Positions 1-64,000 of a stretch of DNA of 64,000 nt are shown here, piece after piece; positions within the stretch are counted from its first letter, which is position 1; each line of letters starts with the position of its first letter. The notes under the pieces are model-generated. The model was not told where the DNA came from, did not search any database, and was given only the letters and a program-made list of their open reading frames with translations. This DNA comes from Candidatus Curtissbacteria bacterium (lineage in GTDB: Bacteria; Patescibacteriota; Microgenomatia; Curtissbacterales; GWA2-41-24), in contig JACPEV010000013.1 in assembly GCA_016183325.1 (NCBI GenBank), positions 4,837 to 68,836 of the forward strand. Reading direction: 5' to 3'. Made by a program: the position numbers and the translations under genes.

Positions 1-433
<433 letters not shown>

Positions 434-502
434 CTAAAACTTTTTAAATTTTTAAATTATTTAGGTCAATTAGATCAATTAGAATAATTAGGTTAATTTT
501 CA

Positions 503-1354
503 TTATTCAAGTGCTGCTTGCGCTGTTACAATATCCAAAAGTTCTTTGGTGATAGCTTCCTGGCGTGCTTGATTATAGGTTAGCGTTAGGTCTTCAACTA
601 AATCGCTGGCGGCGTCGGTGGCATTTTTCATGGCGACCATTCTGGCGCTGTGTTCCGAGGCTTTGGCTTCAAGTAAGGCTTGATAGATGCGGGTTAAAAC
701 AAAATGAGGCAGGATACTTTCCAGGATTCTGTCAGGCGAAGGTTCAAAAAGAAGAATATCCTTTAAGGGCCCATTTTCTGGTGATTTCACTTCTTCCAGC
801 TCAATTGGGAGGAGTTTAATAGTGGTTGGGACTTGTTTGATAGTGGTGACAAATTGCGGATAGACTATAAAAACGCTATTGACTTCTTGGGTTACAAAAG
901 AGCCAATGGCAAGTCTAGTTAAGGTTCTGGCAAGGTCTAAAAATGGTTGTTCATCCGACAAAAAGCTTGCTAAGAGCGACTTGCCGGTTTTGACGGTGAA
1001 AGTGAGGCCTTTTTTGCCGACGACGACAAATTTGACTGGATTGCCATTCTTGGTAGCAGCTTCTCTAATAACATTCAGATTGAGACCACCGACCAATCCA
1101 CGATCGGATGTTATTAAAATAACTAACTGAGACGGAGCACCAGTGGGCGTGAGTAATTGATGACGCTGTTTGTGAGTTTTTGGGCGGACTTCTGAGATCA
1201 TTTGATTGAGGGCAATAGTATAAGGCCGGGAAGAGAGAGCTTTTTCTTGGCTTTTGCGCATTTTGGCGGCGGCCACAAGTTCCATGGCATGGGTGACTTT
1301 GGCTGTATTATTGATAGACTTGATTCTTCTTTTGATTTCCCTGATTTGAGCCAT
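503..1354 (-). CDS. atpG: ATP synthase F1 gamma subunit
   Basis: 283 aa. N-terminus MAQIREIKRRIKSINNTAKVTHAMELVAAAKMRK is the conserved gamma-subunit start. Lies between atpA and atpD. Confidence 0.9.
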   Translation of the reverse strand: MAQIREIKRRIKSINNTAKVTHAMELVAAAKMRKSQEKALSSRPYTIALNQMISEVRPKTHKQRHQLLTPTGAPSQLVILITSDRGLVGGLNLNVIREAATKNGNPVKFVVVGKKGLTFTVKTGKSLLASFLSDEQPFLDLARTLTRLAIGSFVTQEVNSVFIVYPQFVTTIKQVPTTIKLLPIELEEVKSPENGPLKDILLFEPSPDRILESILPHFVLTRIYQALLEAKASEHSARMVAMKNATDAASDLVEDLTLTYNQARQEAITKELLDIVTAQAALE

Positions 1355-1393
1355 AGCTGGGTTGTCAGGTCACTAGGTAATCTGGTTGTCAGG

Positions 1394-2995
1394 TTAGCGC
1401 CTCGACTTCCTCCTTTTTGGAACCGCTTTTTTGGGTTGCCTTTTTGTTTTACGTTCTTCCTGATTACCTGATGTCCCGGTCACCTGATTACCTAGCGACT
1501 GGATAAGTCGCTCTAATTCTTTGGTGGCATATTCATCGATTTCTTTTTTGGAATCAAGATAATCTTTAAGTTTTTTGTTGGTACTTATGGCAAGGATAAT
1601 TTGTTGTTCAACTTCGGTAACTTTAGAGACCGGAACTTGGTCAAAATAACCATGATTTGCCGCCCAGATGACAACAACCTGAAATGAGACATCCATGGGT
1701 TTTAACTGATCTTGCTTTAAAATTTCGACTAACCTCTTGCCGCGTTCGAGTCGGGCTTGAGTAGCCGCATCAAGGTCAGAACCAAACTGGGCAAATGTAG
1801 CAAGCTCTCTATACTGTGCTAGATCAAGACGAAGACTGCCGGCAACCTGCTTCATCATTTTAACTTGGGCGGCACCACCGACACGGGAGACAGAGAGTCC
1901 GGGATTAACAGCAGGCCTGATGCCGGCGTTAAAGAGGTCGGCTTCAAGGTATATTTGGCCATCGGTTATGGAGATGACATTGGTAGGAATGTAGGCAGAA
2001 ACATCGCCGGCTTGAGTTTCGATAATCGGTAGAGCTGTTAGGGAGCCGCCCCCGTGCTTGTCGCTCATTCTCGCTGCTCGCTCAAGTAATCTTGAGTGAA
2101 GATAAAAGATGTCGCCAGGATAGGCTTCACGGCCAGAGGGTCGTTTGAGAAGAAGCGAAATTTGTCGGAAGGCCCAAGCATGTTTGGTGAGATCGTCGTA
2201 GATTACCAGAGCATCACTACCCTGGTCCATGAAATACTCTCCCATTGCACAGCCAGCATAGGGAGCAACATATTGCATAGTTGCCGAATCAGAGGCTGAG
2301 GCGGCAACGACGATTGTGTGATCCATGGCCTTGTATTTTTTGAGAGTGGCGACAACATGGGCGATTTTGCTGGTTTTTTGGCCGATGGCAACGTAAATGC
2401 AGATAACATTCTTGCCCTTTTGATTGATGATGGTGTCGATACAGATAGCGGTTTTACCTAAAGTTCGGTCTCCGATAATAAGTTCTCGCTGACCACGGCC
2501 AATTGGAATCATTGAGTCGATAGCCTTAAGACCAGTTTGAAGCGGAGTGTTGACTCTCTGGCGAAAAATAACGCCGGGAGCTATTTTTTCGGTGGGGTAG
2601 AAGGTGCGAGTATTAATCGGGCCTTTGCCGTCAATGGGTTTACCAAGGGCATCCACAACCCGGCCAATAAGAGCGTCACCTACCGGGACTTCGAGGACTC
2701 TACCGGTTGTTTGACACTCATCACCTTCCTGCAGTTTTGCCCATTCACCAAAGATAATAACACCTACATTGTCTTGTTCTAAATTAAGAGCAAGACCGGT
2801 GATATTATGGCCACCGGCCCGGTGGGCCTCTGGCCCGGAGGGAGGGAAGGAAACAATTTCTGAGGCGGCTACGTCTGAAAGACCAGAGACTTGAGCTACG
2901 CCGTCGCCAATTTCGATGATTTTGCCCACGTTTTTGGGAGTTGTAGTCAGTTTTGCTCTGTCTATGTGCTTTTCGATTTCGTCGATAATGTCCAT
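1394..2995 (-). CDS. atpA: ATP synthase F1 alpha subunit with a Lys/Arg-rich C-terminal extension
   Basis: 533 aa. Walker A GDRTLGKT and conserved alpha-subunit blocks. The C-terminal tail [33 protein letters not shown] is encoded by 'ggtaatcagg'-type repeat sequence. Confidence 0.92.
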
Positions 2996-3164
2996 ATTTA
3001 GAAATTGGTTACTGGAAACTGGAAAGTGGTAATAGAAATTTGATAGTAGAAAATAGTTAACAGTTAATTTTCTATCTTTCTATTTTCCATTTTCCATTAC
3101 AATTTTCAACTTTCTAATAACCATTTTCTTCCTAATTCAGATTTCGTGTTTCGAATTTCGAATT

Positions 3165-3551
3165 TCATATCTCAGCTGTTAATTGTTTAAGTTTTGCCTC
3201 CAGTGTGGCGTCCCAAATCCAGTCGCCGTGAGTTATCTTGGTGCCTGAGATAAACACTGGGTTAGTTTTAAATAAAATTTTTCGGGCATGGGTTTTTTCA
3301 ATTAGAGTTTTTTCGAGTTGTTTCCAATTAGTCGGTTTTTGTGCGGCTTCCACAATGACTTCTTCTTTTGCGAGGGATGTTTCTACTTGTCTTTTGAAAG
3401 CTTTCAAGATATTAGAATAACCTGCCGGTTTTTGTCTTGATAGTGCTTTTAATACCAGGTGAATCTTACTGGGTTCAATGTGGCCTTCAGGAGTGCAGCA
3501 TTTTTTGCATAACGATTTAGCAATTTGGATAGTCTTTTTGCGGCTTATCAT
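3165..3551 (-). CDS. atpH: ATP synthase F1 delta subunit (OSCP)
   Basis: 128 aa ORF between atpF and atpA. Composition is delta-like, although it is short for this subunit. Confidence 0.65.
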   Translation of the reverse strand: MISRKKTIQIAKSLCKKCCTPEGHIEPSKIHLVLKALSRQKPAGYSNILKAFKRQVETSLAKEEVIVEAAQKPTNWKQLEKTLIEKTHARKILFKTNPVFISGTKITHGDWIWDATLEAKLKQLTAEI

Positions 3552-3552
3552 T

Positions 3553-4056
3553 TTACATTTGTTTAGTTATTTCTGTTATAGCTTTTGAGGTTAATTCTTG
3601 TTTTTCTTGAGTTTTTAGAGTTCGACCTAAAACTTTTTTGACTACTTCTGCAACGAGGACCAGTGTTTCTTTTTCAAGTTGTTTTTGCATCTGTCGCTTT
3701 TGGATTTGAGATTGGGCGATAGCTTCTTTTTTAGCTTCGTCAATCGTTTTTTTGGCTTCATCAAGCGCCTGTTGAGAGATACGCTCCGACTCTTTATTTG
3801 CTTGAGTGATTAATTCTTGGGCACTCTCTCTTGCTTCTTCAAGAATTTGGATGGATTTTTCTTCGGTCATTTTTAGGTTCTTTTCAATCAGATCGGCATT
3901 TTTTAAACTTTCCTCAATTCTTTTTTTGCGATCTTCCAGGGCTTTGGTGATGGGTTTATAAAAGAACTTTTTTAAAAGGAAAAGAATAATTAAAAAGTTG
4001 ACAATTTGGGCAAGAAGGTAAATTGGTTGAATGCCGAAATTATGTAAAATCTCCAT
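3553..4056 (-). CDS. atpF: ATP synthase Fo subunit b
   Basis: 167 aa with an N-terminal TM helix followed by a long charged coiled coil (EEARESAQELITQANKESERISQQALDEAKK). Operon position fits. Confidence 0.75.
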   Translation of the reverse strand: MEILHNFGIQPIYLLAQIVNFLIILFLLKKFFYKPITKALEDRKKRIEESLKNADLIEKNLKMTEEKSIQILEEARESAQELITQANKESERISQQALDEAKKTIDEAKKEAIAQSQIQKRQMQKQLEKETLVLVAEVVKKVLGRTLKTQEKQELTSKAITEITKQM

Positions 4057-4145
4057 AGAAATTTTGGGTTATCAGGTTTCCAGGTAGTCAGGTCGTCGGG
4101 AAACAAAACCTGATTACCCGATAGCCTGAATACCTGATTACCAGC

Positions 4146-4373
<228 letters not shown>

Positions 4374-4405
4374 CTAAGTCACTTAAGTCACTTAGGATAC
4401 TTAAG

Positions 4406-5212
4406 TCAATGCGTTTTCTGCGTTAAGATTACCATAAAAACTAAAGTAAGCATAGAGAAAATTAAGGCTTGGACAAATCCGATCAGAATTTCCAAGAAGT
4501 AAAAAGGGATCGGTACAATAAAGGCAAAAAGTTTTGTTGAGGCGGTTGCCAAAAGGACTTCGCCTGCAAAGATGTTTCCGAAAAGACGAAAAGATAGAGA
4601 TAGGATTTTGGTTATCTCACCGATGATTTCCAAAAAACCGACGAACAGGAAAATTGGATTAAGGCTCAGGAATTTTGCGATATAACCTGAGAGACCTAGA
4701 TATTTGATTGATAAATAATGTGTTGTTACCAGTGAGACTATTGCAAGAGCTACAGTTGTATTTAAATCGGAATTTATTGATCTAAAAAATGGTACGAAGA
4801 CTGGTAGCTGGCCTTCGGCTCTGAGGTCTTCGACTCCGAGGCTCAGACTCGAGGAGCTCAGACTCGAAGAGTTGCTGGTAGCTGGTTGCTGGTAGAATCC
4901 TATAGTGCCAACACCAGGAATTAACCCGAGATAATTGCCAAATAAAATAAAAAAGAAAAAACTGGCTATAATTGGCAAAAAAACTTTAGTTTTGTCACCG
5001 GCTATTGTAATGACTAAATCCTGGAATGACTCGAGCATGAATTCGGCAATATTTTGGAAACCTTGGGGAATGGCGGTAATTTTTTTGGTAGCGGTTAGGG
5101 CAAAAGTGATTAAGATAATCGTGACAAGCCAAGTTGTGAGAAGACTGTTGGTGACAGGCAATGGACCTATTGAAAATAATTTCTCTGCCGCTAGAGCAAC
5201 GTGCGCTTCCAT
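4406..5212 (-). CDS. atpB: ATP synthase Fo subunit a
   Basis: 268 aa polytopic membrane protein with the conserved LSLSFRLFGNIFAGE motif (subunit-a Arg). Confidence 0.85.
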   Translation of the reverse strand: MEAHVALAAEKLFSIGPLPVTNSLLTTWLVTIILITFALTATKKITAIPQGFQNIAEFMLESFQDLVITIAGDKTKVFLPIIASFFFFILFGNYLGLIPGVGTIGFYQQPATSNSSSLSSSSLSLGVEDLRAEGQLPVFVPFFRSINSDLNTTVALAIVSLVTTHYLSIKYLGLSGYIAKFLSLNPIFLFVGFLEIIGEITKILSLSFRLFGNIFAGEVLLATASTKLFAFIVPIPFYFLEILIGFVQALIFSMLTLVFMVILTQKTH

Positions 5213-5223
5213 GTCTAATTACA

Positions 5224-5586
5224 TTATAAAGGGCTGATTCCCTGAAATGTTGCAATAAGAGTATTAACAACGAGCGAAGGTTTAATTTCTCTTAGCGAGT
5301 TTGCAAACTTATTGGCGTTTTGGCGATGTGTTTCAATCGAATTGTCTTGTTGGTATGCTCCGCAATCTTCATGTTCGTAAATATAAACTTGGTCAGGGTC
5401 ATGAAGTCTTATAGAAAGCGCAGTAGCTTCGAGGACTTTATCGTGGTCTTTTGATGCTCCGGGCCAGGAGATGCGGTCGCAATTTCCTTCAAGATGTCGT
5501 TTTTCAAGATCTTTTTCGATCATTTGTTGAAAGCGGAAGTCGATACAGGTAATGGCAGCCGCTTGAGCTTTGTGTTTAACTGACAT
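5224..5586 (-). CDS. small beta-carbonic-anhydrase-like protein
   Basis: Carries CIDFR and HEDCG, matching the beta-CA zinc-ligand motifs CxDxR and HxxCG. Probable start is MSVKHK at 5586 rather than the upstream Met of the ORF track. Confidence 0.4.
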   Translation of the reverse strand: MSVKHKAQAAAITCIDFRFQQMIEKDLEKRHLEGNCDRISWPGASKDHDKVLEATALSIRLHDPDQVYIYEHEDCGAYQQDNSIETHRQNANKFANSLREIKPSLVVNTLIATFQGISPL

Positions 5587-5840
5587 AATTTTCCCTAAAA
5601 AAAGGCTGTTTGGACTATCCAAACGCCTCAAGGGGATTATATATCAGCCATGTTTTGATTGGCAAGCTGGTATACTAATAATCTAATCGAAATGATCTAC
5701 TTTCCTGAAGTCATTCTCGACCTGTCTGCTTCCAGCGACCCGCAGGGGTCGAGAATCCAGATCCTCGCTCTGAATTAATAATTCGAGTCGTAGACTTTCG
5801 CGAGGATGACAAATAAGGGCGCGGAATAACGAGAGATAAA

Positions 5841-5987
5841 GATGTTAATTAAATTTCTATTTTTTCTTCTTGCGATTGGACTTATCTTTTTAACGTTTTT
5901 TGTTTCGTGGTTTTGGAGGCTTCTTCTTGTGCCGATGATTGTGATTTTGTTGTGGGATGGAGTTAGAGGGTTGATAGGAAAGAATTG
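5841..5987 (+). CDS. possible small membrane protein (47 aa), not in the ORF track
   Basis: Manual translation: MLIKFLFFLLAIGLIFLTFFVSWFWRLLLVPMIVILLWDGVRGLIGKN. Hydrophobic with two TM segments. No homology claimed. Confidence 0.2.
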
Positions 5988-6080
5988 ACCTAATTCACCT
6001 AATTGATCTAATTTCTAACTTCGGTCAACTTAGGATTACAGCTCTTCGAGCTTAACCCTTCAACTGCGTTCAGGGTAAAG

Positions 6081-6953
6081 TTAGAGTTCCTCTAACTTTA
6101 CTTTCTCCTCGCCGTGGGGGAGTTGGATTAGGGAAAGATAGCGCTCGGTTGTGGAAAGACGTTTGTGGCCGGCGATTTTACTGATTAAGACGAGTGAGGC
6201 ACCGGATGAGAGGTGATGTGAAACCCAGGTGTGTCTGAGGTCATTGACTTTGGCGCCAGTAATTCCAGCTTTTCTGTAATTGCGGTCGATAGCAGTTCTT
6301 ATATTTCTGACTAGAAGAGGTTTGCCAGTTTTGGTAATGAAGAGAGCTTTGTTGGCGGTTTTTGGTCTGATTTCTATGTATCTTTTAAGAGCGATTTCGG
6401 CCGATTTGTTTAAGGGAACTGTTCTTTCGTTTCTGTTTTCCTGGGGTCTTACGTAAAGGTGGCCTTCTTTGCCATTACCAAAGAAGACGTCATCGGTTCG
6501 CAGGTTTGCCAGCTCGCCAATTCTGATGCCACATTGAAGTAGTACTTCGATAATGGCGGCGATTCTAATGTCATCTCGGGCTGCGTCGCGAAGAGCTCTA
6601 TATTCGGTTGGTGAGAGAATTCTTGGAGGTTTGGTTTCAAATTTTGGATGGTCAACGAGATTAGCCGGGTCATCGGTTATGTATTCCTGGATCTTTAGGA
6701 AGCGGAAGAAAGTTTTAGTGGAGTTTAACTTTCGAGAGATAGACTTTGGGGTATAACCATTTTTTTGAAGTTTGGCCAGAAAGCCGTTGATATCATCTGC
6801 CGTGACTTCGTGGACGTGAGCCTTGGATAGTTCCTGTAAAAATTCGACAAGCTGTTCGATATCTTTGCCGTAGGCTAAGATTGTGGCAGACGTACGTTTT
6901 TTATTTTTAAGATGCTCAATAAATTCCTTATGAGCTTCTGACAATTTCTTCAT
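6081..6953 (-). CDS. site-specific tyrosine recombinase, XerC/XerD family
   Basis: 290 aa. The C-terminal catalytic region LRHTWVSHHLSSGASLVLISKIAGHKRLSTTERYLSL supplies the R..H..R..Y residues, and the N-terminal domain is SAM-like. Confidence 0.85.
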   Translation of the reverse strand: MKKLSEAHKEFIEHLKNKKRTSATILAYGKDIEQLVEFLQELSKAHVHEVTADDINGFLAKLQKNGYTPKSISRKLNSTKTFFRFLKIQEYITDDPANLVDHPKFETKPPRILSPTEYRALRDAARDDIRIAAIIEVLLQCGIRIGELANLRTDDVFFGNGKEGHLYVRPQENRNERTVPLNKSAEIALKRYIEIRPKTANKALFITKTGKPLLVRNIRTAIDRNYRKAGITGAKVNDLRHTWVSHHLSSGASLVLISKIAGHKRLSTTERYLSLIQLPHGEEKVKLEEL

Positions 6954-7111
6954 AAGATCTAAGCAGACACATTTGGCAGTAGATAGGGTGGGGTATCACA
7001 AACAGTGGTCAGTATACTGCAGTCTATGGGTCTTGTCAAGAAGAAAACCTATGGGGTCTTATTTTAATTCAAACCGGGCGCGAGATATGATAGTTTAGGG
7101 GTTAACTTGGG

Positions 7112-7462
7112 ATGAAACGTAACCTGCTACTTTTAGGAGCCGTTTTGATTAGCATTATCTTGGTTGTAAATAGTACCAAGAAGATCATGATGTTTAGAAG
7201 TACATCGCAGAAGATAGATGATCTTGAGGCTAGGTTGGAGAGGTTAAGGGAAGAGAATCGCCAACTTAAAGAAGAGCTTGAATATAAAAAAACTGACCAG
7301 TTTGCGGAAGGTGAGATTAGGAATAAGTTGGGTTTGGTTAAGGAAGGCGAGGCAGTGGTGATTGTGCCCAAGGCCGACGAACGAGAAACGACTAACGAGG
7401 AAAGTCAAGGACCCAAGCAGTCAAACTGGCAGAAGTGGTGGGATATGTTTTTTGGAAGTTAG
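7112..7462 (+). CDS. septum formation initiator, FtsB/DivIC-like
   Basis: An N-terminal TM helix, then a coiled coil (IDDLEARLERLREENRQLKEELEYKK), then a conserved GEIRNKLGLVKEGE box. Confidence 0.55.
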   Translation: MKRNLLLLGAVLISIILVVNSTKKIMMFRSTSQKIDDLEARLERLREENRQLKEELEYKKTDQFAEGEIRNKLGLVKEGEAVVIVPKADERETTNEESQGPKQSNWQKWWDMFFGS

Positions 7463-7700
7463 TGACAGGGGTGGGAATCGAACCCACAACCTAGAGGTTA
7501 TATCTTCCTCTCGCCAAAGGCGAGAGCGATATATCACCTTGTGGCAACGGCAGGATTCGAACCTGCGACCTAGGCTTTATGAGGGCCCCGCTCTACCACT
7601 GAGCTACGCTGCCGAAGATATATCAGATTCCCGCTCTGCGGGAAGGCTGATATGATTCTCTCGCTCTACCATTGAGCTACCCTGCCGAATGTAAGAGGTA
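7462..7700 (-). tRNA. interrupted tRNA(CAU)-like gene; its 5' half (7617-7700) and 3' half (7462-7540) flank an intact tRNA
   Basis: Minus-strand reading of the 5' half: GGCAGGGTAGCTCAATGGTAGAGCGAGAGAATCATA. Minus-strand reading of the 3' half: CCTCTAGGTTGTGGGTTCGATTCCCACCCCTGTCA. The acceptor halves GGCAGGG and CCCTGTC pair with one G-U. Both D and T arms are canonical. About 155 nt, including a complete tRNA, sits in the anticodon region. Confidence 0.35.
7542..7613 (-). tRNA. tRNA-Met (anticodon CAU), elongator type; could alternatively be tRNA-Ile2
   Basis: Minus-strand sequence GGCAGCGTAGCTCAGTGGTAGAGCGGGGCCCTCATAAAGCCTAGGTCGCAGGTTCGAATCCTGCCGTTGCCA. G1-C72 is paired, the loop is CTCATAA and the T-loop is TTCGAAT. 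There is one 31-39 mismatch. Confidence 0.6.
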
Positions 7701-7862
7701 TTCTAACAAAAGTTTTTAGATAAAAAAAGACTCGGCCACTTGTGTCGAATCTTTTTTGATGTTCTATTTTGTTTTAACCAACTTCCGAAGGAAGTTGAAA
7801 CGAGAAATGACGTAGCGGTTAAGTTTCTTTAGAAGAAACTGTTAAGCGAAGTCCATTTCGAG

Positions 7863-7937
7863 TTGGTAGCGGGGGCGGGAGTCGAACCCACTTCTGGAGA
7901 TTATGAGCCTCCCGAGATACCGTTTCTCCACCCCGCG
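7863..7937 (-). tRNA. initiator tRNA-fMet (anticodon CAU)
   Basis: Minus-strand sequence CGCGGGGTGGAGAAACGGTATCTCGGGAGGCTCATAATCTCCAGAAGTGGGTTCGACTCCCGCCCCCGCTACCA. The first 11 nt and the 3' CCCCCGC(A/T)ACCA match E. coli tRNAfMet. Positions 1:72 are unpaired (C1:U72), a feature of initiator tRNAs. CCA is encoded. Confidence 0.8.
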
Positions 7938-8012
7938 TCGAATATTAATTCAGTTTGCCTATTTTAGCCTTAGACGAACGGCAAGTCAAGCCTGTAGTAT
8001 CAGCCCCATAGT

Positions 8013-8627
8013 TTGACGGGTTTGAAGTGGCTTGATATAATTCCGATTATTATGAGCAATGTGGAGAGGAATTTTATCCAGAGCAGAGGAGAGTTTTTTC
8101 CCGTAAAGGAGGTTTCAGCCGAGGGTGCTGAGCCGCAAAGTTTACTTGTAGCGCTTCTGAAAACACGGATAGCAGATTTGGAAAGGGCCGTACAGGTATT
8201 AGGGGAAGCTGCGAAGAGGGTGCAAGCTTCGGAGGCAAAAGCTCGGGAAGCTGAACAGAAAGCAACTTCATATGCAACGCGGCTTGGAGATACTTTAGTG
8301 ATTAACCAAAATTTGATTAGAGAGAATCAATCTTTAAGAAGAGAAAATGAAGCAATTAAACAAACAGCTCTTAATGCTGCTAAACCACGTGAACGAGCTG
8401 TGGATCCACGGGATCCACAAGGTTACTATAGAGCATTAGGAGTTGATCCTGACGATGTAGGGAGGATGCCTGTTGATGAAGCTGACGATTACATCACAAG
8501 ATTGTGGCGTACCCATTCAATGGTTCGACATCCAGATCATGGTGGAGATACAAGAAGGCAACAGGTTTTAAATGAAGCTTATGAGTTTTTAAAAAGTCCT
8601 CTTAATAGACGTCAATACGGTAGGTAG
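8013..8627 (+). CDS. J-domain (DnaJ-like) protein with an N-terminal coiled coil
   Basis: C-terminal J-domain YYRALGVDPDDVGRMPVDEADDYITRLWRTHSMVRHPDHGGDTRRQQVLNEAYEFLKSP, with HPD at the expected position. Confidence 0.7.
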   Translation: MTGLKWLDIIPIIMSNVERNFIQSRGEFFPVKEVSAEGAEPQSLLVALLKTRIADLERAVQVLGEAAKRVQASEAKAREAEQKATSYATRLGDTLVINQNLIRENQSLRRENEAIKQTALNAAKPRERAVDPRDPQGYYRALGVDPDDVGRMPVDEADDYITRLWRTHSMVRHPDHGGDTRRQQVLNEAYEFLKSPLNRRQYGR

Positions 8628-8737
8628 GTGATTTGCATCTTTTGACATTGGTTGATATAATTAGAATTGAAAAGTTGCAATGCTCTTTTGAGGTGGATTA
8701 GGGATCGAACTCGCCACCGAGTCAGACTCGGTTACAG

Positions 8738-9001
8738 GTGAGTTTTTTTGTGGGAAAAATTATGATTGAAATGATTTATGGTAACGGAGTACCCCAGGAA
8801 GTTAGGGTTAGGGGACAAAGGTCGGGTCATGTTTGTTCTTTCTGTGGGGATGTTGCTAAACATTCGATAATGGTAAGCGCTTTTTTTGATAATCAACGGA
8901 GCGAAGATTTGATGCGGTTTAGGACTTGTGGGGATTGCGAAGGGTTAAGAACGATAGGTGAACTTTCTGAAGACGACCTGATGTTACGTTATAATAAATG
9001 A
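8738..9001 (+). CDS. hypothetical small protein with two CxxC pairs (possible zinc ribbon)
   Basis: CSFCGD...CGDCEG. No further homology recognised. Confidence 0.3.
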
Positions 9002-9023
9002 CAAGTACCACAAAGAGGAGCAG

Positions 9024-9100
9024 ATGACTAAAAAGAGGATATTGACAGGAGATAGACCTACCGGCAGATTACATCTGGGGCATTATGTCGGCTCGCTTGA
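9024..9100 (+). pseudogene. duplicated N-terminal fragment of trpS (25 codons, ending in a stop)
   Basis: Encodes [26 protein letters not shown]. Nucleotides 9030-9098 match the start of the intact trpS (9694-9772) at all but about four positions. Confidence 0.6.
9030..9098 (+). repeat. direct repeat of about 70 bp (partner 9694-9772) flanking the inserted NYN-domain gene
   Basis: aaaaagaggatattgacaggaga(t/c)agacctaccggcagattacatct(g/t)gggcattatgtcggctc(g/a)ctt is present twice. Confidence 0.8.
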
Positions 9101-9622
9101 ATGAAAAGGAGTAAGAAAACCGTCAAGACTTATGCGTTTGTTGATGCCTCCAATATTATTTATGGAACGCGCGATGATGGATGGAAGGTTGATTTTAAGA
9201 AGTTGTTTAAGTATTTAAAAGAGCGTTATAACTGTAAGGCAATTTACTATTTTGGAGGGGTTGAGAAAAACAACGAAAAACAGCAATCTTTTTACAGGAA
9301 GCTCAGATTTTTTGGCTATGAACTTGTTCTAAAGCCAGTCAAGATCTATCGTCAGCCTGATGGTGGTTCTGTCAGGAAGGCGAATTGTGATGTGGACCTC
9401 ACGTTTTATGCGATGAGAGATAAGGACAAATTCGATCGTGGTATCTTTATGACAGGGGATGGGGATTTTGCAATTCTATTGGAATATCTTATTAAGAGCG
9501 GTAAACAAGTTCAGGTTATTGCAAGTGGCAAGCGTACAGCTAGAGAATTACGAAGGGTGGTAAGAGAATATTTTACTGAGATAGGATCATTGAGGCAATT
9601 ACTTAAGTATAAAAAAAGGTAG
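9101..9622 (+). CDS. NYN-domain (LabA-like PIN-fold) ribonuclease-family protein
   Basis: VDASNIIYG near the N-terminus and [14 protein letters not shown] later, matching the NYN/LabA acidic motifs. Sits between the two copies of the trpS 5' repeat. Confidence 0.6.
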
Positions 9623-9675
9623 ACTCTACGAACGAATCTACCTTATGTTTTATGAAATCAAGATAACAGATATTT

Positions 9676-10764
9676 ATGAATAAGTCAATTGTTAAAAAGA
9701 GGATATTGACAGGAGACAGACCTACCGGCAGATTACATCTTGGGCATTATGTCGGCTCACTTAGGAATCGGGTGAGATTGCAGGATGAGTATGAGTGCTT
9801 CTTTATTATTGCCGATTTGCACACGCTAACAACACGGCCGGGAAGAACCGAAGAATTAAAAGAAAACATCAAACAATTGGTTTTGGATTATCTGTCGGTT
9901 GGGATAGATCCAAAAAAGGCGACGATCTATGTGCAGTCGCAGATACCAGAAGCTGCAGAGCTGGCAGTGATTTTTGGAAATTTGACGACGGTGCCAAGAC
10001 TTGAGCGGGTACCGACTCTTAAGGATGTGATGAGGGATTCCCATATTCAAATTCCGTCGTTCGGACTTTTGGGATATCCGGTTTTGCAGGCTGCCGATAT
10101 TTTGATGGTAAGAGCTAATTTGGTACCGGTTGGCCGCGATCAGGCCTCGCATATTGAGGTAACGAGAGAAATAGCCAGAGAGTTCAACAAGCTCTATGGA
10201 GTTCACATCGGGAAATCCACTCCCGGTGTGAATGAACTACACACCGGGAGTGTAAGCGGGGGAGATGGGCAAGTTTTTCCGATTCCCGAAGCGTTGATTC
10301 CGGAGGATATAGGTACTTTGCCGGGAACGGATGGAAAAGCTAAGATGAGTAAATCTGTCGGCAATGTGATTAATCTTTCGGACGATTCCGAGACGGTCAA
10401 AAAACAGGTGATGGGGATGTACACGGATCCGAAGAGGGTGCACGGGGATGAACCGGGTAACGTAGAGAATAACCCGGTTTTTATATACTTGGATGCATTT
10501 AGTCAAAGTGAAAAGTCAAAGTCGAAAGTAAAAGAACTGAAAGATAGGTACAAAAACGGTACAGTCAAGGATGTCGAGGTAAAAGAGTTTTTGGTGCAAG
10601 TGTTGGAGGAGTTTTTGCAACCACTGAGGGGGAGACGTGAAGAATATGAGAAACAGCCGGAACTCGTAGAAAAAATCTTGAAAGAGGGAACAGAGAGCGC
10701 GCGGGAAGAGGCAAAAAAGACACTTTCGCTTGTTAGAGCTGCAATGAAAATTGAGTACTTCTAA
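9676..10764 (+). CDS. trpS: tryptophan--tRNA ligase
   Basis: 362 aa. Class I HIGH motif [17 protein letters not shown] and KMSKS motif both present. Carries an in-frame insertion of about 20 aa from a palindromic element at 10217-10252. Confidence 0.9.
   Translation: MNKSIVKKRILTGDRPTGRLHLGHYVGSLRNRVRLQDEYECFFIIADLHTLTTRPGRTEELKENIKQLVLDYLSVGIDPKKATIYVQSQIPEAAELAVIFGNLTTVPRLERVPTLKDVMRDSHIQIPSFGLLGYPVLQAADILMVRANLVPVGRDQASHIEVTREIAREFNKLYGVHIGKSTPGVNELHTGSVSGGDGQVFPIPEALIPEDIGTLPGTDGKAKMSKSVGNVINLSDDSETVKKQVMGMYTDPKRVHGDEPGNVENNPVFIYLDAFSQSEKSKSKVKELKDRYKNGTVKDVEVKEFLVQVLEEFLQPLRGRREEYEKQPELVEKILKEGTESAREEAKKTLSLVRAAMKIEYF
10217..10252 (+). repeat. palindromic element family B, diverged copy, in-frame within trpS
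   Basis: ccactcccggtgtgaatgaactacacaccgggagtg encodes KSTPGVNELHTGSV. The B family has arms cccccggggtg / caccccggggg; this copy has arms ctcccggtgtg / cacaccgggag. Confidence 0.5.
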
Positions 10765-10813
10765 ACATCTCGCTTTTTATTTTTTCAAGTGATAAAATTA
10801 TTCGGAGTTTAAA

Positions 10814-12751
10814 ATGGCAAAAGTAGAATCGCAAGAGAACGGAAAATTAGCGGGTAGGTCCCCGATACCGCGCGTGCCTTTGCCTAAAATGAACGGTAAA
10901 TCTTCCTGGAGGGGATTTTTGATTTATATTGTTTTGGGATTTATTCTTTTTATTTTCTTCGCGTTTTCTACCAATCCAGAGCAGCGATTTCAAACGGCTG
11001 AACCACTCTCAAAAGTGATTTCTGACATTCGTGACAATAAAGTCGAACAAGTCGAAGTCGATGGGGAGAGAATTTCAGTCAAATTAAAGGATGGTACGGT
11101 TTATGCTTCCAGAAAAGAGGAAAATCAGAGCATGACCGAAATATTGAAAGATGCTGATGTTGATCCAACTTTGGCCCAGATTAACGTTCGTGATCGGACT
11201 TTTTCGCAGGCGTGGATTACAATATTGACCACTTTTTTACCTTTGGTACTAATGGTTCTTTTCTTCTTTTTTATTTTCAGGCAGGCCAGAGAAGGCGCTT
11301 CTTCGGTTTTTGCTTTTGGCCAGTCAAAAGCTAGGCAATTCAGCCGCGATATGCCAAAGGTTACTTTTGCGGATGTGGCCGGAGTTGATGAAGCTAAGCA
11401 AGAGCTACAAGAGGTGGTTGACTTTTTAAGACATCCTGAAAAATATAGAGCAGTTGGTGCAAGAACTCCCAAAGGAGCACTTTTGATTGGGCCAGCTGGT
11501 ACCGGTAAAACACTTTTAGCAAAGGCTGTTGCCGGAGAAGCGGGAGTGCCTTTTTATTCGGTTGCCGGTAGTGAATTTATGGAAATGTTGGTCGGAGTCG
11601 GGGCTGCCAGGGTTCGCGATCTATTTTCCCAAGCAAAAAGAAGTGCCCCGGCAATTATTTTTATTGATGAGATTGAATCAATCGGCAGAATGAGAGGGAT
11701 GGGCTTTTCGGGAGGTCACGACGAGCGCGAGCAGACTCTAAATCAGATTTTGGTTGAAATGGATGGATTTAATCCAAATGATAACGTTCTGGTGATGGCA
11801 GCGACTAACAGACCTGATTTATTGGATCCCGCCCTGACCCGACCTGGCAGGTTTGATAGAAGAGTCACTTTGGATCTTCCTGATATTGAGGGAAGAAAAG
11901 CGATACTTAAAATTCACAAGAAGGGGAAACCGTTTGCGCCGGATGTTGATGACGAGCGGATTGCCAGAAGAACCGTAGGTTTTTCGGGAGCGGATCTTGC
12001 CAATATGTTAAATGAGGCAGCGATTTTGGCGGCAAGAACGGGTAAAAAAGCTATTGATAACTTGGATATTGAGGAGGCTGCCACAAAAGTTAAACTTGGG
12101 CCACAAAGGAGAAGGATGCAATCTGAGGAAGAAAGAAAGATGACGGCATATCATGAAGGAGGGCATGCGCTGGTTGCTCATTTCCTGCCGAATGTTGACC
12201 CGGTTCATAGAATTTCTATTGTTGCTCGAGGCGTGACAGGAGGGCATACATTAGTGCCGCCTACAGTTGACAGGTATACGGAAACTAAGACAAGGTTGAT
12301 GGAAAGAATTGCCACTTTGCTTGGGGGAAGATCTGCTGAGGAGCTGATTTTTAATGAGTTTACAACCGGTGCAGCTTCTGATCTGGAAATTGCATCAGGT
12401 CTGGCCCGGGATATGGTGACTGAGTTTGGCATGAGCGATCTAGGGCCTACCATATTTTCTCCGAGGCCTCAGTTTGGAATCTGGCCGGTGATGGAAGGGG
12501 GAAGTCAAGTGTCACCGGAGCTGGCTGCCAAAATTGATAAAGAGATTTCTAAGTTAATTGATGCGGGGCATAAAAAGGCAAGAGAGTTGTTGCAAAAACA
12601 TAAGGCGAAACTTGATCTTGTCGCAGAGACTCTTCTTGTGAAGGAGACTTTGGATCGAGATGAGTTTGAGAAGCTGGTCGGTAAGCCAGTTTCTACAAAT
12701 GGGGAGATTAAAATTAAGAGCTCTACTTCTGCCAAATCCGTCCAGGCATGA
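10814..12751 (+). CDS. ftsH: ATP-dependent zinc metalloprotease FtsH
   Basis: 645 aa. N-terminal TM helices, AAA Walker A GPAGTGKT, second region of homology (SRH), and zinc motif HEGGHALVAH. Confidence 0.95.
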   Translation: MAKVESQENGKLAGRSPIPRVPLPKMNGKSSWRGFLIYIVLGFILFIFFAFSTNPEQRFQTAEPLSKVISDIRDNKVEQVEVDGERISVKLKDGTVYASRKEENQSMTEILKDADVDPTLAQINVRDRTFSQAWITILTTFLPLVLMVLFFFFIFRQAREGASSVFAFGQSKARQFSRDMPKVTFADVAGVDEAKQELQEVVDFLRHPEKYRAVGARTPKGALLIGPAGTGKTLLAKAVAGEAGVPFYSVAGSEFMEMLVGVGAARVRDLFSQAKRSAPAIIFIDEIESIGRMRGMGFSGGHDEREQTLNQILVEMDGFNPNDNVLVMAATNRPDLLDPALTRPGRFDRRVTLDLPDIEGRKAILKIHKKGKPFAPDVDDERIARRTVGFSGADLANMLNEAAILAARTGKKAIDNLDIEEAATKVKLGPQRRRMQSEEERKMTAYHEGGHALVAHFLPNVDPVHRISIVARGVTGGHTLVPPTVDRYTETKTRLMERIATLLGGRSAEELIFNEFTTGAASDLEIASGLARDMVTEFGMSDLGPTIFSPRPQFGIWPVMEGGSQVSPELAAKIDKEISKLIDAGHKKARELLQKHKAKLDLVAETLLVKETLDRDEFEKLVGKPVSTNGEIKIKSSTSAKSVQA

Positions 12752-12917
12752 AATACCCCATTCTTGCGAATGGGGGCCCCAAGAAAGATAATATCTCCTG
12801 TATATATTGTTCGAGCTTGCTCGCCTCGCTGCGAAGCGGGTCGAGAACTTACTTTTAAATCTTGGATAAATCAGATCCTGAAACCCATTCGGGTCGATAA
12901 AATCAGACGAGTTCAGG

Positions 12918-14024
12918 ATGACGAAGAAGAAGGATGTATACTCGGAGATTAATAATATGGCTAAAAAGCTGCTTCTAATCGACGGGAATTCACTATTTCA
13001 TCGGGCATATCATGCACTGCCGCCGCTGACGGATAAAAACGGGGAGATGGCCAATGCGGTGTTTGGATTTTCTAATATGTTGCTTAAGGCAATTTCTGAA
13101 GTCAAACCGGATTATATTGCTTGTGCATTTGACACAAAAGCTCCGACTTTTCGCCACATTGAATTTGAGAAATATAAAGCTCAAAGAGTTGCGCCGCCGC
13201 CGGATCTTTATCCGCAACTGCCGAAAGTGAAAAAAGTTTTGGATGCGTTTGGAATTGCTTATTTTGAAAAAGAGGGCTATGAAGCAGATGATTTGTTGGC
13301 AACACTGGCAACTAGAGCCTTGGAATCTGTCATCCTGGAGGGAGTGAAACGACCGATAGGATCTAATGAAAAAAAGAGTAGAGATTCTATCGCTTCGCTC
13401 CAGAATGACAAAAGTGTAGATCAAGTAATTATTCTTTCTGGTGATAGAGACTGTCTGCAATTAGTTGACGGTAGAGTCAAAGTTCAGATGCCGGGATGGA
13501 ATTTGCAGGGGACTACATTATATGGATCGGAGGAGGTTCGGGAAAAATATGGACTCGAACCTCATCAGATGGTGGATTACAAGTCGCTCGTCGGAGATCC
13601 TTCGGATAATGTGCCGGGAGTCAGTGGAATAGGGCCAAAAACTGCAAGTCAACTTTTACAAAAATATCACACCCTGGAAAATCTTTTTAAAAACCTTAAC
13701 AAGATTCCTGAGGCTTTACGTCAAAAACTAGAAGTCGGCCACAAGACAGCCCTTGCTGCTAAGAAGTTGGTGGAACTGGACCGAAACATCGATTTACGAT
13801 TTACGATTAACGATTTACGATTTGAACCGGATTGGGAGAAGGTTCGGCGGGAATACGAACGATTAGGCTTTAAAAGCATAGTCGCGAAGATCCTTGGATC
13901 AGCTAACACCTCCGAGGTGGGTTTACCCCGAGCGGAGTCGAGGGGCTTTGACTCATCGGAGGTGGGTCAAGCCGCGAAGCGAAAACCCAAATCCAATAAC
14001 TCTGATCAGCTTGAGTTAATCTGA
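12918..14024 (+). CDS. 5'-3' exonuclease (Pol I N-terminal domain / FEN family), stand-alone, with a C-terminal extension
   Basis: KKLLLIDGNSLFHRAYHALPPL, then GYEADD, and H3TH GVSGIGPKTA. Probable true start is MAKKLL at 12957. Contains in-frame repeat insertions at 13329-13409, about 13790-13830 and 13906-13966. Confidence 0.8.
   Translation: MTKKKDVYSEINNMAKKLLLIDGNSLFHRAYHALPPLTDKNGEMANAVFGFSNMLLKAISEVKPDYIACAFDTKAPTFRHIEFEKYKAQRVAPPPDLYPQLPKVKKVLDAFGIAYFEKEGYEADDLLATLATRALESVILEGVKRPIGSNEKKSRDSIASLQNDKSVDQVIILSGDRDCLQLVDGRVKVQMPGWNLQGTTLYGSEEVREKYGLEPHQMVDYKSLVGDPSDNVPGVSGIGPKTASQLLQKYHTLENLFKNLNKIPEALRQKLEVGHKTALAAKKLVELDRNIDLRFTINDLRFEPDWEKVRREYERLGFKSIVAKILGSANTSEVGLPRAESRGFDSSEVGQAAKRKPKSNNSDQLELI
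13329..13409 (+). repeat. palindromic element family A, copy A1, in-frame within the exonuclease gene
   Basis: gtcatcctggagggagtgaaacgaccgataggatc...gattctatcgcttcgctccagaatgac, with inverted termini gtcatYctggag. Translated in-frame as SVILEGVKRPIGSNEKKSRDSIASLQNDK. Confidence 0.8.
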
Positions 14025-14061
14025 TGGCAATTAAAGCTGTCATTTTGATTTTGATGGGCTT

Positions 14062-14700
14062 TTGGTCAATACCCAGGAGTTAATAGATCTTTCTTATAAA
14101 GAGATTTTGGCAAGAAAGGGAGCCAGTATTACTCAGGAAGGTTTGGTAAATATGTTTGGAAGACCAGGTTTAGTAAACGCTCGCTATATTGTCGAAAAAT
14201 ATGGCCTAAATGATAAGCCTGAGGAGTTTTTGGAGGAAAGAAGAAAAATTGCTTTGGATTTATTCGATCAGAAGATGGAGCTTATGGAAGGAGTAGTTGA
14301 ACTTCTAGAAAATACCAGAAGGTGGGGAATCAAGTGTGCGATCGCAAGCAGCGGTTGGCGGGAGATTGTAATGGATACTCTTCAAAAATATGATATTACA
14401 CAATATTTTGATGAAGTGATTACTGCGGAAGATCTAAAGACCAGTGAAGGAAAGCCAGACCCAGAGGTATTTTTGATAACTGCAGAAAAGCTAGGAGTTA
14501 AACCGGAAGCCTGCTTGGTTCTCGAGGACGCACCTAATGGTATTGTAGCCGCAAAAGCAGCGGGAATGAGGTCGATTTTCGTGCCGAGTGTTGAATATAT
14601 AGCTCTTGATCAAGTGCCGGCTGATTTAGTTTTAAGGACATTGAGAGAGCTGAATAGTGAGGTGTTAAATGCGCTCGGTAAAGAAAGGTCACGCAATTGA
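14062..14700 (+). CDS. HAD-superfamily hydrolase (beta-phosphoglucomutase-like, HAD-IA); the N-terminus appears frameshifted
   Basis: C-terminal motifs LVLEDAPNGIVAAKAAGM. The nucleophile motif (A)VIFDFDGLLVNTQEL lies upstream from ATG 14024 but is out of frame by one base, at the T-run 14044-14047. Confidence 0.7.
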   Translation: MVNTQELIDLSYKEILARKGASITQEGLVNMFGRPGLVNARYIVEKYGLNDKPEEFLEERRKIALDLFDQKMELMEGVVELLENTRRWGIKCAIASSGWREIVMDTLQKYDITQYFDEVITAEDLKTSEGKPDPEVFLITAEKLGVKPEACLVLEDAPNGIVAAKAAGMRSIFVPSVEYIALDQVPADLVLRTLRELNSEVLNALGKERSRN

Positions 14701-14739
14701 AGCAAAAGTTTAAAAGAGCCTGCTATATGAGGAAATTTT

Positions 14740-15201
14740 TCAAGAAGACCTAGTTTTTAAGCTGCCAAGTAAGATGATATGTTTGTCTTTTTTAAACTGC
14801 CCAAAATATTTTTTGTCGGCAGTAATAAATAAAGAATCGGTAAAATAGGCAAGCAAGTGGTAAGAAGCATCGTAAAAACTAACATAATGAAGTTTGGCAA
14901 ATTTGCCAATGGTGACATTCTCGGTTTTGCTAAAAGAATATATCTCAAACGGTTGAGATAAAAGAAAAGCAAATTTTTCTTCAAAAAGCCCGGTGGAGAG
15001 TTTTCTAACTAGGGTATTGCCGACTTCGTAGTTCCAGAACGAGGGCAGAGTGATAGTTAGTTTTTGATTGGCGAATCGTTCGAACAGTAAAAGAGCTTCT
15101 CTAACATTCTCTTCATTTTTTTCGGGGAGGACAATTTTGACAAGGATTGAGGCGTCAAGAACTGCAGATTTTAATGGCTTTGCCGATCTTCCCTTATCCA
15201 T
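14740..15201 (-). CDS. PIN-domain toxin (VapC family)
   Basis: AVLDASILVKIVL near the N-terminus and later acidic residues, PIN-like. Overlaps the upstream antitoxin gene. Confidence 0.55.
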   Translation of the reverse strand: MDKGRSAKPLKSAVLDASILVKIVLPEKNEENVREALLLFERFANQKLTITLPSFWNYEVGNTLVRKLSTGLFEEKFAFLLSQPFEIYSFSKTENVTIGKFAKLHYVSFYDASYHLLAYFTDSLFITADKKYFGQFKKDKHIILLGSLKTRSS

Positions 15202-15413
15202 TGGACAACTTCTTCAAGACTAACCTTGGGGCCTTTTTTGCGAATTCGCAAGAGTTCTTTGTACATGTCTTTGTGACTCAATTGACTTAATCTTTCCTCG
15301 ATAGCTTCGGTAACGACCTTGCTTCTTTGCCCACGAGGGATAGCTCGGCGAAGCTTTTTGGCAGTTTCTTTTGGGATTAAGATGTTGATTCTTTCATACG
15401 TTTGTGTCTGCAT
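15171..15413 (-). CDS. ribbon-helix-helix antitoxin (VapB/CopG-like)
   Basis: MQTQTYERINILIPKETAKKLRRAIPRGQRSKVVTEAIEERL is an RHH N-terminus. Start chosen at the MQTQ Met (15413). Confidence 0.5.
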   Translation of the reverse strand: MQTQTYERINILIPKETAKKLRRAIPRGQRSKVVTEAIEERLSQLSHKDMYKELLRIRKKGPKVSLEEVVQWIREDRQSH

Positions 15414-15471
15414 GATATGATTTATCTTACACAATAGATTACACACTGTCAATCAGTCAGAATAAACTAGC

Positions 15472-16782
15472 ATGAAAATCGCCCTCGTCCATGACTACTT
15501 AAACGAATTTGGTGGGGCAGAACGGGTTCTTTTGGCGCTGTCGGAGATTTGGCCCAAGGCGCCGATTTATACGGCGTTTTATAAAAAGGGATCGACGGCA
15601 TACGAGCGATTTGCCGATAAAAAAATAATTGCTTCTTGGGCCCAAAATGTGCCCTTTTTTGCCGACTACTTGCACAGTCCCTTGAGATTTTTAGCTCCTT
15701 TGATTTGGGGCAGTTTTGATTTTTCGGGATTTGATGTGGTCATTACGTCGGCCAGTTGGTATGTGACGAAAGGCGTGATCAGGTCATCAGGTCATCAGGT
15801 AATCAGGACATCGGGAAAAAAGGGGAAAAATCCCGACAACCCGACAACCCGACAACCCGACAACCCGATTGAGGTTTGTTATTGTCACACGCCACCGAGA
15901 TATTTGTATGGCTATACAACCTCGGTTGATTGGCAGAAATATTGGCCGGTGAGGTTGTATGCACTGATAGTGAATCATTTCATGCGGGTTTATGATTTTG
16001 AAGCAGCGCAGAGGGTCGATCATTTTATTGCTAATTCGAAGGAAGTCGCAGGAAGGATTAAGAAGTTTTACAGACGTGATTCGACGGTAATTTATCCGCC
16101 GGTAGATTTACCATGTTCATCGTTAATTGTTAATAGTTCATCGGAAAAAAGAGCGATGAACGATAGGCAAAGCCTGCGGTCCTCGTCGAGTCAAGACTCG
16201 ACTCCGGGCCTAAAACGATCTACGATTAACGATTACTTCCTTGTTGTTTCCAGAATCGTCGGCGGTAAAGGTTTAAATTTAGCTGTTGAGGTGGCGATGA
16301 AAATGAACTTGAAGTTGAAAGTGGTGGGGAGTTCGGCGGGGTATGGAAGGGAATATCAAAAATTGAGAGAGATAGCCCGCCTCAGCTCGGCGAGGCAAAC
16401 TGGTCCAAATGTGGAGTTTTTGGGGTTTGTCGAAGATAGTGAGCTTGCCGAACTATACTGCGGAGCACGAGCTTTTTTGGCTTTGGCGCAGGATGAGGAT
16501 TTTGGAATAACGCCTGTTGAGGCGATGCTTTGCGGCACACCGGTGATTGCGTTTGATGGGGGGGGATATAGGGAAACGGTCATCCAGCGAAAAACCGGGC
16601 TGTTCTTTGATCCGGCGACAGCGGGTTCTTTAACTTTGGCAATTAATAATTTTTTAGATATGGAGAAAAAGGGGGAGTGGGACCGTGATTTTATCAAAGA
16701 ACACGCGCAGAAGTTTAATAAAGACAGGTTTAAGAAGGAAATAATCAAATTTGTACAGCATAAGATACGGATGGGAGAGTGA
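15472..16782 (+). CDS. glycosyltransferase family 4 (GT-B, RfaG-like)
   Basis: N-terminal MKIALVHDYLNEFGGAERV and C-terminal EDFGITPVEAMLCGTPVIAFDGGGYRETV (E-x7-E region). Two in-frame simple-repeat insertions at 15779-15870 and 16130-16240. Confidence 0.8.
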   Translation: MKIALVHDYLNEFGGAERVLLALSEIWPKAPIYTAFYKKGSTAYERFADKKIIASWAQNVPFFADYLHSPLRFLAPLIWGSFDFSGFDVVITSASWYVTKGVIRSSGHQVIRTSGKKGKNPDNPTTRQPDNPIEVCYCHTPPRYLYGYTTSVDWQKYWPVRLYALIVNHFMRVYDFEAAQRVDHFIANSKEVAGRIKKFYRRDSTVIYPPVDLPCSSLIVNSSSEKRAMNDRQSLRSSSSQDSTPGLKRSTINDYFLVVSRIVGGKGLNLAVEVAMKMNLKLKVVGSSAGYGREYQKLREIARLSSARQTGPNVEFLGFVEDSELAELYCGARAFLALAQDEDFGITPVEAMLCGTPVIAFDGGGYRETVIQRKTGLFFDPATAGSLTLAINNFLDMEKKGEWDRDFIKEHAQKFNKDRFKKEIIKFVQHKIRMGE

Positions 16783-16868
16783 TCACTGAAGGCACAGAAT
16801 ATGATCACAGAGGGCACAGAGGTCTCTGTGCTTTCTTATAGTTCAGTGACTTCTGTGATCAGGGAAGT

Positions 16869-17279
16869 ATGCGATCGCAGAGGGCACTGAATTTTATGAA
16901 GGCACAGAATTACAATTACAAACATAGTAATTTAACCGGTAAAATAATTGAGCTGGCAATTAAAGTTCATAAAAATTTGGGTTCAGCATACGAGGAGAAG
17001 CTTTATCAACGAGCGCTTTATTTGGAGCTTCAAAGATCAGGCCTAAGGTTTGAAAGGGAAAAGGAAATCAGTATTAATTATGGTAACGTTAGAATTGGCA
17101 AAAAGAAGTTAGATTTTGTTGTAGACGGCAAGATAGTTGTTGAATTGAAGAAGATAGATGCTATTGATAAAGTTCACGTCGCACAGGTAGTGTCATACTT
17201 GAAAACTTTAGGACTTAGCGTTGGTCTAATTTTGAATTTTGGCAATAGCAAACTTGAAATAAAAAGAGTAGTAGTTTGA
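16869..17279 (+). CDS. GxxExxY-family protein (PD-(D/E)xK nuclease-like)
   Basis: LGSAYEEKLYQRAL...VDGKIVVELKK. A paralog lies at 21871-22260. Confidence 0.6.
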   Translation: MRSQRALNFMKAQNYNYKHSNLTGKIIELAIKVHKNLGSAYEEKLYQRALYLELQRSGLRFEREKEISINYGNVRIGKKKLDFVVDGKIVVELKKIDAIDKVHVAQVVSYLKTLGLSVGLILNFGNSKLEIKRVVV

Positions 17280-17297
17280 TATAACTTATATGTTATA

Positions 17298-17579
17298 TTG
17301 TTGAATATGACTGACTGGAAAAACCTTCGAAAAGAATTGTTAAAAGATCCTGAATTTAAAGTTGAATATGAGAAGATGCAGCCTAAGTTCGAAGCAGTTG
17401 CTGCAATAATTGAGGCTAGGATTAAGAAGGGTTTGACTCAAGAGGCACTAGCGAGAAAAATTAGAACTAAGCAATCAGCTATTGCTCGGATCGAGAGTGG
17501 GAATGCGAATCCATCGGTTGAGTTTTTGCAAAAATTGGCGGAGGCACTAGGAAAGAAGTTGGTAATTCAATTTAAATGA
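17298..17579 (+). CDS. XRE-family HTH protein (HigA-like antitoxin)
   Basis: GLTQEALARKIRTKQSAIARIESGNANPSVEFLQKLAEALGKKL. Very similar to the HigA-like gene at 53868-54170. Confidence 0.65.
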   Translation: MLNMTDWKNLRKELLKDPEFKVEYEKMQPKFEAVAAIIEARIKKGLTQEALARKIRTKQSAIARIESGNANPSVEFLQKLAEALGKKLVIQFK

Positions 17580-17663
17580 TGAAAATCGAATTTTGGTTCA
17601 AAACCTTCCTGTCATGGCAGTGAGATTGTTGCATGTCCAGCGGTGTAGTGATTAAATGCATGT

Positions 17664-18545
17664 ATGGCAGATTCATCAGTGGAAAGTTCTGAAGGCGAAA
17701 AGTCTGGTAGATTACTAATAGAAGTAGCATCTCATGTAGCTGCAAGCCCTGATCACCCGGAATATACGGCTGATAGAGCCTACACAAGCGAAATTGCAGG
17801 GGGAAGAAGTGGGGTTATCGCTATTATGGATGGGGTCGGTTCGGGGGGGGCTCAATCTGCAAAAGCTGCAGAGTTTGTTCAGAGTCAAATCCGCAAAGAA
17901 TCGCCTTTTATAATTAAGATGCCTACTATTAATCAAGCAGCTGCAACACTGAAAAAAGCCATTTTTGCTGCAAGAGACGAAATACAAGCTCTTCAACAAG
18001 CTAGAGGTAATGAAAATATAGACACAACTGTTTCAGCTGCAATTCTTTGTGAAAGCCCAGATAGACAGAGACGATTTATGGTGATTGCAAATGTTGGCGA
18101 TAGCAGAATATATAAATATTCTCCCTCGACAGGCACGCTTGAGCAAATTACAAAAGATGACTCTTTGGTTCAAGGATTGGTTGATCAGGGACAAATTACT
18201 CCAGAAGAAGCTTTTAGTCATCCGAGACGTAACATTGTCACAAAAACAGTGGGTTCACTTTCAGATCCTAATGATGTAGGCATTGGTGTTTTTCAAGTAA
18301 AAGATGGAGATATATTCATAGCCGTTTCAGATGGCATTTCTGATAATATCACCCCCCACGGTTTACCTTTTGCCGTAAGAAATGAATTTGCAGCTTCTTA
18401 TGATTCGATTAAAAAACAAGCTGATTTGAAAAAATTCGCACAGCGTATTATCCAAAGAGCGGAGAATATCATGAGCAGTAGCTCGGCTTCTCAGGCCAAG
18501 CATGACGATGCTTCTGTCGCAGTATTAAGAACAAGAAGAGTATAA
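17664..18545 (+). CDS. PP2C-family Ser/Thr protein phosphatase
   Basis: IAIMDGVGSGG...ANVGDSRIY...VSDGISDNI are PP2C metal-binding motifs. Confidence 0.75.
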   Translation: MADSSVESSEGEKSGRLLIEVASHVAASPDHPEYTADRAYTSEIAGGRSGVIAIMDGVGSGGAQSAKAAEFVQSQIRKESPFIIKMPTINQAAATLKKAIFAARDEIQALQQARGNENIDTTVSAAILCESPDRQRRFMVIANVGDSRIYKYSPSTGTLEQITKDDSLVQGLVDQGQITPEEAFSHPRRNIVTKTVGSLSDPNDVGIGVFQVKDGDIFIAVSDGISDNITPHGLPFAVRNEFAASYDSIKKQADLKKFAQRIIQRAENIMSSSSASQAKHDDASVAVLRTRRV

Positions 18546-18579
18546 TTCATCACTTACTTATAAATCACTTCTGCGATAT

Positions 18580-19476
18580 ATGCCAGAACTTCCCGAGGTA
18601 ACCGTAATCACAAATAGTCTTAATAAGAAGATTAGAGGGTTAGTTATGAGAGGTATCGAATATGACTGGCCGAAGAAGTTTTACTGGGCCGCCGGCCCCA
18701 GAGGGCCTCTGGCCCGGAGGGGAATGGTTTATGTTCTTAATGATCTTTCGGGAATGAAAGTTGAAAGGGTTGATCGAGTCGGGAAAGTAATAATAATTGC
18801 TTTGGAGAAAGGAATTTCAATTCTCATCCATCTTAAACTTACCGGGCAGTTGATATATCAGGACAAAAAAACCAGAATTGCGGGTGGGCATCCGATTCCG
18901 CCTTTGAATTTGCCGGTTCCCAATAAGACCACGAGAGTCACTTTTGGATTCACTAACGGTGGACATTTGTATTTCAATGACATGCGAAAATTTGGTTGGG
19001 TAAAGATAATTGAAAATGGAAAATTGAAAATGGAAAATTTTCTTGGGAAATTAGGGCCGGACCCTTTAGTTATGAGTTATGAGCAGTTTAGAGATAGGCT
19101 TAGTAAGAAGAAAGGTCGTATAAAGAAAACCTTGATGGATCAGACTTTTATTTCCGGAGTAGGGAATATTTATTCGGATGAAGCTTTGTGGCTGGCAAAG
19201 ATTCATCCGGCCAGATCTGTTGAGAGTTTGGCAAAGACCGAGATAAAAGCTCTTTTTGATGGACTTCGAGAAAGTCTTAAGTTGGCGATAGAAAAGGGCG
19301 GATCGAGCGCAAATTCGTTTGTGGACAGCGGTGGGGAGCGGGGTTTATTTCTTTCTTTTGCCAAAGCCTATCATATGACGGGAAGACCTTGTGCACGCTG
19401 CAAAACACCAATCGTCAGAAAAAAAATGGACGGAAGAAGTGCGCATTTTTGTCCTTCTTGCCAAAAGCTTCTATGA
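18580..19476 (+). CDS. mutM: formamidopyrimidine-DNA glycosylase (Fpg/MutM)
   Basis: N-terminal MPELPEV, H2TH region, and C-terminal zinc finger CARCKTPIVRKKMDGRSAHFCPSCQK. Confidence 0.85.
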   Translation: MPELPEVTVITNSLNKKIRGLVMRGIEYDWPKKFYWAAGPRGPLARRGMVYVLNDLSGMKVERVDRVGKVIIIALEKGISILIHLKLTGQLIYQDKKTRIAGGHPIPPLNLPVPNKTTRVTFGFTNGGHLYFNDMRKFGWVKIIENGKLKMENFLGKLGPDPLVMSYEQFRDRLSKKKGRIKKTLMDQTFISGVGNIYSDEALWLAKIHPARSVESLAKTEIKALFDGLRESLKLAIEKGGSSANSFVDSGGERGLFLSFAKAYHMTGRPCARCKTPIVRKKMDGRSAHFCPSCQKLL

Positions 19477-20708
19477 GCTTGATCCCGAGTAAATATCTAA
19501 CGCTTCTCAAAAACAGAAATTTTTTTAATTTAACTTTAATCAATTTATTTTGCCAGTTTTCTTTTGCGGTTTTATCTTTGGTTCTGGTTAGTTCCAGTTT
19601 TGATTTGACTAGGAATAATTTTGGTGTTTCGGCGGTGATTTTGTCCTTTGCCGTGCCGGCAATTGTGACCGTGATTTTTGCTGGCTTAGCCGCGGATATT
19701 TTCGACAGGAAAAGGATCATTACTTACTCAGTAGCTCTGATGGTGTTGGTGACCATTGGTGTGGTGAATGCTCTTTCGAGTATTTTTTGGATGGTGGTTT
19801 TTTCTGCGATTTATCACCTTTTGATTCCGATTTTTTTACCGGCGATTTCCGCGTCATATGTCCAGGTGATACGCAAGAATCAGCTACTTGTCGCAAACTC
19901 AATTTTTACCTTGACTGTTATCGGAGGACAGGGGGGAGGTCTGATGTTGGGGTCAATCATGCAATATTATTGGGGATTTAAATTACCACTTCTAGTTAGT
20001 GCAGCATCCTTAATAATAACTTTATTCATCACAAGACTTTTACCAAGATTGCTTCCTAGAAAATCTTCAAATCTAATGATGGTTCCTGGCGCTGTTAAAG
20101 AAATAATTATTGCGATTTTGTTTGTTTTGCACCGCAAAAGGATTTGGTTTTATTTGTTATTTTTGGGATTCATTTATGGAATTTTCGTATTTGGAGCGAC
20201 GATTGGACCAGGATTTTTTGACGAAATTCTGGGACTTCCCGTAAGAGTTAGCCCGGTCTTTGTTCTTCCTTCAGTTACGTTAGGTCTTTTAACAGGGATG
20301 TATTTTTTGTATCAAAATCCAAGTATTAATGAGGGAACATTAATTGTTTTAGGGAGTTTAGCTGCAAGCCTGGCGACACTTGCAGTAGGGTTAATTATGG
20401 GCAGTGGAATTTTTGAGGAGTTTTGGTTAGTGCTGGCCGTGATTTTCGCTATGGTAGTCAGTTTTGGGGCTGTCATTGTAAGTATTGCCGCAAGAACTGG
20501 TCTGCAAAAACTTGTACCACACAAATATCAAGGAACGGTTTTTGCTATGATGATTATTTTTTCGGCGATTGCAGCAACCATAGCTTCGCCTTCAGCGGCT
20601 TTTTTGACTGTGATTTTAGGGTATATAAATATTTTGATTTTAGTGGGTTTTTTGCTTTTATTAGTTTCTTTAAGTATCGCGTTGCTTTCTTTTAAATGGA
20701 GATTTTAA
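19473..20708 (+). CDS. MFS-type transporter
   Basis: Twelve predicted TM helices with a DRKRI-like loop-2 motif (AGLAADIFDRKRII). Start set at MSLIPSKY, overlapping the mutM stop (ATGA). Confidence 0.6.
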   Translation: MSLIPSKYLTLLKNRNFFNLTLINLFCQFSFAVLSLVLVSSSFDLTRNNFGVSAVILSFAVPAIVTVIFAGLAADIFDRKRIITYSVALMVLVTIGVVNALSSIFWMVVFSAIYHLLIPIFLPAISASYVQVIRKNQLLVANSIFTLTVIGGQGGGLMLGSIMQYYWGFKLPLLVSAASLIITLFITRLLPRLLPRKSSNLMMVPGAVKEIIIAILFVLHRKRIWFYLLFLGFIYGIFVFGATIGPGFFDEILGLPVRVSPVFVLPSVTLGLLTGMYFLYQNPSINEGTLIVLGSLAASLATLAVGLIMGSGIFEEFWLVLAVIFAMVVSFGAVIVSIAARTGLQKLVPHKYQGTVFAMMIIFSAIAATIASPSAAFLTVILGYINILILVGFLLLLVSLSIALLSFKWRF

Positions 20709-21805
20709 GTTTAAATTTAATTAACTTCCGCAACTTTTCTTCTCAAAAGATAGCTTTTGATAAAAATTTAACGGTGGTGATTGGGCCCAATGGGGCTGGC
20801 AAGAGTAATATTTTGGAGGCGTGTGGGCTTTTGGCGACTGTCAGATCGAGCCGAGTCAAGACAGATTTGGACCTGGTCAAATTCGGCAAAAGCGAGGCCA
20901 AAGTAGAGGGCAAAGTTGAGAGTCAAAGTGGAAAGAATGTACTAACCATTAATTTTCAAGTTATCGATGAAACTTATGTGAAGAAATCGTATTTTATTGA
21001 TGAAATAAAAAAGCGATATATTGATTTTAGCGAGCATTTTTCGGTTGTTATTTTTGAACCCTTGGATCTGGATCTGGTTTCCGGTTCACCATCTTTGCGG
21101 CGGCATCATTTAGATATTTTGCTTTCCAGTGGTAATCGAGCGTATTGGCGGAGTTTAAGTTCTTACAATAAGGTAGTAGTCCGCCGCAATAAGGTTCTCT
21201 GGCGAATTGCGGAGGGGAAATCAAAGCCAAGTGAGCTTGATTTTTGGGACGAGCGGTTTTTGGAGCATGGCAAGATAGTTTCCCAAAAAAGGCATGATTT
21301 TTTTGAATTTTTAAATGCTTCGACAGGCTCAGCACAGGTTTTATCAGAATCCGCCAATTCCTCCACCCCCGGGGTGAAAAGAGCCTACACCCCGGGGGTG
21401 TCCCTTGGCGGATTCTCATGGGAACTGAAACAAAGCCTGCTTTCTGAGGAAAAACTTTTAAGAAATCGGGAAAGGGATATTGCGGCGGGGATAACTTTGT
21501 CCGGGCCGCACCGGGATGATTTTAGGTTTTTGTTCAAAAATAAAGACTTGGAGTTTTTCGGAGCACGGGGGGATCAAAGAATGGCGGTTTTGGCGCTGAA
21601 GCTGGCGGAGCTGGAGTATATGGCAACAAAGCGTTTTGCCAGACCGGTTTTGGCACTAGATGATATTTTTTCGGAGCTTGACCATGAGCATCGGGAAGCG
21701 GTTTTGGATGTGATTGGAAAACAGCAAGTGATTATTACGGCGGCCGAACCCGATTCTTTGCCAAAGAAGATTTTTACGAAAGCGAAGGTTGTGGAACTGC
21801 GGTAA
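20696..21805 (+). CDS. recF: DNA replication and repair protein RecF
   Basis: MEILSLNLINFRNF, Walker A GPNGAGKSNILEA, and C-terminal ABC signature and D-loop LDDIFSELD. Carries the family-B palindrome in-frame at 21361-21403. Confidence 0.85.
   Translation: MEILSLNLINFRNFSSQKIAFDKNLTVVIGPNGAGKSNILEACGLLATVRSSRVKTDLDLVKFGKSEAKVEGKVESQSGKNVLTINFQVIDETYVKKSYFIDEIKKRYIDFSEHFSVVIFEPLDLDLVSGSPSLRRHHLDILLSSGNRAYWRSLSSYNKVVVRRNKVLWRIAEGKSKPSELDFWDERFLEHGKIVSQKRHDFFEFLNASTGSAQVLSESANSSTPGVKRAYTPGVSLGGFSWELKQSLLSEEKLLRNRERDIAAGITLSGPHRDDFRFLFKNKDLEFFGARGDQRMAVLALKLAELEYMATKRFARPVLALDDIFSELDHEHREAVLDVIGKQQVIITAAEPDSLPKKIFTKAKVVELR
21361..21403 (+). repeat. palindromic element family B, copy B2, in-frame in recF
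   Basis: ctccacccccggggtgaaaagagcctacaccccgggggtgtcc encodes STPGVKRAYTPGVSL. Near-identical to 62775-62820. Confidence 0.8.
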
Positions 21806-21870
21806 TTGTGCGACAATTGGATACGAATGTATCCGAATGAAAATACTCCGAATAATTCCGAATAATTCAG

Positions 21871-22260
21871 ATGGCAAAATTGGTTTATCCTGATTTAAGC
21901 TATAAAATAATGGGTATACTTTTTGAAGTACACAATAGATTAGGTGGCAATTTCGAAGAGAAATATTACCAGAGAGCGGTAGAAAAGTTGTTAAAACTGA
22001 ATAATTTGAAATACGATAGAGAACTACTAGCAAATATTTCTTTCGAAGGTGATAGGATAGGTAACTATTATTTAGATTTCCTGGTGGAGGATAAAATTAT
22101 TGTGGAACTTAAAACAGTGCCAAAACTCTTACCTATTCATTTCAGGCAAGTTCGATCTTATTTGAAAGTGAAAAAATTACAACTTGGGATTTTAGCTAAT
22201 TTTAGAGGAAATGGCCTTATTTATAAAAGAGTATTAAATCCCGTTGCACTTAATTATTAG
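21871..22260 (+). CDS. GxxExxY-family protein (PD-(D/E)xK nuclease-like)
   Basis: LGGNFEEKYYQRAV...VEDKIIVELKT. Paralog of 16869-17279. Confidence 0.6.
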   Translation: MAKLVYPDLSYKIMGILFEVHNRLGGNFEEKYYQRAVEKLLKLNNLKYDRELLANISFEGDRIGNYYLDFLVEDKIIVELKTVPKLLPIHFRQVRSYLKVKKLQLGILANFRGNGLIYKRVLNPVALNY

Positions 22261-22296
22261 GATGTATTCGGACTATTATTATTAGGATAAATTAGA

Positions 22297-23361
22297 ATGT
22301 ACATCCCAAAATTTACCATTACCAACAAAATCCTAAAGGAGATTGGGAGAGTGGAAGCTTCTAAGGAAATAATTGAGAATGCGCCGCTTGTGCCGGCTTA
22401 TGAGGCCAAGTTTCGGGATGAGGCGATAATCAGAACCGTTCATCACGGAACACACATTGAGGGTAATCCGCTTAATACCGGCGAAGTAGCGGCTGTTTTG
22501 GAGGGTAGAGAAGTTGAAGCAAAGGATCGGGACGTGCAGGAAGTTTTGAATTATCGAAGGGTTTTGGCGTACATCGATAAACGACGAACGACTAACGACA
22601 AACGCCAAAACGTTTCAGAGAAAGATCTTCTCTCAATTCATCGTCTTACAGTAGAGAAGATTTTGGCTCCTAACAAGGCCGGAAAATATCGCAAAACCCA
22701 AGTGGTGGTCAAGAATTCGAAGACAGGCAAAGTCAGTTTTGTGCCGCCGAAAGCCAGTGAAGTGCCGACTTTAGTTCGCGATTTTATGGCATGGCTTTCT
22801 GAGAAGTCCGAAGAAATTCATCCGGTTTTGGCAGCAGGAATTACGCATTATGTTTTGGCGTTTATTCATCCCTTTGTGGACGGGAATGGGAGGTCTGCAA
22901 GGGCTTTGGCGACGATGGTTTTGTTTGCCAGAGGCTATGATATTAAAAAGTTTTTTTCGCTGGAGGAATATTTTGACAGAAGTGCCGGCAAATATTACGA
23001 AACGTTGCAAACTGTTTCCAATCAAAAAGCAGAAAGTTTGTCCGATCGCGATCTGACAGTCTGGCTGGAGTATTTTTGTCAGGGTTTAGCTGAGGAGCTT
23101 GCAAAAGTTAGGGGGAGGGTACAGAAATTGTCGCTTGATCTGAAGTTGAAAGGGAGGACAGGTCAGCTAGTGCTTTCGGAGCGGCAAATGAAGCTGGTTG
23201 AGTATCTTGAATCTTACGGATCGATTAGCAATCGGGCTTGGCGCAGCCTACTTTCGAAATTTTCAGACGATACCATTTTGCGTGATCTTAAAGATTTGCA
23301 GAAAAAAGGGCTGATAAAGAAAAAAGGTTCGACAAAAGGAGCCGTGTATGTTCTGAAATGA
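22297..23361 (+). CDS. Fic-family protein (Fic/DOC AMPylator-like) with a C-terminal winged helix
   Basis: Fic motif HPFVDGNGRSARAL. Confidence 0.8.
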   Translation: MYIPKFTITNKILKEIGRVEASKEIIENAPLVPAYEAKFRDEAIIRTVHHGTHIEGNPLNTGEVAAVLEGREVEAKDRDVQEVLNYRRVLAYIDKRRTTNDKRQNVSEKDLLSIHRLTVEKILAPNKAGKYRKTQVVVKNSKTGKVSFVPPKASEVPTLVRDFMAWLSEKSEEIHPVLAAGITHYVLAFIHPFVDGNGRSARALATMVLFARGYDIKKFFSLEEYFDRSAGKYYETLQTVSNQKAESLSDRDLTVWLEYFCQGLAEELAKVRGRVQKLSLDLKLKGRTGQLVLSERQMKLVEYLESYGSISNRAWRSLLSKFSDDTILRDLKDLQKKGLIKKKGSTKGAVYVLK

Positions 23362-23395
23362 ACTGCGAATTATGAAGTATGAATTATGAATTAAG

Positions 23396-25288
23396 ATGAA
23401 ATTTTCGACTTTGGCGCAATACTACGAAAAGCTTGAGGCGACTTCCAAAAGGTTAGAACTTGTGGACATTTTATCCAAGCTCTTTAAGGAAGCAAAAGCG
23501 GAGGAGATTGGGAAAATTTGTTATTTGATTCAGGGAAGAGTGGCGCCGTTTTTTGAAGCGACAGAGATTGGAATGGCAGAATCGATGGTGGCATCTGCGA
23601 TAGCCAAAGCTTTTGGTGAGGACAAAGATAAAGTTACCAAATCATATCGCAGTTTAGGAAACATGGGTTTGGCTGCACAAAAGCTATCGCAAGGTTCCCA
23701 CCAGAAGGGCGGGCAGGCGCCGTTCAAAGTTCACCCTTCGACTCCTTCGGCTTCGCTCAGGACAAGTTCGCTCAGGGCAAGCAGTTCAAAGTTGTCTGTT
23801 AGTGAGGTTTTTGATGAACTTTTAAAGATTGCAAAGTTTACAGGAAAGGGGACTGTTGAGCAAAAGGTTTCAACACTCTCTGAACTTTTGAAAAAGCTTG
23901 ATCCTGTTTCGGTTAAGCACGTTGCCAATATTCCGCTTGGGACTCTGAGGCTTGGGATTGGGGATCCGACTGTGCTTGATGCGTTGTCATTGGCGAAAAA
24001 AGGCGATAAGTCACTACGTCCAGTCTTGGAGGATGCTTATAACAAGACGAGTGATTTGGGATATGTGGCAGAGACATATTTTAAACTGCAAGAAGGCGGG
24101 CTTAAAAATATCAAACTTGTGGTCGGTAAACCAATACGACCGGCACTGGCAGAAAGATTGCCTTCAGCAGAAGAGGCGGTCAAAAGACTTGGCGGTGAAT
24201 TTGCGGCAGAGCCGAAATTTGACGGCTTTAGGGTGCAGGTGCATTTGTCCCCTTCCATCAAGTCTGAGGTAATTAGGGGTTCAACCCTTAAAGATCTAGC
24301 TCGGGCGACTTCGGGGGTTGAACCCCGATTGGAACACGTCAAATTATTTTCCAGGAATCTTGAAAATACGACGCATGCTTTCCCGGATATTGTAGAAGGA
24401 GTGAAGCGCGAAGTTGGTGCAAAGTCGGCAATACTTGAGGGTGAAGCGATTGCTTATAACCCCACTACCTCCGAATTCTTGCCGTTTCAGGAAACAACCA
24501 AAAGACGTCGTAAATATCAGGTTGAGGAAATGGTCAAAAAACTGCCTTTGGTTTTATTTGTCTTTGATCTTTTGTATTTAAACGGGAAGGATATAACAGA
24601 AAAACCTTATCGCGAGAGGAGAAAACTTTTAACAGGGATTGTGCCAAAGGAAGGTAAGGTTGTGAGACTGGCTGAGGAAAGAACACTAAAGGGAGCAGGT
24701 GAGATCACAAAGTTTTTCAACGAAGCTGTTTCCGAAGGACTTGAGGGTTTGATGCTCAAAAAATTGGACAGTCCATACGTTGCCGGGGGTAGGGGTTTTC
24801 ATTGGATCAAGTTTAAGAGAAGCCAGGCAGGAGAGCTGACGGATACGGTCGATTGTGTGATTTTGGGAGTATTTAGCGGTAAAGGGAAGCGGACTGAGTT
24901 TGGCGTCGGTGGGCTTTTAGTGGGGGTATATGAGAAGAAACGTGATGAATTTGTGACAATCTCCAGAATCGGGACAGGGCTGACGGATGAGGAGTTTCGG
25001 CAAGTTAATGAGCTTGCCAAAAAGTTGAAAGTTTCACACAAGCCCTCCAGAGTTAATTCTAAAATCGAACCGACTTTTTGGGTCGAACCAAAAGAAGTTT
25101 TGGAAATTTATGCGGATGAAATAACGCGTTCACCGATTCATACGGCCGGAGCCGATAAAGACGGCATAGGTTATGCGTTGCGATTCCCAAGACTGGTAAA
25201 GTTTAGAGGGAAGGACAAACGCGCTGAGGATGCGACAACTGTTGAGGAAGTTGAGAAGATGTATAAGCAACAGTATAAGAAGAAATAG
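23396..25288 (+). CDS. ATP-dependent DNA ligase
   Basis: Motif I AEPKFDGFRVQVH (KxDG). The N-terminal DNA-binding domain and OB-fold regions are typical of archaeal/eukaryote-type ATP ligases. A low-complexity Ser-rich insert (PSTPSASLRTSSLRASSSKLS) is present. Confidence 0.8.
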   Translation: MKFSTLAQYYEKLEATSKRLELVDILSKLFKEAKAEEIGKICYLIQGRVAPFFEATEIGMAESMVASAIAKAFGEDKDKVTKSYRSLGNMGLAAQKLSQGSHQKGGQAPFKVHPSTPSASLRTSSLRASSSKLSVSEVFDELLKIAKFTGKGTVEQKVSTLSELLKKLDPVSVKHVANIPLGTLRLGIGDPTVLDALSLAKKGDKSLRPVLEDAYNKTSDLGYVAETYFKLQEGGLKNIKLVVGKPIRPALAERLPSAEEAVKRLGGEFAAEPKFDGFRVQVHLSPSIKSEVIRGSTLKDLARATSGVEPRLEHVKLFSRNLENTTHAFPDIVEGVKREVGAKSAILEGEAIAYNPTTSEFLPFQETTKRRRKYQVEEMVKKLPLVLFVFDLLYLNGKDITEKPYRERRKLLTGIVPKEGKVVRLAEERTLKGAGEITKFFNEAVSEGLEGLMLKKLDSPYVAGGRGFHWIKFKRSQAGELTDTVDCVILGVFSGKGKRTEFGVGGLLVGVYEKKRDEFVTISRIGTGLTDEEFRQVNELAKKLKVSHKPSRVNSKIEPTFWVEPKEVLEIYADEITRSPIHTAGADKDGIGYALRFPRLVKFRGKDKRAEDATTVEEVEKMYKQQYKKK

Positions 25289-25293
25289 TTGAA

Positions 25294-25740
25294 TTAATAA
25301 AGGTCAACTTTTTCAGGTAGTTGAAGCCTTTGATTAGTTATTCTTCTTAAGCCTAAGCTCATTCCTCGATTGCCTAATTCTTGTAGAATTTCTTGTGTGA
25401 TACAAAAAGAAGTAGCTTCACTGGGTGCATTGGGATCAAGATAGAGTGCAACAGCAATGAAAATTCCATCTCCATTGTAGGAAACATTGACGTGGCTATC
25501 TACTTTGACTCCAAGGTTATTCAGTTCATTAGAAAACCACATAGGTAGGTCTGTTTCGTATTCCGTACCTCGTGAAGTTTTTCTTTCCCAAGCGGGAAGA
25601 ATATGGATGACTTGAGTTCCTGTTGGTTCTGTTCTCGATAGCTCAAATCGAGCAGTTTGAGATATCCGTTCCCCTAAACCAATACGCATGATGTTCCTCA
25701 CAGCCAAACCCAGTGCTTCATTAAAAATGCGTTCTCCCAT
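25294..25740 (-). CDS. hypothetical protein
   Basis: 148 aa ORF with no recognised motifs. Confidence 0.35.
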   Translation of the reverse strand: MGERIFNEALGLAVRNIMRIGLGERISQTARFELSRTEPTGTQVIHILPAWERKTSRGTEYETDLPMWFSNELNNLGVKVDSHVNVSYNGDGIFIAVALYLDPNAPSEATSFCITQEILQELGNRGMSLGLRRITNQRLQLPEKVDLY

Positions 25741-25931
25741 TCTTTATTTTAATATGATACAACTAAAAGCTAGTAACAAAATTCCAGTAAGTGTGCAAAG
25801 AGAAGCTTGGTTTTCGGAAGCTCAAGATGGGAGAGTAAGAGAGTTGGCTCGCGAAAAAGCTGCGGCGTAAATTTTTCCCTTAAAAAATATTAAAGCAATT
25901 ATTGCAATTTATTCAATGATCATTTAATATT

Positions 25932-26438
25932 TTGTTGATGGTTCGGGAAAAGTTGAGGGATGCGATTCTTTTGGCACTTGAGAAGGCGATTGATGGAGCA
26001 GTTGAGTTTGCAGATTTTTATGATAACCCTCGTCGTTATGTTTGGTATGGTCCTCGCTGGGAATATCCAAAGTCAACACTGTCAGCAGCTATCGCGCGGC
26101 TGCGCAAGGGAGGTTTAGTAGAAAAAATTATTGATGAGGACCGAGTCGTTTTGAAACTGACTGATGCTGGTCGTGACTGGTTACTGAGAAACAAATTAGA
26201 AGATCAGATGGAACATTGGGATGGGGTCTGGCGTTTAGTAATTTTTGATATTCCAGAGAGACATACACGAGTTAGGGATACTCTGCGAAGAAGGCTTAAA
26301 GAATGGGGATTTAATAAGTGGCAAAAATCGGTTTGGGCCAGCAAGAAACCTTTAACGGATCATTTAAGGAAATTAGTTAAGGAATTAGGAATAGAGAATT
26401 GGGTTCTTGTTGTTGAATCAACAAATACCGGCCTTTAA
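25932..26438 (+). CDS. PaaX-like regulator: a winged helix fused to a Cas2-like fold domain
   Basis: N-terminal winged-helix-like region, then WRLVIFDIPERHTRVRDTLRRRLKEWGFNKWQKSVW, which resembles the Cas2 / PaaX C-terminal pattern. Confidence 0.4.
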   Translation: MLMVREKLRDAILLALEKAIDGAVEFADFYDNPRRYVWYGPRWEYPKSTLSAAIARLRKGGLVEKIIDEDRVVLKLTDAGRDWLLRNKLEDQMEHWDGVWRLVIFDIPERHTRVRDTLRRRLKEWGFNKWQKSVWASKKPLTDHLRKLVKELGIENWVLVVESTNTGL

Positions 26439-26489
26439 CATTTTGTTCAATGATCATTGCATAAAGTGTCGATGGGTGAGTGTTGACAA

Positions 26490-28058
26490 TTGAGGATAAT
26501 TAGAACAAAATGGTTGCAAAATAATTTCTCCAAGGAGCATTTTATACGGGGCTTCGATGCTAAAATAAATTTGATGAAATTCGTTGCCGATTTGCATTTA
26601 CATAGCAAGTACTCCAGAGCAGTATCACAAGAAATGATTTTGCCAAAAATGGCCCAGTGGGCCAAACTTAAGGGGATAAATGTTTTGGCGACTGGAGATT
26701 TTACGCATCCTTTTTGGTTTGATCAGCTGAAAAAGGAGTTGATTGATGATGGCAACGGACTTTATCGGCTAAAGCCGACAATTGACAATTCACATTTAAC
26801 AATTGACAAAAGCAAGTCAAGTGTTAATGGCTCGCCTCGCTTCGCGCCTGCGTCGACGATAGTCGCGGGCGAAGCGGGTCAAATGTTAAATGTTAAACAA
26901 GAAGTTTACTTCATGCTCTCATGCGAGATTGCTTCCATATACTCTCAAGGTGGCAAAGTCAGAAGAATCCACAATTTATTCTTTTTCCCCTCTTTGGGCT
27001 CTGTTGAAAAATTTAACAGGGCGCTTCTTGCGCGAGGTGCTAGTCTGCGATCTGACGGTAGGCCAGTGGTGGGAATAAATTCGCGGGATCTGGCGGAAGT
27101 CGCGCTTAAAGTTGACAAGAAGGCTTTAGTGATTCCTGCACATGCATGGACTCCGTGGTTTTCTATTTTTGGCAGTTTTTCCGGTTTTGATTCTATTGCT
27201 GAGTGTTTTGGGGACATGAGCAAATATATTTATGGAATTGAAACCGGTTTATCTTCTGATCCGGCAATGAACTGGAGGATAGAAGACTTGGACAGCCGAG
27301 CCATTCTTTCGTTTTCCGATGCACATAGTTTGGAAAAAATGGGAAGGGAAGCGACAGTGTTTGAGGCGGAGGAGCTTAGTTATGAGAGCATTTATGATGC
27401 AATAAGGTTGTCAGGTAATCAGGCAATCGGGTTATCAGGGAAGCAAATGCCCGATTACCAGACATCCCGAGAACCTAGTAACCCGTCAAAGATTGCTTTT
27501 ACTATCGAATTTTATCCGGAGGAAGGGAAATATCATTTTACGGGCCATAGGGATTGTAATTTTCGTCAATCACCGGAAGAGACAGCCAAAAATGGGAATA
27601 TTTGTCCGGTTTGCAGGCGACCTTTGACTATTGGCGTAATGCACCGCGTGAAGCAATTGGCTTCACGCGAAATTTCCAATTTCAAATTTCCAATTTCAAA
27701 TGGGGTTAAATGGGTAAAATCAGAGGAGGGAAGGCCACCTTATGTTTCGATGGTGCCACTTGGAGAAATTCTTGCGGAGGCACTCGGAGCAGCTGTAAAA
27801 ACTCAAAAAGTGAGTGATACTTATTTTCAGTTGGTAAACAATCTAGGCAGCGAATTTAATGTTCTTTTGAAGGCTGACCTTTCCGATATCGCCAGATTTT
27901 CGAATCAAAAAGTAGCAGAAGGGATTGATCTTGTCAGACGTGGGGAGATTATCGTTGATCCTGGGTATGATGGCAATTTTGGCGTTGTTAAAATATGGCC
28001 GGATGTTCCTTCCAGCGAGCCAAAAGTTGAACCATCGCAACTGAATTTATTTGCATAA
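26490..28058 (+). CDS. PHP-domain nuclease, endonuclease Q-like
   Basis: ADLHLHSKYSRAVS is a PHP His motif, as at the EndoQ N-terminus. There is also a Cys cluster, CPVCRRPLTIGVMHRV. Probable start is MKFVADLHLH at about 26575. Two in-frame repeat insertions at 26775-26890 and 27405-27490. Confidence 0.45.
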   Translation: MRIIRTKWLQNNFSKEHFIRGFDAKINLMKFVADLHLHSKYSRAVSQEMILPKMAQWAKLKGINVLATGDFTHPFWFDQLKKELIDDGNGLYRLKPTIDNSHLTIDKSKSSVNGSPRFAPASTIVAGEAGQMLNVKQEVYFMLSCEIASIYSQGGKVRRIHNLFFFPSLGSVEKFNRALLARGASLRSDGRPVVGINSRDLAEVALKVDKKALVIPAHAWTPWFSIFGSFSGFDSIAECFGDMSKYIYGIETGLSSDPAMNWRIEDLDSRAILSFSDAHSLEKMGREATVFEAEELSYESIYDAIRLSGNQAIGLSGKQMPDYQTSREPSNPSKIAFTIEFYPEEGKYHFTGHRDCNFRQSPEETAKNGNICPVCRRPLTIGVMHRVKQLASREISNFKFPISNGVKWVKSEEGRPPYVSMVPLGEILAEALGAAVKTQKVSDTYFQLVNNLGSEFNVLLKADLSDIARFSNQKVAEGIDLVRRGEIIVDPGYDGNFGVVKIWPDVPSSEPKVEPSQLNLFA

Positions 28059-28392
28059 GATGAAAGATAGGAATAGAAATTTAGTAGCGACTATTTCTTA
28101 TTTTGCTTTTTTTATTACTGGCATTGTTGTTTTTTTGGCCGAGAAAGATGACAAATTTATTCGTTTCCACGCTCTGCAATCTATTATGGTTTTTGGAGGA
28201 TTGTTTGGTATAAGTGTGGTTTTAGGACTTTTGTTTGGACCATTTAGTTTTTTGGGAATAATCTCGAGTTTAATTAATAATGTGATTTGGATTGCCTGGC
28301 TGATTATTTGGTTGGTTTCTATGGTGAAGGCATATCGGGGCCAAATATTTAAGTGGCCGATAGCCGGTGAACTCGCCGAAAAATATGCTTAA
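28051..28392 (+). CDS. small integral membrane protein
   Basis: 113 aa with three predicted TM helices. Confidence 0.4.
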   Translation: MHKMKDRNRNLVATISYFAFFITGIVVFLAEKDDKFIRFHALQSIMVFGGLFGISVVLGLLFGPFSFLGIISSLINNVIWIAWLIIWLVSMVKAYRGQIFKWPIAGELAEKYA

Positions 28393-29021
28393 TGATTTTT
28401 GAAAATCGGTCTCAGGCTGGAGAATTATTAGCTCGCGAGCTCTCCAAAATTAAAATTGATGCCCACAATACGATAATTGCGGCCATTCCCCGCGGCGGGG
28501 TCGTAGTCGCTTCGGTCATTGCCAAAGCCTTGAATTTACCGTTGTCTTGCCTTGTTATCAAAAAATTGGGAGCGCCAGGCAACCCGGAGTTGGCCATCGG
28601 AGCGACGGCTTCTTTTGGCAAACCGGTTTTGGATCAGTGGTTTATTGCTGACTTGAAAGTTCCTAAGGAATATTTAAAAGCGGAGATTCTAAAAAAGAGA
28701 AAAGAAGCGCAAGGTCGGGGAAAATTTTTAAGAATAAACGTCAGTGATTTTATAAATCGGGATGTTATTGTGGTTGATGACGGACTAGCGACTGGACAAA
28801 CTGCCAAAGCCGCGGCGAAGATTCTTAAAAAGCTTGGAGCAAAAAAGTTAATTTTGGCGGTGCCGTGCGCTTCGCCTGCGACAATTGATTTGGTAAAGGG
28901 TGATTATGATGAGGTTATTTGTCTAGAGGTGAATCCAAGTTTAGTTGCCGTGGGGCAATTCTATCGTGATTTTCGAGAAGTTTCCGATGAGGAAGTGAAG
29001 AGGCTTCTTATTAACAATTGA
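28392..29021 (+). CDS. phosphoribosyltransferase-domain protein
   Basis: PRPP-binding motif VIVVDDGLATGQTAKAA. Confidence 0.7.
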   Translation: MIFENRSQAGELLARELSKIKIDAHNTIIAAIPRGGVVVASVIAKALNLPLSCLVIKKLGAPGNPELAIGATASFGKPVLDQWFIADLKVPKEYLKAEILKKRKEAQGRGKFLRINVSDFINRDVIVVDDGLATGQTAKAAAKILKKLGAKKLILAVPCASPATIDLVKGDYDEVICLEVNPSLVAVGQFYRDFREVSDEEVKRLLINN

Positions 29022-29054
29022 CAATTGACCATTAACAATTGACAATTTACAGCA

Positions 29055-29633
29055 ATGAAGTTAATTGCAGGGTTGGGTAATCCCGGAGAAAAATTCAAAA
29101 ACAATCGGCATAATGTTGGGTTTAAGGTGGTTGATGATTTTTCGCGAAGTAATGGTCTTTCATGGCGATATAGTCAGGATTTGATGTGCTATTGGATTAA
29201 GACTGTCCAATATGTTCTGATTAAACCGGTGACCTATATGAACAAGGCAGGCCAATCTATTAAATCCGTATGTGATTTTTACAAAATTGAGCCCAAGGAT
29301 GTTTTAGTGATTGCTGACGATTTGGATTTGCCGCTTGGGAAAATAAGAATGACTTTTAACGGTTCAGCAGGAGGGCATCATGGGATCGAATCGACGGTTG
29401 AAAGTCTCTCGACAATGGATTTTGCAAGACTTAGGATAGGCATAGGCCCGCTTGGACCAATCGGAGAGTCAGGTCCGCCAATGTCGAAAGAGCAAAAAGT
29501 GATCGAGCACGTGTTATCTGATTTTTCTGATAGCGAAAAAGAAAAGCTTGGAGACATTATAAGCCGAGCGATAGAAGCGGTACAGTCTTACGTGGATGAC
29601 GGCGTAGAAGCGACTATGAACAGATATAATTAA
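29055..29633 (+). CDS. pth: peptidyl-tRNA hydrolase
   Basis: MKLIAGLGNPGEKFKNNRHNVGF is the canonical Pth N-terminus, with the catalytic His in context. Confidence 0.9.
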   Translation: MKLIAGLGNPGEKFKNNRHNVGFKVVDDFSRSNGLSWRYSQDLMCYWIKTVQYVLIKPVTYMNKAGQSIKSVCDFYKIEPKDVLVIADDLDLPLGKIRMTFNGSAGGHHGIESTVESLSTMDFARLRIGIGPLGPIGESGPPMSKEQKVIEHVLSDFSDSEKEKLGDIISRAIEAVQSYVDDGVEATMNRYN

Positions 29634-29694
29634 CAGTTGACAGCTGACATTTGATAATTGACAAATTTAGAGCAAGTTAAATGTCAATGGTTAA

Positions 29695-30399
29695 TTGTCA
29701 ATTGTTATAACTATGCCTTCGGCTGCTGAACTGATAAATTTTGCGGAACAACTAATTATTCGCTGGGGAATTTGGTTAATACCGATCGGGGCATTTTTGG
29801 AAAATTCGATAATTTTGGGATTTATTTTTCCTGGAGTGACTGTGATTTTTTTGTCGGGATTTGTAGCCAGAACAAGCGGCGAAAATCTATTTTTAATAAT
29901 TTTACTGGCGACTTTAGGGTCATTTTTGGGTGACAATTTTGATTATTTAATCGGTAAGCGAGCAGGCAAGGTTCTAGAGGAAAAGCCACTTTTTGCCAAA
30001 CCAGTATCTTTAGTAGAGCCTTTTTTGCTAAAACACGGGATCTGGGCAGTTTTCGCCGGCCGTTTTTCTGCTTGGAGCCGAGCTTGGATAGCGCTGGCCT
30101 GCGGGATTATTCGGTTTAAGTACTGGAAATTTGCGCTAGTTTCGGCAGCGTCGGCGCTGATTTGGACTTCTGCCTGGATTATCGGTGGCTATTTAATGGC
30201 TGGTAATCGCAAGCTGATTGAGGAGTGGTTTGACCGAGCATCGGATTTAGTTATCCTGGGCCTTTTGGTCCTTATTATTTACTATTTCAGGACAAGATTG
30301 AAGCTGATTTTTGATTTGGTAGTTTATTTTATCCACAAAACAGGAAAGCGGGTAGTCGGAAAGGTGACAGGTAATGACCAGGACCGAGGGCAAGTTTAG
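29695..30399 (+). CDS. DedA-family membrane protein
   Basis: LIGKRAGKVLEEKP...GIWAVFAGRF is a DedA/SNARE-associated signature, with multiple TM helices. Confidence 0.65.
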   Translation: MSIVITMPSAAELINFAEQLIIRWGIWLIPIGAFLENSIILGFIFPGVTVIFLSGFVARTSGENLFLIILLATLGSFLGDNFDYLIGKRAGKVLEEKPLFAKPVSLVEPFLLKHGIWAVFAGRFSAWSRAWIALACGIIRFKYWKFALVSAASALIWTSAWIIGGYLMAGNRKLIEEWFDRASDLVILGLLVLIIYYFRTRLKLIFDLVVYFIHKTGKRVVGKVTGNDQDRGQV

Positions 30400-30850
30400 C
30401 GATCTGGTATATCAATTAGTCAGTCAGATCCCAAAAGGCAAAGTAGCAACGTATGGTGAGATAGTGGCAGAATTGCGCCAACAGGAACACCTCCGAGGTG
30501 TAGGCTCTTTCCACCTCGGAGGTGGAGGAGCTAGAGCGGTAGGCAATGCATTGCATCGCAATCGGGATCCGAAAGTTCCATGTCATAGAGTAGTGGATCG
30601 CAATGGACGGTTGGCGACGCATTTTGCGTTCGATGGGGCTGGTGAACAAAAAAGACGTTTAGTTGCGGAAGGCGTTAAATTCAAAGATAATATGCATGTA
30701 GATTTGGGGGAATGTTTATGGGACGAGAGAGAAACAGATATCTTCATCACAGACCTATTCATTCTCGAGAGAGGTCACATAATCGTAAATATACAATTGA
30801 ATTTTTGGCTGGGGCAATTTATTCCCTTAAAGAGTCTGACAATCCAATAA
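30374..30850 (+). CDS. methylated-DNA-protein-cysteine methyltransferase DNA-binding-domain protein (MGMT/ATL-like)
   Basis: Active-site context VPCHRVV (PCHR). An in-frame palindrome insert (family C) encodes GVGSFHLGGG. The C-terminal end is uncertain. Confidence 0.55.
   Translation: MTRTEGKFSDLVYQLVSQIPKGKVATYGEIVAELRQQEHLRGVGSFHLGGGGARAVGNALHRNRDPKVPCHRVVDRNGRLATHFAFDGAGEQKRRLVAEGVKFKDNMHVDLGECLWDERETDIFITDLFILERGHIIVNIQLNFWLGQFIPLKSLTIQ
30488..30525 (+). repeat. palindromic element family C (cacctccgaggtg...cacctcggaggtgg), in-frame in the MGMT-like gene
   Basis: Perfect 14-nt inverted arms. A related copy lies at 13906-13966. Confidence 0.7.
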
Positions 30851-30952
30851 ATCCTCAATATTTAATTACTAATCATCACAACTTGTATGAAAACATTCGT
30901 AATTATCCTGGAGGATGGCGTAAAGTCGTAACTGAGGCTGGATTCGACCCTG

Positions 30953-31264
30953 ATGAAGAAAATGCAGCTGGAATTAAAAAGAGACGGCAAGAAAATGGTT
31001 CAGGTTAAAGTTAGAATATATGGTTCAGTTCAAGGGGTTTTCTTTCGGCATTCGGCGAGAAAAGAAGCGGAGAGATTGGGATTGACCGGTTGGGTGAGGA
31101 ACAGTGACGACGGATCGGTGGAGGCAATAGCAGAGGGTTCCAAAGATAAGTTGGAGGAGTTTGTGGCTTGGTGTAAAAAAGGCCCGACGGCGGCAGAGGT
31201 GGAGAAGGTCCAAGTAGAGTGGAATGAAGCAGACGAAAATTTGGAAAGATTTGAAATTGTGTGA
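30953..31264 (+). CDS. acylphosphatase
   Basis: VKVRIYGSVQGVFFRHSARKEAERLGLTGWVRNSDDGSVE matches the acylphosphatase signatures. The start may be the internal Met at 30995. Confidence 0.75.
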   Translation: MKKMQLELKRDGKKMVQVKVRIYGSVQGVFFRHSARKEAERLGLTGWVRNSDDGSVEAIAEGSKDKLEEFVAWCKKGPTAAEVEKVQVEWNEADENLERFEIV

Positions 31265-31288
31265 TAGTGGTGACACAATGAATTTAGA

Positions 31289-33391
31289 GTGGAGCTCATT
31301 GCATTTCTTTTCTTCATAACAGCCCCAGTTTTTTACTTAGTTGGTCTTATCGAAACATTCAGAGCAATATTTAAGCCGAAGTCTAAACAAGAAGAAGAGA
31401 CACAACCGCTGAAATCATATAGTGAAAATTTACTTCTTGAGGAACTTTCGGAGGCGGTTGAGGCAAACGACCTGGAGAAGGCGAAGAGGATATTAAAAGT
31501 ATCAGAATATAAAGCCCAAAAAGTATCTTCAGTTGGAGCTTTGAAGTTTGAGGGTACGAAGACATGGTTTGAAAATTGGTATTCAGACAACAGCATCGAT
31601 TTATTATTATATCTCGGCGCCTTTTTAATCATTGCTTCAGCCGGGACTTTTGTCGGGTTTAATTGGCAGAGTTTTTCGTCAGAAATAAAAGCACTTTTAT
31701 TGGGAATTTTGACGGCAGCTTTCTTTTTGGCCGGTTTTTATCTTTATTTTGCAACCAAGAAGGTAAAAAGAGCCGGTTTAACTTTTATAGCAATTGGGAG
31801 TCTACTTATTCCTTTTAATGGATGGGCCTGGTATAACTTTGTTTTAAAACCGGAGATTGGTGCGGATGTAGTCTGGTTTTTTACTTCATTGGTGGGTGTA
31901 GTCATTTGGGCATTATTAGCAATTTTAATTAAAAGAAAATTTTTTCTTTATCTTGCGGGAGCCGGTGTTCTTTCAACTTCTGAGTCTTTGGTGTCAATAT
32001 CCAACCTGAGTTTTGAATATTACACGACAGCGGCGGTTTTTTCAGGTTTTGTGTTTATCTTGGCAAAAATGATGACTAGAGCGGAGAAAATGATAGAGGA
32101 TGCAGGCGAGACTTTTAGTTATTTAGCTTACGTTTCAATACCTGTAGCAATAATAGCTTCAACGTGGGCCTTTGCTTGGGTAGGGCGTGGGAGTTTTTTT
32201 ACGGGTATGATGACGATTAACTTATTTTTGATCGCTCTTTTTTTCAGAATTGCCCACTTTTTAGATTCTTCAGAAAATAAGCCAATTTTTATGATCGTAT
32301 CTCAAGTTTTTGGAACGCTAGGCGTTTATTCCTTTGTACAGGCCGCAAAAATTGAGCTTGTCTGGTCTCTTTATATTTTTGCGGGACTTTCTATTTTGTA
32401 CTGGGGCCTGGCAGTTTTGTTTAGAAAAGTTGGCTTTAAGACTGAGTCAGAAGGATCGGCTACTCTAAGTTTAATTATTGCTTTTGGCGTTTACTTAGTT
32501 GGATTGAGTTCATCTTCGGTTGAGAATTTACATTTAGTTTTTTTTGGCACATTGATAGTTCTTTTGTTCTGGAATGTATTTTATTGGTTTAAGCTAAATG
32601 GGGTTTTATATTTAAAAAATGCTTCTTGGTATTTTGTTTTGTGGCCACTGGTGAAGGAGATAAATGCATCAGTTGATGTATATCCTTACTATTTTGTAGG
32701 CTTGGCGGCAGTGATTTATTTAGTATCTTTTGCTTTTCCGAAAAGAGACGAAATTGCTACAGCTTATCGATATAGCGGACTCGTTGCTGCGCTATTATGG
32801 GTAATAATTTTTGGTATTTATAGTATTAGTTCTGTCAAATACAATATTTTGGAATTAAACGCTCTAATTACCAGTTATTTCACAGGTCTTTTATTTGCAC
32901 TGGAGGCCTCTCGCTCAAGAAGGTTTGACATAGGAATTGTAGCATCGGTTATTTTCTTGGGAACATTGCTTTGGAATTTTAAATACATTGAGCTTGAGAA
33001 TGTGCAGTTTTATTCTTTACCTCTCGCTATTTATCTTTTCGGTTTAGGATTTTTAGCGAGGCAAAAAGAAAAAGACTATAGCGATATTGTCGATTTGGCG
33101 GCAGGAGCGATTTTGATTTTACCAACATTTGTGCAGGCTGCCGGTGAAACCAACGGTTATTGGTATGCGCTTTTATTGGGGGCCGAAGGTGTATTAATTT
33201 TGGTGTTGGCTATCAGCTGGAATAAAGTGATTTATAAATATTTGGGAATAGCAGCTTTGGTTCTGGCAGTTATCAGTCAAACTTATGAATATCTGACGTC
33301 TTTGCCAAGATGGGTAATTATAGGAGGTGTAGGATTGGTTTTTTTAGCGGCAGCAATTTATCTTTTAGCTTCAAGGAAAGAAGACAAATGA
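31289..33391 (+). CDS. large polytopic membrane protein of unknown function
   Basis: 700 aa with more than 15 predicted TM helices. No catalytic motif recognised. Confidence 0.5.
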   Translation: MELIAFLFFITAPVFYLVGLIETFRAIFKPKSKQEEETQPLKSYSENLLLEELSEAVEANDLEKAKRILKVSEYKAQKVSSVGALKFEGTKTWFENWYSDNSIDLLLYLGAFLIIASAGTFVGFNWQSFSSEIKALLLGILTAAFFLAGFYLYFATKKVKRAGLTFIAIGSLLIPFNGWAWYNFVLKPEIGADVVWFFTSLVGVVIWALLAILIKRKFFLYLAGAGVLSTSESLVSISNLSFEYYTTAAVFSGFVFILAKMMTRAEKMIEDAGETFSYLAYVSIPVAIIASTWAFAWVGRGSFFTGMMTINLFLIALFFRIAHFLDSSENKPIFMIVSQVFGTLGVYSFVQAAKIELVWSLYIFAGLSILYWGLAVLFRKVGFKTESEGSATLSLIIAFGVYLVGLSSSSVENLHLVFFGTLIVLLFWNVFYWFKLNGVLYLKNASWYFVLWPLVKEINASVDVYPYYFVGLAAVIYLVSFAFPKRDEIATAYRYSGLVAALLWVIIFGIYSISSVKYNILELNALITSYFTGLLFALEASRSRRFDIGIVASVIFLGTLLWNFKYIELENVQFYSLPLAIYLFGLGFLARQKEKDYSDIVDLAAGAILILPTFVQAAGETNGYWYALLLGAEGVLILVLAISWNKVIYKYLGIAALVLAVISQTYEYLTSLPRWVIIGGVGLVFLAAAIYLLASRKEDK

Positions 33392-33559
33392 GCCACCGAT
33401 GGATTTACTTCTTTGAGATTCTTGATTAGATTTCGTATTTTCTACACCAAATTTGACCGATCGGACAAAAATGGTATAACTTCAGGAATTTAGCTTTGTT
33501 GTCGATAAGGTTCCTGATATAATTTATCCCGATGAAAAGGGAATTAGTAATCATCAAAC

Positions 33560-34849
33560 TTGGTGGAAGCGCTAATTTCGTCTCCTCTGATACGTGTGGT
33601 AGACTATCTCCGCTTAATGAAAACTTCTACAAGTATAGCCGTTTTGGGTTCTACGGGTTCGATTGGGACGCAAACTCTTGAGGTTGTTGATGAGTTGAAA
33701 GATCAACTTAAGGTTGTGGGACTTGCTGCAGGAGGAAACCTTGGGCTCCTGGCAAAACAGATTAAAAAGTATCGGCCAAAGATTGTCTCGATTAAAGAGG
33801 AAAATGAAAGTTTTAGAAGAATGTTCTCGACACATTCGATAAACTCAGTGTCGACCCTGAGTAAAATCGAAGGGTCGACAAGCTCGAACAGTAAAGGAAG
33901 GAGTACTGTTGTTGGATGGGGGGACGAGGGTAATTGCGAGGTGGCTACTATACCCGGTGTTGATAAAGTTGTTATTGCCACCCCCGGTCTTGCGGGCATA
34001 AAGCCAACACTTGCTGCAATTCGTGCCAGAAAGACGATTGCACTGGCCACGAAAGAAGTTTTGGTTGCGGCAGGAGAAATTGTGACGCGCGAGGCCGCGA
34101 AAAATAAAGTCAAAATTTTGCCTATTGATTCGGAACATTCGGCTATATTCCAGTGTCTTCAGGGAAGGGGCGTCGAAGAGGTTAAAAGAGTTATTTTGAC
34201 AGCATCAGGAGGGCCATTCAGGGGTAAAAAATCTAAAGATTTGAAGAACGTTCGGCCAGAGCAGGCCTTGAAGCATCCGAATTGGAAAATGGGTGCCAAG
34301 ATTACTATCGATAGTGCCACGTTGATGAATAAAGGGTTTGAAGTAATTGAGGCGATGTGGTTATTCGGGGTGCCTTTTGAAAAAATTAAAGTTATTGTTC
34401 ATCCCCAGAGTATTATTCATTCGGCAGTTGAGTTTGTTGACGGCTCGATAATTGCCCAAATTGGGCCTTCTGATATGCGACTTCCAATTCAATATGCACT
34501 TTTATATCCAGGAAAACGTCAGAAAAATAGATTCAGAAGATTCACATTCGGCGATTATTCAAATTTGTCATTTGAGGAACCAGATCTTATCACGTTTAGA
34601 TGTTTAGATTTAGCCTACAGGGCAATTAAAGCTGGAAAGACTGCACCTGCGGTTTTAACGGCTGCAAATGATGTGGCAGTTGAAGCGTTCTTAACTGAAA
34701 GATTGCCGTTTTGGCGTATTTGCGATGTCGTTGAGTCGATACTTTCAGCTCACGAACCGCGAAAATACTCATCTTTATCTGAACTTCTTGCGGTAGACCT
34801 GTGGGCGAGAGATAAAGCAGGGGAGTTTGTAGTAAAATTTGGCAGATGA
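33560..34849 (+). CDS. dxr: 1-deoxy-D-xylulose 5-phosphate reductoisomerase
   Basis: IAVLGSTGSIGTQTLEVV is the NADPH-binding motif, with conserved Dxr blocks such as LPIDSEHSAIFQCL. Probable start is MKTST at about 33620. An insertion of about 40 aa follows the first beta-alpha-beta. Confidence 0.9.
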   Translation: MVEALISSPLIRVVDYLRLMKTSTSIAVLGSTGSIGTQTLEVVDELKDQLKVVGLAAGGNLGLLAKQIKKYRPKIVSIKEENESFRRMFSTHSINSVSTLSKIEGSTSSNSKGRSTVVGWGDEGNCEVATIPGVDKVVIATPGLAGIKPTLAAIRARKTIALATKEVLVAAGEIVTREAAKNKVKILPIDSEHSAIFQCLQGRGVEEVKRVILTASGGPFRGKKSKDLKNVRPEQALKHPNWKMGAKITIDSATLMNKGFEVIEAMWLFGVPFEKIKVIVHPQSIIHSAVEFVDGSIIAQIGPSDMRLPIQYALLYPGKRQKNRFRRFTFGDYSNLSFEEPDLITFRCLDLAYRAIKAGKTAPAVLTAANDVAVEAFLTERLPFWRICDVVESILSAHEPRKYSSLSELLAVDLWARDKAGEFVVKFGR

Positions 34850-35550
34850 ATTGGTTGATTGTTGTCGCGGGAGGCCGCGGAGAGCGGATGGACTTGGGAT
34901 TTAATAAAGTTTTTGCAAAGCTTGGCAATTTGCCGCTTCTTTACTGGACACTTTTGGCATTTGAAAAAAGCAAAGTAATAGATAATATTATTGTTTCGGC
35001 AAGCGAGGATGATTTGAAAAAAATTAAGGAGATTGTCAAAAAGTACAAGTTTGGCAAGGTAAAAGAGGTTGTTAAGGCAAGCGATTCGAGACAAAATTCG
35101 ACCTTGGCTATTTTGAAAGCATTGAAGCCTAGAATGAGGCGAGGCGATTTAGTAGGTGTGCATAATGGGGTAAACCCTTTTGTACGGGAGGATGAAATTC
35201 GCAAAGTCTACGAAAACGCGAGTGTTTACGGAGCTGCACTTTTGGCACAAGCGGCAAAAGACACAATTAAAATTGTCGATAAGAGGGGACTGGTTGCAAA
35301 AACTCCTCCCAGACAATATTCGTGGTATGCTCAGACTCCACAAGTGGCAACTTTTGCCAACTTATGGAAAGCATATCTTGCGGCTGAGGCAGAGAATTTC
35401 ATTGGCACCGATGATGCACAACTTTTGGAAAGAATCGGTATCAAACCAAAGATTGTTCCTTGTTCAAACCAGAATTTTAAGATTACTTTTAAGGAAGATT
35501 TAGTGATGGCTCGTCATGTGCTGCAGAATTGGGGATATAATGGTGATTAG
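34846..35550 (+). CDS. ispD: 2-C-methyl-D-erythritol 4-phosphate cytidylyltransferase
   Basis: LIVVAGGRGERM is the IspD glycine-rich loop. Overlaps the dxr stop. Confidence 0.85.
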   Translation: MNWLIVVAGGRGERMDLGFNKVFAKLGNLPLLYWTLLAFEKSKVIDNIIVSASEDDLKKIKEIVKKYKFGKVKEVVKASDSRQNSTLAILKALKPRMRRGDLVGVHNGVNPFVREDEIRKVYENASVYGAALLAQAAKDTIKIVDKRGLVAKTPPRQYSWYAQTPQVATFANLWKAYLAAEAENFIGTDDAQLLERIGIKPKIVPCSNQNFKITFKEDLVMARHVLQNWGYNGD

Positions 35551-35568
35551 GGTGATAAGGGATATTTT

Positions 35569-36057
35569 ATGAGAATAGGAATTGGTCAGGATTCTCACAG
35601 GTTTGCAAATCAGCCAACTGACGGGAAAAACTTTTTGGTTCTTGGAGGGGTCAAGATAGACAACAACACTGGACTTGAGGGTAATTCTGATGGCGATGTA
35701 ATTTTACATAGCCTTTGTAATGCACTATCATCTGCGATTGGCGGGGATTCGCTCTCAACTTGGTTTGATGAGATGGTCGAGAAGGGAGTAACAGATAGCC
35801 AAAAAGCGGTTGAGCATATTTTCAAAAAGATCAGACAGGAGAAATATAGAGTTGAGAATGTGTCGATTTCGGTTGAGGCGAAAAAGCCTTATATTGAACT
35901 TAAAATTGCAAATAAGATGAAGGAAAATATTGCCAAACTTTTAGGAATCAAAAAAAACCAAGTAGGAATAACTTTTACTTCAGGCGAAGGACTGACTCCT
36001 TTTGGAAAAGGATTGGGGATTCAGTCGATTTCTCAAGTTCTGATTTCCAAAAAATGA
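35569..36057 (+). CDS. ispF: 2-C-methyl-D-erythritol 2,4-cyclodiphosphate synthase
   Basis: MRIGIGQDSHRF and SDGDVILHSLCNAL are IspF zinc and substrate motifs. Confidence 0.9.
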   Translation: MRIGIGQDSHRFANQPTDGKNFLVLGGVKIDNNTGLEGNSDGDVILHSLCNALSSAIGGDSLSTWFDEMVEKGVTDSQKAVEHIFKKIRQEKYRVENVSISVEAKKPYIELKIANKMKENIAKLLGIKKNQVGITFTSGEGLTPFGKGLGIQSISQVLISKK

Positions 36058-36923
36058 TTAAGGAAGATGCTTTTGCAAAATTTAATTTAAATTTGCATAT
36101 TATTCCAAAAGAATCCAAATCTGGCTTTTATCCTACAAAATTCTTAAATTGTCAGCTTGCTTTAAAAGACGAAATTTTTTTTGAGAGTCGAAAGCAAAGT
36201 ATTGAGGTCTTTTGTGAGAACAAAAATGTGCCTAAAGGAAAAAATAACCTTGTTGAGAGAGCAGCATTGTTACTTAAGAAAATATCGTCTGGTAAAAATT
36301 TGGGCGCAAAAATAATACTTGTGAAGAAGATTCCCATCAAAGCCGGTTTTGGTGGAGGATCAAGCGATGCGGCTGCGACAATAAGAGGGCTTCAGAAACT
36401 TTGGAAAATAGAGATTAGTGGAAGCCAGCTAGAAGAATTGACAAAAGAGCTGGGGCAGGATTTTTTCTATTCTTATTTTGGTGCGCTTTCTCAATTCGAA
36501 GGGGAAGATAATCGATATAGAACAATCCCTTTTGCCTATAAATTACCGGAAATCGAAATGCTGATTGTGGAACCAAAAGCTCAAAAACCCTCTAGTGCTT
36601 GGATGTATAATCACTTGATAACCAAAAATATTGGTAGAAACTTGCGAAAACTTGAGCTTTTAAAGGGGGCAATTGCCGAAAATAACTGTGAGGCAATTTT
36701 GGATAACCTTCATAACGACTTTGAGGGGTCAGTTATGTCATTTTATCCTGTTGTTAAAGAAATCAAAGACGATTTAAAAAATGTAGGTGCACGAAGAGCA
36801 ATTCTTGCTGGAGCAGGGCTTGCGGTGGTGGGGTTTTTTAACAGCAAAGAGGCTGTCAAAAGGGCAAGTGATAGCTTAAGAAAAAGATATAAACAGGTTA
36901 TAATTACAAAACCAAAAAACTGA
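36054..36923 (+). CDS. ispE: 4-diphosphocytidyl-2-C-methyl-D-erythritol kinase
   Basis: AKFNLNLHI and the GHMP kinase motif PIKAGFGGGSSDAAA. Confidence 0.8.
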   Translation: MIKEDAFAKFNLNLHIIPKESKSGFYPTKFLNCQLALKDEIFFESRKQSIEVFCENKNVPKGKNNLVERAALLLKKISSGKNLGAKIILVKKIPIKAGFGGGSSDAAATIRGLQKLWKIEISGSQLEELTKELGQDFFYSYFGALSQFEGEDNRYRTIPFAYKLPEIEMLIVEPKAQKPSSAWMYNHLITKNIGRNLRKLELLKGAIAENNCEAILDNLHNDFEGSVMSFYPVVKEIKDDLKNVGARRAILAGAGLAVVGFFNSKEAVKRASDSLRKRYKQVIITKPKN

Positions 36924-38026
36924 TGTATAAGCGCGAACAAACTCGTCCGGTAAAAATAGGCAAGGTTACCATTGGGGGAGGCAATCTTGTTCGAGTTCAG
37001 TCAATGACGCAAACCCGAACGCATGACGTAGATGCAACCGTCAAGCAGATTCATGAGCTTGAGGAGGCAGGTTGTGAAATTATTAGGGTAACAGTTCCGG
37101 ATATGGAATCGGCAAAGGCCATAAAATCCATTAAAAAACAAATCAGAATTCCCTTGGTTGCCGATATCCATTTTCAGTATTTGCTGGCGATTGAGGCTGC
37201 TAAACAGGGTGTAGATAAAGTGCGAATTAATCCGGGCAACATTGGAGGAGTTGATCGAGTCAAAGAAGTCGTAAAGGTTTGCCGAGCGAAAAATATTCCG
37301 ATGCGAATTGGTGTCAATATGGGTTCTTTGGAGCGGGATTTATATGCCAAGTATGGGGGTTTTGGTGTGCCCAGAGTAATGGTCGAGTCGGCAACGCGTC
37401 ACATTAAAATTCTGGAAAGCCTCAAATTCTACAATATTGTGGTTTCCCTTAAGGGTGATAATCCGGTTATAGCCCGAGAGGCCTATATACTTTTTGCCAA
37501 ACGCTATAATTATCCACTGCATGTCGGGATTACTGAAGCCGGGACATTGTGGGCAGGTTCAATTAAATCTGCGGTGGGTATTGGTTCAATCCTTGCTGAG
37601 GGTATCGGAGATACAATTAGGGTCTCGATTGCCGATGATCCGAGAGAGCAGGTAAAAGTCGGATGGGAGATTCTTAAGTCAGCGGGTTTGAGACAGAAAG
37701 GTGTTGAAGTCATTGCGTGCCCAACCTGCGGGCGTACAGAAATTAATCTTATTGAATTGGCGAAAAAGGTCGAGGCGGTTGTTTCGCCTCTTGATGCTCC
37801 TATCAAAGTAGCAGTTATGGGATGTGTTGTTAACGGGCCCGGGGAAGCAAGTTTTGCCGATATTGGTGTTTGCGGAGGAAAGGGCCAGGGGGCAATATTT
37901 AAAAAAGGAAAACTGGTTAAAACTCTTAAGGAAGAAGATTTGTTGCCAGAATTTATTGACGAGATCAAAAAAGTTCTTGTCGAGAAGGGGTATAGAGGAG
38001 AAATCAAAAAACTTCAGTATGGTTAA
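36923..38026 (+). CDS. ispG: 4-hydroxy-3-methylbut-2-en-1-yl diphosphate synthase (GcpE)
   Basis: TIM-barrel block VTVPDMESAKAIKSIKKQIRIPLVADIHF, and the cluster Cys CPTCGRTEI...GCVVNGPGE. Confidence 0.9.
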   Translation: MYKREQTRPVKIGKVTIGGGNLVRVQSMTQTRTHDVDATVKQIHELEEAGCEIIRVTVPDMESAKAIKSIKKQIRIPLVADIHFQYLLAIEAAKQGVDKVRINPGNIGGVDRVKEVVKVCRAKNIPMRIGVNMGSLERDLYAKYGGFGVPRVMVESATRHIKILESLKFYNIVVSLKGDNPVIAREAYILFAKRYNYPLHVGITEAGTLWAGSIKSAVGIGSILAEGIGDTIRVSIADDPREQVKVGWEILKSAGLRQKGVEVIACPTCGRTEINLIELAKKVEAVVSPLDAPIKVAVMGCVVNGPGEASFADIGVCGGKGQGAIFKKGKLVKTLKEEDLLPEFIDEIKKVLVEKGYRGEIKKLQYG

Positions 38027-39017
38027 AAAAATACTTCTGGCTGCTCCTCGCGGGTTTTGTGCGGGGGTTGATCGGGCGATTGATGTGGTCGAGGCTACCT
38101 TAGCGATTTTTGGTCCGCCAGTTTATGTTAAGCATGCGATTGTGCACAATCTGCATGTTGTTGAGGATTTGGAAGTTAAAGGAGCAGTTTTTGTTGAAGA
38201 TTTGGATGAAATTCCTCCTAAATCAGTAGTGGTTTTTAGCGCACATGGCACAGATCCAGCTATAAAGGAAGAGGCAAAGAGACGCGGCCATAAAGTTATT
38301 GACGCGACTTGTCCTTTGGTTACCAAAGTCCATTTAGAAGCGGCAAGATATGCAAGAGAAGGGTATTTCATAATTTATGTAGGTCACAGAGATCATCCTG
38401 AGCCAGTCGGAGTTTTCGGAGAGGTGCCAAAAGGCACGATGACTTTAATTGAGAATGCTGACGAAGTGTCTAAAGTCAAAATTCCACAAAATGATAAATT
38501 AGTCTATCTAACCCAAACAACTTTGTCTATTTCTGACACACGTGAGACCGTTGAAGCGCTTATGCGGCGATTTCCAAATATTATTGCGCCACCTTCCTCT
38601 GACATTTGTTATGCGACCACCAATAGGCAAGCGGCAGCAAGGGAGCTGGCCAAATTATGTGATCTAGTTTTGGTAATTGGCTCGAAAACGAGCTCGAATT
38701 CACAACGCTTGCGGGAAGTCTGCGAGGAGGAAGGAGTGAGGGCCCATCTAATTGATGACGAGACGATGATTAATTCCGACTGGTTCAAGAATGTTAAGAC
38801 TTTAGGAATCACTTCAGGAGCTTCGGTACCAGAGTATCTGGTGAGTCAGCTGGTGCAGTTTATAAAAAAGAAAAACCCGAAGGCTTCTGTTGAGAACTTG
38901 GAGATTTTGCGCGAAGAGATTAAATTCCCTTTGCCTGATGATCTAGTCGCTTTGGCAAAACAATCAGAAAAGGGTGTTGGCTGGGTTGAAAAACATAGAG
39001 TGGCTTCACAGAGATAG
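38019..39017 (+). CDS. ispH: 4-hydroxy-3-methylbut-2-enyl diphosphate reductase (LytB)
   Basis: [24 protein letters not shown], with conserved Cys residues and HNLHVV. Start set at ATG 38019. Confidence 0.9.
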   Translation: [332 protein letters not shown]

Positions 39018-39048
39018 AGGGATAGCGACAGCAAGCAACTTGATATTT

Positions 39049-39348
39049 ATGATAGAATATGGCCAAATGCAAACAAGGGTTTTAAACTATCGAATTATTA
39101 TAGAGCCGGAAAAACAAGGCAAAAAGACAGTTTATAATGCTTATTGTCCGACTTTGGGTCTTGCTGACTGGGGCGATTCCATCGATGATGCAATCAAAAA
39201 CATTAAAGCACTCATAAAATTTCATGTTGAAAGCTTGCTTGAAGAAGAGTTAGAGGTGCCCCAGGAAAATACCGCACAAGAGATTATTACTGCGACTACG
39301 GTTTCAATTCAAGGATCAGGCAGCACGCTTCATGTAGCAGTGGGATGA
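39049..39348 (+). CDS. hicB: HicB-family antitoxin
   Basis: YRIIIEPEKQGKKTVYNAYCPTLGLADWGDSIDDAIKNIKALIKFHVE is the HicB/UPF0150 pattern. The start is uncertain (39049 or 39067). Confidence 0.6.
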   Translation: MIEYGQMQTRVLNYRIIIEPEKQGKKTVYNAYCPTLGLADWGDSIDDAIKNIKALIKFHVESLLEEELEVPQENTAQEIITATTVSIQGSGSTLHVAVG

Positions 39349-39569
39349 GTGGGCTACCCCAAGTCAGACCTAAAGAGTTGGTTAGAGCACTCGAAAAAGC
39401 TGGATTTAACAAAGGACGCCAGACTGGCAGCCACGTATTTCTTAAGCACCAGGACGGAAGACTAACTTCTGTTTCTATTCATCCAAAGCCAATTCCAACA
39501 GGTACACTGCGGGCTATTTTAAGACAGACAAAAATAAAGACGGAAGACTTAAAAAAGTTGTTAAGATAA
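39345..39569 (+). CDS. hicA: HicA-family mRNA interferase toxin
   Basis: PKELVRALEKAGFNKGRQTGSHVFLKHQDGRLTSVSIHPK is the HicA/YcfA signature. Overlaps hicB by 4 nt. Confidence 0.7.
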   Translation: MSGLPQVRPKELVRALEKAGFNKGRQTGSHVFLKHQDGRLTSVSIHPKPIPTGTLRAILRQTKIKTEDLKKLLR

Positions 39570-39582
39570 AATTCTGGGGTCT

Positions 39583-39663
39583 GACGATTTGGTGTCCCTG
39601 GCCAAACAGTCGGATCAGGGAATTGCTTTGGTCGAAAAGCACAAAGTTGTCATTCAACGATAG
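39583..39663 (+). pseudogene. duplicated, diverged 3'-end fragment of ispH
   Basis: Encodes DDLVSLAKQSDQGIALVEKHKVVIQR*. The genuine IspH C-terminus (38937-39017) reads [26 protein letters not shown]. Confidence 0.6.
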
Positions 39664-39673
39664 TTTCTCAAAC

Positions 39674-40774
39674 ATGGATTTCCAGACACATCTAAAAGAT
39701 TTCTTGGCCAGTTTTGAGCCATATGCCCAAAAATATTTTCAGAACAAAATCAAAGAAGTTTCCAAATATCATCCTTTAATCGTCCAGTTTTACAAAGACC
39801 TTGCCGATTTTTCCTCCGGAGGGAAAAGAATGAGGGCGTTTTTAGTTTATCTTGGATATTTGATAGGAACTCATCTGCGGTTCAACCCCTCTGATGGGTT
39901 GAACCTCCAAAAGGATTTTCAAAAAATTTTGCCGATTGCCTTGGCGATTGAGATCATTCACAGTTTCCTTTTAATTCACGATGACATTATCGATAAATCA
40001 GACATGCGGCATGGAGCGCCGACTATCCATAGGCGCTATGAGAAGCTAGTTGGTAGCCCGCCTGCCGTCCGCCTGAGGGACGAGGCGGGTCATTACGGAT
40101 TAAGTCAAGCCATCCTGCTTGGTGATATTGCTTGTTTTGAGGCGTTTAGTTTAATTAATTCGTCGTCTTTTGATAATGATCTTAAGGTAATTTGCCAAGG
40201 ACAACTTATTAAAACTCTTTTGAATACCGGATACGGAGAAGCTCTGGACGTTGAGGCACCTTACAGAGGGGCGACGTTAGCGCAGATTAGACAGGTAATG
40301 GACCTCAAGACGGCAAGATATAGTTTTGTGGGACCGCTGAGCTTGGGAGCAATTTTGGGAGGGGCAGGGAAAGAACAGATTAGCAGTTTGACTAAGTTTG
40401 GACTCTCTTGTGGGATGGCGTTTCAACTCAAAGATGATATCCTCGGAGTTTTTGGTGATGAGAAGGTTACAGGGAAGCCAATGGATTTCTCGGAAGGGAA
40501 AAATACAATGCTTATTTATAAAACTTATGAGCTTGTAAATGCAAAAGAAAAAGCATATTTAAAGAAAATTTGGGGGAACAAAAACGCAAATTCTGGAGAT
40601 TTAAAGCGAGTTGGGCAAATAATTAGGGATTGTGGAGCTTTGGCATGGTGTGAGAAGGAACAAGTGAAACTGGCGAATGCGGCAAAAAAGGTTATTTTTG
40701 ATATAACAAATGATAAAGAATTACAAATTATCTTTGAGCAAATTGCAGATTTCGTAATAGGCAGAGAAAAGTAA
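39674..40774 (+). CDS. polyprenyl diphosphate synthase (trans-isoprenyl diphosphate synthase, FPP/GGPP-type)
   Basis: First Asp-rich motif LIHDDIIDKSDMRHG and second motif FQLKDDILGVFGDE. Confidence 0.85.
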   Translation: MDFQTHLKDFLASFEPYAQKYFQNKIKEVSKYHPLIVQFYKDLADFSSGGKRMRAFLVYLGYLIGTHLRFNPSDGLNLQKDFQKILPIALAIEIIHSFLLIHDDIIDKSDMRHGAPTIHRRYEKLVGSPPAVRLRDEAGHYGLSQAILLGDIACFEAFSLINSSSFDNDLKVICQGQLIKTLLNTGYGEALDVEAPYRGATLAQIRQVMDLKTARYSFVGPLSLGAILGGAGKEQISSLTKFGLSCGMAFQLKDDILGVFGDEKVTGKPMDFSEGKNTMLIYKTYELVNAKEKAYLKKIWGNKNANSGDLKRVGQIIRDCGALAWCEKEQVKLANAAKKVIFDITNDKELQIIFEQIADFVIGREK

Positions 40775-40881
40775 CACAACCCCCCGCCGAATTTAACAAA
40801 GGGTGGGTTGAAAAAGAAGTCTTTTTGCGATATCCTTTTGATTAACCCTCAAGTGGGCATTGTATTGTTTGGCAAAAATTA

Positions 40882-41571
40882 ATGAGTAAGACGATTCCCG
40901 AACATGTAGTTATAATTCCTGATGGAAATCGACGTTGGGCCAAAAAACACGGCCTGGCGCCAATAGAAGGGCATAAAAAGGGTCTGGAGACAGCACTTTC
41001 AGTGGTTCGCGGTTCAAGAGACCTGGGTGTGAAGATTTTAACCCTTTGGGGTTTTTCGACTGAAAATTGGCGCAGACCTTCAATGGAAGTTGGTTATTTA
41101 ATGAAACTTTACACTGTGTTTTTTAAGAAACATACGAAGGAATTAATGCGGGAAGGAGTAAAATTTAACTGGCTAGGACGAAGGGATCGAGTGCCAAAGA
41201 CACTAAGACGAATTCTTGAAAAGATCGAGGCAGAGACTGAAAAGAACACTCGCTATATCCTTAATATTTGTTTAGATTACGGCGGAAGAGAAGAGTTAAT
41301 TGGTGTTTTTAAAAAACTTTTAAATCGTAAGATAAAGCCTTCACAGATTAACGAGCAGTTGATTTCCACAAATTTGCAGACGACTGGACTACCAGACCCG
41401 GATCTTTTGATTAGAACTTCGGGAGAAATGAGAACTAGCGGGATCATGCCATGGCAGACAATTTATACAGAGCTTTTCTTTTCTAAAGCTTATTTCCCAG
41501 ATTTTTCATTGGCGGAGCTTAAGCGAGCAATTGGTGATTTTGCCAGGCGCCAGAGACGATTTGGAGAATAG
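40882..41571 (+). CDS. uppS: undecaprenyl (cis-prenyl) diphosphate synthase
   Basis: VIIPDGNRRWAKK...LTLWGFSTENWRRP...IRTSGEMRTSG are UppS signatures. Confidence 0.9.
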   Translation: MSKTIPEHVVIIPDGNRRWAKKHGLAPIEGHKKGLETALSVVRGSRDLGVKILTLWGFSTENWRRPSMEVGYLMKLYTVFFKKHTKELMREGVKFNWLGRRDRVPKTLRRILEKIEAETEKNTRYILNICLDYGGREELIGVFKKLLNRKIKPSQINEQLISTNLQTTGLPDPDLLIRTSGEMRTSGIMPWQTIYTELFFSKAYFPDFSLAELKRAIGDFARRQRRFGE

Positions 41572-41655
41572 AAGTCAAAAAAAAGTATCACAAGTATCAA
41601 AGGTATCACAAGTACCACAAGCTTAGAAATATAAGCACTTGATAAGCCAATTCCC

Positions 41656-42093
41656 ATGAAGAAAAAGTTTAATAACGAGCCTTATGCCCGTCGAATCGAA
41701 AAGCCTTGGGGGTGGGAGATCCACTTTGTGCCTGACGATAAACCGTATATGGGGAAAATTCTTCATTTGAACGCTGGTGCAAGGCTTTCTTTGCAATATC
41801 ACGACGAGAAACTAGAAAGTTGGTTTTTACTGCGCGGGCGAGCGAAGCTCATTTGGGATGATGAGAATGGGAATCTTGTTGAGTTGGAACTTGAAACTGG
41901 AAAGGGTTACAGTTGTGAGGTTGGGCAAAGACATAGATTTGCAGGGATAACTGATTGTGACGTGATTGAAGTATCGACGCCGGAGATTGGGAAAACTTAC
42001 CGGCTTGATGATGACTATAATCGAGCCGGTCAAACAGAAGACGAAGCAGAGAGAGAACGCAGGAATAAGGGAATTCTGATAACTGATAAATGA
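41656..42093 (+). CDS. cupin-domain protein (mannose-6-phosphate isomerase-like small cupin)
   Basis: EKPWGWE...LSLQYHDEK...GQRHRF. The His/Glu metal ligands sit in a cupin arrangement. Confidence 0.6.
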   Translation: MKKKFNNEPYARRIEKPWGWEIHFVPDDKPYMGKILHLNAGARLSLQYHDEKLESWFLLRGRAKLIWDDENGNLVELELETGKGYSCEVGQRHRFAGITDCDVIEVSTPEIGKTYRLDDDYNRAGQTEDEAERERRNKGILITDK

Positions 42094-42208
42094 TCATCGA
42101 ACTCGAACCCGTATCGAGCTAGGAAAAAAGCTTGAAACGATATGGGATCGTCAAGCGTTAGACATTTTATTCAATGATCATGGAACAAAATGTTGATGGA
42201 ATTAATAG

Positions 42209-42820
42209 ATGAAGGACTTTACGCTTAAACATTATGCATCAAGAACTCACGAAAAAATGCGGGAGGTTCTGATGGATCCTAATGCAGTAGGGCCGGAGAT
42301 TCATTATCACATGGTGCGGGGAGGGACTGACCAGCGAAATATTACGACTTGGGAGCCGGGAACTGTTGGTGGGGAGTATATAAAAACATATGGGCATTAT
42401 CATGTTGGCAAGTTGGATGAGACGTATTGGGTGATATTTGGAGAAGGGGTGGTTTTGGTACAAAAGAGAGCCGTAGGAGTTGATGGAAGCCCAATCGACG
42501 ATGAAATAGAGCAAGCTTATGCTGTTCATGTTCGTCCGGGTGATGCATTGTTTATCCCTGCCGAGTGGGGACATTTGGTGGCTAATATCTCCAAGACGTT
42601 CTTTGTGACAGCTGATGACTCTCCGGTAAATTTTGATGAATCTAATCCTGTCTCTTTGCCGGGGCATGCGGATTATGAAGCTGTGAAGCGAATGCAAGGG
42701 TTTTGTTATTACATTGTAGAGAAAGGCGGAAAGCCTGCCTTGGTTAAGAATCCCAAGTACAAAAAGGTGCCTGAACTTGAAATTATCGAAGCTAAGGATT
42801 ACCCTTTGTCAAAGGACTAG
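42209..42820 (+). CDS. cupin-type glucose-6-phosphate isomerase (archaeal-type cPGI)-like
   Basis: TVGGEYIKTYGHYH...GEGVVLVQ...HVRPGDALFIPAEWGH resembles the cPGI motifs TxGxEYxKTxGHYH and xPxxxxH. Confidence 0.45.
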   Translation: MKDFTLKHYASRTHEKMREVLMDPNAVGPEIHYHMVRGGTDQRNITTWEPGTVGGEYIKTYGHYHVGKLDETYWVIFGEGVVLVQKRAVGVDGSPIDDEIEQAYAVHVRPGDALFIPAEWGHLVANISKTFFVTADDSPVNFDESNPVSLPGHADYEAVKRMQGFCYYIVEKGGKPALVKNPKYKKVPELEIIEAKDYPLSKD

Positions 42821-43238
42821 ACCAATTTCCTATATTAGGCTTACGAGCTTCCAATAAATCATGAAACAAAGTTCTCCTAAATTCAGTCTCAGCTTTTGGC
42901 ATGGGCTTGGGCCAATGATGAATTCTATAGGCCAAAGCAAGAGCAATTTCAGCTTGCCTTTTTTTTGCAAGCAAATATTTGAGCAGAGGTTTAAGAACAG
43001 GTATGACGTGAGTTCCAGTTACGCGCCACTTAGTTACAGGCAAATTTCTACCTCTTATCAACTCTGGCCAATAACTACCTCCGAATGTTTTCTGGAGAAG
43101 TTGCATTGGCTCTATATCCGTCATTCCTACTTCTACCATCGGTTTAAATTGATCTTTGCCATATTGAAAAGTTTTTCTTATAGAAATACAACCTTCGCCG
43201 TCAATAAGACCTGCGAGATAAGCATAAACAGTTTTCAT
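42792..43238 (-). CDS. free-standing LAGLIDADG-family homing endonuclease-like protein
   Basis: N-terminal YLAGLIDGEGCISI, a single LAGLIDADG motif of the homodimer type. Confidence 0.7.
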   Translation of the reverse strand: MKTVYAYLAGLIDGEGCISIRKTFQYGKDQFKPMVEVGMTDIEPMQLLQKTFGGSYWPELIRGRNLPVTKWRVTGTHVIPVLKPLLKYLLAKKRQAEIALALAYRIHHWPKPMPKAETEFRRTLFHDLLEARKPNIGNWSSPLTKGNP

Positions 43239-43336
43239 TTTAACTTGTGAGTTATATTATAAAAAATAATACCCGAATGAAACACGAATGTCAAATATAA
43301 ACATAATCACCATATTTAACTATAAAGGAGGTTAAG

Positions 43337-45151
43337 ATTTGCGGGATTTTTGGTTACGTTGGTAAACAGCGTGACGCTGCAAAGATTGTTTTTGAGGGTC
43401 TTAAGCGGCTTGAATACCGCGGTTATGATTCGTGGGGAATAGTTGCGGTGAGTGGAAAGTTGAAAGTTGAGAGTGGAAAATTATTAGTAGAAAAGCATGT
43501 GGGGAAAATCGGCAATTCAACTCTCAATTCTCAACTCTCAATTCTCAAATCAAGTATAGCTCTTGGCCACACGCGCTGGGCGACGCACGGGGGAGTGACT
43601 AAGGAGAATGCCCATCCACATTTAGATTGCAGCGGAAATTTGGCTTTGGTTCATAACGGCATTGTCGAAAATTATCAAGAGCTTAAAAAAAGCCTCAAAA
43701 AAAAGCATAAATTTAAATCTCAGACGGATTCGGAAGTGATAGTACACATGATCGAGGAATTGAGAGGCTTAATCTCTTCTAAGGTTGAACCTTCAACAAA
43801 GGTTCAACCTTTAAAAGATACTGTCAGGAAAGTGTTTTTGAAACTCACAGGACTTAACGCTATTGTAGTGATGAATGATGGAGAACTGGTTGTTGCTAAG
43901 AACGGATCTCCTTTAGTTTTGGGGATAGGCAGTGGTGAGTATTTAGTAGCTTCTGATGCGGCGGCGCTTTTGCCTCACACAAATAAAGTTATTTTCCTGC
44001 GAGACAACCAGATGGCAGAAATAACGGATAGTGGAGTAAATATTTTTGATATAGCCTCAGATGAGGCAGTAACACCAAAAGTAGAAATACTAAATTGGAA
44101 AATTGAAGAAGCAAATCTTGGAGGCCATAAACACTTCATGATCAAAGAAATTTACGAGCAGCCAAAGGTTATCAGGAACATATCAGAAACTTATATAGAC
44201 CAAATAAGTGATCTTTGTAAGGTAATCGAGAAAGCTCATGGCACATTTTTTATTGGGGCTGGAACCGCATTTAATGCTTGTCTTGCCGGGGCGTATCTTT
44301 TTTCAAAGATTGCAAAAGCGCATGTAAATACGATTGTCGCTTCCGAATTTAATTATCTGGAGCATTTTTTACATAAAGAAACTTTGGTGATTGCTCTTTC
44401 ACAATCCGGGGAAACAATCGACGTTATTGAGCCCTTGAAAAGGGCAAAAGAAAAAGGTGCCAAGATTGTGGCGATTGTAAATAATTTGGGCTCGACGATT
44501 TGGCAAATGGCAGATTATAAATTGTTACTTGGTGCCGGAGTTGAGATGGCGGTTGCTTCAACAAAAGCTTATGTTTCTAAACTTTCTGTTTTAATCTTGA
44601 TTGCATATGGACTCGTGAATAGACTGGACGAGGGAAGAAAATTGCTTGCAGAGGCTGCTGATGAGGTTGAAAGACTATTGTTCGAGGAAGTGGAAAACAT
44701 AAAAAAAATCGCAAAAATTTTAGCAGTCCACGATCATATTTTTACCATTGGTCGAGGACTTTCGTATCAAACGGCCCTTGAGGCTGCTTTGAAGATGAAA
44801 GAGGTTAGTTATATTCATACGGAAGGATTGGCTGGAGGAGAGCTGAAGCACGGGCCGATTGCATTAATTTCAAAAGGGACGCCGTGCGTTGTTTTTGCAC
44901 CAAACGATGAGACACATGAGGCAATTATTTCTAACGCCACCGAGATTAAAGCAAGAGGCGGGTTGATTATCGGGGTTGGGTCAAAAAAGTCAGAAGTGTT
45001 TGACGAATGGGTCCAAGTGCGAGATTTAGGGGACGCTTCTATAATTTGCAATGTTATTCCAGCACAGCTATTTGGTTATTTTTTGGCGATTGAGAAAGGT
45101 TTGGACCCGGATAAGCCAAGAAATTTAGCAAAGTCAGTCACTGTGAAATAA
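43337..45151 (+). CDS. glmS: glutamine--fructose-6-phosphate aminotransferase, apparently initiating at ATT
   Basis: Frame reads (I)CGIFGYVGKQRDAAKIVFEGLKRLEYRGYDSWGIV, with the Ntn Cys directly after the initiator, plus two SIS domains and C-terminal ...KSVTVK. AAGGAGG sits 5 nt upstream of ATT 43337. The nearest in-frame ATG (43448) would delete the catalytic Cys. Two in-frame simple-repeat inserts at 43450-43550. Confidence 0.8.
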   Translation: MCGIFGYVGKQRDAAKIVFEGLKRLEYRGYDSWGIVAVSGKLKVESGKLLVEKHVGKIGNSTLNSQLSILKSSIALGHTRWATHGGVTKENAHPHLDCSGNLALVHNGIVENYQELKKSLKKKHKFKSQTDSEVIVHMIEELRGLISSKVEPSTKVQPLKDTVRKVFLKLTGLNAIVVMNDGELVVAKNGSPLVLGIGSGEYLVASDAAALLPHTNKVIFLRDNQMAEITDSGVNIFDIASDEAVTPKVEILNWKIEEANLGGHKHFMIKEIYEQPKVIRNISETYIDQISDLCKVIEKAHGTFFIGAGTAFNACLAGAYLFSKIAKAHVNTIVASEFNYLEHFLHKETLVIALSQSGETIDVIEPLKRAKEKGAKIVAIVNNLGSTIWQMADYKLLLGAGVEMAVASTKAYVSKLSVLILIAYGLVNRLDEGRKLLAEAADEVERLLFEEVENIKKIAKILAVHDHIFTIGRGLSYQTALEAALKMKEVSYIHTEGLAGGELKHGPIALISKGTPCVVFAPNDETHEAIISNATEIKARGGLIIGVGSKKSEVFDEWVQVRDLGDASIICNVIPAQLFGYFLAIEKGLDPDKPRNLAKSVTVK

Positions 45152-45172
45152 ATTTCTTGTCTTGCGGTCCTC

Positions 45173-45196
45173 CCCCGCCCTTCGCGAAAGGCGGGG
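45173..45196 (+). terminator. GC-rich hairpin downstream of glmS (possible terminator)
   Basis: ccccgcc cttcgcgaaag gcgggg. There is no clear U-tract. Confidence 0.25.
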
Positions 45197-45298
45197 TGCG
45201 GGCCTAAAACCACGGAACATTGCGAAGAGTGTGACGGTTAAGTGATTGCGTTTATCGTTTATGGTTTATTGTTTATCGCACGAGTTTCGCACATGATG

Positions 45299-45384
45299 TC
45301 ATCCTGGAGCGAAGTGAAACGAAGCGATAGGATCTACTTTAAGAATTAAGATTCTATCGTGGTCGTTGCCACTCCAGAATGACA
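45299..45384 (+). repeat. palindromic element family A, copy A2, intergenic and itself nested in a second inverted repeat
   Basis: gtcatcctggagcgaagtgaaacgaagcgataggatc...gattctatcgtggtcgttgccactccagaatgac. Flanked by cacgagtttcgc (45281-45298) and gcgaaactcgtg (about 45404-45415). Confidence 0.8.
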
Positions 45385-45464
45385 GATGAAAGTAGTTTAG
45401 TGCGAAACTCGTGTATCGTTTGGTTTGGCAATGAACGATTAACAATTTACGATTAACTGTACAA

Positions 45465-46058
45465 ATGAAACTTGGAGCTAAACAATTAAGAGTGAGTGAA
45501 CCAAGCGAAGCTGATCTTAAAAAGATCAAACGGCGGGAGGTTTATATTATTTGTGACAATGTTTTGGATACTTATAATATCGGATCGATATTTCGCTTGG
45601 CGGATGCTCTGGCAGTTAAGTGCGTTTATCTGTGTGGTGGATCGGAAACTCCTCCAAATGCTCGGATTGCTAAGGCCAGTGTGGGGACTGATAAGTGGGT
45701 ACCATGGCAATATAGAGCAACAGCGGTCGAGGCGATTTTGGATCTCCGGTCCCGTCATTCTGGAGGGAGTGAAACGACCGATAGAATCTCAAGAGATCCT
45801 ATCGCTTCGCTCCAGGATGACAGGATAGGAATCAAGGTAGTTGCAATAGAGCAGAGCAAAAATAGTCAAGACTTTAGGAAAGTGGAGTATACAGAGCCCG
45901 TGGCTTTTGTGGTTGGGCATGAAACAGGAGGGGTATCAAAAGAAGCTTTGAAGATGGCGGATCAAATCGTGGAGATACCGATGTTTGGTATAAACCGATC
46001 ACTTAACGTTATGGTTTCTCTGGCTATTGTTTTGTATCAAGCCGTAGTAATGGATTAA
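45465..46058 (+). CDS. SpoU/TrmH-family RNA 2'-O-methyltransferase (SPOUT)
   Basis: VVGHETGGVSKEALKMADQIVEIPMFGINRSLNVMVSLAIVLYQ are SPOUT motifs 2-3. An in-frame family-A palindrome lies at 45754-45821. Confidence 0.7.
   Translation: MKLGAKQLRVSEPSEADLKKIKRREVYIICDNVLDTYNIGSIFRLADALAVKCVYLCGGSETPPNARIAKASVGTDKWVPWQYRATAVEAILDLRSRHSGGSETTDRISRDPIASLQDDRIGIKVVAIEQSKNSQDFRKVEYTEPVAFVVGHETGGVSKEALKMADQIVEIPMFGINRSLNVMVSLAIVLYQAVVMD
45754..45821 (+). repeat. palindromic element family A, copy A3, in-frame within the SpoU methyltransferase gene
   Basis: gtcattctggagggagtgaaacgaccgatagaatc tcaagagatc ctatcgcttcgctccaggatgac, translated as RHSGGSETTDRISRDPIASLQDDR. The reading frame differs from copy A1. 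Confidence 0.8.
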
Positions 46059-46060
46059 TC

Positions 46061-46594
46061 TCAATTGGGACTGATGGTATAACTAACTGTATTTGTTGAA
46101 ATGGGGCAAACGGTAGTATTTTGGGTTGGGTCTTTTTGGGAATCGTTTTGATTTTCAAGACAGGCAACTATTGAATAACCAGTGCAGGCGTTTGGCCCGC
46201 AGCTTGCGGGAGTTGGAGTGTAAGTATAAGCTGATCCGGTTTTGGGATCCTTTGGAACAGCTTTTATATAAGGATTTGATGCTGGGGAAAGATCCGGATT
46301 GGTCGAGGTTCCGGTTATGCCACAACTGCCTGAAACGTAAGTATCACAACTTGGATAATAATAGGCACCGGCGGTGTCTTGTCTGGCAAGCTCCAGAGCT
46401 TTTTTGGCGGCATCAAGATCTGTTTTGCGCCGGGAATCACGGCTTCTGGCTTGTGCTCCGCTGAAAGAGGCAACTGAAATTGTAGCTAAAATGCCGATAA
46501 TCGCGATAATGACTAATAATTCAATAAGAGTGAAGCCAGTGCGCCTTTGGCGCAAGTGATGAGTGATGAGTGATGAGTGATGAGTCGTGGGCAT
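46061..46594 (-). CDS. type IV pilin / pseudopilin (prepilin-type N-terminal methylation domain)
   Basis: GFTLIELLVIIAIIGILATISVASFSGAQARSRD is the class III signal and hydrophobic helix. A His-rich leader is encoded by (catcactcat) repeats. Confidence 0.75.
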   Translation of the reverse strand: MPTTHHSSLITHHLRQRRTGFTLIELLVIIAIIGILATISVASFSGAQARSRDSRRKTDLDAAKKALELARQDTAGAYYYPSCDTYVSGSCGITGTSTNPDLSPASNPYIKAVPKDPKTGSAYTYTPTPASCGPNACTGYSIVACLENQNDSQKDPTQNTTVCPISTNTVSYTISPN

Positions 46595-46649
46595 TAATCT
46601 AAGGATAAAAGATTATATAGATGTTGTCAAAGAAGAAGAAAAAGAATGC

Positions 46650-47321
46650 CTAGTCGTTACAAACGTAATAGGGTGTTTCTCCTGCTACGGCCGCGGCACC
46701 GGCACTTAAGCATTGTGTTATGGATGGAGCTGATTGAGGATCATTTTTATTTTCGAGAAGCGCCCGAAGCAGAAATGTCGGTGCTCCTGTTACAGCAAAA
46801 GTTGGGGGAGTTGCAGTACTTAGACAAGCGTTGGCAGTTGTTGTTCCGGATGTTGTATAGTGATAATCGTTTGCACCTGTTTTACTAGGGTCAACAGGGA
46901 CTACTTTTATATAGGCTAGATCAGCGTCATCAAGATGTGCTTCCAAAGCGTCATATCTGACATCTGCACTGGCCCCGGCCATTACGGGGTAATAGGCACT
47001 ACCAAGACAGTCTTGCTTAGCCATGTCTAGGGCTTTTTTAACGGCATCAAGATCTGCTTTTCTTCTTGAATCACGGCCTCTGGCTTGTGCTCCAGCGAAA
47101 GAGGCTACGACAATGGTTGCTAAAATGCCGATGATGGCGATAACGACTAATAATTCAATGAGAGTGAAGCCATTGTTAGATTGCTCGCCTCGCTTCGCTT
47201 GCGAAGCGGGTTGAATTGTTAGATTGTTAAGTAGATTTTTCTTTTTGAACAATTTAGCAATGAAGCAATGTAGCAATTTATTGATGTGCATTAACTTTAG
47301 CATAAGTTGCATTGACAGCAT
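46650..47321 (-). CDS. type IV pilin / pseudopilin, paralog
   Basis: NGFTLIELLVVIAIIGILATIVVASFAGAQARGRDSRRKADLDAVKKALD. The leader is unusually long, so the start is uncertain. Confidence 0.7.
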   Translation of the reverse strand: MLSMQLMLKLMHINKLLHCFIAKLFKKKNLLNNLTIQPASQAKRGEQSNNGFTLIELLVVIAIIGILATIVVASFAGAQARGRDSRRKADLDAVKKALDMAKQDCLGSAYYPVMAGASADVRYDALEAHLDDADLAYIKVVPVDPSKTGANDYHYTTSGTTTANACLSTATPPTFAVTGAPTFLLRALLENKNDPQSAPSITQCLSAGAAAVAGETPYYVCND

Positions 47322-47721
47322 TTGTCAAGCGGTGTAGAATTAGTCGCGCGATATGCGAATACTGTTTGGTAATTTTTCTTCATTCTTACAAGTTCGCAAT
47401 TCATAGCTCTTTAACAACTGAAAAGTATGCCGCTTTTCAGTATTCTTTTGTTTGATCTTGATCCGCCTACGCTCTTCGAGCTTCGGCGGACTGCGAGTTC
47501 AAGCAAGCTTGAACTCTGAAAAGTGGCACCCAAAAAACCGGAAATCGGAATTCGGAAATCGGATTTCGGACTTTTTCTGAGATCTGATATCTGATATCTG
47601 AAATCCGGGAATAATCCTTAGAGTTATTTAAAATCGAGTTCAGATTAAATTCTTTTTTGAGAGTTTGATCCTAGCTCAGGATGAACGCTGGCGGCGTGCC
47701 TTAGGCATGCAAGTCGAACGG

Positions 47722-48155
47722 CCGGAGATCAGATTTCGGAAATCGGATTTCGGATATAATTAGAGAAGTGATGGATGTAACGGAATTGAGAGTGTATAGG
47801 CAATCATTAGATGCATTTCTATTAATTGAAGAGATTGCAAAACAATTGCCAAAAGAGTTAGCTGATACAAGAAGACAAATATTAAGATGCTCAAAAGCTG
47901 TTGCACCCATTATTGCAGAGGGTTTTGGACGTAGACATTCACAAAGAGAATTTGGACATTACGTAATTCAAGCTATGAGTTCTTCAGATGAGACAATAAC
48001 CCATTTGAGAACAATTGCTATTTCCAAATTTAATACTGTTTCAATCGATCAGTTGAAACATGCGGCGAGTGTCTATAAATCTCTTTCCAAACAACTCAAC
48101 AAACTTTTCACTTCTTTAATAGTCTGAAATCTGACTTCTGATATCCGATCTCCGG
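47722..48155 (+). other. intervening sequence in the 16S helix-6 region, bounded by inverted repeats and encoding a protein
   Basis: ccggagatcagatttcggaaatcggatttcgga (5' boundary) and tccgaaatc...atccgatctccgg (3' boundary) are inverted repeats around ORF 47768-48127. The mature 16S resumes with cagtggcggaagggtgagtaatg. Confidence 0.65.
47768..48127 (+). CDS. four-helix-bundle protein of the family known as rRNA intervening-sequence (S23-like) proteins
   Basis: LRVYRQSLDAFLLIEEIAKQLPKELADTRRQILRCSKAVAPIIAEGFGRRHSQREFGHYVIQAMSSSDETITHL matches the family pattern, including AEG[FY]GRR. Confidence 0.7.
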   Translation: MMDVTELRVYRQSLDAFLLIEEIAKQLPKELADTRRQILRCSKAVAPIIAEGFGRRHSQREFGHYVIQAMSSSDETITHLRTIAISKFNTVSIDQLKHAASVYKSLSKQLNKLFTSLIV

Positions 48156-48929
48156 CAGTGGCGGAAGGGTGAGTAATGCATAGGAACGTACCTTTTGGTG
48201 GGGAATAACCCGGCGAAAGCCGGGCTAATACCTCGTAATCCCGCAAGGGTATAGGGCTTAACCGCCCGCCGAAAGAGTGGCCTATGTCCTATCAGCTTGT
48301 TGGTGGGGTAATGGCCTACCAAGGCAACGACGGGTAGCTGGGCTGAGAGGTCGGCCAGCCACAAGGGAACTGAGACACGGTCCCTACACCTACGGGTGGC
48401 AGCAACCGGGAATTTTGGACAATGGGCGAAAGCCTGATCCAGCGACGCCGCGTGGAGGAAGAAGGCCTTAGGGTTGTAAACTCCTTTTGGCCCGCATAAT
48501 GCGGGCAGAATAAGCACCTGCTAACTACGTGCCAGCAGCCGCGGTGATACGTAGGGTGCAAGCGTTATCCGGATTTACTGGGCGTAAAGGGTTGCGTAGG
48601 CGGCTTGTTAAGTCAAAACTGAAATACTCTCGCTCAACGAGGGGGACGGTTTTGATACTAGCAGGCTTTGAGTCTTTCAGAGGTAGCTGGAACTTGCAGT
48701 GGAGCGGTGAAATGCGTTGATATTGCAAGGAACACCGAAGGCGTAGGCAAGCTACTGGGAAAGATCCCTGTACCATTCGGTACGGGACGGGCTGCATCGT
48801 AAGATGCGCCTAGTCTGACGCTGATGCACGAAAGCTAGGGGAGCGAAAGGGATTAGAGACCCCTGTAGTCCTAGCCGTAAATGATGGATACTAGATGTCC
48901 GGCTCGCAAAGTCGTATGACTTTGCGAGA

Positions 48930-49022
48930 ACATTTGACATTTAACAAATTAACATTTGACTATTGGAAAATTTTGTAAATTTTTTAAGTCAATTGTTAAA
49001 TGTTACTAGTTAATTGTTCGAG
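48930..49022 (+). repeat. insertion of about 90 nt in the 16S helix around E. coli position 840, built of 'acatttgaca/caattgtta' repeats
   Basis: gaacatttgacatttaacaaattaacatttgactattgg...gtcaattgttaaatgttactagttaattgttcg lies between conserved cgcaaagtc...gacttt and gctaacgcgttaagt. Confidence 0.55.
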
Positions 49023-49084
49023 CAAAATCGTAGATTTTGCGAGCTGGATGTCGCAAGCTAACGCGTTAAGTGTCCCGCCTGGGA

Positions 49085-49152
<68 letters not shown>

Positions 49153-49356
49153 CAATTCGACACAAAGCGAAAAACCTTACCAGGATTTGACATCCTAACT
49201 GCACCCTAGTGGAAACACCGGGCTTCTTCGAGAGTGTTAGGACAGGTGCTGCATGGCTGTCGTCAGCTTGTACCGTGAGGCGCACCCTTAAGTGGGTCAA
49301 CAAGCGCAACCCCCATCCTGTGTTATATTTCACAGGAAACTGCCCGCTAAAAGCGA

Positions 49357-49387
<31 letters not shown>

Positions 49388-49588
49388 CGGCCCTTATGTC
49401 CTGGGCTACACACATCCTACAATGGGTATTTGACAACAGGTTTGCAATCCGGTAACGGAAAGCTAATCCCCAAAAATACCCTCAGTTCAGATTGAGGGCT
49501 GCAATTTGCCCTCATGAAGTTGAAATCGCTAGTAATCGCGGATCAGCAGGCCGCGGTGAATACGTTCTCGGGTCTTGTACACACCGCC

Positions 49589-50545
49589 AATTTAAAAAAC
49601 GCGCGTGGCAGCATAAATGGCTAGTTGGTTCAAATCCAACTCACGTTCATGAAACTGAACGTGATAGTCAAAAAAATTAGACAGTTCCGACAGAGTAATT
49701 TGTCGGTACGGAGGGTCTGAGACAAATAGCAGTCCATTTAAAAAAGTTCTTTTCATGAATGATCTCAGCCGGGCGGTTTGAGAGAAATTCAACTAATAAA
49801 GTAGAAGAATTGATGGAATGCTAGGAATAGTTATTTATGTAACCCATGGAGATCCTATCAGGAAGAGGTTATTATCTGGTAGGAAGTCAGCTGTTTCATA
49901 GTAAGTAAATTAGAGGATTGATTTTGTTGCTTGATAGAAGTAAACTAAATTAACCCGAATATTTACCGAAGGGAACAACGAAGTGATAACGTCAGATTAT
50001 ATTGTTGGTTTTACCGACGGCGAAGGCTGTTTTTATGTACAAATAAGAACAGATTTTCGTATCGTGCTTCGATATTTTATAACCCAACGATTTGACAACA
50101 AAGAAATCTTAGAAAATATTTTAAGATTCTTTGGAGTTGGATATGTGCATTTAAAAGCACAAGAGTGGGGTAGGGAATATAGAAGATCTCGGTTACCAAC
50201 ATATGTCTTTGAGGTGACTAAACAGGAACATATTCAAAATGTGATTGTTCCTTTCTTTAGAAAAAATCCACTTCAAGGAGTGAAACAGTTCTCTTTTGAA
50301 AAATTCGCAAAGATTGCAGACCTTGTAAAAGGTCGGCAAGACACGCGACTACTTTCTGAAGAGGAACTTGAATTAATCTGGCAGTTGAAACGTTCTATGA
50401 ATGTTTTAAACACTTCGGCTCGCCTGGTGCCGGAAATCGGCTCGCCGGTCCACCTACGCTAAAGCTACGGTGGATCCTCCGAAGCTCCAAAGGAGCGGAG
50501 GAGGAGTGGGAACGGGAACATACCTCTAAGTATCCCAATCCGTCA
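49589..50545 (+). mobile_element. intron-like insertion of about 0.95 kb near the 16S 3' end (around E. coli 1400), carrying a LAGLIDADG endonuclease ORF
   Basis: The conserved gtacacaccgcc is interrupted at about 49588. A 16S-like sequence (..cgtcaagcc..aagtcggtagtgcctgaag..gtcgtaacaaggta) resumes at about 50545. The exact boundaries are uncertain. Confidence 0.55.
49983..50462 (+). CDS. LAGLIDADG homing endonuclease encoded within the 16S insertion
   Basis: IVGFTDGEGCFYVQI is the LAGLIDADG motif. 159 aa. Confidence 0.8.
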   Translation: MITSDYIVGFTDGEGCFYVQIRTDFRIVLRYFITQRFDNKEILENILRFFGVGYVHLKAQEWGREYRRSRLPTYVFEVTKQEHIQNVIVPFFRKNPLQGVKQFSFEKFAKIADLVKGRQDTRLLSEEELELIWQLKRSMNVLNTSARLVPEIGSPVHLR

Positions 50546-51189
50546 AGCCAACAAAGTCGGTAGTGCCTGAAGTTCCTGCGCAAGCCGGACCCAAGGCAAG
50601 ACCGGTGATGGGGACTAAGTCGTAACAAGGTATCCGTTCTGGAAGGAGCGGATGGATCACCTCCTTTCTAAGGAGCTAAAGCTCCTATTCGCTGATTAGC
50701 GCTGATTTATTTGCGGATTTCCGCTGATAAGTCATCTGATTTCGAACGGGAGTCAAACAGGTTTGGCTCACGGGCCAAACGTGACGAATGGTGATTCGTA
50801 AAATTACCGGGTTATTTGCATGCCCAACATGCAATCTCTAGGAATAACATTTGACATTTAACATGTGACATTTGACTTTTTGTCAATTGTTAATGGTCAT
50901 TTGTCAATTGTTTCCGCCCGAAAGGGCGGAATGGGTGCCACTTTTGAGGATTTAAATAGAATACGAATTTATCCGAATGCTCCAACTATTTAAATAATTC
51001 TCTCGTAATTTATTCTTTCAATATTGATTAACTCGAACAGTTTCATCATGCGAATTTATACGAATAGGTATCGTAATTGTCCACCTTCGTGATAATTTTA
51101 GCCCCGAAGGGCGCAAGCTTTGCTTATTCTTCGAACGAGCGTAGCGAAGTGAGAAGTTTAGATAATAGTTCTCGCTAATCGCTCGAACA

Positions 51190-51250
51190 ATAAGAGAGCT
51201 TGTTTCTCGCAAGCTCGAAATAAGAGAGCTTGTTTCTCGCAAGCTCGAAA
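51190..51250 (+). repeat. tandem duplication 2x30 bp (taagagagcttgtttctcgcaagctcgaaa)
   Basis: Exact tandem copies. Each contains the hairpin gagcttg tttctcg caagctc. Confidence 0.8.
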
Positions 51251-51844
51251 TAATGAAAATATCAGAAACGTGGACTGTTGCTAGATATCAATTTTGTGCG
51301 TGATTATGGTGGTTGTGTGGTAAAATAATCTGTCGATATGATTAAGGAAATAGCAACAGGAGTTTTAAAAGGTGTAGTTAGGTTAGGTGGTAAGGGAGCT
51401 CAACATTTTGCTAAAGGTGCGTTGGCGCACTCAGCTATAAAAGGTGAACCAGTGACAAGCGCAGCGGTTACGTGGGCAGCCGGTAAAGCTGTTGAGAGAG
51501 TCGTCAGCAGAAAGCGCAAATAATTCTTCTTTGATATAAATTCCCCATGAAACTTTTTGTAAACAAAAAGTGCGGGTCGTGCTTTCGTAGACAGCTCAGA
51601 CTTATTTTGTTAAAATTCTTTCTGCCATGGCCCAGGTGGAGGCAGCACCAACTAAAGAATCTTTTCTTGATTCAAGGTTAGTTAAAGCTGGCATAATTTT
51701 GGCGGCGGCTGGTCTTTTGATGGGAGCATTTGAGATCAAATTTGCAGCCAAGGTGGCGGCCTTGGGAGTTGTCCTCTTTGGTGCTGGTTTTGCTTGGCAC
51801 TGGGCAACAAAGAGAAATTGAGAATTCGAGAAATTTTTGACCGC

Positions 51845-51916
51845 GGCGCGGTAGCCAAGAGGTAAGGCAGCGGTCTGCAAAACTGCTATACGTGGGTTCG
51901 ATTCCCATCCGCGCCT
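51845..51916 (+). tRNA. tRNA-Cys (anticodon GCA)
   Basis: GGCGCGGTAGCCAAGAGGTAAGGCAGCGGTCTGCAAAACTGCTATACGTGGGTTCGATTCCCATCCGCGCCT. Acceptor ggcgcgg/ccgcgcc, anticodon loop CTGCAAA, T-loop TTCGATT. No CCA is encoded. Confidence 0.8.
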
Positions 51917-52170
51917 CTCTAGTCCCGGTCCTTCGGACCAGGGACCGAGTCGGTTTTGACGAAGTCAAAACCAGACTCCTTCGGACCAGGGACCGAGTCG
52001 GTTTTGACGAAGTCAAAAACCAGACTCCTTCGGACCAGGGACCGAGTCGGTTTTGACGAAGTCAAAACCAGACTCCTTCGGACCAGGGACCGAGTCGGTT
52101 TTGACGAAGTCAAAACCAGACTCCTTCGGACCAGGGACCGAGTCGGTTTTGACGAAGTCAAAACCAGACT
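51917..52170 (+). repeat. tandem array of five 48-bp hairpin-forming units with no spacers
   Basis: Unit tccttcggaccagggaccgagtcggttttgacgaagtcaaaaccagac x5; one copy has an extra a. Each unit contains the perfect hairpin ggttttgac gaa gtcaaaacc. Confidence 0.85.
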
Positions 52171-52227
52171 CCTTACGTTCAGGTCGATTTTAACTTTCAG
52201 TTAAAATTAGACTCCATTATCAGGACC

Positions 52228-52500
52228 GTGTCTGGAATGTTTTACTATGTTTATATTCTTTTCAGTCTAAAGGATAAGAACTTATATGTTGGAAGAACTA
52301 GCGATATATTCAAAAGGCTAGAAAGACATAATAACGGACGAGTAATTGCAACTAAGAGTAGAAGACCTTTAAAGTTAATACATCTGGAAGTTTTTAAAGA
52401 TGCTGGAAAAGCTTTTTTAAGAGAAAAAGAACTTAAGTATCCAAGCGCAGGGAAATTTAAAAAGGAATTAAGAGAAAAATTAGGAATAGATAGAGTCTGA
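52228..52500 (+). CDS. GIY-YIG nuclease-domain protein
   Basis: FYYVYILFSLKDKNLYVGRTSDIFKRLERHNNG contains the GIY...YIG...R..H/E-N core. Confidence 0.75.
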   Translation: MSGMFYYVYILFSLKDKNLYVGRTSDIFKRLERHNNGRVIATKSRRPLKLIHLEVFKDAGKAFLREKELKYPSAGKFKKELREKLGIDRV

Positions 52501-52657
52501 ATATTTTGCTTTGCAAAGTATCGACTTGGTCTCTTGTAAGCAGACACAATGGGCGGTTAGCTCTGTGGTCTAACATTGTTTTGTTTTGCAAAACGTGTCG
52601 ACTCGTTTTTGCTGTCGCAAAATTAGAGTAGAGCGTTACACTGCTTTTTGAAAATTT

Positions 52658-52732
52658 GGGTCCGTGGCTCAGTGGTAGAGCGTCACACTGATAATGTGAA
52701 GGTCGGAGGTTCAATTCCTCCCGGACCCACCA
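52658..52732 (+). tRNA. tRNA-Ile (anticodon GAU)
   Basis: GGGTCCGTGGCTCAGTGGTAGAGCGTCACACTGATAATGTGAAGGTCGGAGGTTCAATTCCTCCCGGACCCACCA. CCA is encoded. Flanked by the inverted repeat ttttgaaaattt / aaattttcaaaa. A partial tRNA-like duplicate (agagtagagcgttacactg) lies about 30 nt upstream. Confidence 0.85.
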
Positions 52733-52927
52733 AATTTTCAAAAATATCGCTCTCGCGATAGCGAGAGGAAGATTTAATATCGATGTCGAAGGAGAGGATG
52801 TGCCAAGCTAAGTCACATTGAAGGTGGATTAGTAATTGAAGGTGGATTAGTAAGCTAAGTCACATTGAAGGTGGATTAGTTGGTTGAAGGTGGATTAGTT
52901 GGTGGATTAGTTCAAATATAATTTTGA

Positions 52928-53797
52928 ATGCAAGAGAATTTGCGTGTACTTGAAAAAGAGTCTTTAAAAGACAAAATTGTTTTGATTACTGGAGGTTCTG
53001 GGGGAATAGGTGCTGTAATAGTAGCACAATTATTAGCTGAGGGTGCAAATGTTATTATCCTCGACAAGAATCCCAATCATCCAAAGTTTGAAGTTAACCC
53101 AGATCAATTCTTTGATTTCGTGGAGTTTGATCTCCAAAACGTCGACCAAATTACTCGAGTAGTAGCCAGTATATTAGAAAAACACGGAAGAGTTGACGTT
53201 CTAGTTAATAATGCAGCTCTCCCAGGAGCTGGAAACACCATTGAGGATGTCTTTACAGTTGATTTAGTTTCTCCTTTAAAACTAATTGATCAACTAGTAC
53301 CAATAATGACAAAGCAAGGTGGGGGCAGAATTATAAATGTCAGTTCTATAATTGGGGTGCTTCACCAGCTTTCCAATGAGGATTCTCAAAAATACTTCAA
53401 AGCACTCGAAGGCGATTCACCAGATGTTTCAACACTTAAATCTTTGTGTCCAAACACAGAATATGCTTATGCTGTCGCCAAAAGGGCTCTAATTGAGATC
53501 TCAAGGAAGATGGTTAGAGAAGTGGCCAAGGATGGCATTACAATTAATTGTGTAGCTCCAGGGTACATAGCCACCGAAGGGAACAGGGCAAATATAGAAA
53601 ATCCAGAAATTTTCGATGAAGCGATGAAACAAATCCCAATTCAAAGACCTGGAGAACCGGAAGAAGTAGCAGACTTAATTGTTTACCTATGCCAATCACC
53701 GCCATTTCTTACTGGAACAACTATCCTGATCGATGGAGGTCAATCAACTTATTATCAAAATCCTTTAGAGGGAAAACATTCTTTGCTCAACTTGTAA
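52928..53797 (+). CDS. short-chain dehydrogenase/reductase (SDR) family oxidoreductase
   Basis: TGGSGGIGAVIV is the glycine-rich NAD(P) motif; catalytic YAVAKRA (YxxxK); NNAA. Confidence 0.85.
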   Translation: MQENLRVLEKESLKDKIVLITGGSGGIGAVIVAQLLAEGANVIILDKNPNHPKFEVNPDQFFDFVEFDLQNVDQITRVVASILEKHGRVDVLVNNAALPGAGNTIEDVFTVDLVSPLKLIDQLVPIMTKQGGGRIINVSSIIGVLHQLSNEDSQKYFKALEGDSPDVSTLKSLCPNTEYAYAVAKRALIEISRKMVREVAKDGITINCVAPGYIATEGNRANIENPEIFDEAMKQIPIQRPGEPEEVADLIVYLCQSPPFLTGTTILIDGGQSTYYQNPLEGKHSLLNL

Positions 53798-53867
53798 ATA
53801 AAAACCTGAGGTTTCTACTTAACCAACACCGGGGGTTGGTAATTTGGTAAATGTTTTAAAAAAGTAT

Positions 53868-54170
53868 TTACCTAGAAATAAATTTAATTTCTAAATGAGA
53901 GTTTAATGCTTGAGCTAGTTTTTTGAGAAAACCTATTGAGGGATTTGCATTTCCTCTCTCAAGTCTTGAGATTACGGATTGTTTAGTCCCGATCTTTTGG
54001 GCAAGTTTGTCCTGAGTTAACCCTTTCTTTACCCTGGCATCGATCATGGCCCTGATAACAGCAAACTCTGGTTGCAGACGATCATATTCTGCCTTAATTT
54101 TAGGATTTTTGAGAGATTCTTTTAGAAAAACGTCAAAATCTAAATGTTTCCTATCTTTAGGTTGGATCAT
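53868..54170 (-). CDS. XRE-family HTH antitoxin (HigA-like)
   Basis: GLTQDKLAQKIGTKQSVISRLERGNANPSIGFLKKLAQAL. Downstream of the HigB-like gene on the minus strand. Confidence 0.65.
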   Translation of the reverse strand: MIQPKDRKHLDFDVFLKESLKNPKIKAEYDRLQPEFAVIRAMIDARVKKGLTQDKLAQKIGTKQSVISRLERGNANPSIGFLKKLAQALNSHLEIKFISR

Positions 54171-54180
54171 AGCATATATG

Positions 54181-54510
54181 CTATAAGATTTCTTTCATTC
54201 TGTCAAGTGCTATTTTTATTTCTTTGGCTGGTGTCTTTTGCATTTTCTTTTTAAATGCATGCAGCAGATAATATTCTCCATTTTTCATTGTATAGAAGAT
54301 TCTGACTGCGATTTTACCGGGGATACGAAGTTCATATAGATTAGATCTAAGCTTCTTTGCATAAGGAGGTTTTAGGAATGGACCACCATTTTTTAAGAGT
54401 AAAATTGAGTGAAGGATTTTAGCATAAGTGGTTTCGTCTTGATCCTTAATAAAATCTTCAACAGGAGACTCGCCTCGCGCATTCTGATAGGAATTTACCT
54501 TCCAAGCCAT
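54181..54510 (-). CDS. RelE/ParE-superfamily toxin (HigB / Gp49-like)
   Basis: 109 aa basic protein. Pattern AKILHSILLLKNGGPF...LYELRIPGKIAVRIFY...YYLLHAFKKK is typical of HigB/phage Gp49-like toxins. Upstream of the HTH partner (toxin-first order). Confidence 0.6.
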   Translation of the reverse strand: MAWKVNSYQNARGESPVEDFIKDQDETTYAKILHSILLLKNGGPFLKPPYAKKLRSNLYELRIPGKIAVRIFYTMKNGEYYLLHAFKKKMQKTPAKEIKIALDRMKEIL

Positions 54511-54714
54511 AAAGATTTGATTATTTTAGCAGAAACGGGTAGCTAATGGAGACAGGCACTTTTCAAAAATATATCGCGGATTGGAGAGGCATCTAACAGT
54601 ATTTAAGATAGTAAAAATTTGGGTGGTATGGGGGACATGTGGTTTGAGATAGAGGAACGGTAGTCCACATAACAGCAAAAATATCGCTCTTACTGAAAGT
54701 GAGAGGAAGATAAC

Positions 54715-55113
54715 TTACCAGACCACTTTTAAACCGTGATCTTTGTAGATGGCAAAGTTGGCATCTTTGGTCAGTAAAGAGTAATTTGTACAAATCGCTT
54801 GCCAGGCAAGCATCCTATCGAAGGGGTCTTTGTTTTTGAATCTTGGGAGCTTGTAAAATGTCGACGCAGTATATGAGTCTAGGTCCAGAAAATTAAAACC
54901 CATACTCAACACCGCATCGGGTATTTCACTAGGCACCCTTTTTTCTAGTTTTATCTTTCCCATGCTGTATTTTAGAGAGATTTCCCAAACCGAAATGGCG
55001 CTTACAAATTTCTCTGATGTGGGTTCAGAGAATATATCTTTTAATTTTACTGAAAGTTTATCAGGTGAAAATAAAACCCACAAAAGTATGTGAGTATCAA
55101 GAAGATAGTTCAT
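54715..55113 (-). CDS. PIN-domain toxin VapC
   Basis: MNYLLDTHILLWVL is the conserved PIN N-terminal Asp box, with later acidic residues. Confidence 0.7.
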   Translation of the reverse strand: MNYLLDTHILLWVLFSPDKLSVKLKDIFSEPTSEKFVSAISVWEISLKYSMGKIKLEKRVPSEIPDAVLSMGFNFLDLDSYTASTFYKLPRFKNKDPFDRMLAWQAICTNYSLLTKDANFAIYKDHGLKVVW

Positions 55114-55120
55114 TGAGTTG

Positions 55121-55360
55121 TTAGGATTTTAAAAACTCTTCTTCGGTCATCTTGAAATCTTTTGCCAGCTTAAAAGAACCCTTGTCTTTCCAAATTCCAA
55201 GTTTTATCTTTTTCTTCTTATTGTAGGTCTTAAAAGGAACGAAAACCCCTATCGTTTCTTTTTTCTTTCCGTAAGAAACTGCTATTTCCTTGCCTTGGAG
55301 GACTTGGGTGATTACTTCAGAAAATTTTGCTTTAAACTGTCCGACGGTTAGCTGAAACAT
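55121..55360 (-). CDS. antitoxin partner of VapC (Phd/YefM- or AbrB-like small protein)
   Basis: 79 aa gene immediately upstream of the PIN gene, with an 8-nt gap. N-terminus MFQLTVGQFKAKFSEVITQV. Confidence 0.45.
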   Translation of the reverse strand: MFQLTVGQFKAKFSEVITQVLQGKEIAVSYGKKKETIGVFVPFKTYNKKKKIKLGIWKDKGSFKLAKDFKMTEEEFLKS

Positions 55361-55513
55361 ATGACTGTAATATAATATTTTCTTGACAACTTGTCAAGTA
55401 TTTATGGACTTGCTCAGGGAGGTCTGTGGCCGTATGAGATAAGCTGCAACTTCGGGAGTTGTACTGTCGCTTCTTTTTTCTTTTAAGGGCCTTGTTGGTA
55501 TAATACCCTATCT

Positions 55514-56086
55514 ATGTTAGACGAAAGAGGTGGTTTGTCAGAAGAGAATCTGAGGGCCTTCGAAATTTATAGATTAGCATTTTGTCGTGCGTTTTCTTCG
55601 CGCATCCATTCTTCTGATACCGATCAGACACTTGCCGAAATAGAGGATTCGGGATGTTTAGTAAAGTTACAAGCAGAGGCAGAGGGCCGATATGACCAAA
55701 TAGATTTTCCTACAACTGTAGAAAATTTAGTACGGGGTGTTTATGTTGACTTGCCACCAGTCGTGGCAAGAAGAGTTATATTAAGTGAGACTGCAGCAAT
55801 AATTGATTTTAGAGCAAAAAATAGGGGTGAGATAGTTTTGGCTGGTGATTTCTTTAAAATCAGCGAGAAAAAACAAATTGCTCCTACAATATTTTTTTAC
55901 TTCGATCGCGGTGAGTATGCTGTTGGCAGAAGGGATTTCGATAGAGAATGGGTACATAACAAATACATAGAAAATGCTGAATGGGAATCACACGCTCTCA
56001 GTCCAGAACTGACGCGTGATTTTGCTCTTCTCGTTACGGCTGTAAATTCAAGAGCAGGTAGCGCACTTGTGGTATACAGACCGTAA
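55514..56086 (+). CDS. hypothetical protein
   Basis: 190 aa ORF with no motif recognised. Confidence 0.35.
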   Translation: MLDERGGLSEENLRAFEIYRLAFCRAFSSRIHSSDTDQTLAEIEDSGCLVKLQAEAEGRYDQIDFPTTVENLVRGVYVDLPPVVARRVILSETAAIIDFRAKNRGEIVLAGDFFKISEKKQIAPTIFFYFDRGEYAVGRRDFDREWVHNKYIENAEWESHALSPELTRDFALLVTAVNSRAGSALVVYRP

Positions 56087-56112
56087 ACTCCTTCAGGGAT
56101 TAATTAAATAAG

Positions 56113-57168
56113 TTAGTGATTTGGCGGAGGGGCGGTAGATTCTCTTACTACGAGTTCTGTTTGAACCATAATTTGATTTCCAGGTGGTGTTTTGTCTTCT
56201 TCGAGCAACTCGATGAGAGCTTGATAGGCTTTTACACCAAGTTCAGTTGTGGGGACTGAGATTGTTGTTAACTGTGGGTTAGTGTAAAGACATTCGGGTA
56301 TGTTGCCGAAACCGATCACAGAAATATCTTGCGGTACTTTTAGTCCTTTGTCGTATATAGCACGAATAGCTCCAATGGCGAGGTAGTCGTTATCAGCCAT
56401 AATTGCTGTCGGGCTATCGGTTGAATCAATTAGATGTCTGCATGCATGATAGCCTTGCGATAAGAAGTTGGTTTCTCCTGAGTACGCAACGATTCCCCTC
56501 CCGAAACTTTTATCTTTGATGCTTTTTTCATATGAGGCAAGTCGCTGCCGACTTTTAGGGTAAATATTTCCAATATAAGCAATTCTTCTATGGCCGAGAT
56601 CTGCAAGATGTTGAATAGCGGTTTCAATGCCTTGAGTTTCATCGACGTCTATGCGAATGAATTCTGGTCCAGGTTGTAGTATGGGGTTGGCGTTAATAGC
56701 AACTATTGGTTGAAAATAACGACCCGGCGCAGTAAAATTTGGAGAAGATGGATTTAAAAAAATTAAGCCTTCAATTTTTTTGCTTCTGAAGAGTTCAGCA
56801 GTCTCACGTTCTTGGTAGATATCATCGTTACCACTCAGAAAGTGAACGTTATAGCCCTCATTCCTGGCTAGTTCTGAGATTGTATCGGCAACTTGGTTGT
56901 ACAAAGGATCGTCAAATTTTGGGACTAAAACTCCAATAACAGCTGATAAGTGCTTTTCTCTGAGATACCCTATCTCCTTTGCCGCATTTTGCACTAATGC
57001 CACTGTCTGGGGCGAGATAACTGGGGAATGGTTGAGAGCAAGACTGACTGTTTTTCGGCTTAAACCTAAAGCTTCGGCGATATCTTGCTGAGTTACACTT
57101 TTAGGTTCTTCGTCGGTAGCAGGTGAATGCGAAGAGCGTTCGCCTTGTGGCATGGGCGTATTATACAT
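56113..57168 (-). CDS. LacI-family transcriptional regulator
   Basis: N-terminal HTH ITQQDIAEALGLSRKTVSLALNHSPVISPQTVALVQNAAKEIGY, followed by a periplasmic-binding-protein-like sugar domain. Confidence 0.85.
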   Translation of the reverse strand: MYNTPMPQGERSSHSPATDEEPKSVTQQDIAEALGLSRKTVSLALNHSPVISPQTVALVQNAAKEIGYLREKHLSAVIGVLVPKFDDPLYNQVADTISELARNEGYNVHFLSGNDDIYQERETAELFRSKKIEGLIFLNPSSPNFTAPGRYFQPIVAINANPILQPGPEFIRIDVDETQGIETAIQHLADLGHRRIAYIGNIYPKSRQRLASYEKSIKDKSFGRGIVAYSGETNFLSQGYHACRHLIDSTDSPTAIMADNDYLAIGAIRAIYDKGLKVPQDISVIGFGNIPECLYTNPQLTTISVPTTELGVKAYQALIELLEEDKTPPGNQIMVQTELVVRESTAPPPNH

Positions 57169-57299
57169 CTATGAGGCAAGGTTGACTTGCTCTGGGAGGG
57201 CCTTTGGCCGTATAATGCCTTCAGTCCGAGTTTACCAACACCCCTTTCTGCCTACCTGTAGATAAAGTTTGGATCTGATTTTCTTCTAGATAGCAAGAC

Positions 57300-57638
57300 A
57301 TGAAGAAATTAAAACGTCGAAAAAAATCTAAAAAGAAAGTAAAAAGGCCCTTTTCCAAAAAGGAGAAGACTTATTTTGGCCTGTATTTTAAAAAATCCCA
57401 AAAGAAATTGCGAAAGTCCGGTAGGTTGATTTACAGATTTTGGAGAAGAAGAACTCGGCGTTATCGAAAGAATTTATTTTACGGAGTAACTTTGGTCGTG
57501 GCATTTATGCTGATCTGGAGAGGATTTTGGTATTTGGCAGACGAAACCCCGGCTCTTGAAAACCCGATTATTTCCATTGCAATAGGCGTGGCACTTATTC
57601 TTTTCTTGGGCGCGAGGACGAAACTGGTGGAATTTTAG
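57300..57638 (+). CDS. hypothetical small basic membrane protein
   Basis: Lys/Arg-rich N-terminus followed by two TM helices. Confidence 0.3.
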   Translation: MKKLKRRKKSKKKVKRPFSKKEKTYFGLYFKKSQKKLRKSGRLIYRFWRRRTRRYRKNLFYGVTLVVAFMLIWRGFWYLADETPALENPIISIAIGVALILFLGARTKLVEF

Positions 57639-57663
57639 GATTTGCCGTGTTATATTATAAGTA

Positions 57664-58050
57664 TTGAAAAGGCCCAGGGGGTCTTTTTTTAAGATGACAA
57701 TTGAAATTAAAACTATGTTGTTTGGACTTTTCCCTGTTAGTCGGACGGAACTTATGCCGGGTGAAAAAGTTCCTTTTGTGAGAAGGGGGTCTTGCAGACT
57801 ACAAGATGATTTTGTGCCCAAAGCCGGTGAGTTAATGGTAGTTAATGGCAATACAGTGAGATTGCCCGGAGGCGAGCTGGTAAGTGGTGGAAGTGGTAAT
57901 GGTTTGAGAACAGGGGATCAGATTTTTAGACCTGTCGAGCTGAGAAGAGATGAGATTAATATGGCAGACCTCCAACGCATATCTGATTCAAATAGCCATA
58001 GGCAAGGTGTAAGTGTTTTAGTTGAAAAAATTGTTTGGAGAAAGGATTAG
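57664..58050 (+). CDS. hypothetical protein
   Basis: 128 aa ORF with no motif recognised. Confidence 0.3.
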   Translation: MKRPRGSFFKMTIEIKTMLFGLFPVSRTELMPGEKVPFVRRGSCRLQDDFVPKAGELMVVNGNTVRLPGGELVSGGSGNGLRTGDQIFRPVELRRDEINMADLQRISDSNSHRQGVSVLVEKIVWRKD

Positions 58051-60467
58051 GAAACGAAGCCGAGCAGGGTTGTGGCGGGGATCGTGTCGCCGTTTCTAAT
58101 CTGGGAAGCGATGATCATTCTGGCGATGCCATCCTGGAGCCTGTCGGCAATTAATCTTCTGATTGGTCTTGCACCAAATTGGGGATCGTAGCCGGCCGTG
58201 GCAATTTTTTGGGCAAGCTCCGGGCTAATTTCAAGCGTAATATTTTTGGTGTCTTTAAGCTCCTGGGCCAGTCTTTGCAGCATCAGAGTAGTTACCTGGA
58301 TGACTTCTGGCGGGGCCAGGGGTTTGTAAACAACGACTGCGTCGAAGCGATTGATAAGCTCCGGAGAAAAGAAGCCTTTTTGCAGGACATAATCAATTAG
58401 TTTTTGACTGAGGGTTGAACCCTTCTTAGGGTTCAACCCTTGGGATTCTTGACTGGCTATCCCTTCCCTGATAAACTCGGCGGCGGCATTGCTGGTGGCA
58501 ATAATGATGATATTGTCAAAGCTAACCCTTTTGCCAAAGGCGTCGGTCACAAAACCTTCCTCAAAAATTTGCAAAAATAAGTTGTGCACAGCAGGCGCAG
58601 CTTTTTCGAACTCGTCAATCAAAAGCAGGCTAAAGGGATACTGGCGCACCAAAGATGTCAGTTGGCCGGGCATTTTGGTTTGGGCATCGCCAATGAGCCT
58701 TTCAATAGCCTCCTTGCTGTTAAACTCCGACATATCCAGTCTGATCATCCGCTCCTCAGAACCAAAATAAGTTTCTGCTAAAGCCTTGGCCGTTTCGGTT
58801 TTGCCAACACCGGTAGGGCCCAAGAAAAGAAATGAACCGACCGGCCGCCTGCCAACTTCAATACCGGCACGGGCTCGCCTTAAGGCGCGGGCTATTTGGA
58901 TAATGGCTTCATCCTGGCCAATCACCCGTTTGTGCAAAATTGCCTCCAGGTTGGTCAGTTTTTCTGATTCCTTTTCGGTGATTTTGCCAACGGGAATTTT
59001 GGCTATTTGAGAAATGACTTCATCAACCAAGGTTGGGGCAATGATTGCAAAATTGCGCCTTTTGGCTTCGGCTATTGAGTCTTGAAGGATTATAATTGAT
59101 TTGTCGGGCTGATATCTGGCGGCAATTAACTTTTGCGACTTTTGGACCATTTCGCTGATGGCCGCTAGACTCGTGGCGATTTTCTCTTTTTGATAAATTG
59201 CCAGGACTCTGCCGATTAAAATAATTGTAGTTTCTTCTGCGCTGGTTTCAGTAACATCTATTTTTTCAAAAACTTTTAAAAGGCTGGCATTTGGCCTGAT
59301 AAATTCATTAAATTCGTCAAGGGTGGTGATACCGATAATCGGCAGGGAGTTGTCGGTTAAAATTTGGGTTAAAACTTCGGTTAGATCGATGCGTCCTGCC
59401 GCCGAGCTGGTGATCCTGTCAATATTGTCAATCGCCAGAATAATATTGCCGGCATGTTTAGCCTCGGCCAGGATCGCTTCAAAGTTACTTTTAACCTCAA
59501 GCATGTTTTTACCGGTACCGGCAAGAGCAGTTGAGTCAAGAAGCATGACGCGGCGGCCAATCAAAGATTTAATTTGGGATCTTTGAATTTGCGAGGCCAA
59601 GCTTTCCAAAACTGTATGTCTGCCGACTCCCGGCTCACCGACTAGAAGAATGTTATTATCAAAAGGACGATTGATGACCTTTTCGATTTGGTCAATCAGT
59701 GGTTTTCTGGGGTATGATGCCGGCAGACTTTGTTTGGTTAACTGGGTGCTGAAAGCATCCAGTGTATTGGTGTAACCAAAGTTGAGCATTTGGCCAAGTG
59801 GGATACCCGCGAATTTGACAGGATTTTCGATGTGGTCTTTGAGGTAGTCGACAAGAGTTAGAAACTGGGAGGTCTTGAGATTTTTTTGCTCCAGGAATCT
59901 TGTTAAAGTGGGCCAATTTTGGGCTAAGTTCGTAACTATTTCGTAGGGGTTTTGCCCTTCTTTGATTTTTAGGGAGGCTGGAGGAGGCATATTTTGGAAA
60001 ATCGTTTTTAGATCTTCTTCAAAGAAAATACTTAAAAATTTAAATAAGGCAGTTTTTTGCAGTTTTTGTAAAAATTTTTGGGCACTTTCCAAATCAGTCG
60101 CGAAAAAATTATTGTTTTTAAAGTTTTGATACTGGGGATATGAGAGAAAGGGGAAGACCAAGTAAGCCAAGATGGCAATCGGCTGGAAAATAATTACAAG
60201 CAAGGTAGCAAAAAGGCCGGTTAGTATCAAAAGGCTTCTGACTGCGGCGCCAACGATTCTGGAGATGATGTCAAAGGAAAGTCGATCAAGAAGTTTTTCC
60301 TTGGGTTTGGCGGTGAGTCTACGGTAGGGTGCGAAGAGATTTTTAAGAAGGCCGGCGATGTTGAAGTAGGTAAAGACGGCAGCAATTTGCTCTTGGCGTG
60401 AGTTGATAAAGTCTGGTAGAGCTTTTTCGAAATGCCAGGATAGGTAATCGGGTTTGTCCATCCTCAT
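58047..60467 (-). CDS. Clp/Hsp100-family AAA+ ATPase (ClpA/B/C-like) with an atypical N-terminal membrane-spanning region
   Basis: Two AAA modules: Walker A LLVGEPGVGRHT-like in D1, FLFLGPTGVGKTETAKALAE in D2, and the sensor-2 GARPIRR. The first ~120 aa contain hydrophobic TM-like helices instead of a Clp N domain. Confidence 0.7.
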   Translation of the reverse strand: MRMDKPDYLSWHFEKALPDFINSRQEQIAAVFTYFNIAGLLKNLFAPYRRLTAKPKEKLLDRLSFDIISRIVGAAVRSLLILTGLFATLLVIIFQPIAILAYLVFPFLSYPQYQNFKNNNFFATDLESAQKFLQKLQKTALFKFLSIFFEEDLKTIFQNMPPPASLKIKEGQNPYEIVTNLAQNWPTLTRFLEQKNLKTSQFLTLVDYLKDHIENPVKFAGIPLGQMLNFGYTNTLDAFSTQLTKQSLPASYPRKPLIDQIEKVINRPFDNNILLVGEPGVGRHTVLESLASQIQRSQIKSLIGRRVMLLDSTALAGTGKNMLEVKSNFEAILAEAKHAGNIILAIDNIDRITSSAAGRIDLTEVLTQILTDNSLPIIGITTLDEFNEFIRPNASLLKVFEKIDVTETSAEETTIILIGRVLAIYQKEKIATSLAAISEMVQKSQKLIAARYQPDKSIIILQDSIAEAKRRNFAIIAPTLVDEVISQIAKIPVGKITEKESEKLTNLEAILHKRVIGQDEAIIQIARALRRARAGIEVGRRPVGSFLFLGPTGVGKTETAKALAETYFGSEERMIRLDMSEFNSKEAIERLIGDAQTKMPGQLTSLVRQYPFSLLLIDEFEKAAPAVHNLFLQIFEEGFVTDAFGKRVSFDNIIIIATSNAAAEFIREGIASQESQGLNPKKGSTLSQKLIDYVLQKGFFSPELINRFDAVVVYKPLAPPEVIQVTTLMLQRLAQELKDTKNITLEISPELAQKIATAGYDPQFGARPIRRLIADRLQDGIARMIIASQIRNGDTIPATTLLGFVS

Positions 60468-60527
60468 TTAAATTTAACAGATGGGCATAGTTGACTTCAA
60501 AGACCAGTCTGTGTTAGATTTCGCCGA

Positions 60528-61262
60528 ATGAACCCGGAATTTGGGGCAATTCACCAGCTGGCGCAAGAAAGAGCAGGCCAGCTTTTTTCAGAGCGAGAAC
60601 GGCAAGTTTTGCAGGAGCGAGTGGACGGCAAAACGATGGTGCAGATTGGCTTGGCTTTGGCTATTACTACCGGTACCGTTGCTAAACATCTCCAGAACAT
60701 GTCTGAAAAGACTGGCGAATTCATGGGTGATGACCCCGAGGATTCCGTGGCTAAACATTCTTTGTTAGCCATGGTTGTGCTGGTGCGCTATAAGTTGGTT
60801 GACATAAGCGGCCTACCAAAAAGTTCCAAAGATGTTTTAACCCCAAGGGAGCAAGAGGTGGTCGGGTTGTTGGTCCAGGGTTTGGGCGCAGCGGCGATTG
60901 CCGACAGACTGACAGTTACCGAATCGACAGTTCATAAACATCAGCTGAACGCCCGGGCCAAACTTGGTATCCACAGTGTCTTTCAGCTGTTGGCTTGGGC
61001 TACCAGGGAAGAGCTTGACGTTCAAGACAATTCAAAGCCTGTTACCGAAAGACAAATCGAGGTTTTGCAGAGAATTGCATCGGGTTTAAATTTAGAGGAA
61101 ATTGCCCGTGATTTGGGAGTGGCCAGATCAACTGTTGAAGATCACCGGCTGAACATCATTAAGAGGTGCGGTAGTATTGCCGAGGCGCTGGAAATGGGCG
61201 CGCGCCAAGGATGGATTGAGCGTAGTACGAGTAATATACCTCATCTAATTCCGATTGCATAA
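60528..61262 (+). CDS. protein with three tandem LuxR/GerE-type HTH domains
   Basis: RERQVLQERVDGKTMVQIGLALAITTGTVAKHLQNM; TPREQEVVGLLVQGLGAAAIADRLTVTESTVHKHQLNARAKLG; TERQIEVLQRIASGLNLEEIARDLGVARSTVEDHRLNIIKRCG. Confidence 0.65.
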   Translation: MNPEFGAIHQLAQERAGQLFSERERQVLQERVDGKTMVQIGLALAITTGTVAKHLQNMSEKTGEFMGDDPEDSVAKHSLLAMVVLVRYKLVDISGLPKSSKDVLTPREQEVVGLLVQGLGAAAIADRLTVTESTVHKHQLNARAKLGIHSVFQLLAWATREELDVQDNSKPVTERQIEVLQRIASGLNLEEIARDLGVARSTVEDHRLNIIKRCGSIAEALEMGARQGWIERSTSNIPHLIPIA

Positions 61263-61726
61263 TTGTACTTCAAAGATTAGAATTTGCAAGCAATGTTTCG
61301 TGATTATTACGAGGTTCGGGATTGGTTGGAGAGTTTTATACCTTTAGTTTATGGGAAAGAAGAGTTGGGTTTGGCGCGGATTGAATACCTTTTAAAACTT
61401 CTTGGAAATCCTGAGCGAAAGTTTAAGTCTGTCCATATTGCGGGGACGAGTGGGAAGGGAAGTACGGCGTTTTATACGGCGAAGCTCCTTCAGTGGGTCA
61501 GTGAGTCAGTGAGTCAGAAAATCGGTGAATCAGTGAATCAGAATCACCGAAATACCGAAATACCGAATCACCGAATTGGTCTTCATGTTTCGCCGCATTT
61601 GGTGGATATTCGGGAGAGAATGCAGATATTTAGAAGTGGAAAGTGGAAAGTGGAAAGTGGAAAGTTTGAGGATTCATTAATGTCAATGGATCGATTCATT
61701 AGATTAATGAATGAAGTTAAGGCAGT

Positions 61727-61778
61727 GGTTGAGAAAATACAGAGAACAAAACCAGAATGAGAAAATACAGAGAACAAA
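61727..61778 (+). repeat. exact 26-bp tandem duplication inside the folC-like gene
   Basis: gagaaaatacagagaacaaaaccagaat is present twice in tandem. 26 is not a multiple of 3. Confidence 0.85.
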
Positions 61779-62774
61779 ACCAGAATTGACTCCTAGTTAT
61801 TTTGAGATTTTGGTGGCAGCGAGTTTTAAATATTTTGCAGAGGAGAAAGTGGACTGGGCGGTTGTGGAGGTAGGTCTTGGTGGGAGACTTGATGCGACAA
61901 ATGTCTTGCAACCAGAACTTACAGTGATTACTAATGTGGGGCTGGATCACACTGAGATTTTGGGAAAGACAGTTGAAAAGATTGCATGGGAAAAGGCGGG
62001 AATCATTAAGTCAAAAGTATCAAAAGTACCAAAGGGAGACAAACCCGGTTTGAATGAACTACAAACCGGGTTTGGGGTGAAAATGGGTATTCCAGTCATT
62101 ACAGCAGCGAGAGGAAAAGCGCTGAAAGTGATAGAGAAGGTGGCGAAAGAAAAGGGTGCAGAAGTGATTTTCCGATGGTCCATTTTTGGCATATGAGGCA
62201 GTAAAACAGCTAGGTTTATCTTTTTATTCTTCGAGCCTCTCGAGCAAGTCTCGAGGTAAACTGAGTCGAGAAGTTTCCTCTAAGAATATACTAGTTTCTA
62301 AGGTAGGTTCTCGACCCTTCGACAAGCTCAGGGCTCGAACAATAATTAAAAAGGTGTTTTCGGAAACTTTCCCGGGAAGATTTGAGGAGATTGACAGGGG
62401 TGTGATTTTGGATGGAGCGCATAATCCCGACAAAATTCGCTTTTTGATCAGGTTGATCAAAAAGACATTTGACATTAAACATTTGACATTTGACAAAGAA
62501 AAAAAGAAGTCAATGGTCAATGGTCAATGGTCAATTGTTCTTATACTTGCTTTCAAAAAGGGGAAAAATTGGAAAGAGATAATTGATATTTTGATGAAGA
62601 ATTTGCCTGTTAAAAAAGTGATAGCGACAAAGTTTTGGGCCAGTACGGATATGGGAAAATTTCAAGCGGTTGAACCGGAAGAAATAGCGGAATATATCAG
62701 AATTAAGAATTATGAAATAAGAATTAAGGATAAAGAAAATTCACAAGAGGCGGTTTTTGAGGCTGTAAGTCTTG

Positions 62775-62820
62775 CTCCCTCCACCCCCGGGGTGAAAGGA
62801 GCCTACACCCCGGGGGTGTC
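62775..62820 (+). repeat. palindromic element family B, copy B3, within the folC-like gene
   Basis: ctccctccacccccggggtgaaaggagcctacaccccgggggtgtc, translated as STPGVKGAYTPGVSL. Confidence 0.8.
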
Positions 62821-62984
62821 TTTATCTTTAATTTTAGTTACCGGCTCGCTTTACTTAGTCGGTGAAGTGCGGACGATGTGGGAATTGCCATCCTTCTCCG
62901 GCAAAGCCGGATTCGGTGGGCGAGCCGGAATTTTGAGCATTTTTGCTGCTTGATACATACACATCTTTGTGCTAAAATGTATGT

Positions 62985-63227
62985 ATGTTAAATAAAAGGA
63001 CAAATATCTTGTTTGATGAGAAGATGTGGCAGAGGCTAACTAACAAGGCAAAAGAAAGAAAAACTTCCGTAGGAAAGCTGGTCAGGCAAGCCGTGGAGAA
63101 AGCCTATGTTGCGGATGAGGAATTGGAAAAGAGGAAAAAAGCATTGGAGGAAATTTTAAAGATTAGAAAAGTTAGCAAAAAACGAATCGATTATAAGTTT
63201 CTTATTAACTATGGTCGTAAGTATTAA
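62985..63227 (+). CDS. ribbon-helix-helix-type antitoxin (VapB-like)
   Basis: 80 aa. ILFDEKMWQRLTNKAKERKTSVGKLVRQAVEKAY is an RHH-like N-terminus. Overlaps the downstream PIN gene. Confidence 0.5.
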   Translation: MLNKRTNILFDEKMWQRLTNKAKERKTSVGKLVRQAVEKAYVADEELEKRKKALEEILKIRKVSKKRIDYKFLINYGRKY

Positions 63228-63621
63228 AGCCTTTGTTATCGATGCCTCCTTTGTGCTTTCATCACTATTACCAGACGAGGAATCTCCCGAAGCCGACAAA
63301 TTATTAAAAAAATTTGTTATTGGAGAGATTGACCTGGTATCAACAAACGTATTTGAGCTGGAAGTATTTAACGGTTTTAGGTCTGCAATTTTGCAAAAGC
63401 GTGTTTCCAGTGAAAATGTTTTAGCAATTGCGGAAAGGTTCCTCAAACTTGGAATCTCTTGCGAGAATATCGATTCCTATGGGGCCTTTTTGATTTCGCA
63501 GAAAGAAAATCTAAGCGTTTACGATGCTTCGTATGTATGGCTTGCAAGATCAAAGAATTTCCCACTTTTGACACTCGATGCCAAGTTAAGACGAATTCTC
63601 AGCGAACATAGGCGAAATTAA
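63211..63621 (+). CDS. PIN-domain toxin VapC
   Basis: AFVIDASFVLSSLL...YDASYVWLA are the PIN Asp boxes. Confidence 0.7.
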   Translation: MVVSIKAFVIDASFVLSSLLPDEESPEADKLLKKFVIGEIDLVSTNVFELEVFNGFRSAILQKRVSSENVLAIAERFLKLGISCENIDSYGAFLISQKENLSVYDASYVWLARSKNFPLLTLDAKLRRILSEHRRN

Positions 63622-63787
63622 GCAAAGCCTTTCTACGAATAAAATACTGGGTCGGCGAGGTCTGACCTTGTGGCAGTTGCCCTCCTTCGCATGAAGTTTC
63701 GGAGGGTGAACCCTCCTTCACGTAAAGTTTCCGTTGACGCTAAAGCTGTATCGGACAAGTCGGTTGGACGAGCCGGAGCTTTGAGAG

Positions 63788-64000
63788 TCATCCAAGGCTT
63801 AGGCCAATGGTGCCTAAGACTACTAGTAAGATGCCGAGTTTTTGGAAAAATTTAAGTTTTTCTTTGAAAAGGAGTGCGGAAATGACGGCCGTTGCGGCGG
63901 GAATGGTGCTGAAAATTACGGTGACGAAAGAGACTTCGTAGATTTCTATAGCTTTATTGTAGGCAATGAAAGACAAAACATCACCGGCGGCGATGAAAAG
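63788..64000 (-). CDS. C-terminal part of a membrane protein, possibly DMT/EamA-type; gene runs off the window end
   Basis: Hydrophobic C-terminus ...VIFSTIPAATAVISALLFKEKLKFFQKLGILLVVLGTIGLSLG. Confidence 0.3.
   Translation of the reverse strand, partial: LFIAAGDVLSFIAYNKAIEIYEVSFVTVIFSTIPAATAVISALLFKEKLKFFQKLGILLVVLGTIGLSLG

Follow-up and report, generated by a model that had tools for sequence, protein, structure and literature searches.

Nested tRNA Genes in Candidatus Curtissbacteria and Related Microgenomates: Recurrent Insertions Between Nucleotides 34 and 35 of the Anticodon

The 64,000-nucleotide stretch of Candidatus Curtissbacteria DNA analyzed here (hereafter, the window) carries a tRNA(CAU) gene that is split between anticodon nucleotides 34 and 35 by 152 bp comprising, in this order, a hairpin (H1), an intact inner tRNA(CAU) clamped by an 8-bp inverted repeat, and a second hairpin (H2). 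Such nests form a recurrent class, with recursive insertion at one point: about 23 distinct nests have been recognized in contigs of Microgenomates (CPR) and in two phage contigs, and they represent more than 20 related uncultured bacteria. With moderate confidence, we favor recurrent site-specific insertion of a tRNA-carrying cassette, in which the inner gene would be the functional one and the outer gene a relic. Full-text literature searches returned no published description of nested bacterial tRNA genes.

Anatomy of the Nest at 7462–7686

The initial annotation had described a tRNA gene split in its anticodon loop by an insert with a complete tRNA, and this description has withstood examination by ARAGORN and Rfam, as well as comparison with L007 and L016, whose orthologues of the outer gene at the same locus are uninterrupted. 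With intron detection, ARAGORN pairs both halves on the minus strand (7462..7686) into a tRNA(cat) of 73 nt, whose anticodon loop is interrupted by 152 nt. When joined, the outer tRNA forms 20 of 21 cloverleaf pairs, which is equal to the L007 orthologue, the two differing at three positions. Nor has the nest arisen through faulty assembly: L008, a Logan assembly made from another sequencing run (SRR12113419), shows 100% identity across 801 bp, and L009, from a second run (SRR12113422), shows 100% identity across the 621 bp present in its contig, the whole nest included.

The two halves are present where they had been placed (7617–7700 and 7462–7540), although the exons themselves are shorter. 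Exon 1 (nt 1–34) occupies only 7654..7686 on the minus strand, the rest of the presumed 5′ half being H1 and a leader; according to ARAGORN -i, it includes the acceptor strand GGCAGGG, the D arm, the 5′ strand of the anticodon stem AGAGA, and the loop nucleotides A-U-C34, and it is the same as in the uninterrupted orthologue of L007/L016 except for 1 nt. Likewise, exon 2 (nt 35–73; ARAGORN -i, cloverleaf check 20/21 pairs) is confined to 7462..7501 on the minus strand and is made up of AUAA, CCUCU, the variable loop, the T arm, CCCTGTC, and A73, the remainder of the presumed 3′ half being H2. At the junction, the joined outer tRNA would read ...GAGAAUC followed by AUAACCUCU...

The insert consists of three modules, each with termini ATC...GAT and each set off by an AT dinucleotide; its non-tRNA share is about 80 nt. 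On the minus strand, the first AT and module 1 (7622..7653) correspond to H1 (ATCAG CC TTCCCGC aga GCGGGAA T CTGAT), the next AT and module 2 (7533..7621) include the leader ATCTTC, the inner tRNA(CAU), and the trailer CAAGGTGAT, and the last AT and module 3 (7502..7532) correspond to H2 (ATCG CTCTCGCC ttt GGCGAGAG GAAGAT). The inner tRNA (7613–7542) is intact and is recognized by standard ARAGORN and by Rfam with 69 bits; both programs thus retrieve the complete inner tRNA that had been reported at 7542–7613, as well as its initiator-type neighbor (7541/2–7613 and 7864–7937, respectively).

The leader and trailer of the inner tRNA share GATATATC (7617–7624 and 7528–7535, i.e., minus 7624–7617 and 7535–7528), which forms the 8-bp clamp and is found in three copies in the window against 0.42 expected by chance. 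Since gatatatc is palindromic, its two copies pair with each other as this leader/trailer clamp. The previous interpretation of gatatatc as a target duplication has to be abandoned: the copies bracket the inner-tRNA module rather than the 152-bp insert, and each represents a GAT.AT.ATC junction between consecutive foldback modules. At the true boundaries of the insert, only 2–3 nt (AT or ATA) are repeated. The predicted fold of the 241-nt stretch combines the outer acceptor, D, and T arms with H1, the inner cloverleaf, and H2 (z = −4.0).

The Locus and Its tRNA Classes

The fMet-tRNA/DivIC/XerD locus of Candidatus Curtissbacteria has a resident class-I tRNA(CAU) gene, and the uninterrupted orthologues in L007 and L016 identify the outer gene as this resident. 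Elongator-type CAU tRNAs of the relatives fall into two structural classes: class I, with A31.C39 and the loop AUCAUAA or CUCAUAA, includes the outer tRNA of the window, and class II, with C31.A39, includes the inner one. A division into three types was considered and collapsed to these two, as types A and C have A31.C39 in common, while B has C31.A39. The inner and outer tRNAs of the window are paralogues with near-identical D arms.

Upstream of the nest lies the initiator-type tRNA(CAU) with encoded CCA (7864..7937, minus strand; ARAGORN and Rfam), whose sequence is identical in nearly all related loci and which is followed by its own terminator hairpin (about 7752–7722). A probable extended −10 promoter element, TGTTAGAAT, is located at 7700..7708 on the minus strand, 14 nt upstream of the outer 5′ end, and a TGATAGAAT-like motif is found in the corresponding position before the second CAU tRNA of L001, L007, L016, L021, L025, L029, L044, and L069. 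A consensus scan revealed no further promoter inside the nest, and TGTTAGAAT is probably the sole promoter-like element for the entire nest.

The xerD gene beside the nest is a conserved syntenic gene (80–87% identical across the genus), with the tRNA orientation relative to it varying among relatives. XerD was considered as the responsible recombinase and found unsupported: it is a conserved housekeeping-type gene, and a nest is also present 45 kb away, at the rRNA-linked tRNA-Ile(GAU) locus.

This second nest (52551..52775, plus strand) is decayed as judged from its sequence. The outer exon 1 (52551–52643) bears about 55 nt of hairpin insertions in its D loop, and the outer exon 2 is unrecognizable. 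The inner tRNA (52658–52732) is intact and flanked by the leader CTTTTTGAAAATTT and trailer AAATTTTCAAAAA, which share a 12-nt exact repeat. It is followed by an AT and an H2 module (52746–52773) with the same stem, CTCTCGC/GCGAGAG, as in H2 at 7502–7530; one and the same H2 is thereby present in two different nests of one genome. No copies of the modules were detected elsewhere in the 64-kb window beyond the two nests.

Nests and Their Modules in Other Genomes

The comparison with related genomes suggested initially provided both the uninterrupted outer orthologues and similar nests in relatives. Three nests (L013, L014, L029) come from 22 genomes of XerD-syntenic species, and about 18 from a metagenome pattern scan with 60 matches in all, where about 33 of the 60 are chance matches or a cut-off duplicate, with about 28 expected by chance. 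The search pattern was GATATAA-biased and required both the inner and the outer T loop. The intron mode of ARAGORN, when applied to whole loci, produced many spurious calls, and its output was relied upon only where the junctions had been checked explicitly.

Host genes of the nests are tRNA-Met/Ile2(CAU), Ile(UAU), and Ile(GAU), and the 34/35 junction fits every one of the approximately 23 nests. The insertion is recursive: L055 and L066 have three layers, and the tRNA that is innermost in L064 serves as the outer one in L043. Cargo tRNAs vary on constant flanks, as is seen on comparing L088 with L063 and L092, and also in L066. The boundary repeat in nests other than that at 7462–7686 comprises 0–2 nt; an AT repeat is present in all CAU nests, in four of eight UAU nests, and in one of three GAU nests, being absent in L074 and in the GAU nest of the window. 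The 5′ junction sequences vary as well (AUAUCAG, AUGACAG, AAAUUAGG, CGUUCAC).

Homologues of H1 have been found in L043, L064, L082, L095, and L045 and as a stand-alone copy in L014, whereas those of H2 belong to the second nest of the window, L069, L090, and L095. Pairing amounts to 92% in the H1 alignment, where seven pairs are changed on both sides and none of 500 shuffles is as good; for H2, it amounts to 98%, with three pairs changed on both sides. This covariation of stems shows the modules to be shared, structured units. H1-type modules may also stand alone in intergenic DNA (L014, 1538–1567; L095, 4229–4335); for the copy in the XerD 5′ UTR of L014, an empty-site comparison met regions too diverged to align. 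Similarity of GCGAGAGGAAGAT to GCGAGAGAATCAT raised the question of whether H2 is a degenerate outer anticodon arm, an explanation rejected because H2 is conserved where the outer anticodon stems are unrelated (L069, L090, L095).

The leader/trailer clamp is specific to nested tRNAs. Exact inverted repeats of 8–21 nt, differing in sequence between nests, surround the nested inner tRNAs; among about 95 other tRNAs, the leader/trailer repeat does not exceed 6–7 nt in nearly all, with one chance 9-nt match situated 21 nt away. The components of the insert are not all present everywhere: L069 and L090 have no H1, L043 and L064 have no H2, and L069 has lost the clamp as well.

Inner Genes Are Intact, Outer Genes Often Decay

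The inner tRNA is intact in all 21 nests scored, while at least 8 of the 21 have an outer tRNA that is decayed or incoherent (Fisher p = 0.003). The search pattern required both T loops equally, and its bias is therefore the same for inner and outer tRNAs. Twelve outer tRNAs, including the one at 7462–7686, are flawless cloverleaves; when not intact (in about half of the nests), the outer halves are decayed, mismatched, or deleted. Mismatched halves in L069, L063, and L092 indicate that layers are deleted whatever the outer function. An outer gene of another class or isotype than the inner one has been lost in the outermost layer of L014, in L011, and in L078. Extra hairpin insertions in the outer halves fall within the D loop in five cases out of five. 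The acceptor stems of the inner and outer tRNAs differ even when the tRNA bodies are identical (L043, L064).

Possible Origin of the Nests

The initial annotation had asked whether the outer gene is a pseudogene or is interrupted by an intron, and this is the right question to pose. If the cassette reading is correct, as we consider rather probable, the resident class-I tRNA(CAU) would have been interrupted at 34/35 by a 152-bp cassette of three foldback modules, and genes for tRNAs with NAU anticodons in Microgenomates (CPR), and apparently in some phages, would repeatedly receive a tRNA-bearing cassette at the same position, with repeated rounds into the newly delivered tRNA building "onions". 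The whole nest may be transcribed from the promoter upstream of the outermost 5′ half, and the innermost tRNA, as the working gene, would be released by RNase P and 3′ processing, the clamp and hairpins presumably allowing it to fold independently of the homologous outer halves. The latter would never be rejoined, so that the relics would gain D-loop insertions, lose a partner half, or be deleted; the outer relic at 7462–7686 would still be young and intact. We suppose that a site-specific enzyme moves the cassette, with strand exchange at the AT dinucleotide; such an enzyme could resemble a serine recombinase or a transposase targeting AT/TA. Neither a transposase or recombinase nor a donor copy of the cassette was identified in this analysis, which counts against cassette movement. 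So does the fact that leaders and trailers differ from nest to nest, in contrast to the terminal repeats in classic transposon families.

Several observations fit poorly with a relic or suit another explanation just as well, namely a true tRNA-bearing intron, a compact two-in-one gene with both tRNAs functional. We regard it as unlikely. RNase P and a 3′ endonuclease would cleave the precursor at the inner tRNA, or cleavage would take place at the AU linkers that separate the hairpins, while the acceptor stem and clamp would hold the outer halves together for trimming and for joining by a cellular RNA ligase. A perfect cloverleaf is formed by half of the outer genes, and twelve flawless ones are a high fraction for neutral relics unless turnover is fast. 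In the window, the outer tRNA (class I) cannot be replaced by the inner one (class II) or vice versa, so that inactivating the outer one would need another class-I gene or AUA/AUG decoder elsewhere in the genome; the two nests with different inner and outer CAU classes, that of the window and L082, both have a surviving, flawless outer tRNA. Conservation of H1, H2, and the clamp by compensatory change would equally suit an RNA-level splicing substrate, the confinement of additional insertions to the D loop is also explicable by selection on a still-used gene, and differing acceptor stems, as in L043 and L064, would prevent mispairing in a shared precursor. Moreover, introns in the anticodon loop of tRNA genes have a known precedent in Patescibacteria, which tolerate them at 33/34–36/37 (PMC13011429). 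Against splicing, the inserts contain neither a self-splicing core nor a BHB motif, their 5′ junction sequence is not conserved, every module is singly dispensable, and outer genes decay while inner ones never do. In addition, we know of no bacterial enzyme that rejoins tRNA halves at 34/35. The more specific proposal that nests are a new, protein-dependent class of bacterial tRNA introns, with cuts set by inner-tRNA processing or AU linkers and a ligase joining 34/35, appears unlikely as well.

Homing-type gene conversion seems to us improbable. A free-standing nuclease, e.g., a small GIY-YIG protein encoded nearby, would cut intact tRNA genes with NAU anticodons at the anticodon, and the break would be repaired from a nested allele with the outer halves as homology arms, the cassette and the replacement tRNA being copied in. 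There is a known precedent in homing endonucleases of phage tRNA clusters, and GIY-YIG ORFs do lie 0.2–0.8 kb from nests in the window (52228–52500, near the second nest; Pfam E = 3e-15), L095, L069, and L013. The lack of a real target duplication, an insertion point identical across isotypes, and different cargo on the same flanks, the reticulate pattern expected of recombination, are in line with this scenario. However, GIY-YIG ORFs occur at nest-free loci too (L024, L026), and most nests have none nearby, so that no clear enrichment emerges; with about 90 aa, the proteins comprise the catalytic domain only. Nor would conversion explain the AT-delimited modular build and the stand-alone hairpin modules.

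A local accident without any dedicated element is very improbable and already disfavored. In this case, a neighboring tRNA would have been duplicated into the loop through replication errors (fold-back or template switching) or through illegitimate recombination, either of them at the anticodon hairpin, with hairpins as by-products. The paralogy of the inner and outer tRNAs with their near-identical D arms and the rearrangement-prone locus, where the tRNA orientation relative to XerD varies, agree with such an event. However, CAU, UAU, and GAU tRNAs from different loci and lineages all show the same junction, the same H1/H2, and the same AT/ATC...GAT grammar, and the inner and outer tRNAs of L074 differ by many compensated substitutions, thus being diverged functional tRNAs rather than fresh local duplicates. 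Finally, although the sequence was assembled from a metagenome and tRNA genes resemble repeats, the probability of an assembly chimera or a chance resemblance is negligible, given the identity of the nest in two independent run assemblies, more than 20 analogous nests from other projects, and halves that reproduce a real orthologue except for 3 nt.

Implications

The nests suggest that tRNA genes of streamlined CPR genomes turn over by a mechanism of which we found no description: a new tRNA is dropped precisely into the anticodon of an old one, and the process is repeatable, leaving layered "fossil" halves. Standard tRNA finders report only the inner gene, and finders with an intron mode may add spurious genes; CAU-tRNA censuses (Met vs. 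Ile2) in these genomes can therefore be wrong. If the cassette is mobile, it would be a new kind of tiny, cargo-carrying, anticodon-targeting element. If the outer tRNA is spliced, there would be a bacterial tRNA intron belonging neither to group I nor to group II, and one promoter with about 225 bp would give rise to two different mature tRNAs, here probably Met and Ile2. Either reading offers a direct, testable handle on RNA processing in organisms not yet cultured.

Comparison with Known Introns and Mobile Elements

Group II introns are ribozymes with six domains, about 600 nt long or longer, and in most cases contain an ORF for a reverse transcriptase, whereas the insert in the window has 152 nt, no ORF, and no Rfam match. 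A cmscan of 7300–8100 yielded only tRNA and noise, with no group I or group II intron or ribozyme at E ≤ 10, and no intron family from Rfam was detected in 20 nest loci. Bacterial group I introns located in anticodon loops of tRNA genes, those of Patescibacteria included, resemble the nests in the host phylum, the anticodon-loop target, and a near-identical position (33/34–36/37 in these tolerated introns; PMC13011429), and their host genes are likewise missed by standard tRNA finders. The nests differ in having no core, about 80 nt of non-tRNA sequence, an end in U rather than G, a complete tRNA inside the insert, and outer genes that often decay. A group I intron was rejected for the insert in the window, which at any allowed junction ends in ...GAU, ...GAUA, ...GAUAU, or ...GAUAUA, never in G.

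Disrupted tRNA genes of archaea and algae (BHB, multiple-intron, split, and permuted) share with the nests interruptions in the anticodon and D loops, several per gene, and a complementary leader and trailer that bring the halves together. The nests are distinguished by the bacterial host, the position 34/35 instead of 37/38, the whole tRNA inside, and the lack of a BHB motif, i.e., a 3-nt bulge, a 4-bp helix, and a 3-nt bulge at the two splice sites. The best fit to an archaeal-type BHB intron, obtained in four nests, was 6–7 of 10 scored pair positions and was equaled by shuffled introns in 59–279 cases out of 300, so that a BHB intron was rejected. To our knowledge, no splicing endonuclease has been described in these bacteria.

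Phages and islands with a tyrosine integrase (anticodon-loop sublocation), which integrate into tRNA genes and restore the disrupted gene, are also site-specific in the anticodon loop and, like the nests, leave the host unharmed because the incoming DNA supplies the tRNA function. The insert in the window does not belong to them, as it lacks an ORF and the repeat at its ends is limited to AT or ATA. More generally, the inserts of the nests are 110–250 bp long, encode no integrase, carry a complete tRNA rather than its 3′ part, are flanked by both halves of the old gene with a direct repeat of only 0–3 nt, and are recursive.

From MITEs (Correia, RUP; TA-targeting), IS200/IS605-derived palindrome-associated elements, and other foldback elements, the nests differ in their tRNA cargo, in the strict nt 34/35 target in tRNAs with NAU anticodons, in inverted repeats that vary between copies yet stay complementary, and in that no cognate transposase has been identified. 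The terminal inverted repeats typical of such elements are nevertheless found in every module as ATC...GAT extended by complementary sequence. The nests are also similar to them in being short and non-autonomous, in their hairpins, in the dinucleotide repeated at most boundaries, in some intergenic copies, and in tandem chains of modules.

The Nested tRNA Genes of the Window

The CAU nest of the window lies on the minus strand, where an outer 5′ half (7686–7654, GGCAGGG-UA-GCUC-AAUGGUA-GAGC-G-AGAGA-AUC) is separated by a 152-nt insert from an outer 3′ half (7501–7462, AUAA-CCUCU-AGGUU-GUGGG-UUCGAUU-CCCAC-CCCUGUC-A). Default ARAGORN and Rfam searches find only the inner tRNA(cat) (7542–7613, minus strand, 69 bits) and the neighbouring initiator-type tRNA (7864–7937, minus strand) and miss the outer gene, while the intron mode of ARAGORN joins the two halves into a tRNA(cat) of 73 nt that is interrupted by a 152-nt intron. 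The view of the initial annotation that a tRNA gene at 7462–7700 is split by a tRNA-containing insert is thus borne out, along with its expectation that an intron-aware search would pair the halves. An assembly chimera is ruled out since the nest is identical in two run assemblies, over 801 bp in the independent L008 (SRR12113419) and over the 621 bp covered, entire nest included, in L009 (SRR12113422).

The insert has the order AT–H1–AT–(ATCTTC–tRNA–CAAGGTGAT)–AT–H2–AT, the last AT being A35U36, and includes two hairpin modules, H1 (7622–7653) and H2 (7502–7532), each counted here with its preceding AT. Its non-tRNA portion is only 80 nt, and no ORF is found within its 152 nt. The predicted fold of a 241-nt stretch comprises the outer acceptor, D and T arms, H1, the inner cloverleaf, and H2 (z = −4.0). 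AUA stands at both ends of the insert, which leaves the junction ambiguous across C|A|U|A. The GATATATC repeat, initially likened to a target duplication, is actually the GAT.AT.ATC joint linking consecutive modules; being palindromic, its two copies also pair with each other as a clamp.

A second nest, of tRNA-Ile(GAU), lies at 52551–52775 on the plus strand. Its outer gene is decayed, with about 55 nt of hairpins in the D loop of the 5′ half and a degenerate 3′ half, and its inner tRNA is flanked by a 12-nt perfect leader/trailer repeat. Its H2 is nearly identical to that at 7502–7530, the same stem being present in both nests; beyond these two, no modules are found in the 64-kb window.

Several other features surround the second nest. 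About 50 nt upstream of its outer 5′ half is a GIY-YIG nuclease ORF of 90 aa (52228–52500, plus strand; Pfam E = 3e-15), with homologues less than 1 kb from the nests of L095, L069, and L013 and also in the nest-free L024 and L026; small GIY-YIG genes close to four nests serve as a lead rather than as evidence. Tandem repeat arrays at 51920–52170 and 52810–52910 flank the tRNA-Cys/tRNA-Ile region, one with about five copies of a ~48-nt unit (ctccttcggaccagggaccgagtcggttttgacgaagtcaaaaccaga), the other with gaaggtggattagt repeats. The 16S rRNA gene (47653–49640) has 1988 nt versus 1533 nt in the model, with about 450 nt of insertions, and oversized 16S genes of this kind are typical of CPR/Patescibacteria. 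It is followed by a LAGLIDADG endonuclease ORF (49983–50462). The window contains no 23S gene, and the rRNA genes are therefore not linked.

The Resident Gene and Its Locus

The CAU nest is surrounded by genes for ATP synthase, XerD, DivIC, tRNAs, a DnaJ-domain protein, a NYN-domain protein, TrpRS, and FtsH, and the same initiator tRNA stands beside one more CAU tRNA at related loci too. The comparison with related genomes that had been called for reveals an uninterrupted outer gene in L007 and L016 (GGCAGGGTAGCTCAATGGCAGAGCGAGAGAATCATAACCTCTAGGTTGTGGGTTCGATCCCCACCCCTGCCA), differing at three positions from the joined halves of the window; therefore, the outer gene is the resident of the locus, and the 152 bp are an insertion into it. 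The outer tRNA belongs to class I, elongator-type CAU tRNAs with an A31.C39 mismatch, which is a conserved feature of this class and not damage; the inner one belongs to class II (C31.A39). A putative promoter, TGTTAGAAT, is located at 7708–7700, 5′ of the outer 5′ half, in a position kept among relatives, and is likely the promoter of the nest; a scan found no promoter-like elements within the nest itself.

XerD, a recombinase assigned to Candidatus Curtissbacteria at 100% identity and with hundreds of homologues at 80–87% identity, seems to be no more than an ordinary syntenic gene. In L001, L007, L010, and L030, the orientation of the initiator or second CAU tRNA, in the tRNA region upstream of DivIC, varies relative to XerD in comparison with the window; with one or both tRNAs inverted in such close relatives, the locus is evidently prone to rearrangement. 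An ORF with a NYN domain (PIN-like RNase) is found 1.4 kb away from the CAU nest (9101–9622, plus strand), and its position is held by other genes in the nest-free relatives L001 and L007.

Distribution of Nests

Among 22 XerD-syntenic species genomes examined, three have clear nests: L014 (outer tRNA intact, with an additional decayed 3′ half farther out), L013 (outer tRNA with a D-loop hairpin and a shortened anticodon stem), and L029 (outer tRNA decayed). L011 and L016 have relics. Searching metagenomes for the pattern GGTTCGA N{25,55} GATATAA N{11,14} GGTTCGA gave 60 matches against about 28 expected by chance. About 33 of them arose by chance or, in the case of L085, from a truncated duplicate; the other 27 are mostly nested tRNAs, about 18 of them distinct once duplicates are removed, plus a few tRNA-adjacent chance matches. 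The nests comprise CAU in CAU (L043, L045, L064, L069, L082, L095, and the relic L044), Ile(UAU) in Ile(UAU) (L050, L055, L063, L066, L076, L083, L088, L092), Ile(GAU) in Ile(GAU) (L074, L090), and Arg(UCU) in a decayed NAU-type tRNA (L078). That only NAU anticodons are hit is partly a search bias, because the pattern imposed ATAA at the start of exon 2. Numerous metagenome nests share the XerD-DivIC-FtsH neighbourhood, with XerD identity of 60–86%, which corresponds to the divergence of Curtissbacteria from Daviesbacteria/Gottesmanbacteria MAGs.

L078 has the same sequence as the IMG/VR phage contig L037, where a tRNA-Arg(UCU) with an 11-bp inverted-repeat clamp lies inside decayed tRNA halves (2332–2532), alongside genes for thymidylate synthase, a T4-like helicase loader, and an ssDNA-binding protein. 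Another IMG/VR phage contig (L036, 9904–10090; = L047) has a nest-like arrangement too, in which an fMet-like tRNA precedes GATAT|AA and an orphan 3′ half. Separately, a TTGATATAAYRGGCWAATC...GGTTCGA motif is conserved downstream of tRNA-His or tRNA-Lys in L058, L067, L086, and L051; it is unrelated to the nests and may represent the promoter and start of an unannotated small RNA.

Shared Architecture

A junction between nucleotides 34 and 35 is compatible with every nest and is the sole possible position in L074; exon 2 starts with A35-U36-A37-A38 in all of them. The insert is built from successive foldback modules with ATC...GAT termini, joined by the dinucleotide AT. A real target duplication is absent, only 2–3 nucleotides being repeated in CAU nests and 0–2 in the others. 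H1 has the framework ATCAG-CC-stem-loop-stem-T-CTGAT with a variable stem (TTCCCGC/GCGGGAA, TTCGTC/GACGAA, TTCGCC/GGCGAA, ATTTGCA/TGCAAAT, AAGGCT/AGCTTT); its alignment is 92% paired, with both sides changed in seven pairs, and none of 500 shuffles was equally good. The H2 framework, ATCG-CT...AG-GAAGAT, is 98% paired with three compensated pairs. Nested inner tRNAs have exact leader/trailer inverted repeats of 8–21 nt, whose sequences vary between nests while complementarity is retained, in comparison with at most 6–7 nt for nearly all of about 95 other tRNAs in the sequences examined (the exception, a 9-nt match lying 21 nt away from a phage tRNA-Thr, is probably due to chance). H1-type modules also occur without a tRNA, singly or in tandem (L014, 1538–1567; L095, 4222–4335 and 6008–6040), and stand-alone chains with CTGAT.AT.ATCAG joints (spanning 5960–6040 at the latter site in L095) are found at intergenic sites and in the xerD 5′ UTR, with no tRNA near.

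Turnover of Layers and the Origin of Nests

Nests are best explained as recurrent, site-specific insertions of a tRNA-bearing foldback cassette. They are recursive, with three layers in L055 and L066, and what is the inner tRNA in L064 (GCCAGCG...) serves as the outer one in L043, where it holds another cassette (GGCTGCG...). The many compensated substitutions that separate inner from outer tRNA in L074 mark the incoming tRNA as a diverged, functional gene rather than a copy made locally; L043 and L064 have inner and outer tRNAs with identical bodies, the differences being confined to the acceptor stems. Class-II CAU tRNAs (L043, L064, and others) are almost identical across species at positions 8–65, and their acceptor stems differ by 2–3 compensated base pairs, an unusually fast turnover. 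Additional GC-rich hairpins are present in the outer 5′ half of five nests (L013, L063, L092, L095, and the Ile nest of the window), in the D loop every time.

The strongest competing, though less probable, reading is that of a genuine tRNA-bearing intron, from which both inner and outer tRNAs would be produced. Flawless outer genes are indeed numerous: twelve (window, L014, L043, L045, L055, L064, L066, L074, L076, L082, L088, L090) retain 20–21 of 21 pairs. Moreover, the modules covary, and in nests like that of the window, the class II inner and class I outer tRNAs are not interchangeable. However, decay is one-sided, affecting outer tRNAs and never inner ones. At least 8–10 outer tRNAs are not intact, while all 21 innermost tRNAs scored are (decayed, 0/21 inner versus 8/21 outer; Fisher's test, p = 0.003), in a search that required inner and outer T loops equally. 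Exons 1 and 2 come from different tRNAs in L069, the outer halves are mismatched in L063 and L092, and only the trailer or 3′ half is left in L011, L016, and L044. Furthermore, every module is dispensable, the 5′ junction is not conserved, and outer genes differing from the inner one in class or isotype have been lost (the outermost layer of L014, L011, and L078).

According to the insertion model, the innermost tRNA would be the working gene and the outer halves relics. Since the putative promoter lies 5′ of the outer half and not inside the nest, the inner tRNA would be made from a long precursor in which H1, H2, and the outer halves form the leader and trailer. It would be kept from mispairing with its homologous outer wrapping by the clamp and hairpins, a role that would explain their maintenance without splicing. 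By their appearance, the palindromic GAT.AT.ATC joints may resemble recombination sites with a central dinucleotide. It is also conceivable, as a conjecture, that the class I tRNA reads AUA (Ile2), as hinted by the tRNA-Ile(UAU) nests at the same locus in the more distant relatives L055 and L083.

Relation to Known Introns

Neither the window nest nor 20 nest loci match group I, group II, or ribozyme families in Rfam at E ≤ 10, and the bulge-helix-bulge motif fits the nests no better than shuffled introns. Full-text literature searching found no description of nested bacterial tRNA genes. The closest paper reports group I introns in Patescibacteria tRNAs at positions 33/34–36/37 and does not mention nests (PMC13011429). 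An initiator tRNA from a Daviesbacteria MAG (L031, 3196–3491, minus strand) has an anticodon-loop insert of ~221 nt, which is probably a group I intron of this kind. The nests themselves can be placed with the disrupted or insertion-targeted tRNA genes; a demonstration of splicing would make them a categorically new class of introns.

Follow-up and report, generated by a model that had tools for sequence, protein, structure and literature searches.

How does a gene for a putative nuclease come to stand within the 5′ end of trpS, the essential gene for tryptophan–tRNA ligase, while trpS itself stays intact? This arrangement was met in Candidatus Curtissbacteria bacterium (CPR), of which a stretch of 64,000 nt (hereafter the window) was analysed. 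A reading made from the letters of this DNA (the sequence-only reading) had described a NYN-domain gene between two direct repeats, with a TrpS fragment upstream and a complete trpS downstream. It had taken the whole for a small integrating cassette that duplicates some 70 bp of its target, analogous to elements that duplicate tRNA 3′ ends.

Structure of the interrupted trpS locus

The direct repeats are real and flank the NYN gene at the 5′ end of trpS. The two copies are 70 nt long, 67/70 identical and spaced 664 nt start to start; they form the sole repeat of such kind around the locus (BLAST E 6e-27 within the window). Two details of the sequence-only reading required correction: the downstream copy ends 10 nt before position 9772, and the mismatches are three, not about four. 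The N-terminal stub, the NYN gene and the intact downstream trpS were all found where they had been described:

9014..9104, plus strand: native trpS ribosome-binding site (AGAGGAG, 9014-9020), start codon (9024) and TrpS stub
9029..9098, plus strand: direct repeat copy 1, codons 3-25 of native trpS
9099..9692, plus strand: unique part of the cassette, 594 nt, NYN gene and 3′ module, bounded by the repeat ends
9101..9622, plus strand: NYN gene (LabA-like, PIN-like fold), putative nuclease of 173 aa, Pfam PF01936
9676..9692, plus strand: cassette-borne replacement start codon and leader for trpS, ATGAATAAGTCAATTGT, encoding MNKSIV
9693..9762, plus strand: direct repeat copy 2, fused in frame to the remainder of trpS
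9676..10764, plus strand: regenerated trpS, 362 aa, Pfam PF00579, E 1e-74

All three mismatches between the repeat copies, at 9053/9717 (T/C), 9077/9741 (G/T) and 9095/9759 (G/A), fall on third codon positions and are synonymous. The stub ORF (9024-9104) encodes 26 aa of the TrpS N-terminus, and its beginning, MTKKRILTG, is the native start of most Curtissbacteria TrpS proteins, including those at empty sites. Its stop codon TGA (9102-9104) overlaps the NYN start codon at 9101 in the sequence ATGA, so that NYN appears to be translationally coupled to the stub and expressed from the trpS signals; neither a promoter nor a Shine–Dalgarno sequence of its own was found for NYN. Since the new start and the copied codons 3-25 are fused to the rest of the gene, trpS is intact without splicing, and its product is 100% identical to the NCBI entry ‘tryptophan--tRNA ligase [Candidatus Curtissbacteria bacterium]’. 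The predicted empty-site junction in the window consists of the native upstream sequence followed by ...GGCTCGCTTAGGAAT, and the predicted circle junction reads leader-repeat-GAATGAAAAGG. No terminal inverted repeats are present at the cassette ends, a Pfam search of the cassette gave no transposase domain, and no tyrosine or serine recombinase is encoded in its 594 bp, which comprise only the NYN gene and an RNA module.

The only thing in favour of an assembly artefact, whether a repeat collapsed or a chimera arose, is that a repeat is present at all. Of six independent Logan assemblies made from different sequencing runs, five show the identical arrangement and repeat (the contig of the sixth stops short of the second repeat copy), as does the NCBI genome, and a homologous architecture exists in other species. 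An artefact is therefore hardly credible, and no sign of a collapsed assembly duplication was seen.

The trpS site in related genomes

Comparison of empty and filled sites, a check that the sequence-only reading had proposed, supports its view that a foreign NYN gene lies within the 5′ end of trpS and that the start of the gene was regenerated. In close Curtissbacteria relatives (L090, L091/L092 and P0124, the nearest TrpS relative) the site is empty, TrpS begins with the native M(x)KKRILTG and synteny is conserved on the flanks; the site is filled at the identical codon in the window, L087/L088, L089 and L173. L176 carries the same NYN type and the rebuilt start on a contig that ends before the stub. 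The ATGA overlap with the stub recurs in L087, L173 and L089, and none of the relatives had the same arrangement without repeats. Two NYN types that are only 33% identical occupy the identical trpS codon in hosts whose TrpS proteins are 78-80% identical. The leader is identical in L087 and L176 and near-identical in L173 and L178, with the adjoining coding DNA diverged by about 25%. MNKSIV is carried by 6 of 120 close TrpS proteins, and the carriers are scattered in a star-like, weakly supported neighbour-joining tree of TrpS. Decayed cassettes were also seen: NYN is truncated in L175 and frameshifted in L178, the stub is frameshifted in L089, and L174 retains an orphan RNA module and leader with no NYN. 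A supposed remnant of the last ~45 nt of NYN in L174 was rejected, its alignment score being 19 against 15.5 +/- 2.4 (maximum 23) for shuffles. At distant trpS loci NYN was present in 0 of 80 (metagenome TrpS scan, matches all <= 63% identity), and the exact TrpS protein expected from precise excision, a mark of an empty allele in the same species, was absent from a collection of 15 billion proteins.

The origin of the rebuilt 5′ end is most clearly seen in L087. Stub and rebuilt copy are 75% identical there and differ at 17 synonymous and 0 non-synonymous sites, whereas 25% synonymous is the random expectation; because all 17 differences are synonymous, the rebuilt 5′ end of L087 is best read as an imported foreign allele. 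Six of the last 18 nt before the junction differ in L087, all silently, and in the window a single nucleotide differs within 20 nt of the junction, where the rebuilt copy restores the native sequence. The repeats of the window, at 96% identity, could equally reflect a fresh duplication or gene conversion, as far as their sequence goes. The 5′ end is duplicated, as had been claimed; that this is a target-site duplication made by a transposase or integrase is probably wrong, in view of the L087 copies.

Another possible explanation is that NYN and trpS form an old, immobile functional operon, perhaps one that couples expression of a tRNA synthetase to that of a nuclease for RNA processing, and that the stub is debris of a local tandem duplication. 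NYN does lie directly upstream of trpS in at least nine genomes, and tRNA- and rRNA-processing roles have earlier been inferred for NYN via gene neighbourhoods (PMC5499597). We consider this explanation very improbable, as NYN is missing from P0124 and other Curtissbacteria, the site is used by two unrelated NYN types, some copies are truncated or frameshifted, the L087 copies have synonymous differences only, and the same cassette is found at unrelated genes (see below). The composition of the cassette is likewise atypical (36.5% GC, compared with 45% for trpS and ftsH).

The NYN protein

The assignment of the ORF at 9101-9622 to the NYN/LabA-like proteins was borne out by a profile search: it matches PF01936 with E 5.7e-22 and 79.2 bits (cut-off 24.2) over 142 of 145 profile positions. 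No other Pfam match, no Hint domain and no NCBIfam match were obtained for this protein. Its AlphaFold model (pLDDT 84.8, pTM 0.81) had 2qip as the best Foldseek match (E 8.6e-11, TM 0.75), and the NYN domain of MARF1 was matched with E 2e-4; a profile built from 29 NYN homologues also matches 2qip (E 2.9e-12). All of these 29 homologues have D15, D97, D99 and D122, conservation of D120 is 90% or higher, and the acidic residues align with the D...D.G and GDGDF motifs of 2qip. The family has 3,456 cluster representatives in a library of 1.84 billion proteins; all members whose context was examined come from CPR bacteria, and ‘NYN domain-containing protein’ is their sole annotation. To our knowledge, DNA cutting has been demonstrated for no NYN-family protein, and no connection between NYN and homing was found in the literature searched. 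The NYN domains characterised so far, that of MARF1 among them, are RNases; in the PIN-superfamily catalogue the group at hand is entered as ‘function unknown’ (PMC5499597).

A conserved 3′ module and a predicted small RNA

The part of the cassette that follows NYN is conserved across 17 aligned A-type loci; in the same alignment there is no shared sequence 5′ of the NYN start and hence no conserved left end. Its features are:

9616..9644, unstranded: conserved hairpin, stem of 9-11 bp, loop TACGAAC (plus) or GUUCGUA (minus)
9611..9653, minus strand: predicted RNA of ~41-43 nt, convergent with NYN, 5′-AUAAAACAUAA, hairpin, U-tail
9660..9688, minus strand: sigma-70-type promoter of the predicted RNA, -35 TTGACT, -10 TATCTT

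The NYN stop codon TAG (9620-9622) lies inside the hairpin stem, a run of seven A upstream of the hairpin forms a U-tail on the minus strand, and the hairpin is flagged as a terminator on that strand. Over 19 loci, compensatory changes were found in 7 of its 9 pairs, 87% of cells are paired as against 30-59% when the alignment is slid, and the covariation score was reached by 0 of 500 shuffles. The promoter comprises a -35 box at 9688-9683, a 17-nt spacer and a -10 box at 9665-9660; codons 3-5 of the rebuilt trpS leader contain the -35 box. Promoter scores on the minus strand average 10.1 of 12 (24 modules from three NYN subfamilies), and those on the plus strand average 7.8, compared with 8.1 for shuffles; L007, L015 and L018 have a perfect TTGACA-17-TATAAT on the minus strand. 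A convergent promoter–terminator unit accompanies 45 of 74 NYN loci, compared with 2 of 74 and 1 of 66 in controls, and just one further compact unit of this kind occurs in 128 kb of window sequence. It is from this conserved geometry of promoter and terminator that an RNA of ~41 nt, overlapping the final 12 nt of the NYN ORF, is predicted.

Both strands of 8600-9900 gave no Rfam match at E <= 1. Pairing of the RNA 5′ seed with the NYN translation-initiation region was unsupported (mean z -0.23, 12 loci). The module was also considered as a plus-strand terminator, promoter and ribosome-binding site serving trpS; these matches were no better than shuffles, and no plus-strand promoter was seen at 9623-9675. 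The element is richer than the sequence-only reading had supposed, having a conserved predicted convergent small-RNA gene and belonging to a NYN family that is also found in inteins.

Other target genes

A-type NYN genes with the same 3′ module are located directly upstream of ychF (L014, L016, L019 and L021), at a second trpS lineage about 37% identical to the first (L007 and L179), and before GT4 and other genes. The first codons of the target are repeated in L007 (29 nt) and in L016 (22 nt, with the stub fused in frame to NYN); NYN genes of more distant types are likewise bracketed by repeats, in L041 (23 nt), L038 (111 nt) and L039 (66 nt). These repeats, 22-111 nt long, always span the distance from the gene start to the insertion point. 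Those at L026, L057 and L060 were set aside, being repeats of large surface-protein genes and not cassette duplications. Insertions are found just after the HIGH motif in TrpS and at the P-loop in YchF, and the insertion point varies by trpS lineage (codon 25 or about codon 10); the cassette sites were seen to share neither a target sequence nor a GTTRRRY-type core. The NYN of the window clusters with those of L179 and L007, which lie in a different trpS lineage, and the ychF loci L014, L016 and L019 cluster together. Mean NYN identity is 66% for same-target and 62% for different-target pairs, a modest contrast in which host phylogeny is uncontrolled. Viral contigs yielded a single, partial match to NYN and hence no evidence of a phage vehicle.

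The layout, an ORF without a promoter and a conserved hairpin behind it, might suggest that some recombinase or transposase recognises this 3′ hairpin and moves the cassette in trans, NYN being cargo. Candidates would be Xer-type recombinases (IMEX), an integron-like attC system or an HUH enzyme of the IS200/IS605 type. A tyrosine recombinase (Phage_integrase) gene is indeed located ~2 kb upstream in the window, and in L074 an IS200-like TnpA adjoins a NYN gene inside a repeat pair. However, the recombinase gene is syntenic and equally present beside empty sites, the cassette lacks a conserved left end, terminal inverted repeats, a common target and a GTTRRRY-type core, and its repeats vary in length with the distance to the gene start. 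The hairpin, moreover, is fully explained as the terminator of a promoter-driven unit: on this account the Xer/dif-like reading was set aside, and so was an integron attC, as TACGAAC ... AYGTTTTAT by inspection misfits the RYYYAAC ... GTTRRRY cores. Mobilisation in trans is accordingly an improbable explanation. The likeness to elements in tRNA 3′ ends holds for the architecture and no further, since an integrase is lacking and the neighbouring recombinase is syntenic at empty sites too.

NYN domains inside inteins

Homologues 36-50% identical to the window NYN are nested in canonical inteins, where they lie between the N- and C-terminal splicing blocks, the usual slot of a homing endonuclease; the Pfam Intein_splicing profile was split by NYN in 7 of 7 long matches. 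One example is a NYN-bearing SMC intein at Walker A (GSGK|C...HN|S). Genomic examples are L026, L029 and L031, and L060 is probably another. No description of NYN-bearing inteins was found in the searchable literature.

A possible homing gene

Homing as the way in which the cassette spreads is favoured above all by the presence/absence polymorphism at one precise, conserved trpS codon among related genomes, and by the homologous NYN domains in self-splicing elements, the inteins. The decayed copies, the deviating GC content, the foreign 5′ end in L087, the recurrence of the cassette before other genes, the partial clustering of NYN by target and, weakly, the scatter of leader-bearing proteins in the TrpS tree point the same way. 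In our reading, in which our confidence is about even, the cassette in trpS is a selfish gene that is free-standing, resembles homing endonuclease genes and encodes a nuclease of a new class. Its extension to the whole CPR NYN clade is offered more tentatively: this clade may be an unrecognised family of DNA homing endonucleases, intein-nested as well as free-standing, with a third intragenic lifestyle and a ~41-nt antisense RNA that restrains the nuclease.

The proposed course of events is as follows. The NYN protein would act as a free-standing homing endonuclease and promote a break in cassette-free alleles near the conserved motif-coding site, which would be repaired by homologous recombination from incoming cassette-bearing DNA. 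With homology on the right side (the target gene) only, copying would proceed to the left, first over the 5′ codons, then over the RNA gene and finally over NYN, after which the product would be joined to the broken end. The recipient’s own 5′ end would thereby become the stub and that of the donor the working copy. Landing near the 5′ end, the free-standing form would capture the promoter and start of the host gene, which in turn would receive a new start codon and copied first codons; the small antisense RNA probably restrains NYN expression. Natural competence and the retention of recombination genes have been reported for CPR bacteria (PMC12455944), and LAGLIDADG homing is documented in CPR rRNA genes (PMC11270868).

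Several findings weigh against homing. The window NYN fits no recognised homing-endonuclease fold family and is a bare catalytic domain of 173 aa in which no module for DNA recognition is obvious. How the carrier would be protected is not explained, since the native sequence is re-created over the insertion point in the rebuilt copy; two NYN types 33% identical would need the same target site; and the insertion codon differs between trpS lineages. The RNase activity of characterised NYN domains, the modest size of the clustering by target, the failure to find an empty allele in the same species and the window repeats, which would equally suit a fresh duplication or gene conversion, count on the same side.

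Alternatively, NYN could be an RNase toxin that is paired with a ~41-nt cis-antisense (type I-like) antitoxin in an addiction cassette which does not cut DNA. Such a cassette would spread only by natural transformation and ordinary homologous recombination, for which conserved 5′ coding stretches in essential genes would serve as homology arms, and would persist by post-segregational killing or as a defence function. Known NYN domains being RNases, reported CPR competence and the tight linkage of the convergent unit to NYN (45 of 74 loci) all agree with this proposal, and the RNA gene is kept where NYN is truncated (L175) or lost (L174), in the manner of orphan antitoxins. A defence-candidate NYN model of PADLOC matches the window NYN (E 1.7e-14), and classical toxin–antitoxin pairs adjoin NYN-trpS in L178 and L179. 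The proposal does not, however, account for NYN in the endonuclease slot of inteins or for the bias towards motif-coding 5′ sites, and the trpS lineages at which the cassette recurs, at ~37% amino acid identity, are too divergent for spread driven by recombination. Furthermore, canonical type I toxins are small membrane peptides and not soluble domains of 173 aa, and a search for RNA pairing at the NYN initiation region found none. We consider an addiction cassette possible but rather unlikely as the explanation; it should be noted that the toxin–antitoxin and homing readings are compatible and not mutually exclusive.

Implications

If the homing reading is true, a new nuclease fold would join the few families of homing endonucleases, with a possible source of compact (~170 aa) site-specific nucleases and a role for the large NYN family. 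A selfish gene would have a splicing-independent way to occupy essential coding sequence, a new small RNA without an Rfam family would be added, and the cassettes would make horizontal exchange and recombination traceable in uncultivated CPR bacteria. Annotators would also be warned that an odd N-terminal leader such as MNKSIV, or a short ‘pseudogene’ that covers just the N-terminus of a housekeeping protein, can be the footprint of such an element.

Comparison with known systems

Free-standing homing endonuclease genes, such as the seg and mob genes of phage T4 and F-CphI of cyanophages, are single nuclease genes without a recombinase that lie in or beside a conserved gene. They are present or absent among close relatives, their spread is inferred to occur via break repair with co-conversion of the flanking target, and carrier and target alleles differ silently. 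The cassette resembles them in all these respects. Unlike theirs, its nuclease is NYN/PIN-like and not of the GIY-YIG, HNH, LAGLIDADG, His-Cys box, PD-(D/E)XK or EDxHD type. The cassette also sits within a coding sequence, supplies a new start and duplicated 5′ codons, is paired with a conserved predicted antisense small-RNA gene and, in contrast to the phage genes, is found in CPR chromosomes.

Integrative elements that replace a gene end, for instance phage 21 and e14 in icd or islands in tRNA and tmRNA 3′ ends, share with the cassette an intragenic insertion, an own copy of the displaced gene end, a displaced native end that becomes a pseudogene fragment, and copies that differ mainly silently. 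Those elements, however, measure kilobases, carry the gene for a tyrosine or serine integrase, rely on a fixed att core and substitute the 3′ end of their target. The cassette, at 594 bp and without an integrase, substitutes the 5′ end including the start codon and takes over the native promoter to express its own gene. Transposons and insertion sequences are further removed, as the cassette has no transposase, no inverted repeats and no target duplication of fixed length, and integron cassettes differ in the attC cores, which the hairpin does not fit by inspection.

Type I toxin–antitoxin systems with a convergent, 3′-overlapping antisense RNA are exemplified by TxpA/RatA and BsrG/SR4, and those with nuclease toxins by SymE/SymR and RalR/RalA. 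A short constitutive antisense RNA overlapping the 3′ end of the protein gene (predicted in our case), a shared bidirectional terminator hairpin, and a patchy horizontal distribution in which the RNA gene outlasts the protein gene are common to them and the cassette. The predicted RNA of the cassette is nevertheless very short (~41 nt), and its protein is a soluble nuclease domain of 173 aa and not a small hydrophobic peptide.

With inteins that harbour a nested homing endonuclease the cassette shares close NYN homologues, which occupy the endonuclease position there (e.g. in SMC at Walker A), and the same preference for motif-coding sites. The window NYN is, by contrast, free-standing and lacks a Hint domain, and the host gene is rescued by regeneration of its 5′ end at the DNA level instead of protein splicing. 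Finally, the window protein belongs by sequence and fold to the LabA-like NYN proteins (PF01936 / COG1432; 2qip; MARF1), with intact acidic active-site motifs. Those described so far either are RNases or have no known function, and mobility is not reported for them (PMC5499597), whereas the CPR clade described here behaves both as a mobile cassette and as an intein insert.

An NYN cassette inside the 5' end of trpS

In the window, an NYN gene lies within the 5' end of trpS between two direct repeats, as the sequence-only reading had proposed with coordinates correct to within 10 nt; its view of the locus as an integrating cassette was essentially right, and the element is richer than it had noted. 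The 70-nt repeat (9029-9098 and 9693-9762, spacing 664 nt) is the same at 67/70 positions, and the three mismatches (9053, 9077 and 9095) are all synonymous third-position changes. The upstream copy lies in a stub, i.e. the native trpS start and first codons, whose TGA stop overlaps the NYN ATG, and the downstream copy is in frame with the intact trpS. The cassette has a GC content of 36.5%, against 45% for trpS and ftsH. By the NCBI names given to identical proteins, the host belongs to Candidatus Curtissbacteria (CPR/Patescibacteria). Both copies and the same arrangement were found in five of six independent assemblies from different sequencing runs (the sixth contig stops before the second copy), and the locus is therefore not an assembly artefact.

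Features of the window's trpS locus (coordinates, strand, feature)
9014-9020, plus: Shine-Dalgarno sequence AGAGGAG, a good match, ahead of the stub ORF
9024-9104, plus: stub ORF, 26 codons, containing the upstream repeat copy
9101-9622, plus: NYN ORF, 173 aa (Pfam NYN PF01936, E 5.7e-22)
9616-9644: hairpin
about 9653 to 9611, minus: predicted RNA
9665-9660, minus: -10 box of the RNA promoter
9688-9683, minus: -35 box of the RNA promoter
9676-10764, plus: intact trpS, tryptophanyl-tRNA synthetase (PF00579, E 1e-74)

The trpS coding sequence also holds a perfect 13-nt inverted repeat (10218-10252) as part of a ~24-codon insert (VHIGKSTPGVNELHTGSVSGGDGQ), possibly an in-frame palindromic insertion, at a loop varying by 0-70 residues among Curtissbacteria TrpS proteins (332-405 aa). 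Elsewhere in the window, an array of six 48-nt tandem units, all of which contain a palindrome (GGTTTTGACGAAGTCAAAACC), occupies 51881-52211 and starts inside or just after tRNA-Cys (51845-51917).

Empty, filled and decayed sites in relatives

Most close TrpS proteins have the native-type start M(x)KKRILTG seen in the stub; the extra MNKSIV-type leader of the window's working TrpS was found in 6/120. The corresponding loci of related genomes occur in several states.

States of the trpS site
Empty: L090, L091/L092 and the nearest neighbour, P0124 (the latter by gene calls only); xerC-divIC ... trpS-ftsH synteny, native start, without NYN
Filled, full architecture: L087/L088, L173, L089; the stub extends to the same codon, its stop overlaps the NYN ATG (ATGA), and the start is rebuilt
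Filled, contig ending before the stub: L176; NYN of the window's type (A) and leader as in the window
Decayed: L175; NYN lacking its 5' part and belonging to a further cassette type with a different hairpin, a relic leader motif lying downstream of it
Decayed: L178; frameshifted NYN, leader tandemly repeated (MNKSINKSIV)
Decayed: L174; 3' module and leader are all that is left
Decayed: L089; frameshift in the stub

L087, L173 and L089 carry a second NYN type (B) with 33-36% identity to the window's A type, their TrpS proteins being 78-80% identical, and no NYN gene was found near trpS in 80 more distant trpS loci. The empty, filled and decayed states, the two NYN types, the distant loci and the GC gap together demonstrate that this site has repeatedly gained, exchanged and lost cassettes, whose anatomy and mobility we regard as well supported.

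Relic or tandem copies of the right-end motif (AATAAGTCA[A/G]TTGT) in the trpS leader (L175 3397-3510, ..STNKSVV..; L178 3219-3260, MNKSINKSIV) indicate serial insertions at the same site; those in L175 sit downstream of the different-type cassette. Classical type II toxin-antitoxin pairs adjoin NYN-trpS directly (L178 1688-2345 and L179 2708-3208; Phd/PIN and Phd/YafQ-HigB-like), and the surroundings of trpS appear to be a place where small selfish modules land. The adjoining ftsH of L089 (6332-9529) has an intein with a LAGLIDADG endonuclease, unlike that of the window (10814-12751), which has no intein.

Origin of the rebuilt trpS start

The two copies in L087 encode the same 23 residues, and 17 of 69 nucleotides differ, all silently. 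With an expected silent share of random changes of ~25%, the chance of 17/17 is ~0.25^17, and the 75% identity equals the distance between trpS genes of different species; the copies must therefore have drifted apart in different lineages, each as a functional gene end. By this comparison the stub must be the 5' end native to the recipient, and the cassette must have brought in the rebuilt one. The region upstream of this stub, judged by eye, looks like the promoter region found at the empty site L091, which agrees with a native stub. The target duplication of the sequence-only reading stands in that the first codons are present twice, but the repeat pair is probably not a simple target-site duplication, since the L087 copies diverge with 17 silent and no other changes. 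Synonymous/non-synonymous differences of 12/6 (L173) and 15/6 (L089) reflect added non-synonymous decay. The window's own 3/0 at 96% identity, by itself not decisive, is compatible with a donor that was very close, with gene conversion or with an event that happened recently.

A conserved 3' module and its predicted RNA

An alignment of 17 A-type loci revealed nothing conserved ahead of the first NYN codons, and the ORF is therefore without a promoter of its own. The 3' module, on the other side of the gene, is strongly conserved in 19 distinct loci irrespective of the neighbouring gene, in the order hairpin, AYGTTTTAT, A+T-rich spacer and GTCAA(T/G) at the next gene's start codon. The stem covaries around an invariant loop (7/9 pairs compensatory in the 19 loci). 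Of the cells, 87% are paired, compared with 30-59% after sliding, and none of 500 shuffles attained the observed score. Read on the minus strand, the module is a sigma-70 promoter, TTGAC(A/T), 17 nt, TAnnnT (perfect TTGACA-17-TATAAT in L007, L015 and L018), with a mean score in 24 modules of three NYN subfamilies of 10.1/12, whereas shuffles average 8.1 and the plus strand 7.8. Transcription from this promoter would yield a predicted RNA of ~41 nt (5'-AUAAAACRU, hairpin, U-tail), which runs towards NYN and overlaps the NYN stop codon; no Rfam family was found for it. Such promoter-terminator units occur at the NYN 3' end in 45/74 loci, versus 2/74 on the other strand and 1/66 at 700 nt away. 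The -35 box falls within the MNKSIV codons, which explains why the leader is the same in the window and L087 despite ~25% divergence of the adjoining coding DNA.

Only one other compact promoter-hairpin unit was found on either strand of the window (about 5665, minus strand; promoter 11/12, short hairpin, T7). Upstream of the stub, at 8632-8750, a promoter-like TTTGCA-18-TATAAT is followed by a conserved stretch (GAAAAG..GCAATGYTCTTTTGAGGTGG) and by a hairpin that has a run of T; this candidate small RNA or leader, without an Rfam match, is also found just upstream of the stub in L087.

Other target genes

The A-type cassette with its RNA module also lies directly upstream of ychF (L014, L016, L019, L021), trpS of a second lineage that shares only ~37% identity with the window's (L007, L179), GT4 glycosyltransferases (L017, L023), a Wzy/PMT gene (L015; L020 by N-terminal similarity) and other genes; more distant NYN types precede second-lineage trpS (L030, L041), era, lepA and gyrA. 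Flanking repeats copying the downstream gene's first codons recur, with 29 nt in L007 (MDKKLVYSG stub), 22 nt in L016 (ychF P-loop, stub fused in frame to NYN) and, with more distant NYN types, 23, 111 and 66 nt in L041, L038 and L039. The repeats vary in length and, where the duplicated gene is identifiable, reach from about its start to the insertion point; many NYN loci have no stub.

A small conserved CxxC ORF (YFDxCxxCxxMKKAxD...) separates stub and NYN in the second trpS lineage (L007 3400-3515; L041 3860-3996, there fused in frame to the stub). L036 (1757-4279) has three tandem NYN-family genes and a perfect 75-nt repeat of a promoter region, and L074 (3911-5378) a frameshifted NYN and an IS200-like TnpA on the opposite strand, within a 46-nt repeat pair.

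Intein relatives and a proposed mechanism

The window protein is a bona fide LabA-like NYN domain, based on the Pfam match, a confident model (pLDDT 85), structural matches (closest 2qip and the MARF1 NYN RNase domain) and conserved acidic motifs. A PIN-superfamily catalogue lists this group as of unknown function (PMC5499597). Exhaustive searching gave 3,456 cluster representatives of the family. NYN proteins show a partial grouping by target gene. Among the closest homologues are long proteins with NYN nested in a canonical intein (P0245, P0253, P0261, P0269, P0279; loci L026, L029 and L031, NYN match about 4001-4510 in each; probably also L060), from Kaiserbacteria and other Patescibacteria and annotated just as NYN domain-containing proteins. 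NYN splits Pfam Intein_splicing in all seven tested, and Cys1 (CVTGDT), block B (NHPY/F) and the C-terminal ...EVEGTHNFVGN..HN|S/T are present; host sites include SMC at Walker A (GSGK|S) and giant surface-repeat CPR proteins. The NYN domains of L026, L029 and L031 are 46-50% identical to the window's, closer than the B type. When an intein contains a nested domain, this is usually its homing endonuclease. The searchable literature yielded no description of NYN as a homing endonuclease, intein insert or CPR mobile cassette, and the cassette appears to be undescribed.

We count as established how the cassette is built, that the site is polymorphic, that the rebuilt end is foreign in a relative, that the promoter/terminator unit is conserved and that there is a link to inteins; that NYN is a free-standing homing endonuclease is a well-motivated inference, which we hold to be evenly poised between right and wrong. 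The enzyme would act on cassette-free alleles near conserved motif-coding DNA, with incoming cassette-bearing DNA as the repair template; competence and proficiency in recombination have been reported for CPR bacteria (PMC12455944). With homology in the target gene alone, repair would begin at the right-hand end and copy back via the donor's first codons and the RNA gene to NYN, after which the left-hand end would be joined on. The most plausible role of the antisense RNA is to limit NYN expression. This model would account for the variable-length repeats that, where identified, reach from gene start to insertion point, the synonymous-only divergence of the copies, the missing left-end sequence, the different ways in which stub and NYN meet (ATGA overlap, in-frame fusion, spacer) and the many stub-free loci with NYN simply ahead of the target.

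The homing model has its weak points: we know of no NYN domain that cuts DNA, the carrier's immunity is not accounted for, and one site is common to two dissimilar NYN types. The main rival, which we consider rather improbable, is a toxin-antitoxin-like RNase/antisense-RNA module spread passively by recombination, and would account for the RNA and its retention in decayed loci while leaving the intein link unexplained. The two readings, the homing endonuclease and the toxin-antitoxin-like module, can both be partly true.

Follow-up and report, generated by a model that had tools for sequence, protein, structure and literature searches.

Palindromic elements in conserved genes of a Curtissbacteria genome are inverted dimers of a repeat unit that flanks genes for small, predicted GIY-YIG nucleases

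Introduction

Palindromic elements lying in frame within conserved genes, in various frames, were reportedly described in Rickettsia by Ogata et al. in 2000 and 2002 (Rickettsia palindromic elements, RPEs); RPE-1 is longer, exceeding 100 bp. R. conorii RPE-4 and RPE-6 and the Neisseria dRS3/NTS repeats belong to one superfamily of CGTC-tagged REPs, which occur mostly as dimers and whose intragenic copies code for 20-30 aa, notably in replication and repair genes such as that for DNA polymerase I (PMC3733652). The NTS has the sequence CGTCATTCCCGCGMAVGCGGGAATCYRG, and SsnA, a 94-aa GIY-YIG nuclease specific for ssDNA and for one strand, cuts a few nucleotides upstream of the hairpin, which it binds only as ssDNA and on one strand only (PMC11893778). 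SRMs lie near the genes of 71% of SsnA homologs, and on both sides in 42%; in Neisseria the NTS/SsnA system lowers the integration of NTS-bearing transforming DNA, and transposition is not its demonstrated role (PMC11893778). Literature searches with the sequence strings of the repeat family described here (family A) and its sister flavours returned only chance primer matches; searches combining palindromic elements, in-frame insertion and CPR found no paper, and those pairing GIY-YIG with MITE, REPIN, RAYT or RPE found no linking paper. Here we analysed a 64-kb stretch of DNA from a Candidatus Curtissbacteria bacterium, hereafter the window, and the relatives of its palindromes in other genomes.

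Results

Three related palindromes in the window

The window contains three family-A palindromes of 68-86 nt (Table 1), in agreement with a preliminary description that had listed three of about 70-85 bp. Their termini, GTCATYCTGGAG / CTCCAGRATGAC, had six exact matches in the window, that is, two arms of three elements (0.32 expected from shuffled sequence, a figure that allows one mismatch), and the six exact matches of the inner stem CGATAGRATC / GATYCTATCG coincided with the same sites. Both genic copies lie exactly where first reported; the intergenic copy, previously placed at 45299-45384, is present but really lies one base further left. The copies had also been called near-identical, which applies to the stems: copies 1 and 3 differ there at four covarying positions only and otherwise in the central loop, and copy 2 has longer internal modules. 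For the dimer, one long hairpin was the predicted fold (DNA folds of -13 kcal/mol, z -3.5 to -4.3, for copy 1, and -15.5 to -16.9 kcal/mol for copy 2), and three of the six frames are open through copy 1.

Table 1 Positions of repeats, repeat units and genes in the window
Feature	Positions	Strand	Remarks
Different-flavour dimer	5710-5810	.	intergenic; one TCT unit and one CCT unit
Arm 1 of this dimer	5710-5757	+	GTCATTCTCGACC...GGTCGAGAATC
Arm 2 of this dimer	5760-5810	-	GTCATCCTCGCG...GCGAGGATC
Single third-flavour unit	12874-12922	-	GTCATCCTGAAC...GTTTCAGGATC; in the spacer immediately 5' of host gene 1
Host gene 1, stand-alone 5'-3' exonuclease (Pol I N-terminal type)	12957-14024	+	assigned by Pfam
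Family-A dimer copy 1	13329-13409	.	81 nt; in frame within the 5'-3' exonuclease gene
Copy 1 left unit	13329-13363	+	C-G type, module GGAGTGAAACGAC
Copy 1 right unit	13383-13409	-	T-A type, module CGAAG; 19-nt loop between units
Outer perfect 14-nt inverted repeat, CACGAGTTTCGCAC / GTGCGAAACTCGTG	45279-45292 and 45400-45413	.	encloses copy 2
Family-A dimer copy 2	45298-45383	.	86 nt; intergenic, glmS / SpoU gene spacer
Copy 2 left unit	45298-45334	+	C-G type, long module
Copy 2 right unit	45350-45383	-	T-A type, long module
Host gene 2, SpoU/TrmH-family RNA 2'-O-methyltransferase	45465-46058	+	Pfam SpoU_methylase
Family-A dimer copy 3	45754-45821	.	68 nt; in frame within the SpoU/TrmH gene
Copy 3 left unit	45754-45788	+	T-A type, module GGAGTGAAACGAC
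Copy 3 right unit	45795-45821	-	C-G type, module CGAAG
Small single-domain GIY-YIG ORF, 87 aa	52237-52500	+	Pfam PF01541, E 3e-15
Predicted insert peptides			VILEGVKRPIGS... and RHSGGSETTDRIS...

The sequence around copy 2 (45279-45413) is a nested composite, in which heptamer-type repeats (CGTTTAT x4 upstream) in turn surround the outer inverted repeat; the whole enclosing block is missing from the matching spacer of L201, a relative with 88% identity. Two other repeats of different flavour were found in the window: the dimer at 5710-5810, which folds into two adjacent hairpins (-22 kcal/mol, z -3.6), and the single unit at 12874-12922 (-7.6 kcal/mol).

Anatomy of the repeat unit

Each palindrome is an inverted dimer of an oriented 27-37 nt unit with its GTCAT heads facing outward, a smaller building block that goes beyond the preliminary description. 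The unit reads (T/C)GTC-AT-YCT-GGAG-(variable module, minimum CGAAG)-CGAT-AGR-AT-C-Y, and was searched with a pattern in which the GTC head, AT...AT and the tail C were fixed and the Y and R positions left free. These two free positions formed a Watson-Crick pair in 167 of 170 units (T..A in 106, C..G in 61, mixed in 3), and GTCAC...AGAGTC variants provided a second compensated pair. The base 5' of GTC was T or C in 87% of 169 units (T 104, C 43, A 16, G 6), and the base 3' of ATC was a pyrimidine in 154 of 169 (91%), as in the ...ATCY of the NTS. The stem consists of five Watson-Crick pairs, followed by GGAG/CGAT, where a G.T and tandem G.A pairs are possible, and by a module of 5-18 nt; by nearest-neighbour energies, a single family-A unit is a weak hairpin of -1.4 to -4.1 kcal/mol, not more stable than shuffled sequences, compared with -9 for the NTS.

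Among dimers in which both arms matched the pattern (n = 18), 17 joined one T-A unit to one C-G unit and none was homotypic; the heads pointed outward in 18 cases, versus 2 of the opposite arrangement. These heterodimers mirror the two ends of the nuclease module described below, which is a new point.

Inserts in two conserved proteins

Because the translations of both host ORFs run through the elements, the genic copies are stop-free and differently framed relative to the element, as had been claimed. The ORF at 12918-14024 reads ...ES-VILEGVKRPIGSNEKKSRDSIASLQNDK-SVDQ... across copy 1; its 355-aa product is 100% identical to Cand. Curtissbacteria HYU92_04550 and matches Pfam 5_3_exonuc_N and 5_3_exonuc, the N-domain match being split at the insert. 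Alignment with Taq polymerase placed 5 residues opposite 34 in the window exonuclease, and the AF2 model positions the insert, at a pLDDT of about 50-65 and without secondary structure, between helix 110-123 and strand 156-160 (355-aa numbering). Similarly, the ORF at 45465-46058 reads ...RS-RHSGGSETTDRISRDPIASLQDDR-IGIK... across copy 3, its SpoU_methylase match is split and its PDB alignments are interrupted at the insert (residues ~98-121), which was modelled at a pLDDT of about 50 between helix 87-98 and strand 124-128.

We ran the ortholog comparison proposed in the preliminary description on the 120 closest orthologs of each protein. Both sets included base forms without the extra residues: ...AMHA-KVDKVIILSGDRD for the exonuclease, and SpoU proteins of 172-173 aa reading ...KYQVSG-IKIIAIEQ. 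The alignments thus indicate that the genic inserts are additions relative to orthologs, and AF2 places both in low-confidence, predicted helix-to-strand loops, consistently with the surface loops that had been anticipated; the 24-27 extra residues are probably disordered in these models. Across other orthologs, the same loops contain many different inserts or none; these include other repeat flavours, a canonical TGTCATTCCCGCGAAAGCGGGAATCTAT among them, and at least three SRM flavours are found at one loop when orthologs are compared.

Repeat units beside a small GIY-YIG gene

Clustering of the ORFs in 120 unit-bearing loci yielded one cross-phylum family beside the units, a 90-aa GIY-YIG protein. 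At one locus (L092), the GIY-YIG ORF occupies the loop between two units: the upstream one, of T-A type, stops 5 nt short of the ATG, and the other, of C-G type and inverted, sits at the stop codon. Counted on the best 80 metagenomic relatives, a forward unit lay at most 80 nt upstream of the gene in 46/76 cases (median gap 21 nt), an inverted unit just downstream in 57/81 (median gap 2 nt), and units on both sides in 33/75; unit density in these loci was 1.47 per kb, compared with 11 units in total in shuffled sequence. Units of family-A flavour surround the gene in L092, in three Daviesbacteria loci (L121, L210 and L212) and in L211 from Levybacteria, with hetero ends in L092, L211 and L212, and two Daviesbacteria have the module at a syntenic position. 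The unit-flanked proteins match Pfam GIY-YIG (PF01541), and their nearest solved structures are the UPF0213 proteins 1zg2 and 1ywl; the CDD family of the Ssn nucleases is cd10448. Thus, as judged from sequence comparison and beyond what had been described, the units are the flanks of a gene for a small, predicted GIY-YIG (Ssn-type) nuclease, a link that was reached here independently of the 2025 publication.

In the window itself, we found no Ssn-type gene with family-A units at its sides. Its sole GIY-YIG ORF, at 52237-52500, is a distant relative of the unit-flanked nucleases (31% identity by tblastn; hhalign probability 96.9%) and has five tandem 48-nt hairpin repeats in front of it, which are not GTCAT units.

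Distribution and relatives of the window copies

The preliminary description had called for copies elsewhere, and at least 120 stretches of species-representative genomes contained the element. The unit was distributed over many bacterial phyla and some archaeal MAGs, with hosts labelled as CPR/Patescibacteria, Fibrobacterota, Clostridia, Bacteroidota and some archaea, and 9/18 dimers overall (7/15 strict dimers outside the window) lay within long ORFs. Copy 3 was identical at 68/68 positions in L201 and in L202, a locus whose flanks are only about 60-66% identical; the nearest 60 nt beside it, compared for co-converted flanks as a possible sign of homing, showed 100% and 92% identity in L201, and no such flank similarity in L202. 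Inversion between the arms, as a simple route from copy 3 to copy 1, does not yield the observed state, and the change would require two nested inversions or a module exchange. Searches with the proteins at the window edges, which belong to a 75.5-kb source contig, retrieved short Logan contigs of this population and nothing else; the SRR121134xx read series, from the same site, carries identical proteins.

Comparison with described repeats

The unit and the NTS/SRM repeats (Chenal et al. 2025, Nat Commun) have in common an unpaired (H)GTC head, an AT stem start and a C-pyrimidine tail; the search pattern itself ensures that each unit has the GTC before the palindrome and the C directly after it. 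In both systems two inverted copies surround a ~90-95 aa single-domain GIY-YIG gene, an arrangement found for the unit type and, in family-A flavour, in L092, L121 and L210-L212, and gene-less copies are scattered genome-wide in lineage-specific flavours. They differ in that the family-A stem has five Watson-Crick pairs plus a variable inner module, compared with an 8-9 bp stem and a 4-5 nt loop in NTS/SRM; in that many family-A copies lie in frame within genes, whereas only 2% of Neisseria NTS are genic; and in their hosts, since family A occurs in CPR/Patescibacteria and others, which the NTS/SRM study does not mention (PMC11893778). None of 170 family-A units matched the published SRM motif, HGTCWYN(0-2)YYVSBRHN(0-5)WNVSBRGN(0-2)RNCYNB, which matched the NTS control. 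Since the motif had only two matches in 263 kb around the 80 GIY-YIG relatives, it is too narrow to decide membership.

With the CGTC-tagged REPs, the unit shares a one-ended CGTC/TGTC head, two A-T pairs opening a compensated stem (AT...AT being fixed by the pattern and the next pair free) and a 3-nt tail, and both families form mostly inverted dimers, including heterodimers and intragenic dimers. The 8-9 bp stem and 4-5 nt loop are not found in the family-A unit, so that stem and loop dimensions differ, and the REP survey reported no dedicated enzyme and did not cover CPR (PMC3733652). RPEs resemble family A as palindromes in frame in conserved genes, in different frames and at sites tolerating extra residues, and the genic copies are likewise in-frame insertions in conserved protein genes that have no counterpart in orthologs; their hosts differ, Rickettsia being an obligate intracellular alphaproteobacterium and the source organism of the window a free-living or epibiotic CPR bacterium. 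The RPE-like behaviour suggested in the preliminary description is supported, because the unit system matches the anatomy of the CGTC REPs, among which the literature places RPE-4 and RPE-6.

Discussion

We consider it likely, with a probability of roughly 75%, that the window dimers are gene-less miniatures of CGTC-REP/NTS-SRM units that bracket an Ssn-type GIY-YIG gene, tolerated in protein loops. The full form would consist of two inverted units around a ~90-95 aa single-domain GIY-YIG gene of the Ssn type, from which the miniatures would have lost the gene while keeping one T-A-type and one C-G-type end. Their insertion sites would be an intergenic spacer, the interior of another palindrome and two genes; within genes, only copies that kept the frame, had no stop codon and hit a tolerant helix-to-strand surface loop would have survived, and would therefore be translated as 24-27 extra residues. 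As for the mode of movement, we infer that an Ssn-type nuclease of the source genome may act on family-A copies, and that nicks made on the two strands at the outer boundaries could lead to spread, replacement or homogenisation through host repair and recombination. A GIY-YIG nuclease alone cannot join DNA, and we know of no strand-transfer chemistry in this family. Recent activity is suggested by the identity of copy 3 between diverged flanks in L202 and by the absence of copy 2 from the L201 spacer. Several observations weigh against the preferred reading: the window has no Ssn-type gene between family-A units, none of the 170 units fits the SRM motif, single units are weak hairpins, neither a target-site duplication nor a clean empty site was recovered for family-A elements, and in Neisseria the repeats are rarely genic and have been shown to restrict transforming ssDNA.

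More tentatively, and with the odds rather against it, the unit-nuclease-unit modules might be active nuclease-only mobile elements, with gene-less heterodimers still spreading or being homogenised in CPR and re-entering the same loops. This is suggested by the 68/68 identity of copy 3 in diverged orthologs, the several SRM flavours per loop and the nested elements. If true, Ssn-type single-strand nucleases would be the common driver of the CPR inserts and of the protein-coding palindromes known from Rickettsia since 2000, and the obligatory pairing of T-A and C-G ends would mark two strand-specific cleavage sites bounding the element.

It is improbable that the elements are instead host-beneficial sites, the genic copies being kept for a role such as marking DNA for Ssn restriction of incoming ssDNA in transformation. 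The effect of NTS/SsnA on transforming DNA in Neisseria (PMC11893778), the syntenic module in two Daviesbacteria, as for a resident gene, the perfect conservation of copy 3 in diverged orthologs and several type IV pilin-like proteins encoded in the window, which could go with DNA uptake, would be consistent with such a role. However, the peptide frames differ, the inserts are modelled as disordered, and the varied or absent inserts at the same loops are the expected outcome of the turnover of parasitic DNA.

Copying by a RAYT, a single-copy, domesticated HUH tyrosine transposase of the IS200/IS605 type that acts on REP/REPIN doublets, is very unlikely. Family A and REPIN-RAYT (Bertels and Rainey 2011, PMC3116915) both have an inverted doublet of a short hairpin, a full form with an enzyme gene between two inverted hairpins and singlets as remnants; nesting and the long hairpins predicted for family-A dimers also resemble REPINs. 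On the other hand, REPINs have a GTAG head and an HUH enzyme and the unit system a (T/C)GTC head and a GIY-YIG nuclease, no transposase-like family, HUH Y1 transposases included, recurred in the 120 unit-bearing loci, units bracket GIY-YIG genes at 61-70%, and, as reported for CGTC repeats, tyrosine transposase genes never adjoin them (Di Nocera, De Gregorio, Rocco 2013, BMC Genomics, PMC3733652).

Also very unlikely is a classical MITE, which would be a DDE-type insertion sequence with an internal deletion and 12-nt terminal inverted repeats that moves by cut-and-paste and leaves target-site duplications. The elements are indeed short and dispersed, with inverted termini and both genic and intergenic copies, but no direct repeats surround the three window copies (AATCT|...|AAAAG, ATGAT|...|AGATG, GTCCC|...|AGGAT), half-elements are abundant as separate units with an internal compensated stem, and about 0.9 Mb of loci contained no IS with family-A ends. 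That the elements are structured RNAs, be it regulatory hairpins, ribozymes or small introns, is very unlikely despite the strong predicted hairpins and the single units that in Fibrobacter keep conserved positions shortly before terminator-like hairpins: no Rfam family matched them at gathering threshold (whole window) or at E<=10 (45200-45900), the dimer is identical on both strands, units are found in either orientation with respect to genes, the reading frames are uninterrupted in the genic copies, something that splicing would make superfluous, and SsnA does not bind RNA (PMC11893778). A hammerhead-like reading of CTGGAG...GAAAC was dropped because most units have only CGAAG at that place, and readings as integron attC, CRISPR repeat or RAYT-REP were abandoned in view of the head sequence and because arrays or transposases were lacking.

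Under the preferred reading, of miniatures of nuclease-bracketing units, a CPR genome feature becomes part of a system for which the enzyme was characterised as recently as 2025. What is new here is the CPR lineage, the flavour invisible to the SRM motif, the heterodimers, the recurrently hit loops and the 68/68 copy in diverged orthologs. The NTS/SRM-Ssn system would thereby be extended to Patescibacteria and to a flavour that the published motif does not see, and the Ssn-type GIY-YIG nuclease becomes a concrete candidate for the long-missing enzyme of Rickettsia-type protein-coding palindromes. For annotation, the inserts explain length variation and split domain matches in conserved CPR proteins, and they may contribute to assembly breaks. 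The heterodimer rule and the identity of copy 3 provide testable handles on spread by a nuclease that has no joining activity.

Architecture of the palindromes and of their basic unit

The three family-A palindromes named in the preliminary description are present in the window (Table), although the intergenic one, copy 2, had been placed one base off. Their 12-nt termini, GTCATYCTGGAG and CTCCAGRATGAC, gave six exact matches in the window, corresponding to both arms of the three elements (0.32 matches expected in shuffled sequence, with one mismatch permitted), and the inner stem CGATAGRATC/GATYCTATCG gave six exact matches coinciding with the same sites. As single-stranded DNA, the elements are predicted to fold into long hairpins (-13 to -17 kcal/mol, z -3.5 to -4.9). 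The host MAG is Candidatus Curtissbacteria, to judge by the database proteins P0001 (HYU92_04550) and P0121 (HYU92_04740), each 100% identical to its window counterpart, on a contig of 75.5 kb.

Features in the window and inserts in orthologous loops
Feature	Position	Description
Copy 1	13329-13409	family-A dimer, exonuclease gene
Copy 2	45298-45383	family-A dimer, intergenic (glmS/SpoU gene)
Copy 3	45754-45821	family-A dimer, SpoU gene
Second dimer	5710-5810	other flavour (sequence variant)
Lone unit	12874-12922	
5'-3' exonuclease	ORF 12918-14024	Pfam 5_3_exonuc_N, split at residue 136, and 5_3_exonuc
SpoU methyltransferase	ORF 45465-46058	Pfam SpoU_methylase, match also split
Hairpin array	51922-52165	five head-to-tail 48-nt repeats
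GIY-YIG ORF	52237-52500	preceded by the array
16S rRNA gene	47653-49640	1988 nt
AT-rich inverted repeats	16119-16233; 26789-26896	resemble copy 2 surroundings
Sister-repeat insert	L208	GTCATTGCGAGG...GCAATC
Two tandem dimers	L207	include canonical TGTCATTCCCGCGAAAGCGGGAATCTAT
Heptamer-repeat hairpin insert	L209	

One genome per species was scanned with the pattern GTCATYCTGGAG-N(3-18)-CGATAGRATC, which left Y and R unconstrained, and at least 120 stretches matched. By record title, the matches listed came from many Patescibacteria lineages, Fibrobacter, Clostridia, Bacteroidota, Cloacimonadota, Anaerolinea, Gammaproteobacteria-labelled MAGs and three archaeal MAG contigs (L015, L053 from a Methanomethylophilaceae MAG, and L030 from a Bathyarchaeia MAG), where binning error or transfer is possible. 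Since most of these loci held half-palindromes only, the basic unit is GTCAT-YCT-GGAG-[module]-CGAT-AGR-ATC, which measures 27-37 nt in the window and reaches 40 nt in other genomes. The Y/R pair was T..A in 106, C..G in 61 and mixed in 3 of the 170 units among the matches listed, and this near-absence of mixed units demonstrates a compensated pair within the unit; GTCAC...AGAGTC variants showed that the adjacent pair is compensated too. In 87% of units T or C preceded GTC, and in 91% a pyrimidine followed ATC. By standard energies, single family-A units are weak hairpins. Fibrobacter single units lie at seemingly orthologous positions immediately 5' of hairpins that resemble terminators, and their inner modules show compensating changes (L023, L027 and L040; L026, L034, L107 and L110).

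Units are found alone, inside the loop of a second unit (recurrently, as in Fibrobacter GTCATCCTCGct[unit]aCGAGGATC) or as heads-outward inverted dimers, the arrangement of all three window copies. Among the matches listed, 18 heads-outward dimers were found against 2 of the opposite arrangement; 17 of the 18 paired a T-A with a C-G unit and none was homotypic, which accounts for the constant presence of one T.G and one A.C mismatch in the long hairpin. The internal modules of copies 1 and 3 are identical, and the T-A and C-G types are swapped between the two copies at each of the four covarying positions (C,G,T,A in copy 1, T,A,C,G in copy 3). Their remaining differences are confined to the loop, and neither a single inversion nor a substitution path between them accounts for the swapped pairs.

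A perfect 14-nt inverted repeat is centred on copy 2 and has heptamer repeats outside it, four CGTTTAT on one side and AACGATTAAC-like on the other (45250-45460). The 16S rRNA gene exceeds the 1533-nt Rfam model, which indicates about 450 nt of inserted sequence; such insertions are common among candidate-phylum (CPR) bacteria.

The genic copies are insertions in protein loops that are hit recurrently

As first described, neither genic copy interrupts its ORF: both are stop-free, and the frame relative to the element differs between the two genes. Comparison with orthologs bore out that the extra residues are insertions, since orthologs without them exist. Among the 120 closest orthologs of each protein, the base form of the exonuclease reads ...AMHA-KVDKVIILSGDRD and the base forms of SpoU (172-173 aa) read ...KYQVSG-IKIIAIEQ. 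Alignment of the exonuclease with Taq polymerase runs to residue 134 and resumes at 169 (34 residues versus 5 in Taq), and TrmH structure alignments of the SpoU protein are interrupted at the insert site. AlphaFold2 models built on the ortholog alignments (mean pLDDT 82.6 and 81.5) placed the SpoU insert between helix 87-98 and strand 124-128 and the exonuclease insert between helix 110-123 and strand 156-160, both at pLDDT of about 50-65 and with secondary structure absent.

Unexpectedly, the same two loops hold many differing inserts across other orthologs, several of which are dimers of sister repeats at the DNA level (Table), with nested combinations in P0063, P0096 and P0123. In exonuclease orthologs (P0006, P0008, P0027 and P0011; L209:1501-2493), the loop also accommodates peptides coded by tandem heptamers (KCQMSNVKCQ, KFQISNFKFQ) and hairpins of heptamer repeats (CAGTTCA/CCGTGAA); these are not GTCAT units, and thus simple hairpin-forming sequence of a second class uses the same site.

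Several signs point to recent activity. Copy 3 is identical in an 88%-identical relative (L201) and at 68/68 positions in a more diverged one (L202), where neighbouring gene sequence retains only about 60-66% identity; the composite block holding copy 2 is missing from the L201 spacer; and 7 of the 15 strict dimers outside the window lie within long ORFs, one of which contains three or more dimers or units (L114:1-2100). Identity between window 45100-46070 and L201:1-990 is mosaic, about 100% for the glmS end and a tract of roughly 300 nt around copy 3 and about 80% at both SpoU gene ends, which hints at recent recombination between lineages.

A GIY-YIG nuclease gene accompanies the units

All-against-all clustering of ORFs from the 120 listed loci yielded no transposase family and one cross-phylum family adjoining units, a protein of about 90 aa consisting of a GIY-YIG domain alone. 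At locus L092, its ORF occupies the gap between two units, a T-A one whose end lies 5 nt upstream of the start codon and an inverted C-G one located at the stop, with the polarity seen within dimers. A metagenome scan with three GIY-YIG proteins returned 544 relatives, of which the best 80 loci (82 gene copies; 76 upstream and 81 downstream flanks scorable) were analysed with a strict detector (GTCAT + 3 nt ... complementary 3 nt + ATC). In these best 80 loci, a forward unit lay within 80 nt upstream of the gene in 46/76 copies (median gap 21 nt), an inverted unit directly followed the stop in 57/81 (median gap 2 nt), and both sides were occupied in 33/75; 388 units were detected in 263 kb, versus 11 in shuffled sequence. 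Unit flavour varies among the nuclease loci. The L121 nuclease, with family-A-flavoured flanks, has its closest relatives in Daviesbacteria, Levybacteria and Microgenomates, and unit-gene-unit modules with family-A units were found at L210, L211 and L212, with heterotypic ends in the latter two. Given this association and the matching arrangement, gene-less dimers are best read as miniature derivatives of the unit-nuclease-unit module that keep both of its ends.

In a Levybacteria contig (L211:5391-7566), the module is flanked by two glycosyltransferase ORFs, the downstream one carrying a family-A dimer in frame. In two Daviesbacteria (L210:6001-6288, L212:6001-6291), the family-A-flanked gene is syntenic: a DUF8128/DUF87 gene precedes it and a tRNA gene follows. 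In this it resembles a resident single-copy gene more than an element that hops freely. On each contig there is a further GIY-YIG gene, with no flanking units. No cognate nuclease gene was seen within the 64-kb window, whose sole GIY-YIG ORF is 31% identical to the unit-flanked family and follows a different hairpin array (GAGTCGGTTTTGAC-GAA-GTCAAAACCAGACTC repeats, between a tRNA gene and the ORF); array and ORF may represent a second, different type of nuclease-hairpin pair.

Relation to published repeat systems and possible mechanism

Our independently made reconstruction coincides with two published descriptions. In Neisseria, the repeat NTS (CGTCATTCCCGCGMAVGCGGGAATCYRG) and 'Ssn-related motifs' (SRM) flank ssnA, which encodes a 94-aa single-domain GIY-YIG nuclease (CDD cd10448); SsnA binds the hairpin solely as ssDNA, on one strand only, and cuts a few nt upstream, the C after the palindrome being critical for binding and the three bases before it for cleavage (Chenal et al. 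2025, PMC11893778). Motifs lie near 71% of SsnA homologs and on both sides of 42%; that study remarked on the IS-like architecture, counted Rickettsia and Wolbachia among repeat-rich genomes, found NTS seldom within genes (2%), and left Rickettsia palindromic elements (RPEs), CPR and archaea unmentioned (PMC11893778). 'CGTC-tagged REPs' have a CGTC/TGTC head, AT first stem pairs and a 3-nt tail, and are mostly dimers, including heterodimers; intragenic dimers code for 20-30 aa, genes of replication and repair, among them that for DNA polymerase I, being notable hosts, and no dedicated enzyme was found (Di Nocera et al. 2013, PMC3733652). CGTC-1 is Neisseria dRS3, and in R. conorii CGTC-1 is RPE-6 and CGTC-4 is RPE-4 (PMC3733652); the likeness to RPEs proposed in the preliminary description was therefore correct. 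The window elements share with this superfamily the head, first stem pairs, tail, dimers, genic behaviour and nuclease association, but differ in a stem of 5 pairs plus GGAG/CGAT and a variable module. The published degenerate SRM motif (PMC11893778) matched 0/170 units and was also too narrow for the units at the 80 nuclease genes.

The analysis shows hairpin units that have an orientation and a compensated stem and that are associated with a nuclease gene. Strand-specific cleavage of ssDNA upstream of the unit is established in the literature for the Neisseria and Wolbachia enzymes. A heads-outward dimer would present one unit in the recognised orientation on each strand, so that each strand would be cut at one of the two outer boundaries. 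GIY-YIG enzymes leave 3'-OH and 5'-phosphate ends and have no DNA-joining ability; spread, replacement or homogenisation would thus proceed via host repair or recombination. Neither an empty site nor a target duplication was recovered.

Overall, the feature is real and was correctly described at the outset; the superfamily itself was already known, and its occurrence in CPR and this flavour are new. The present analysis adds the heterodimer rule, the recurrent hitting of the same protein loops and a connection of in-frame palindromes with nucleases of the Ssn type.
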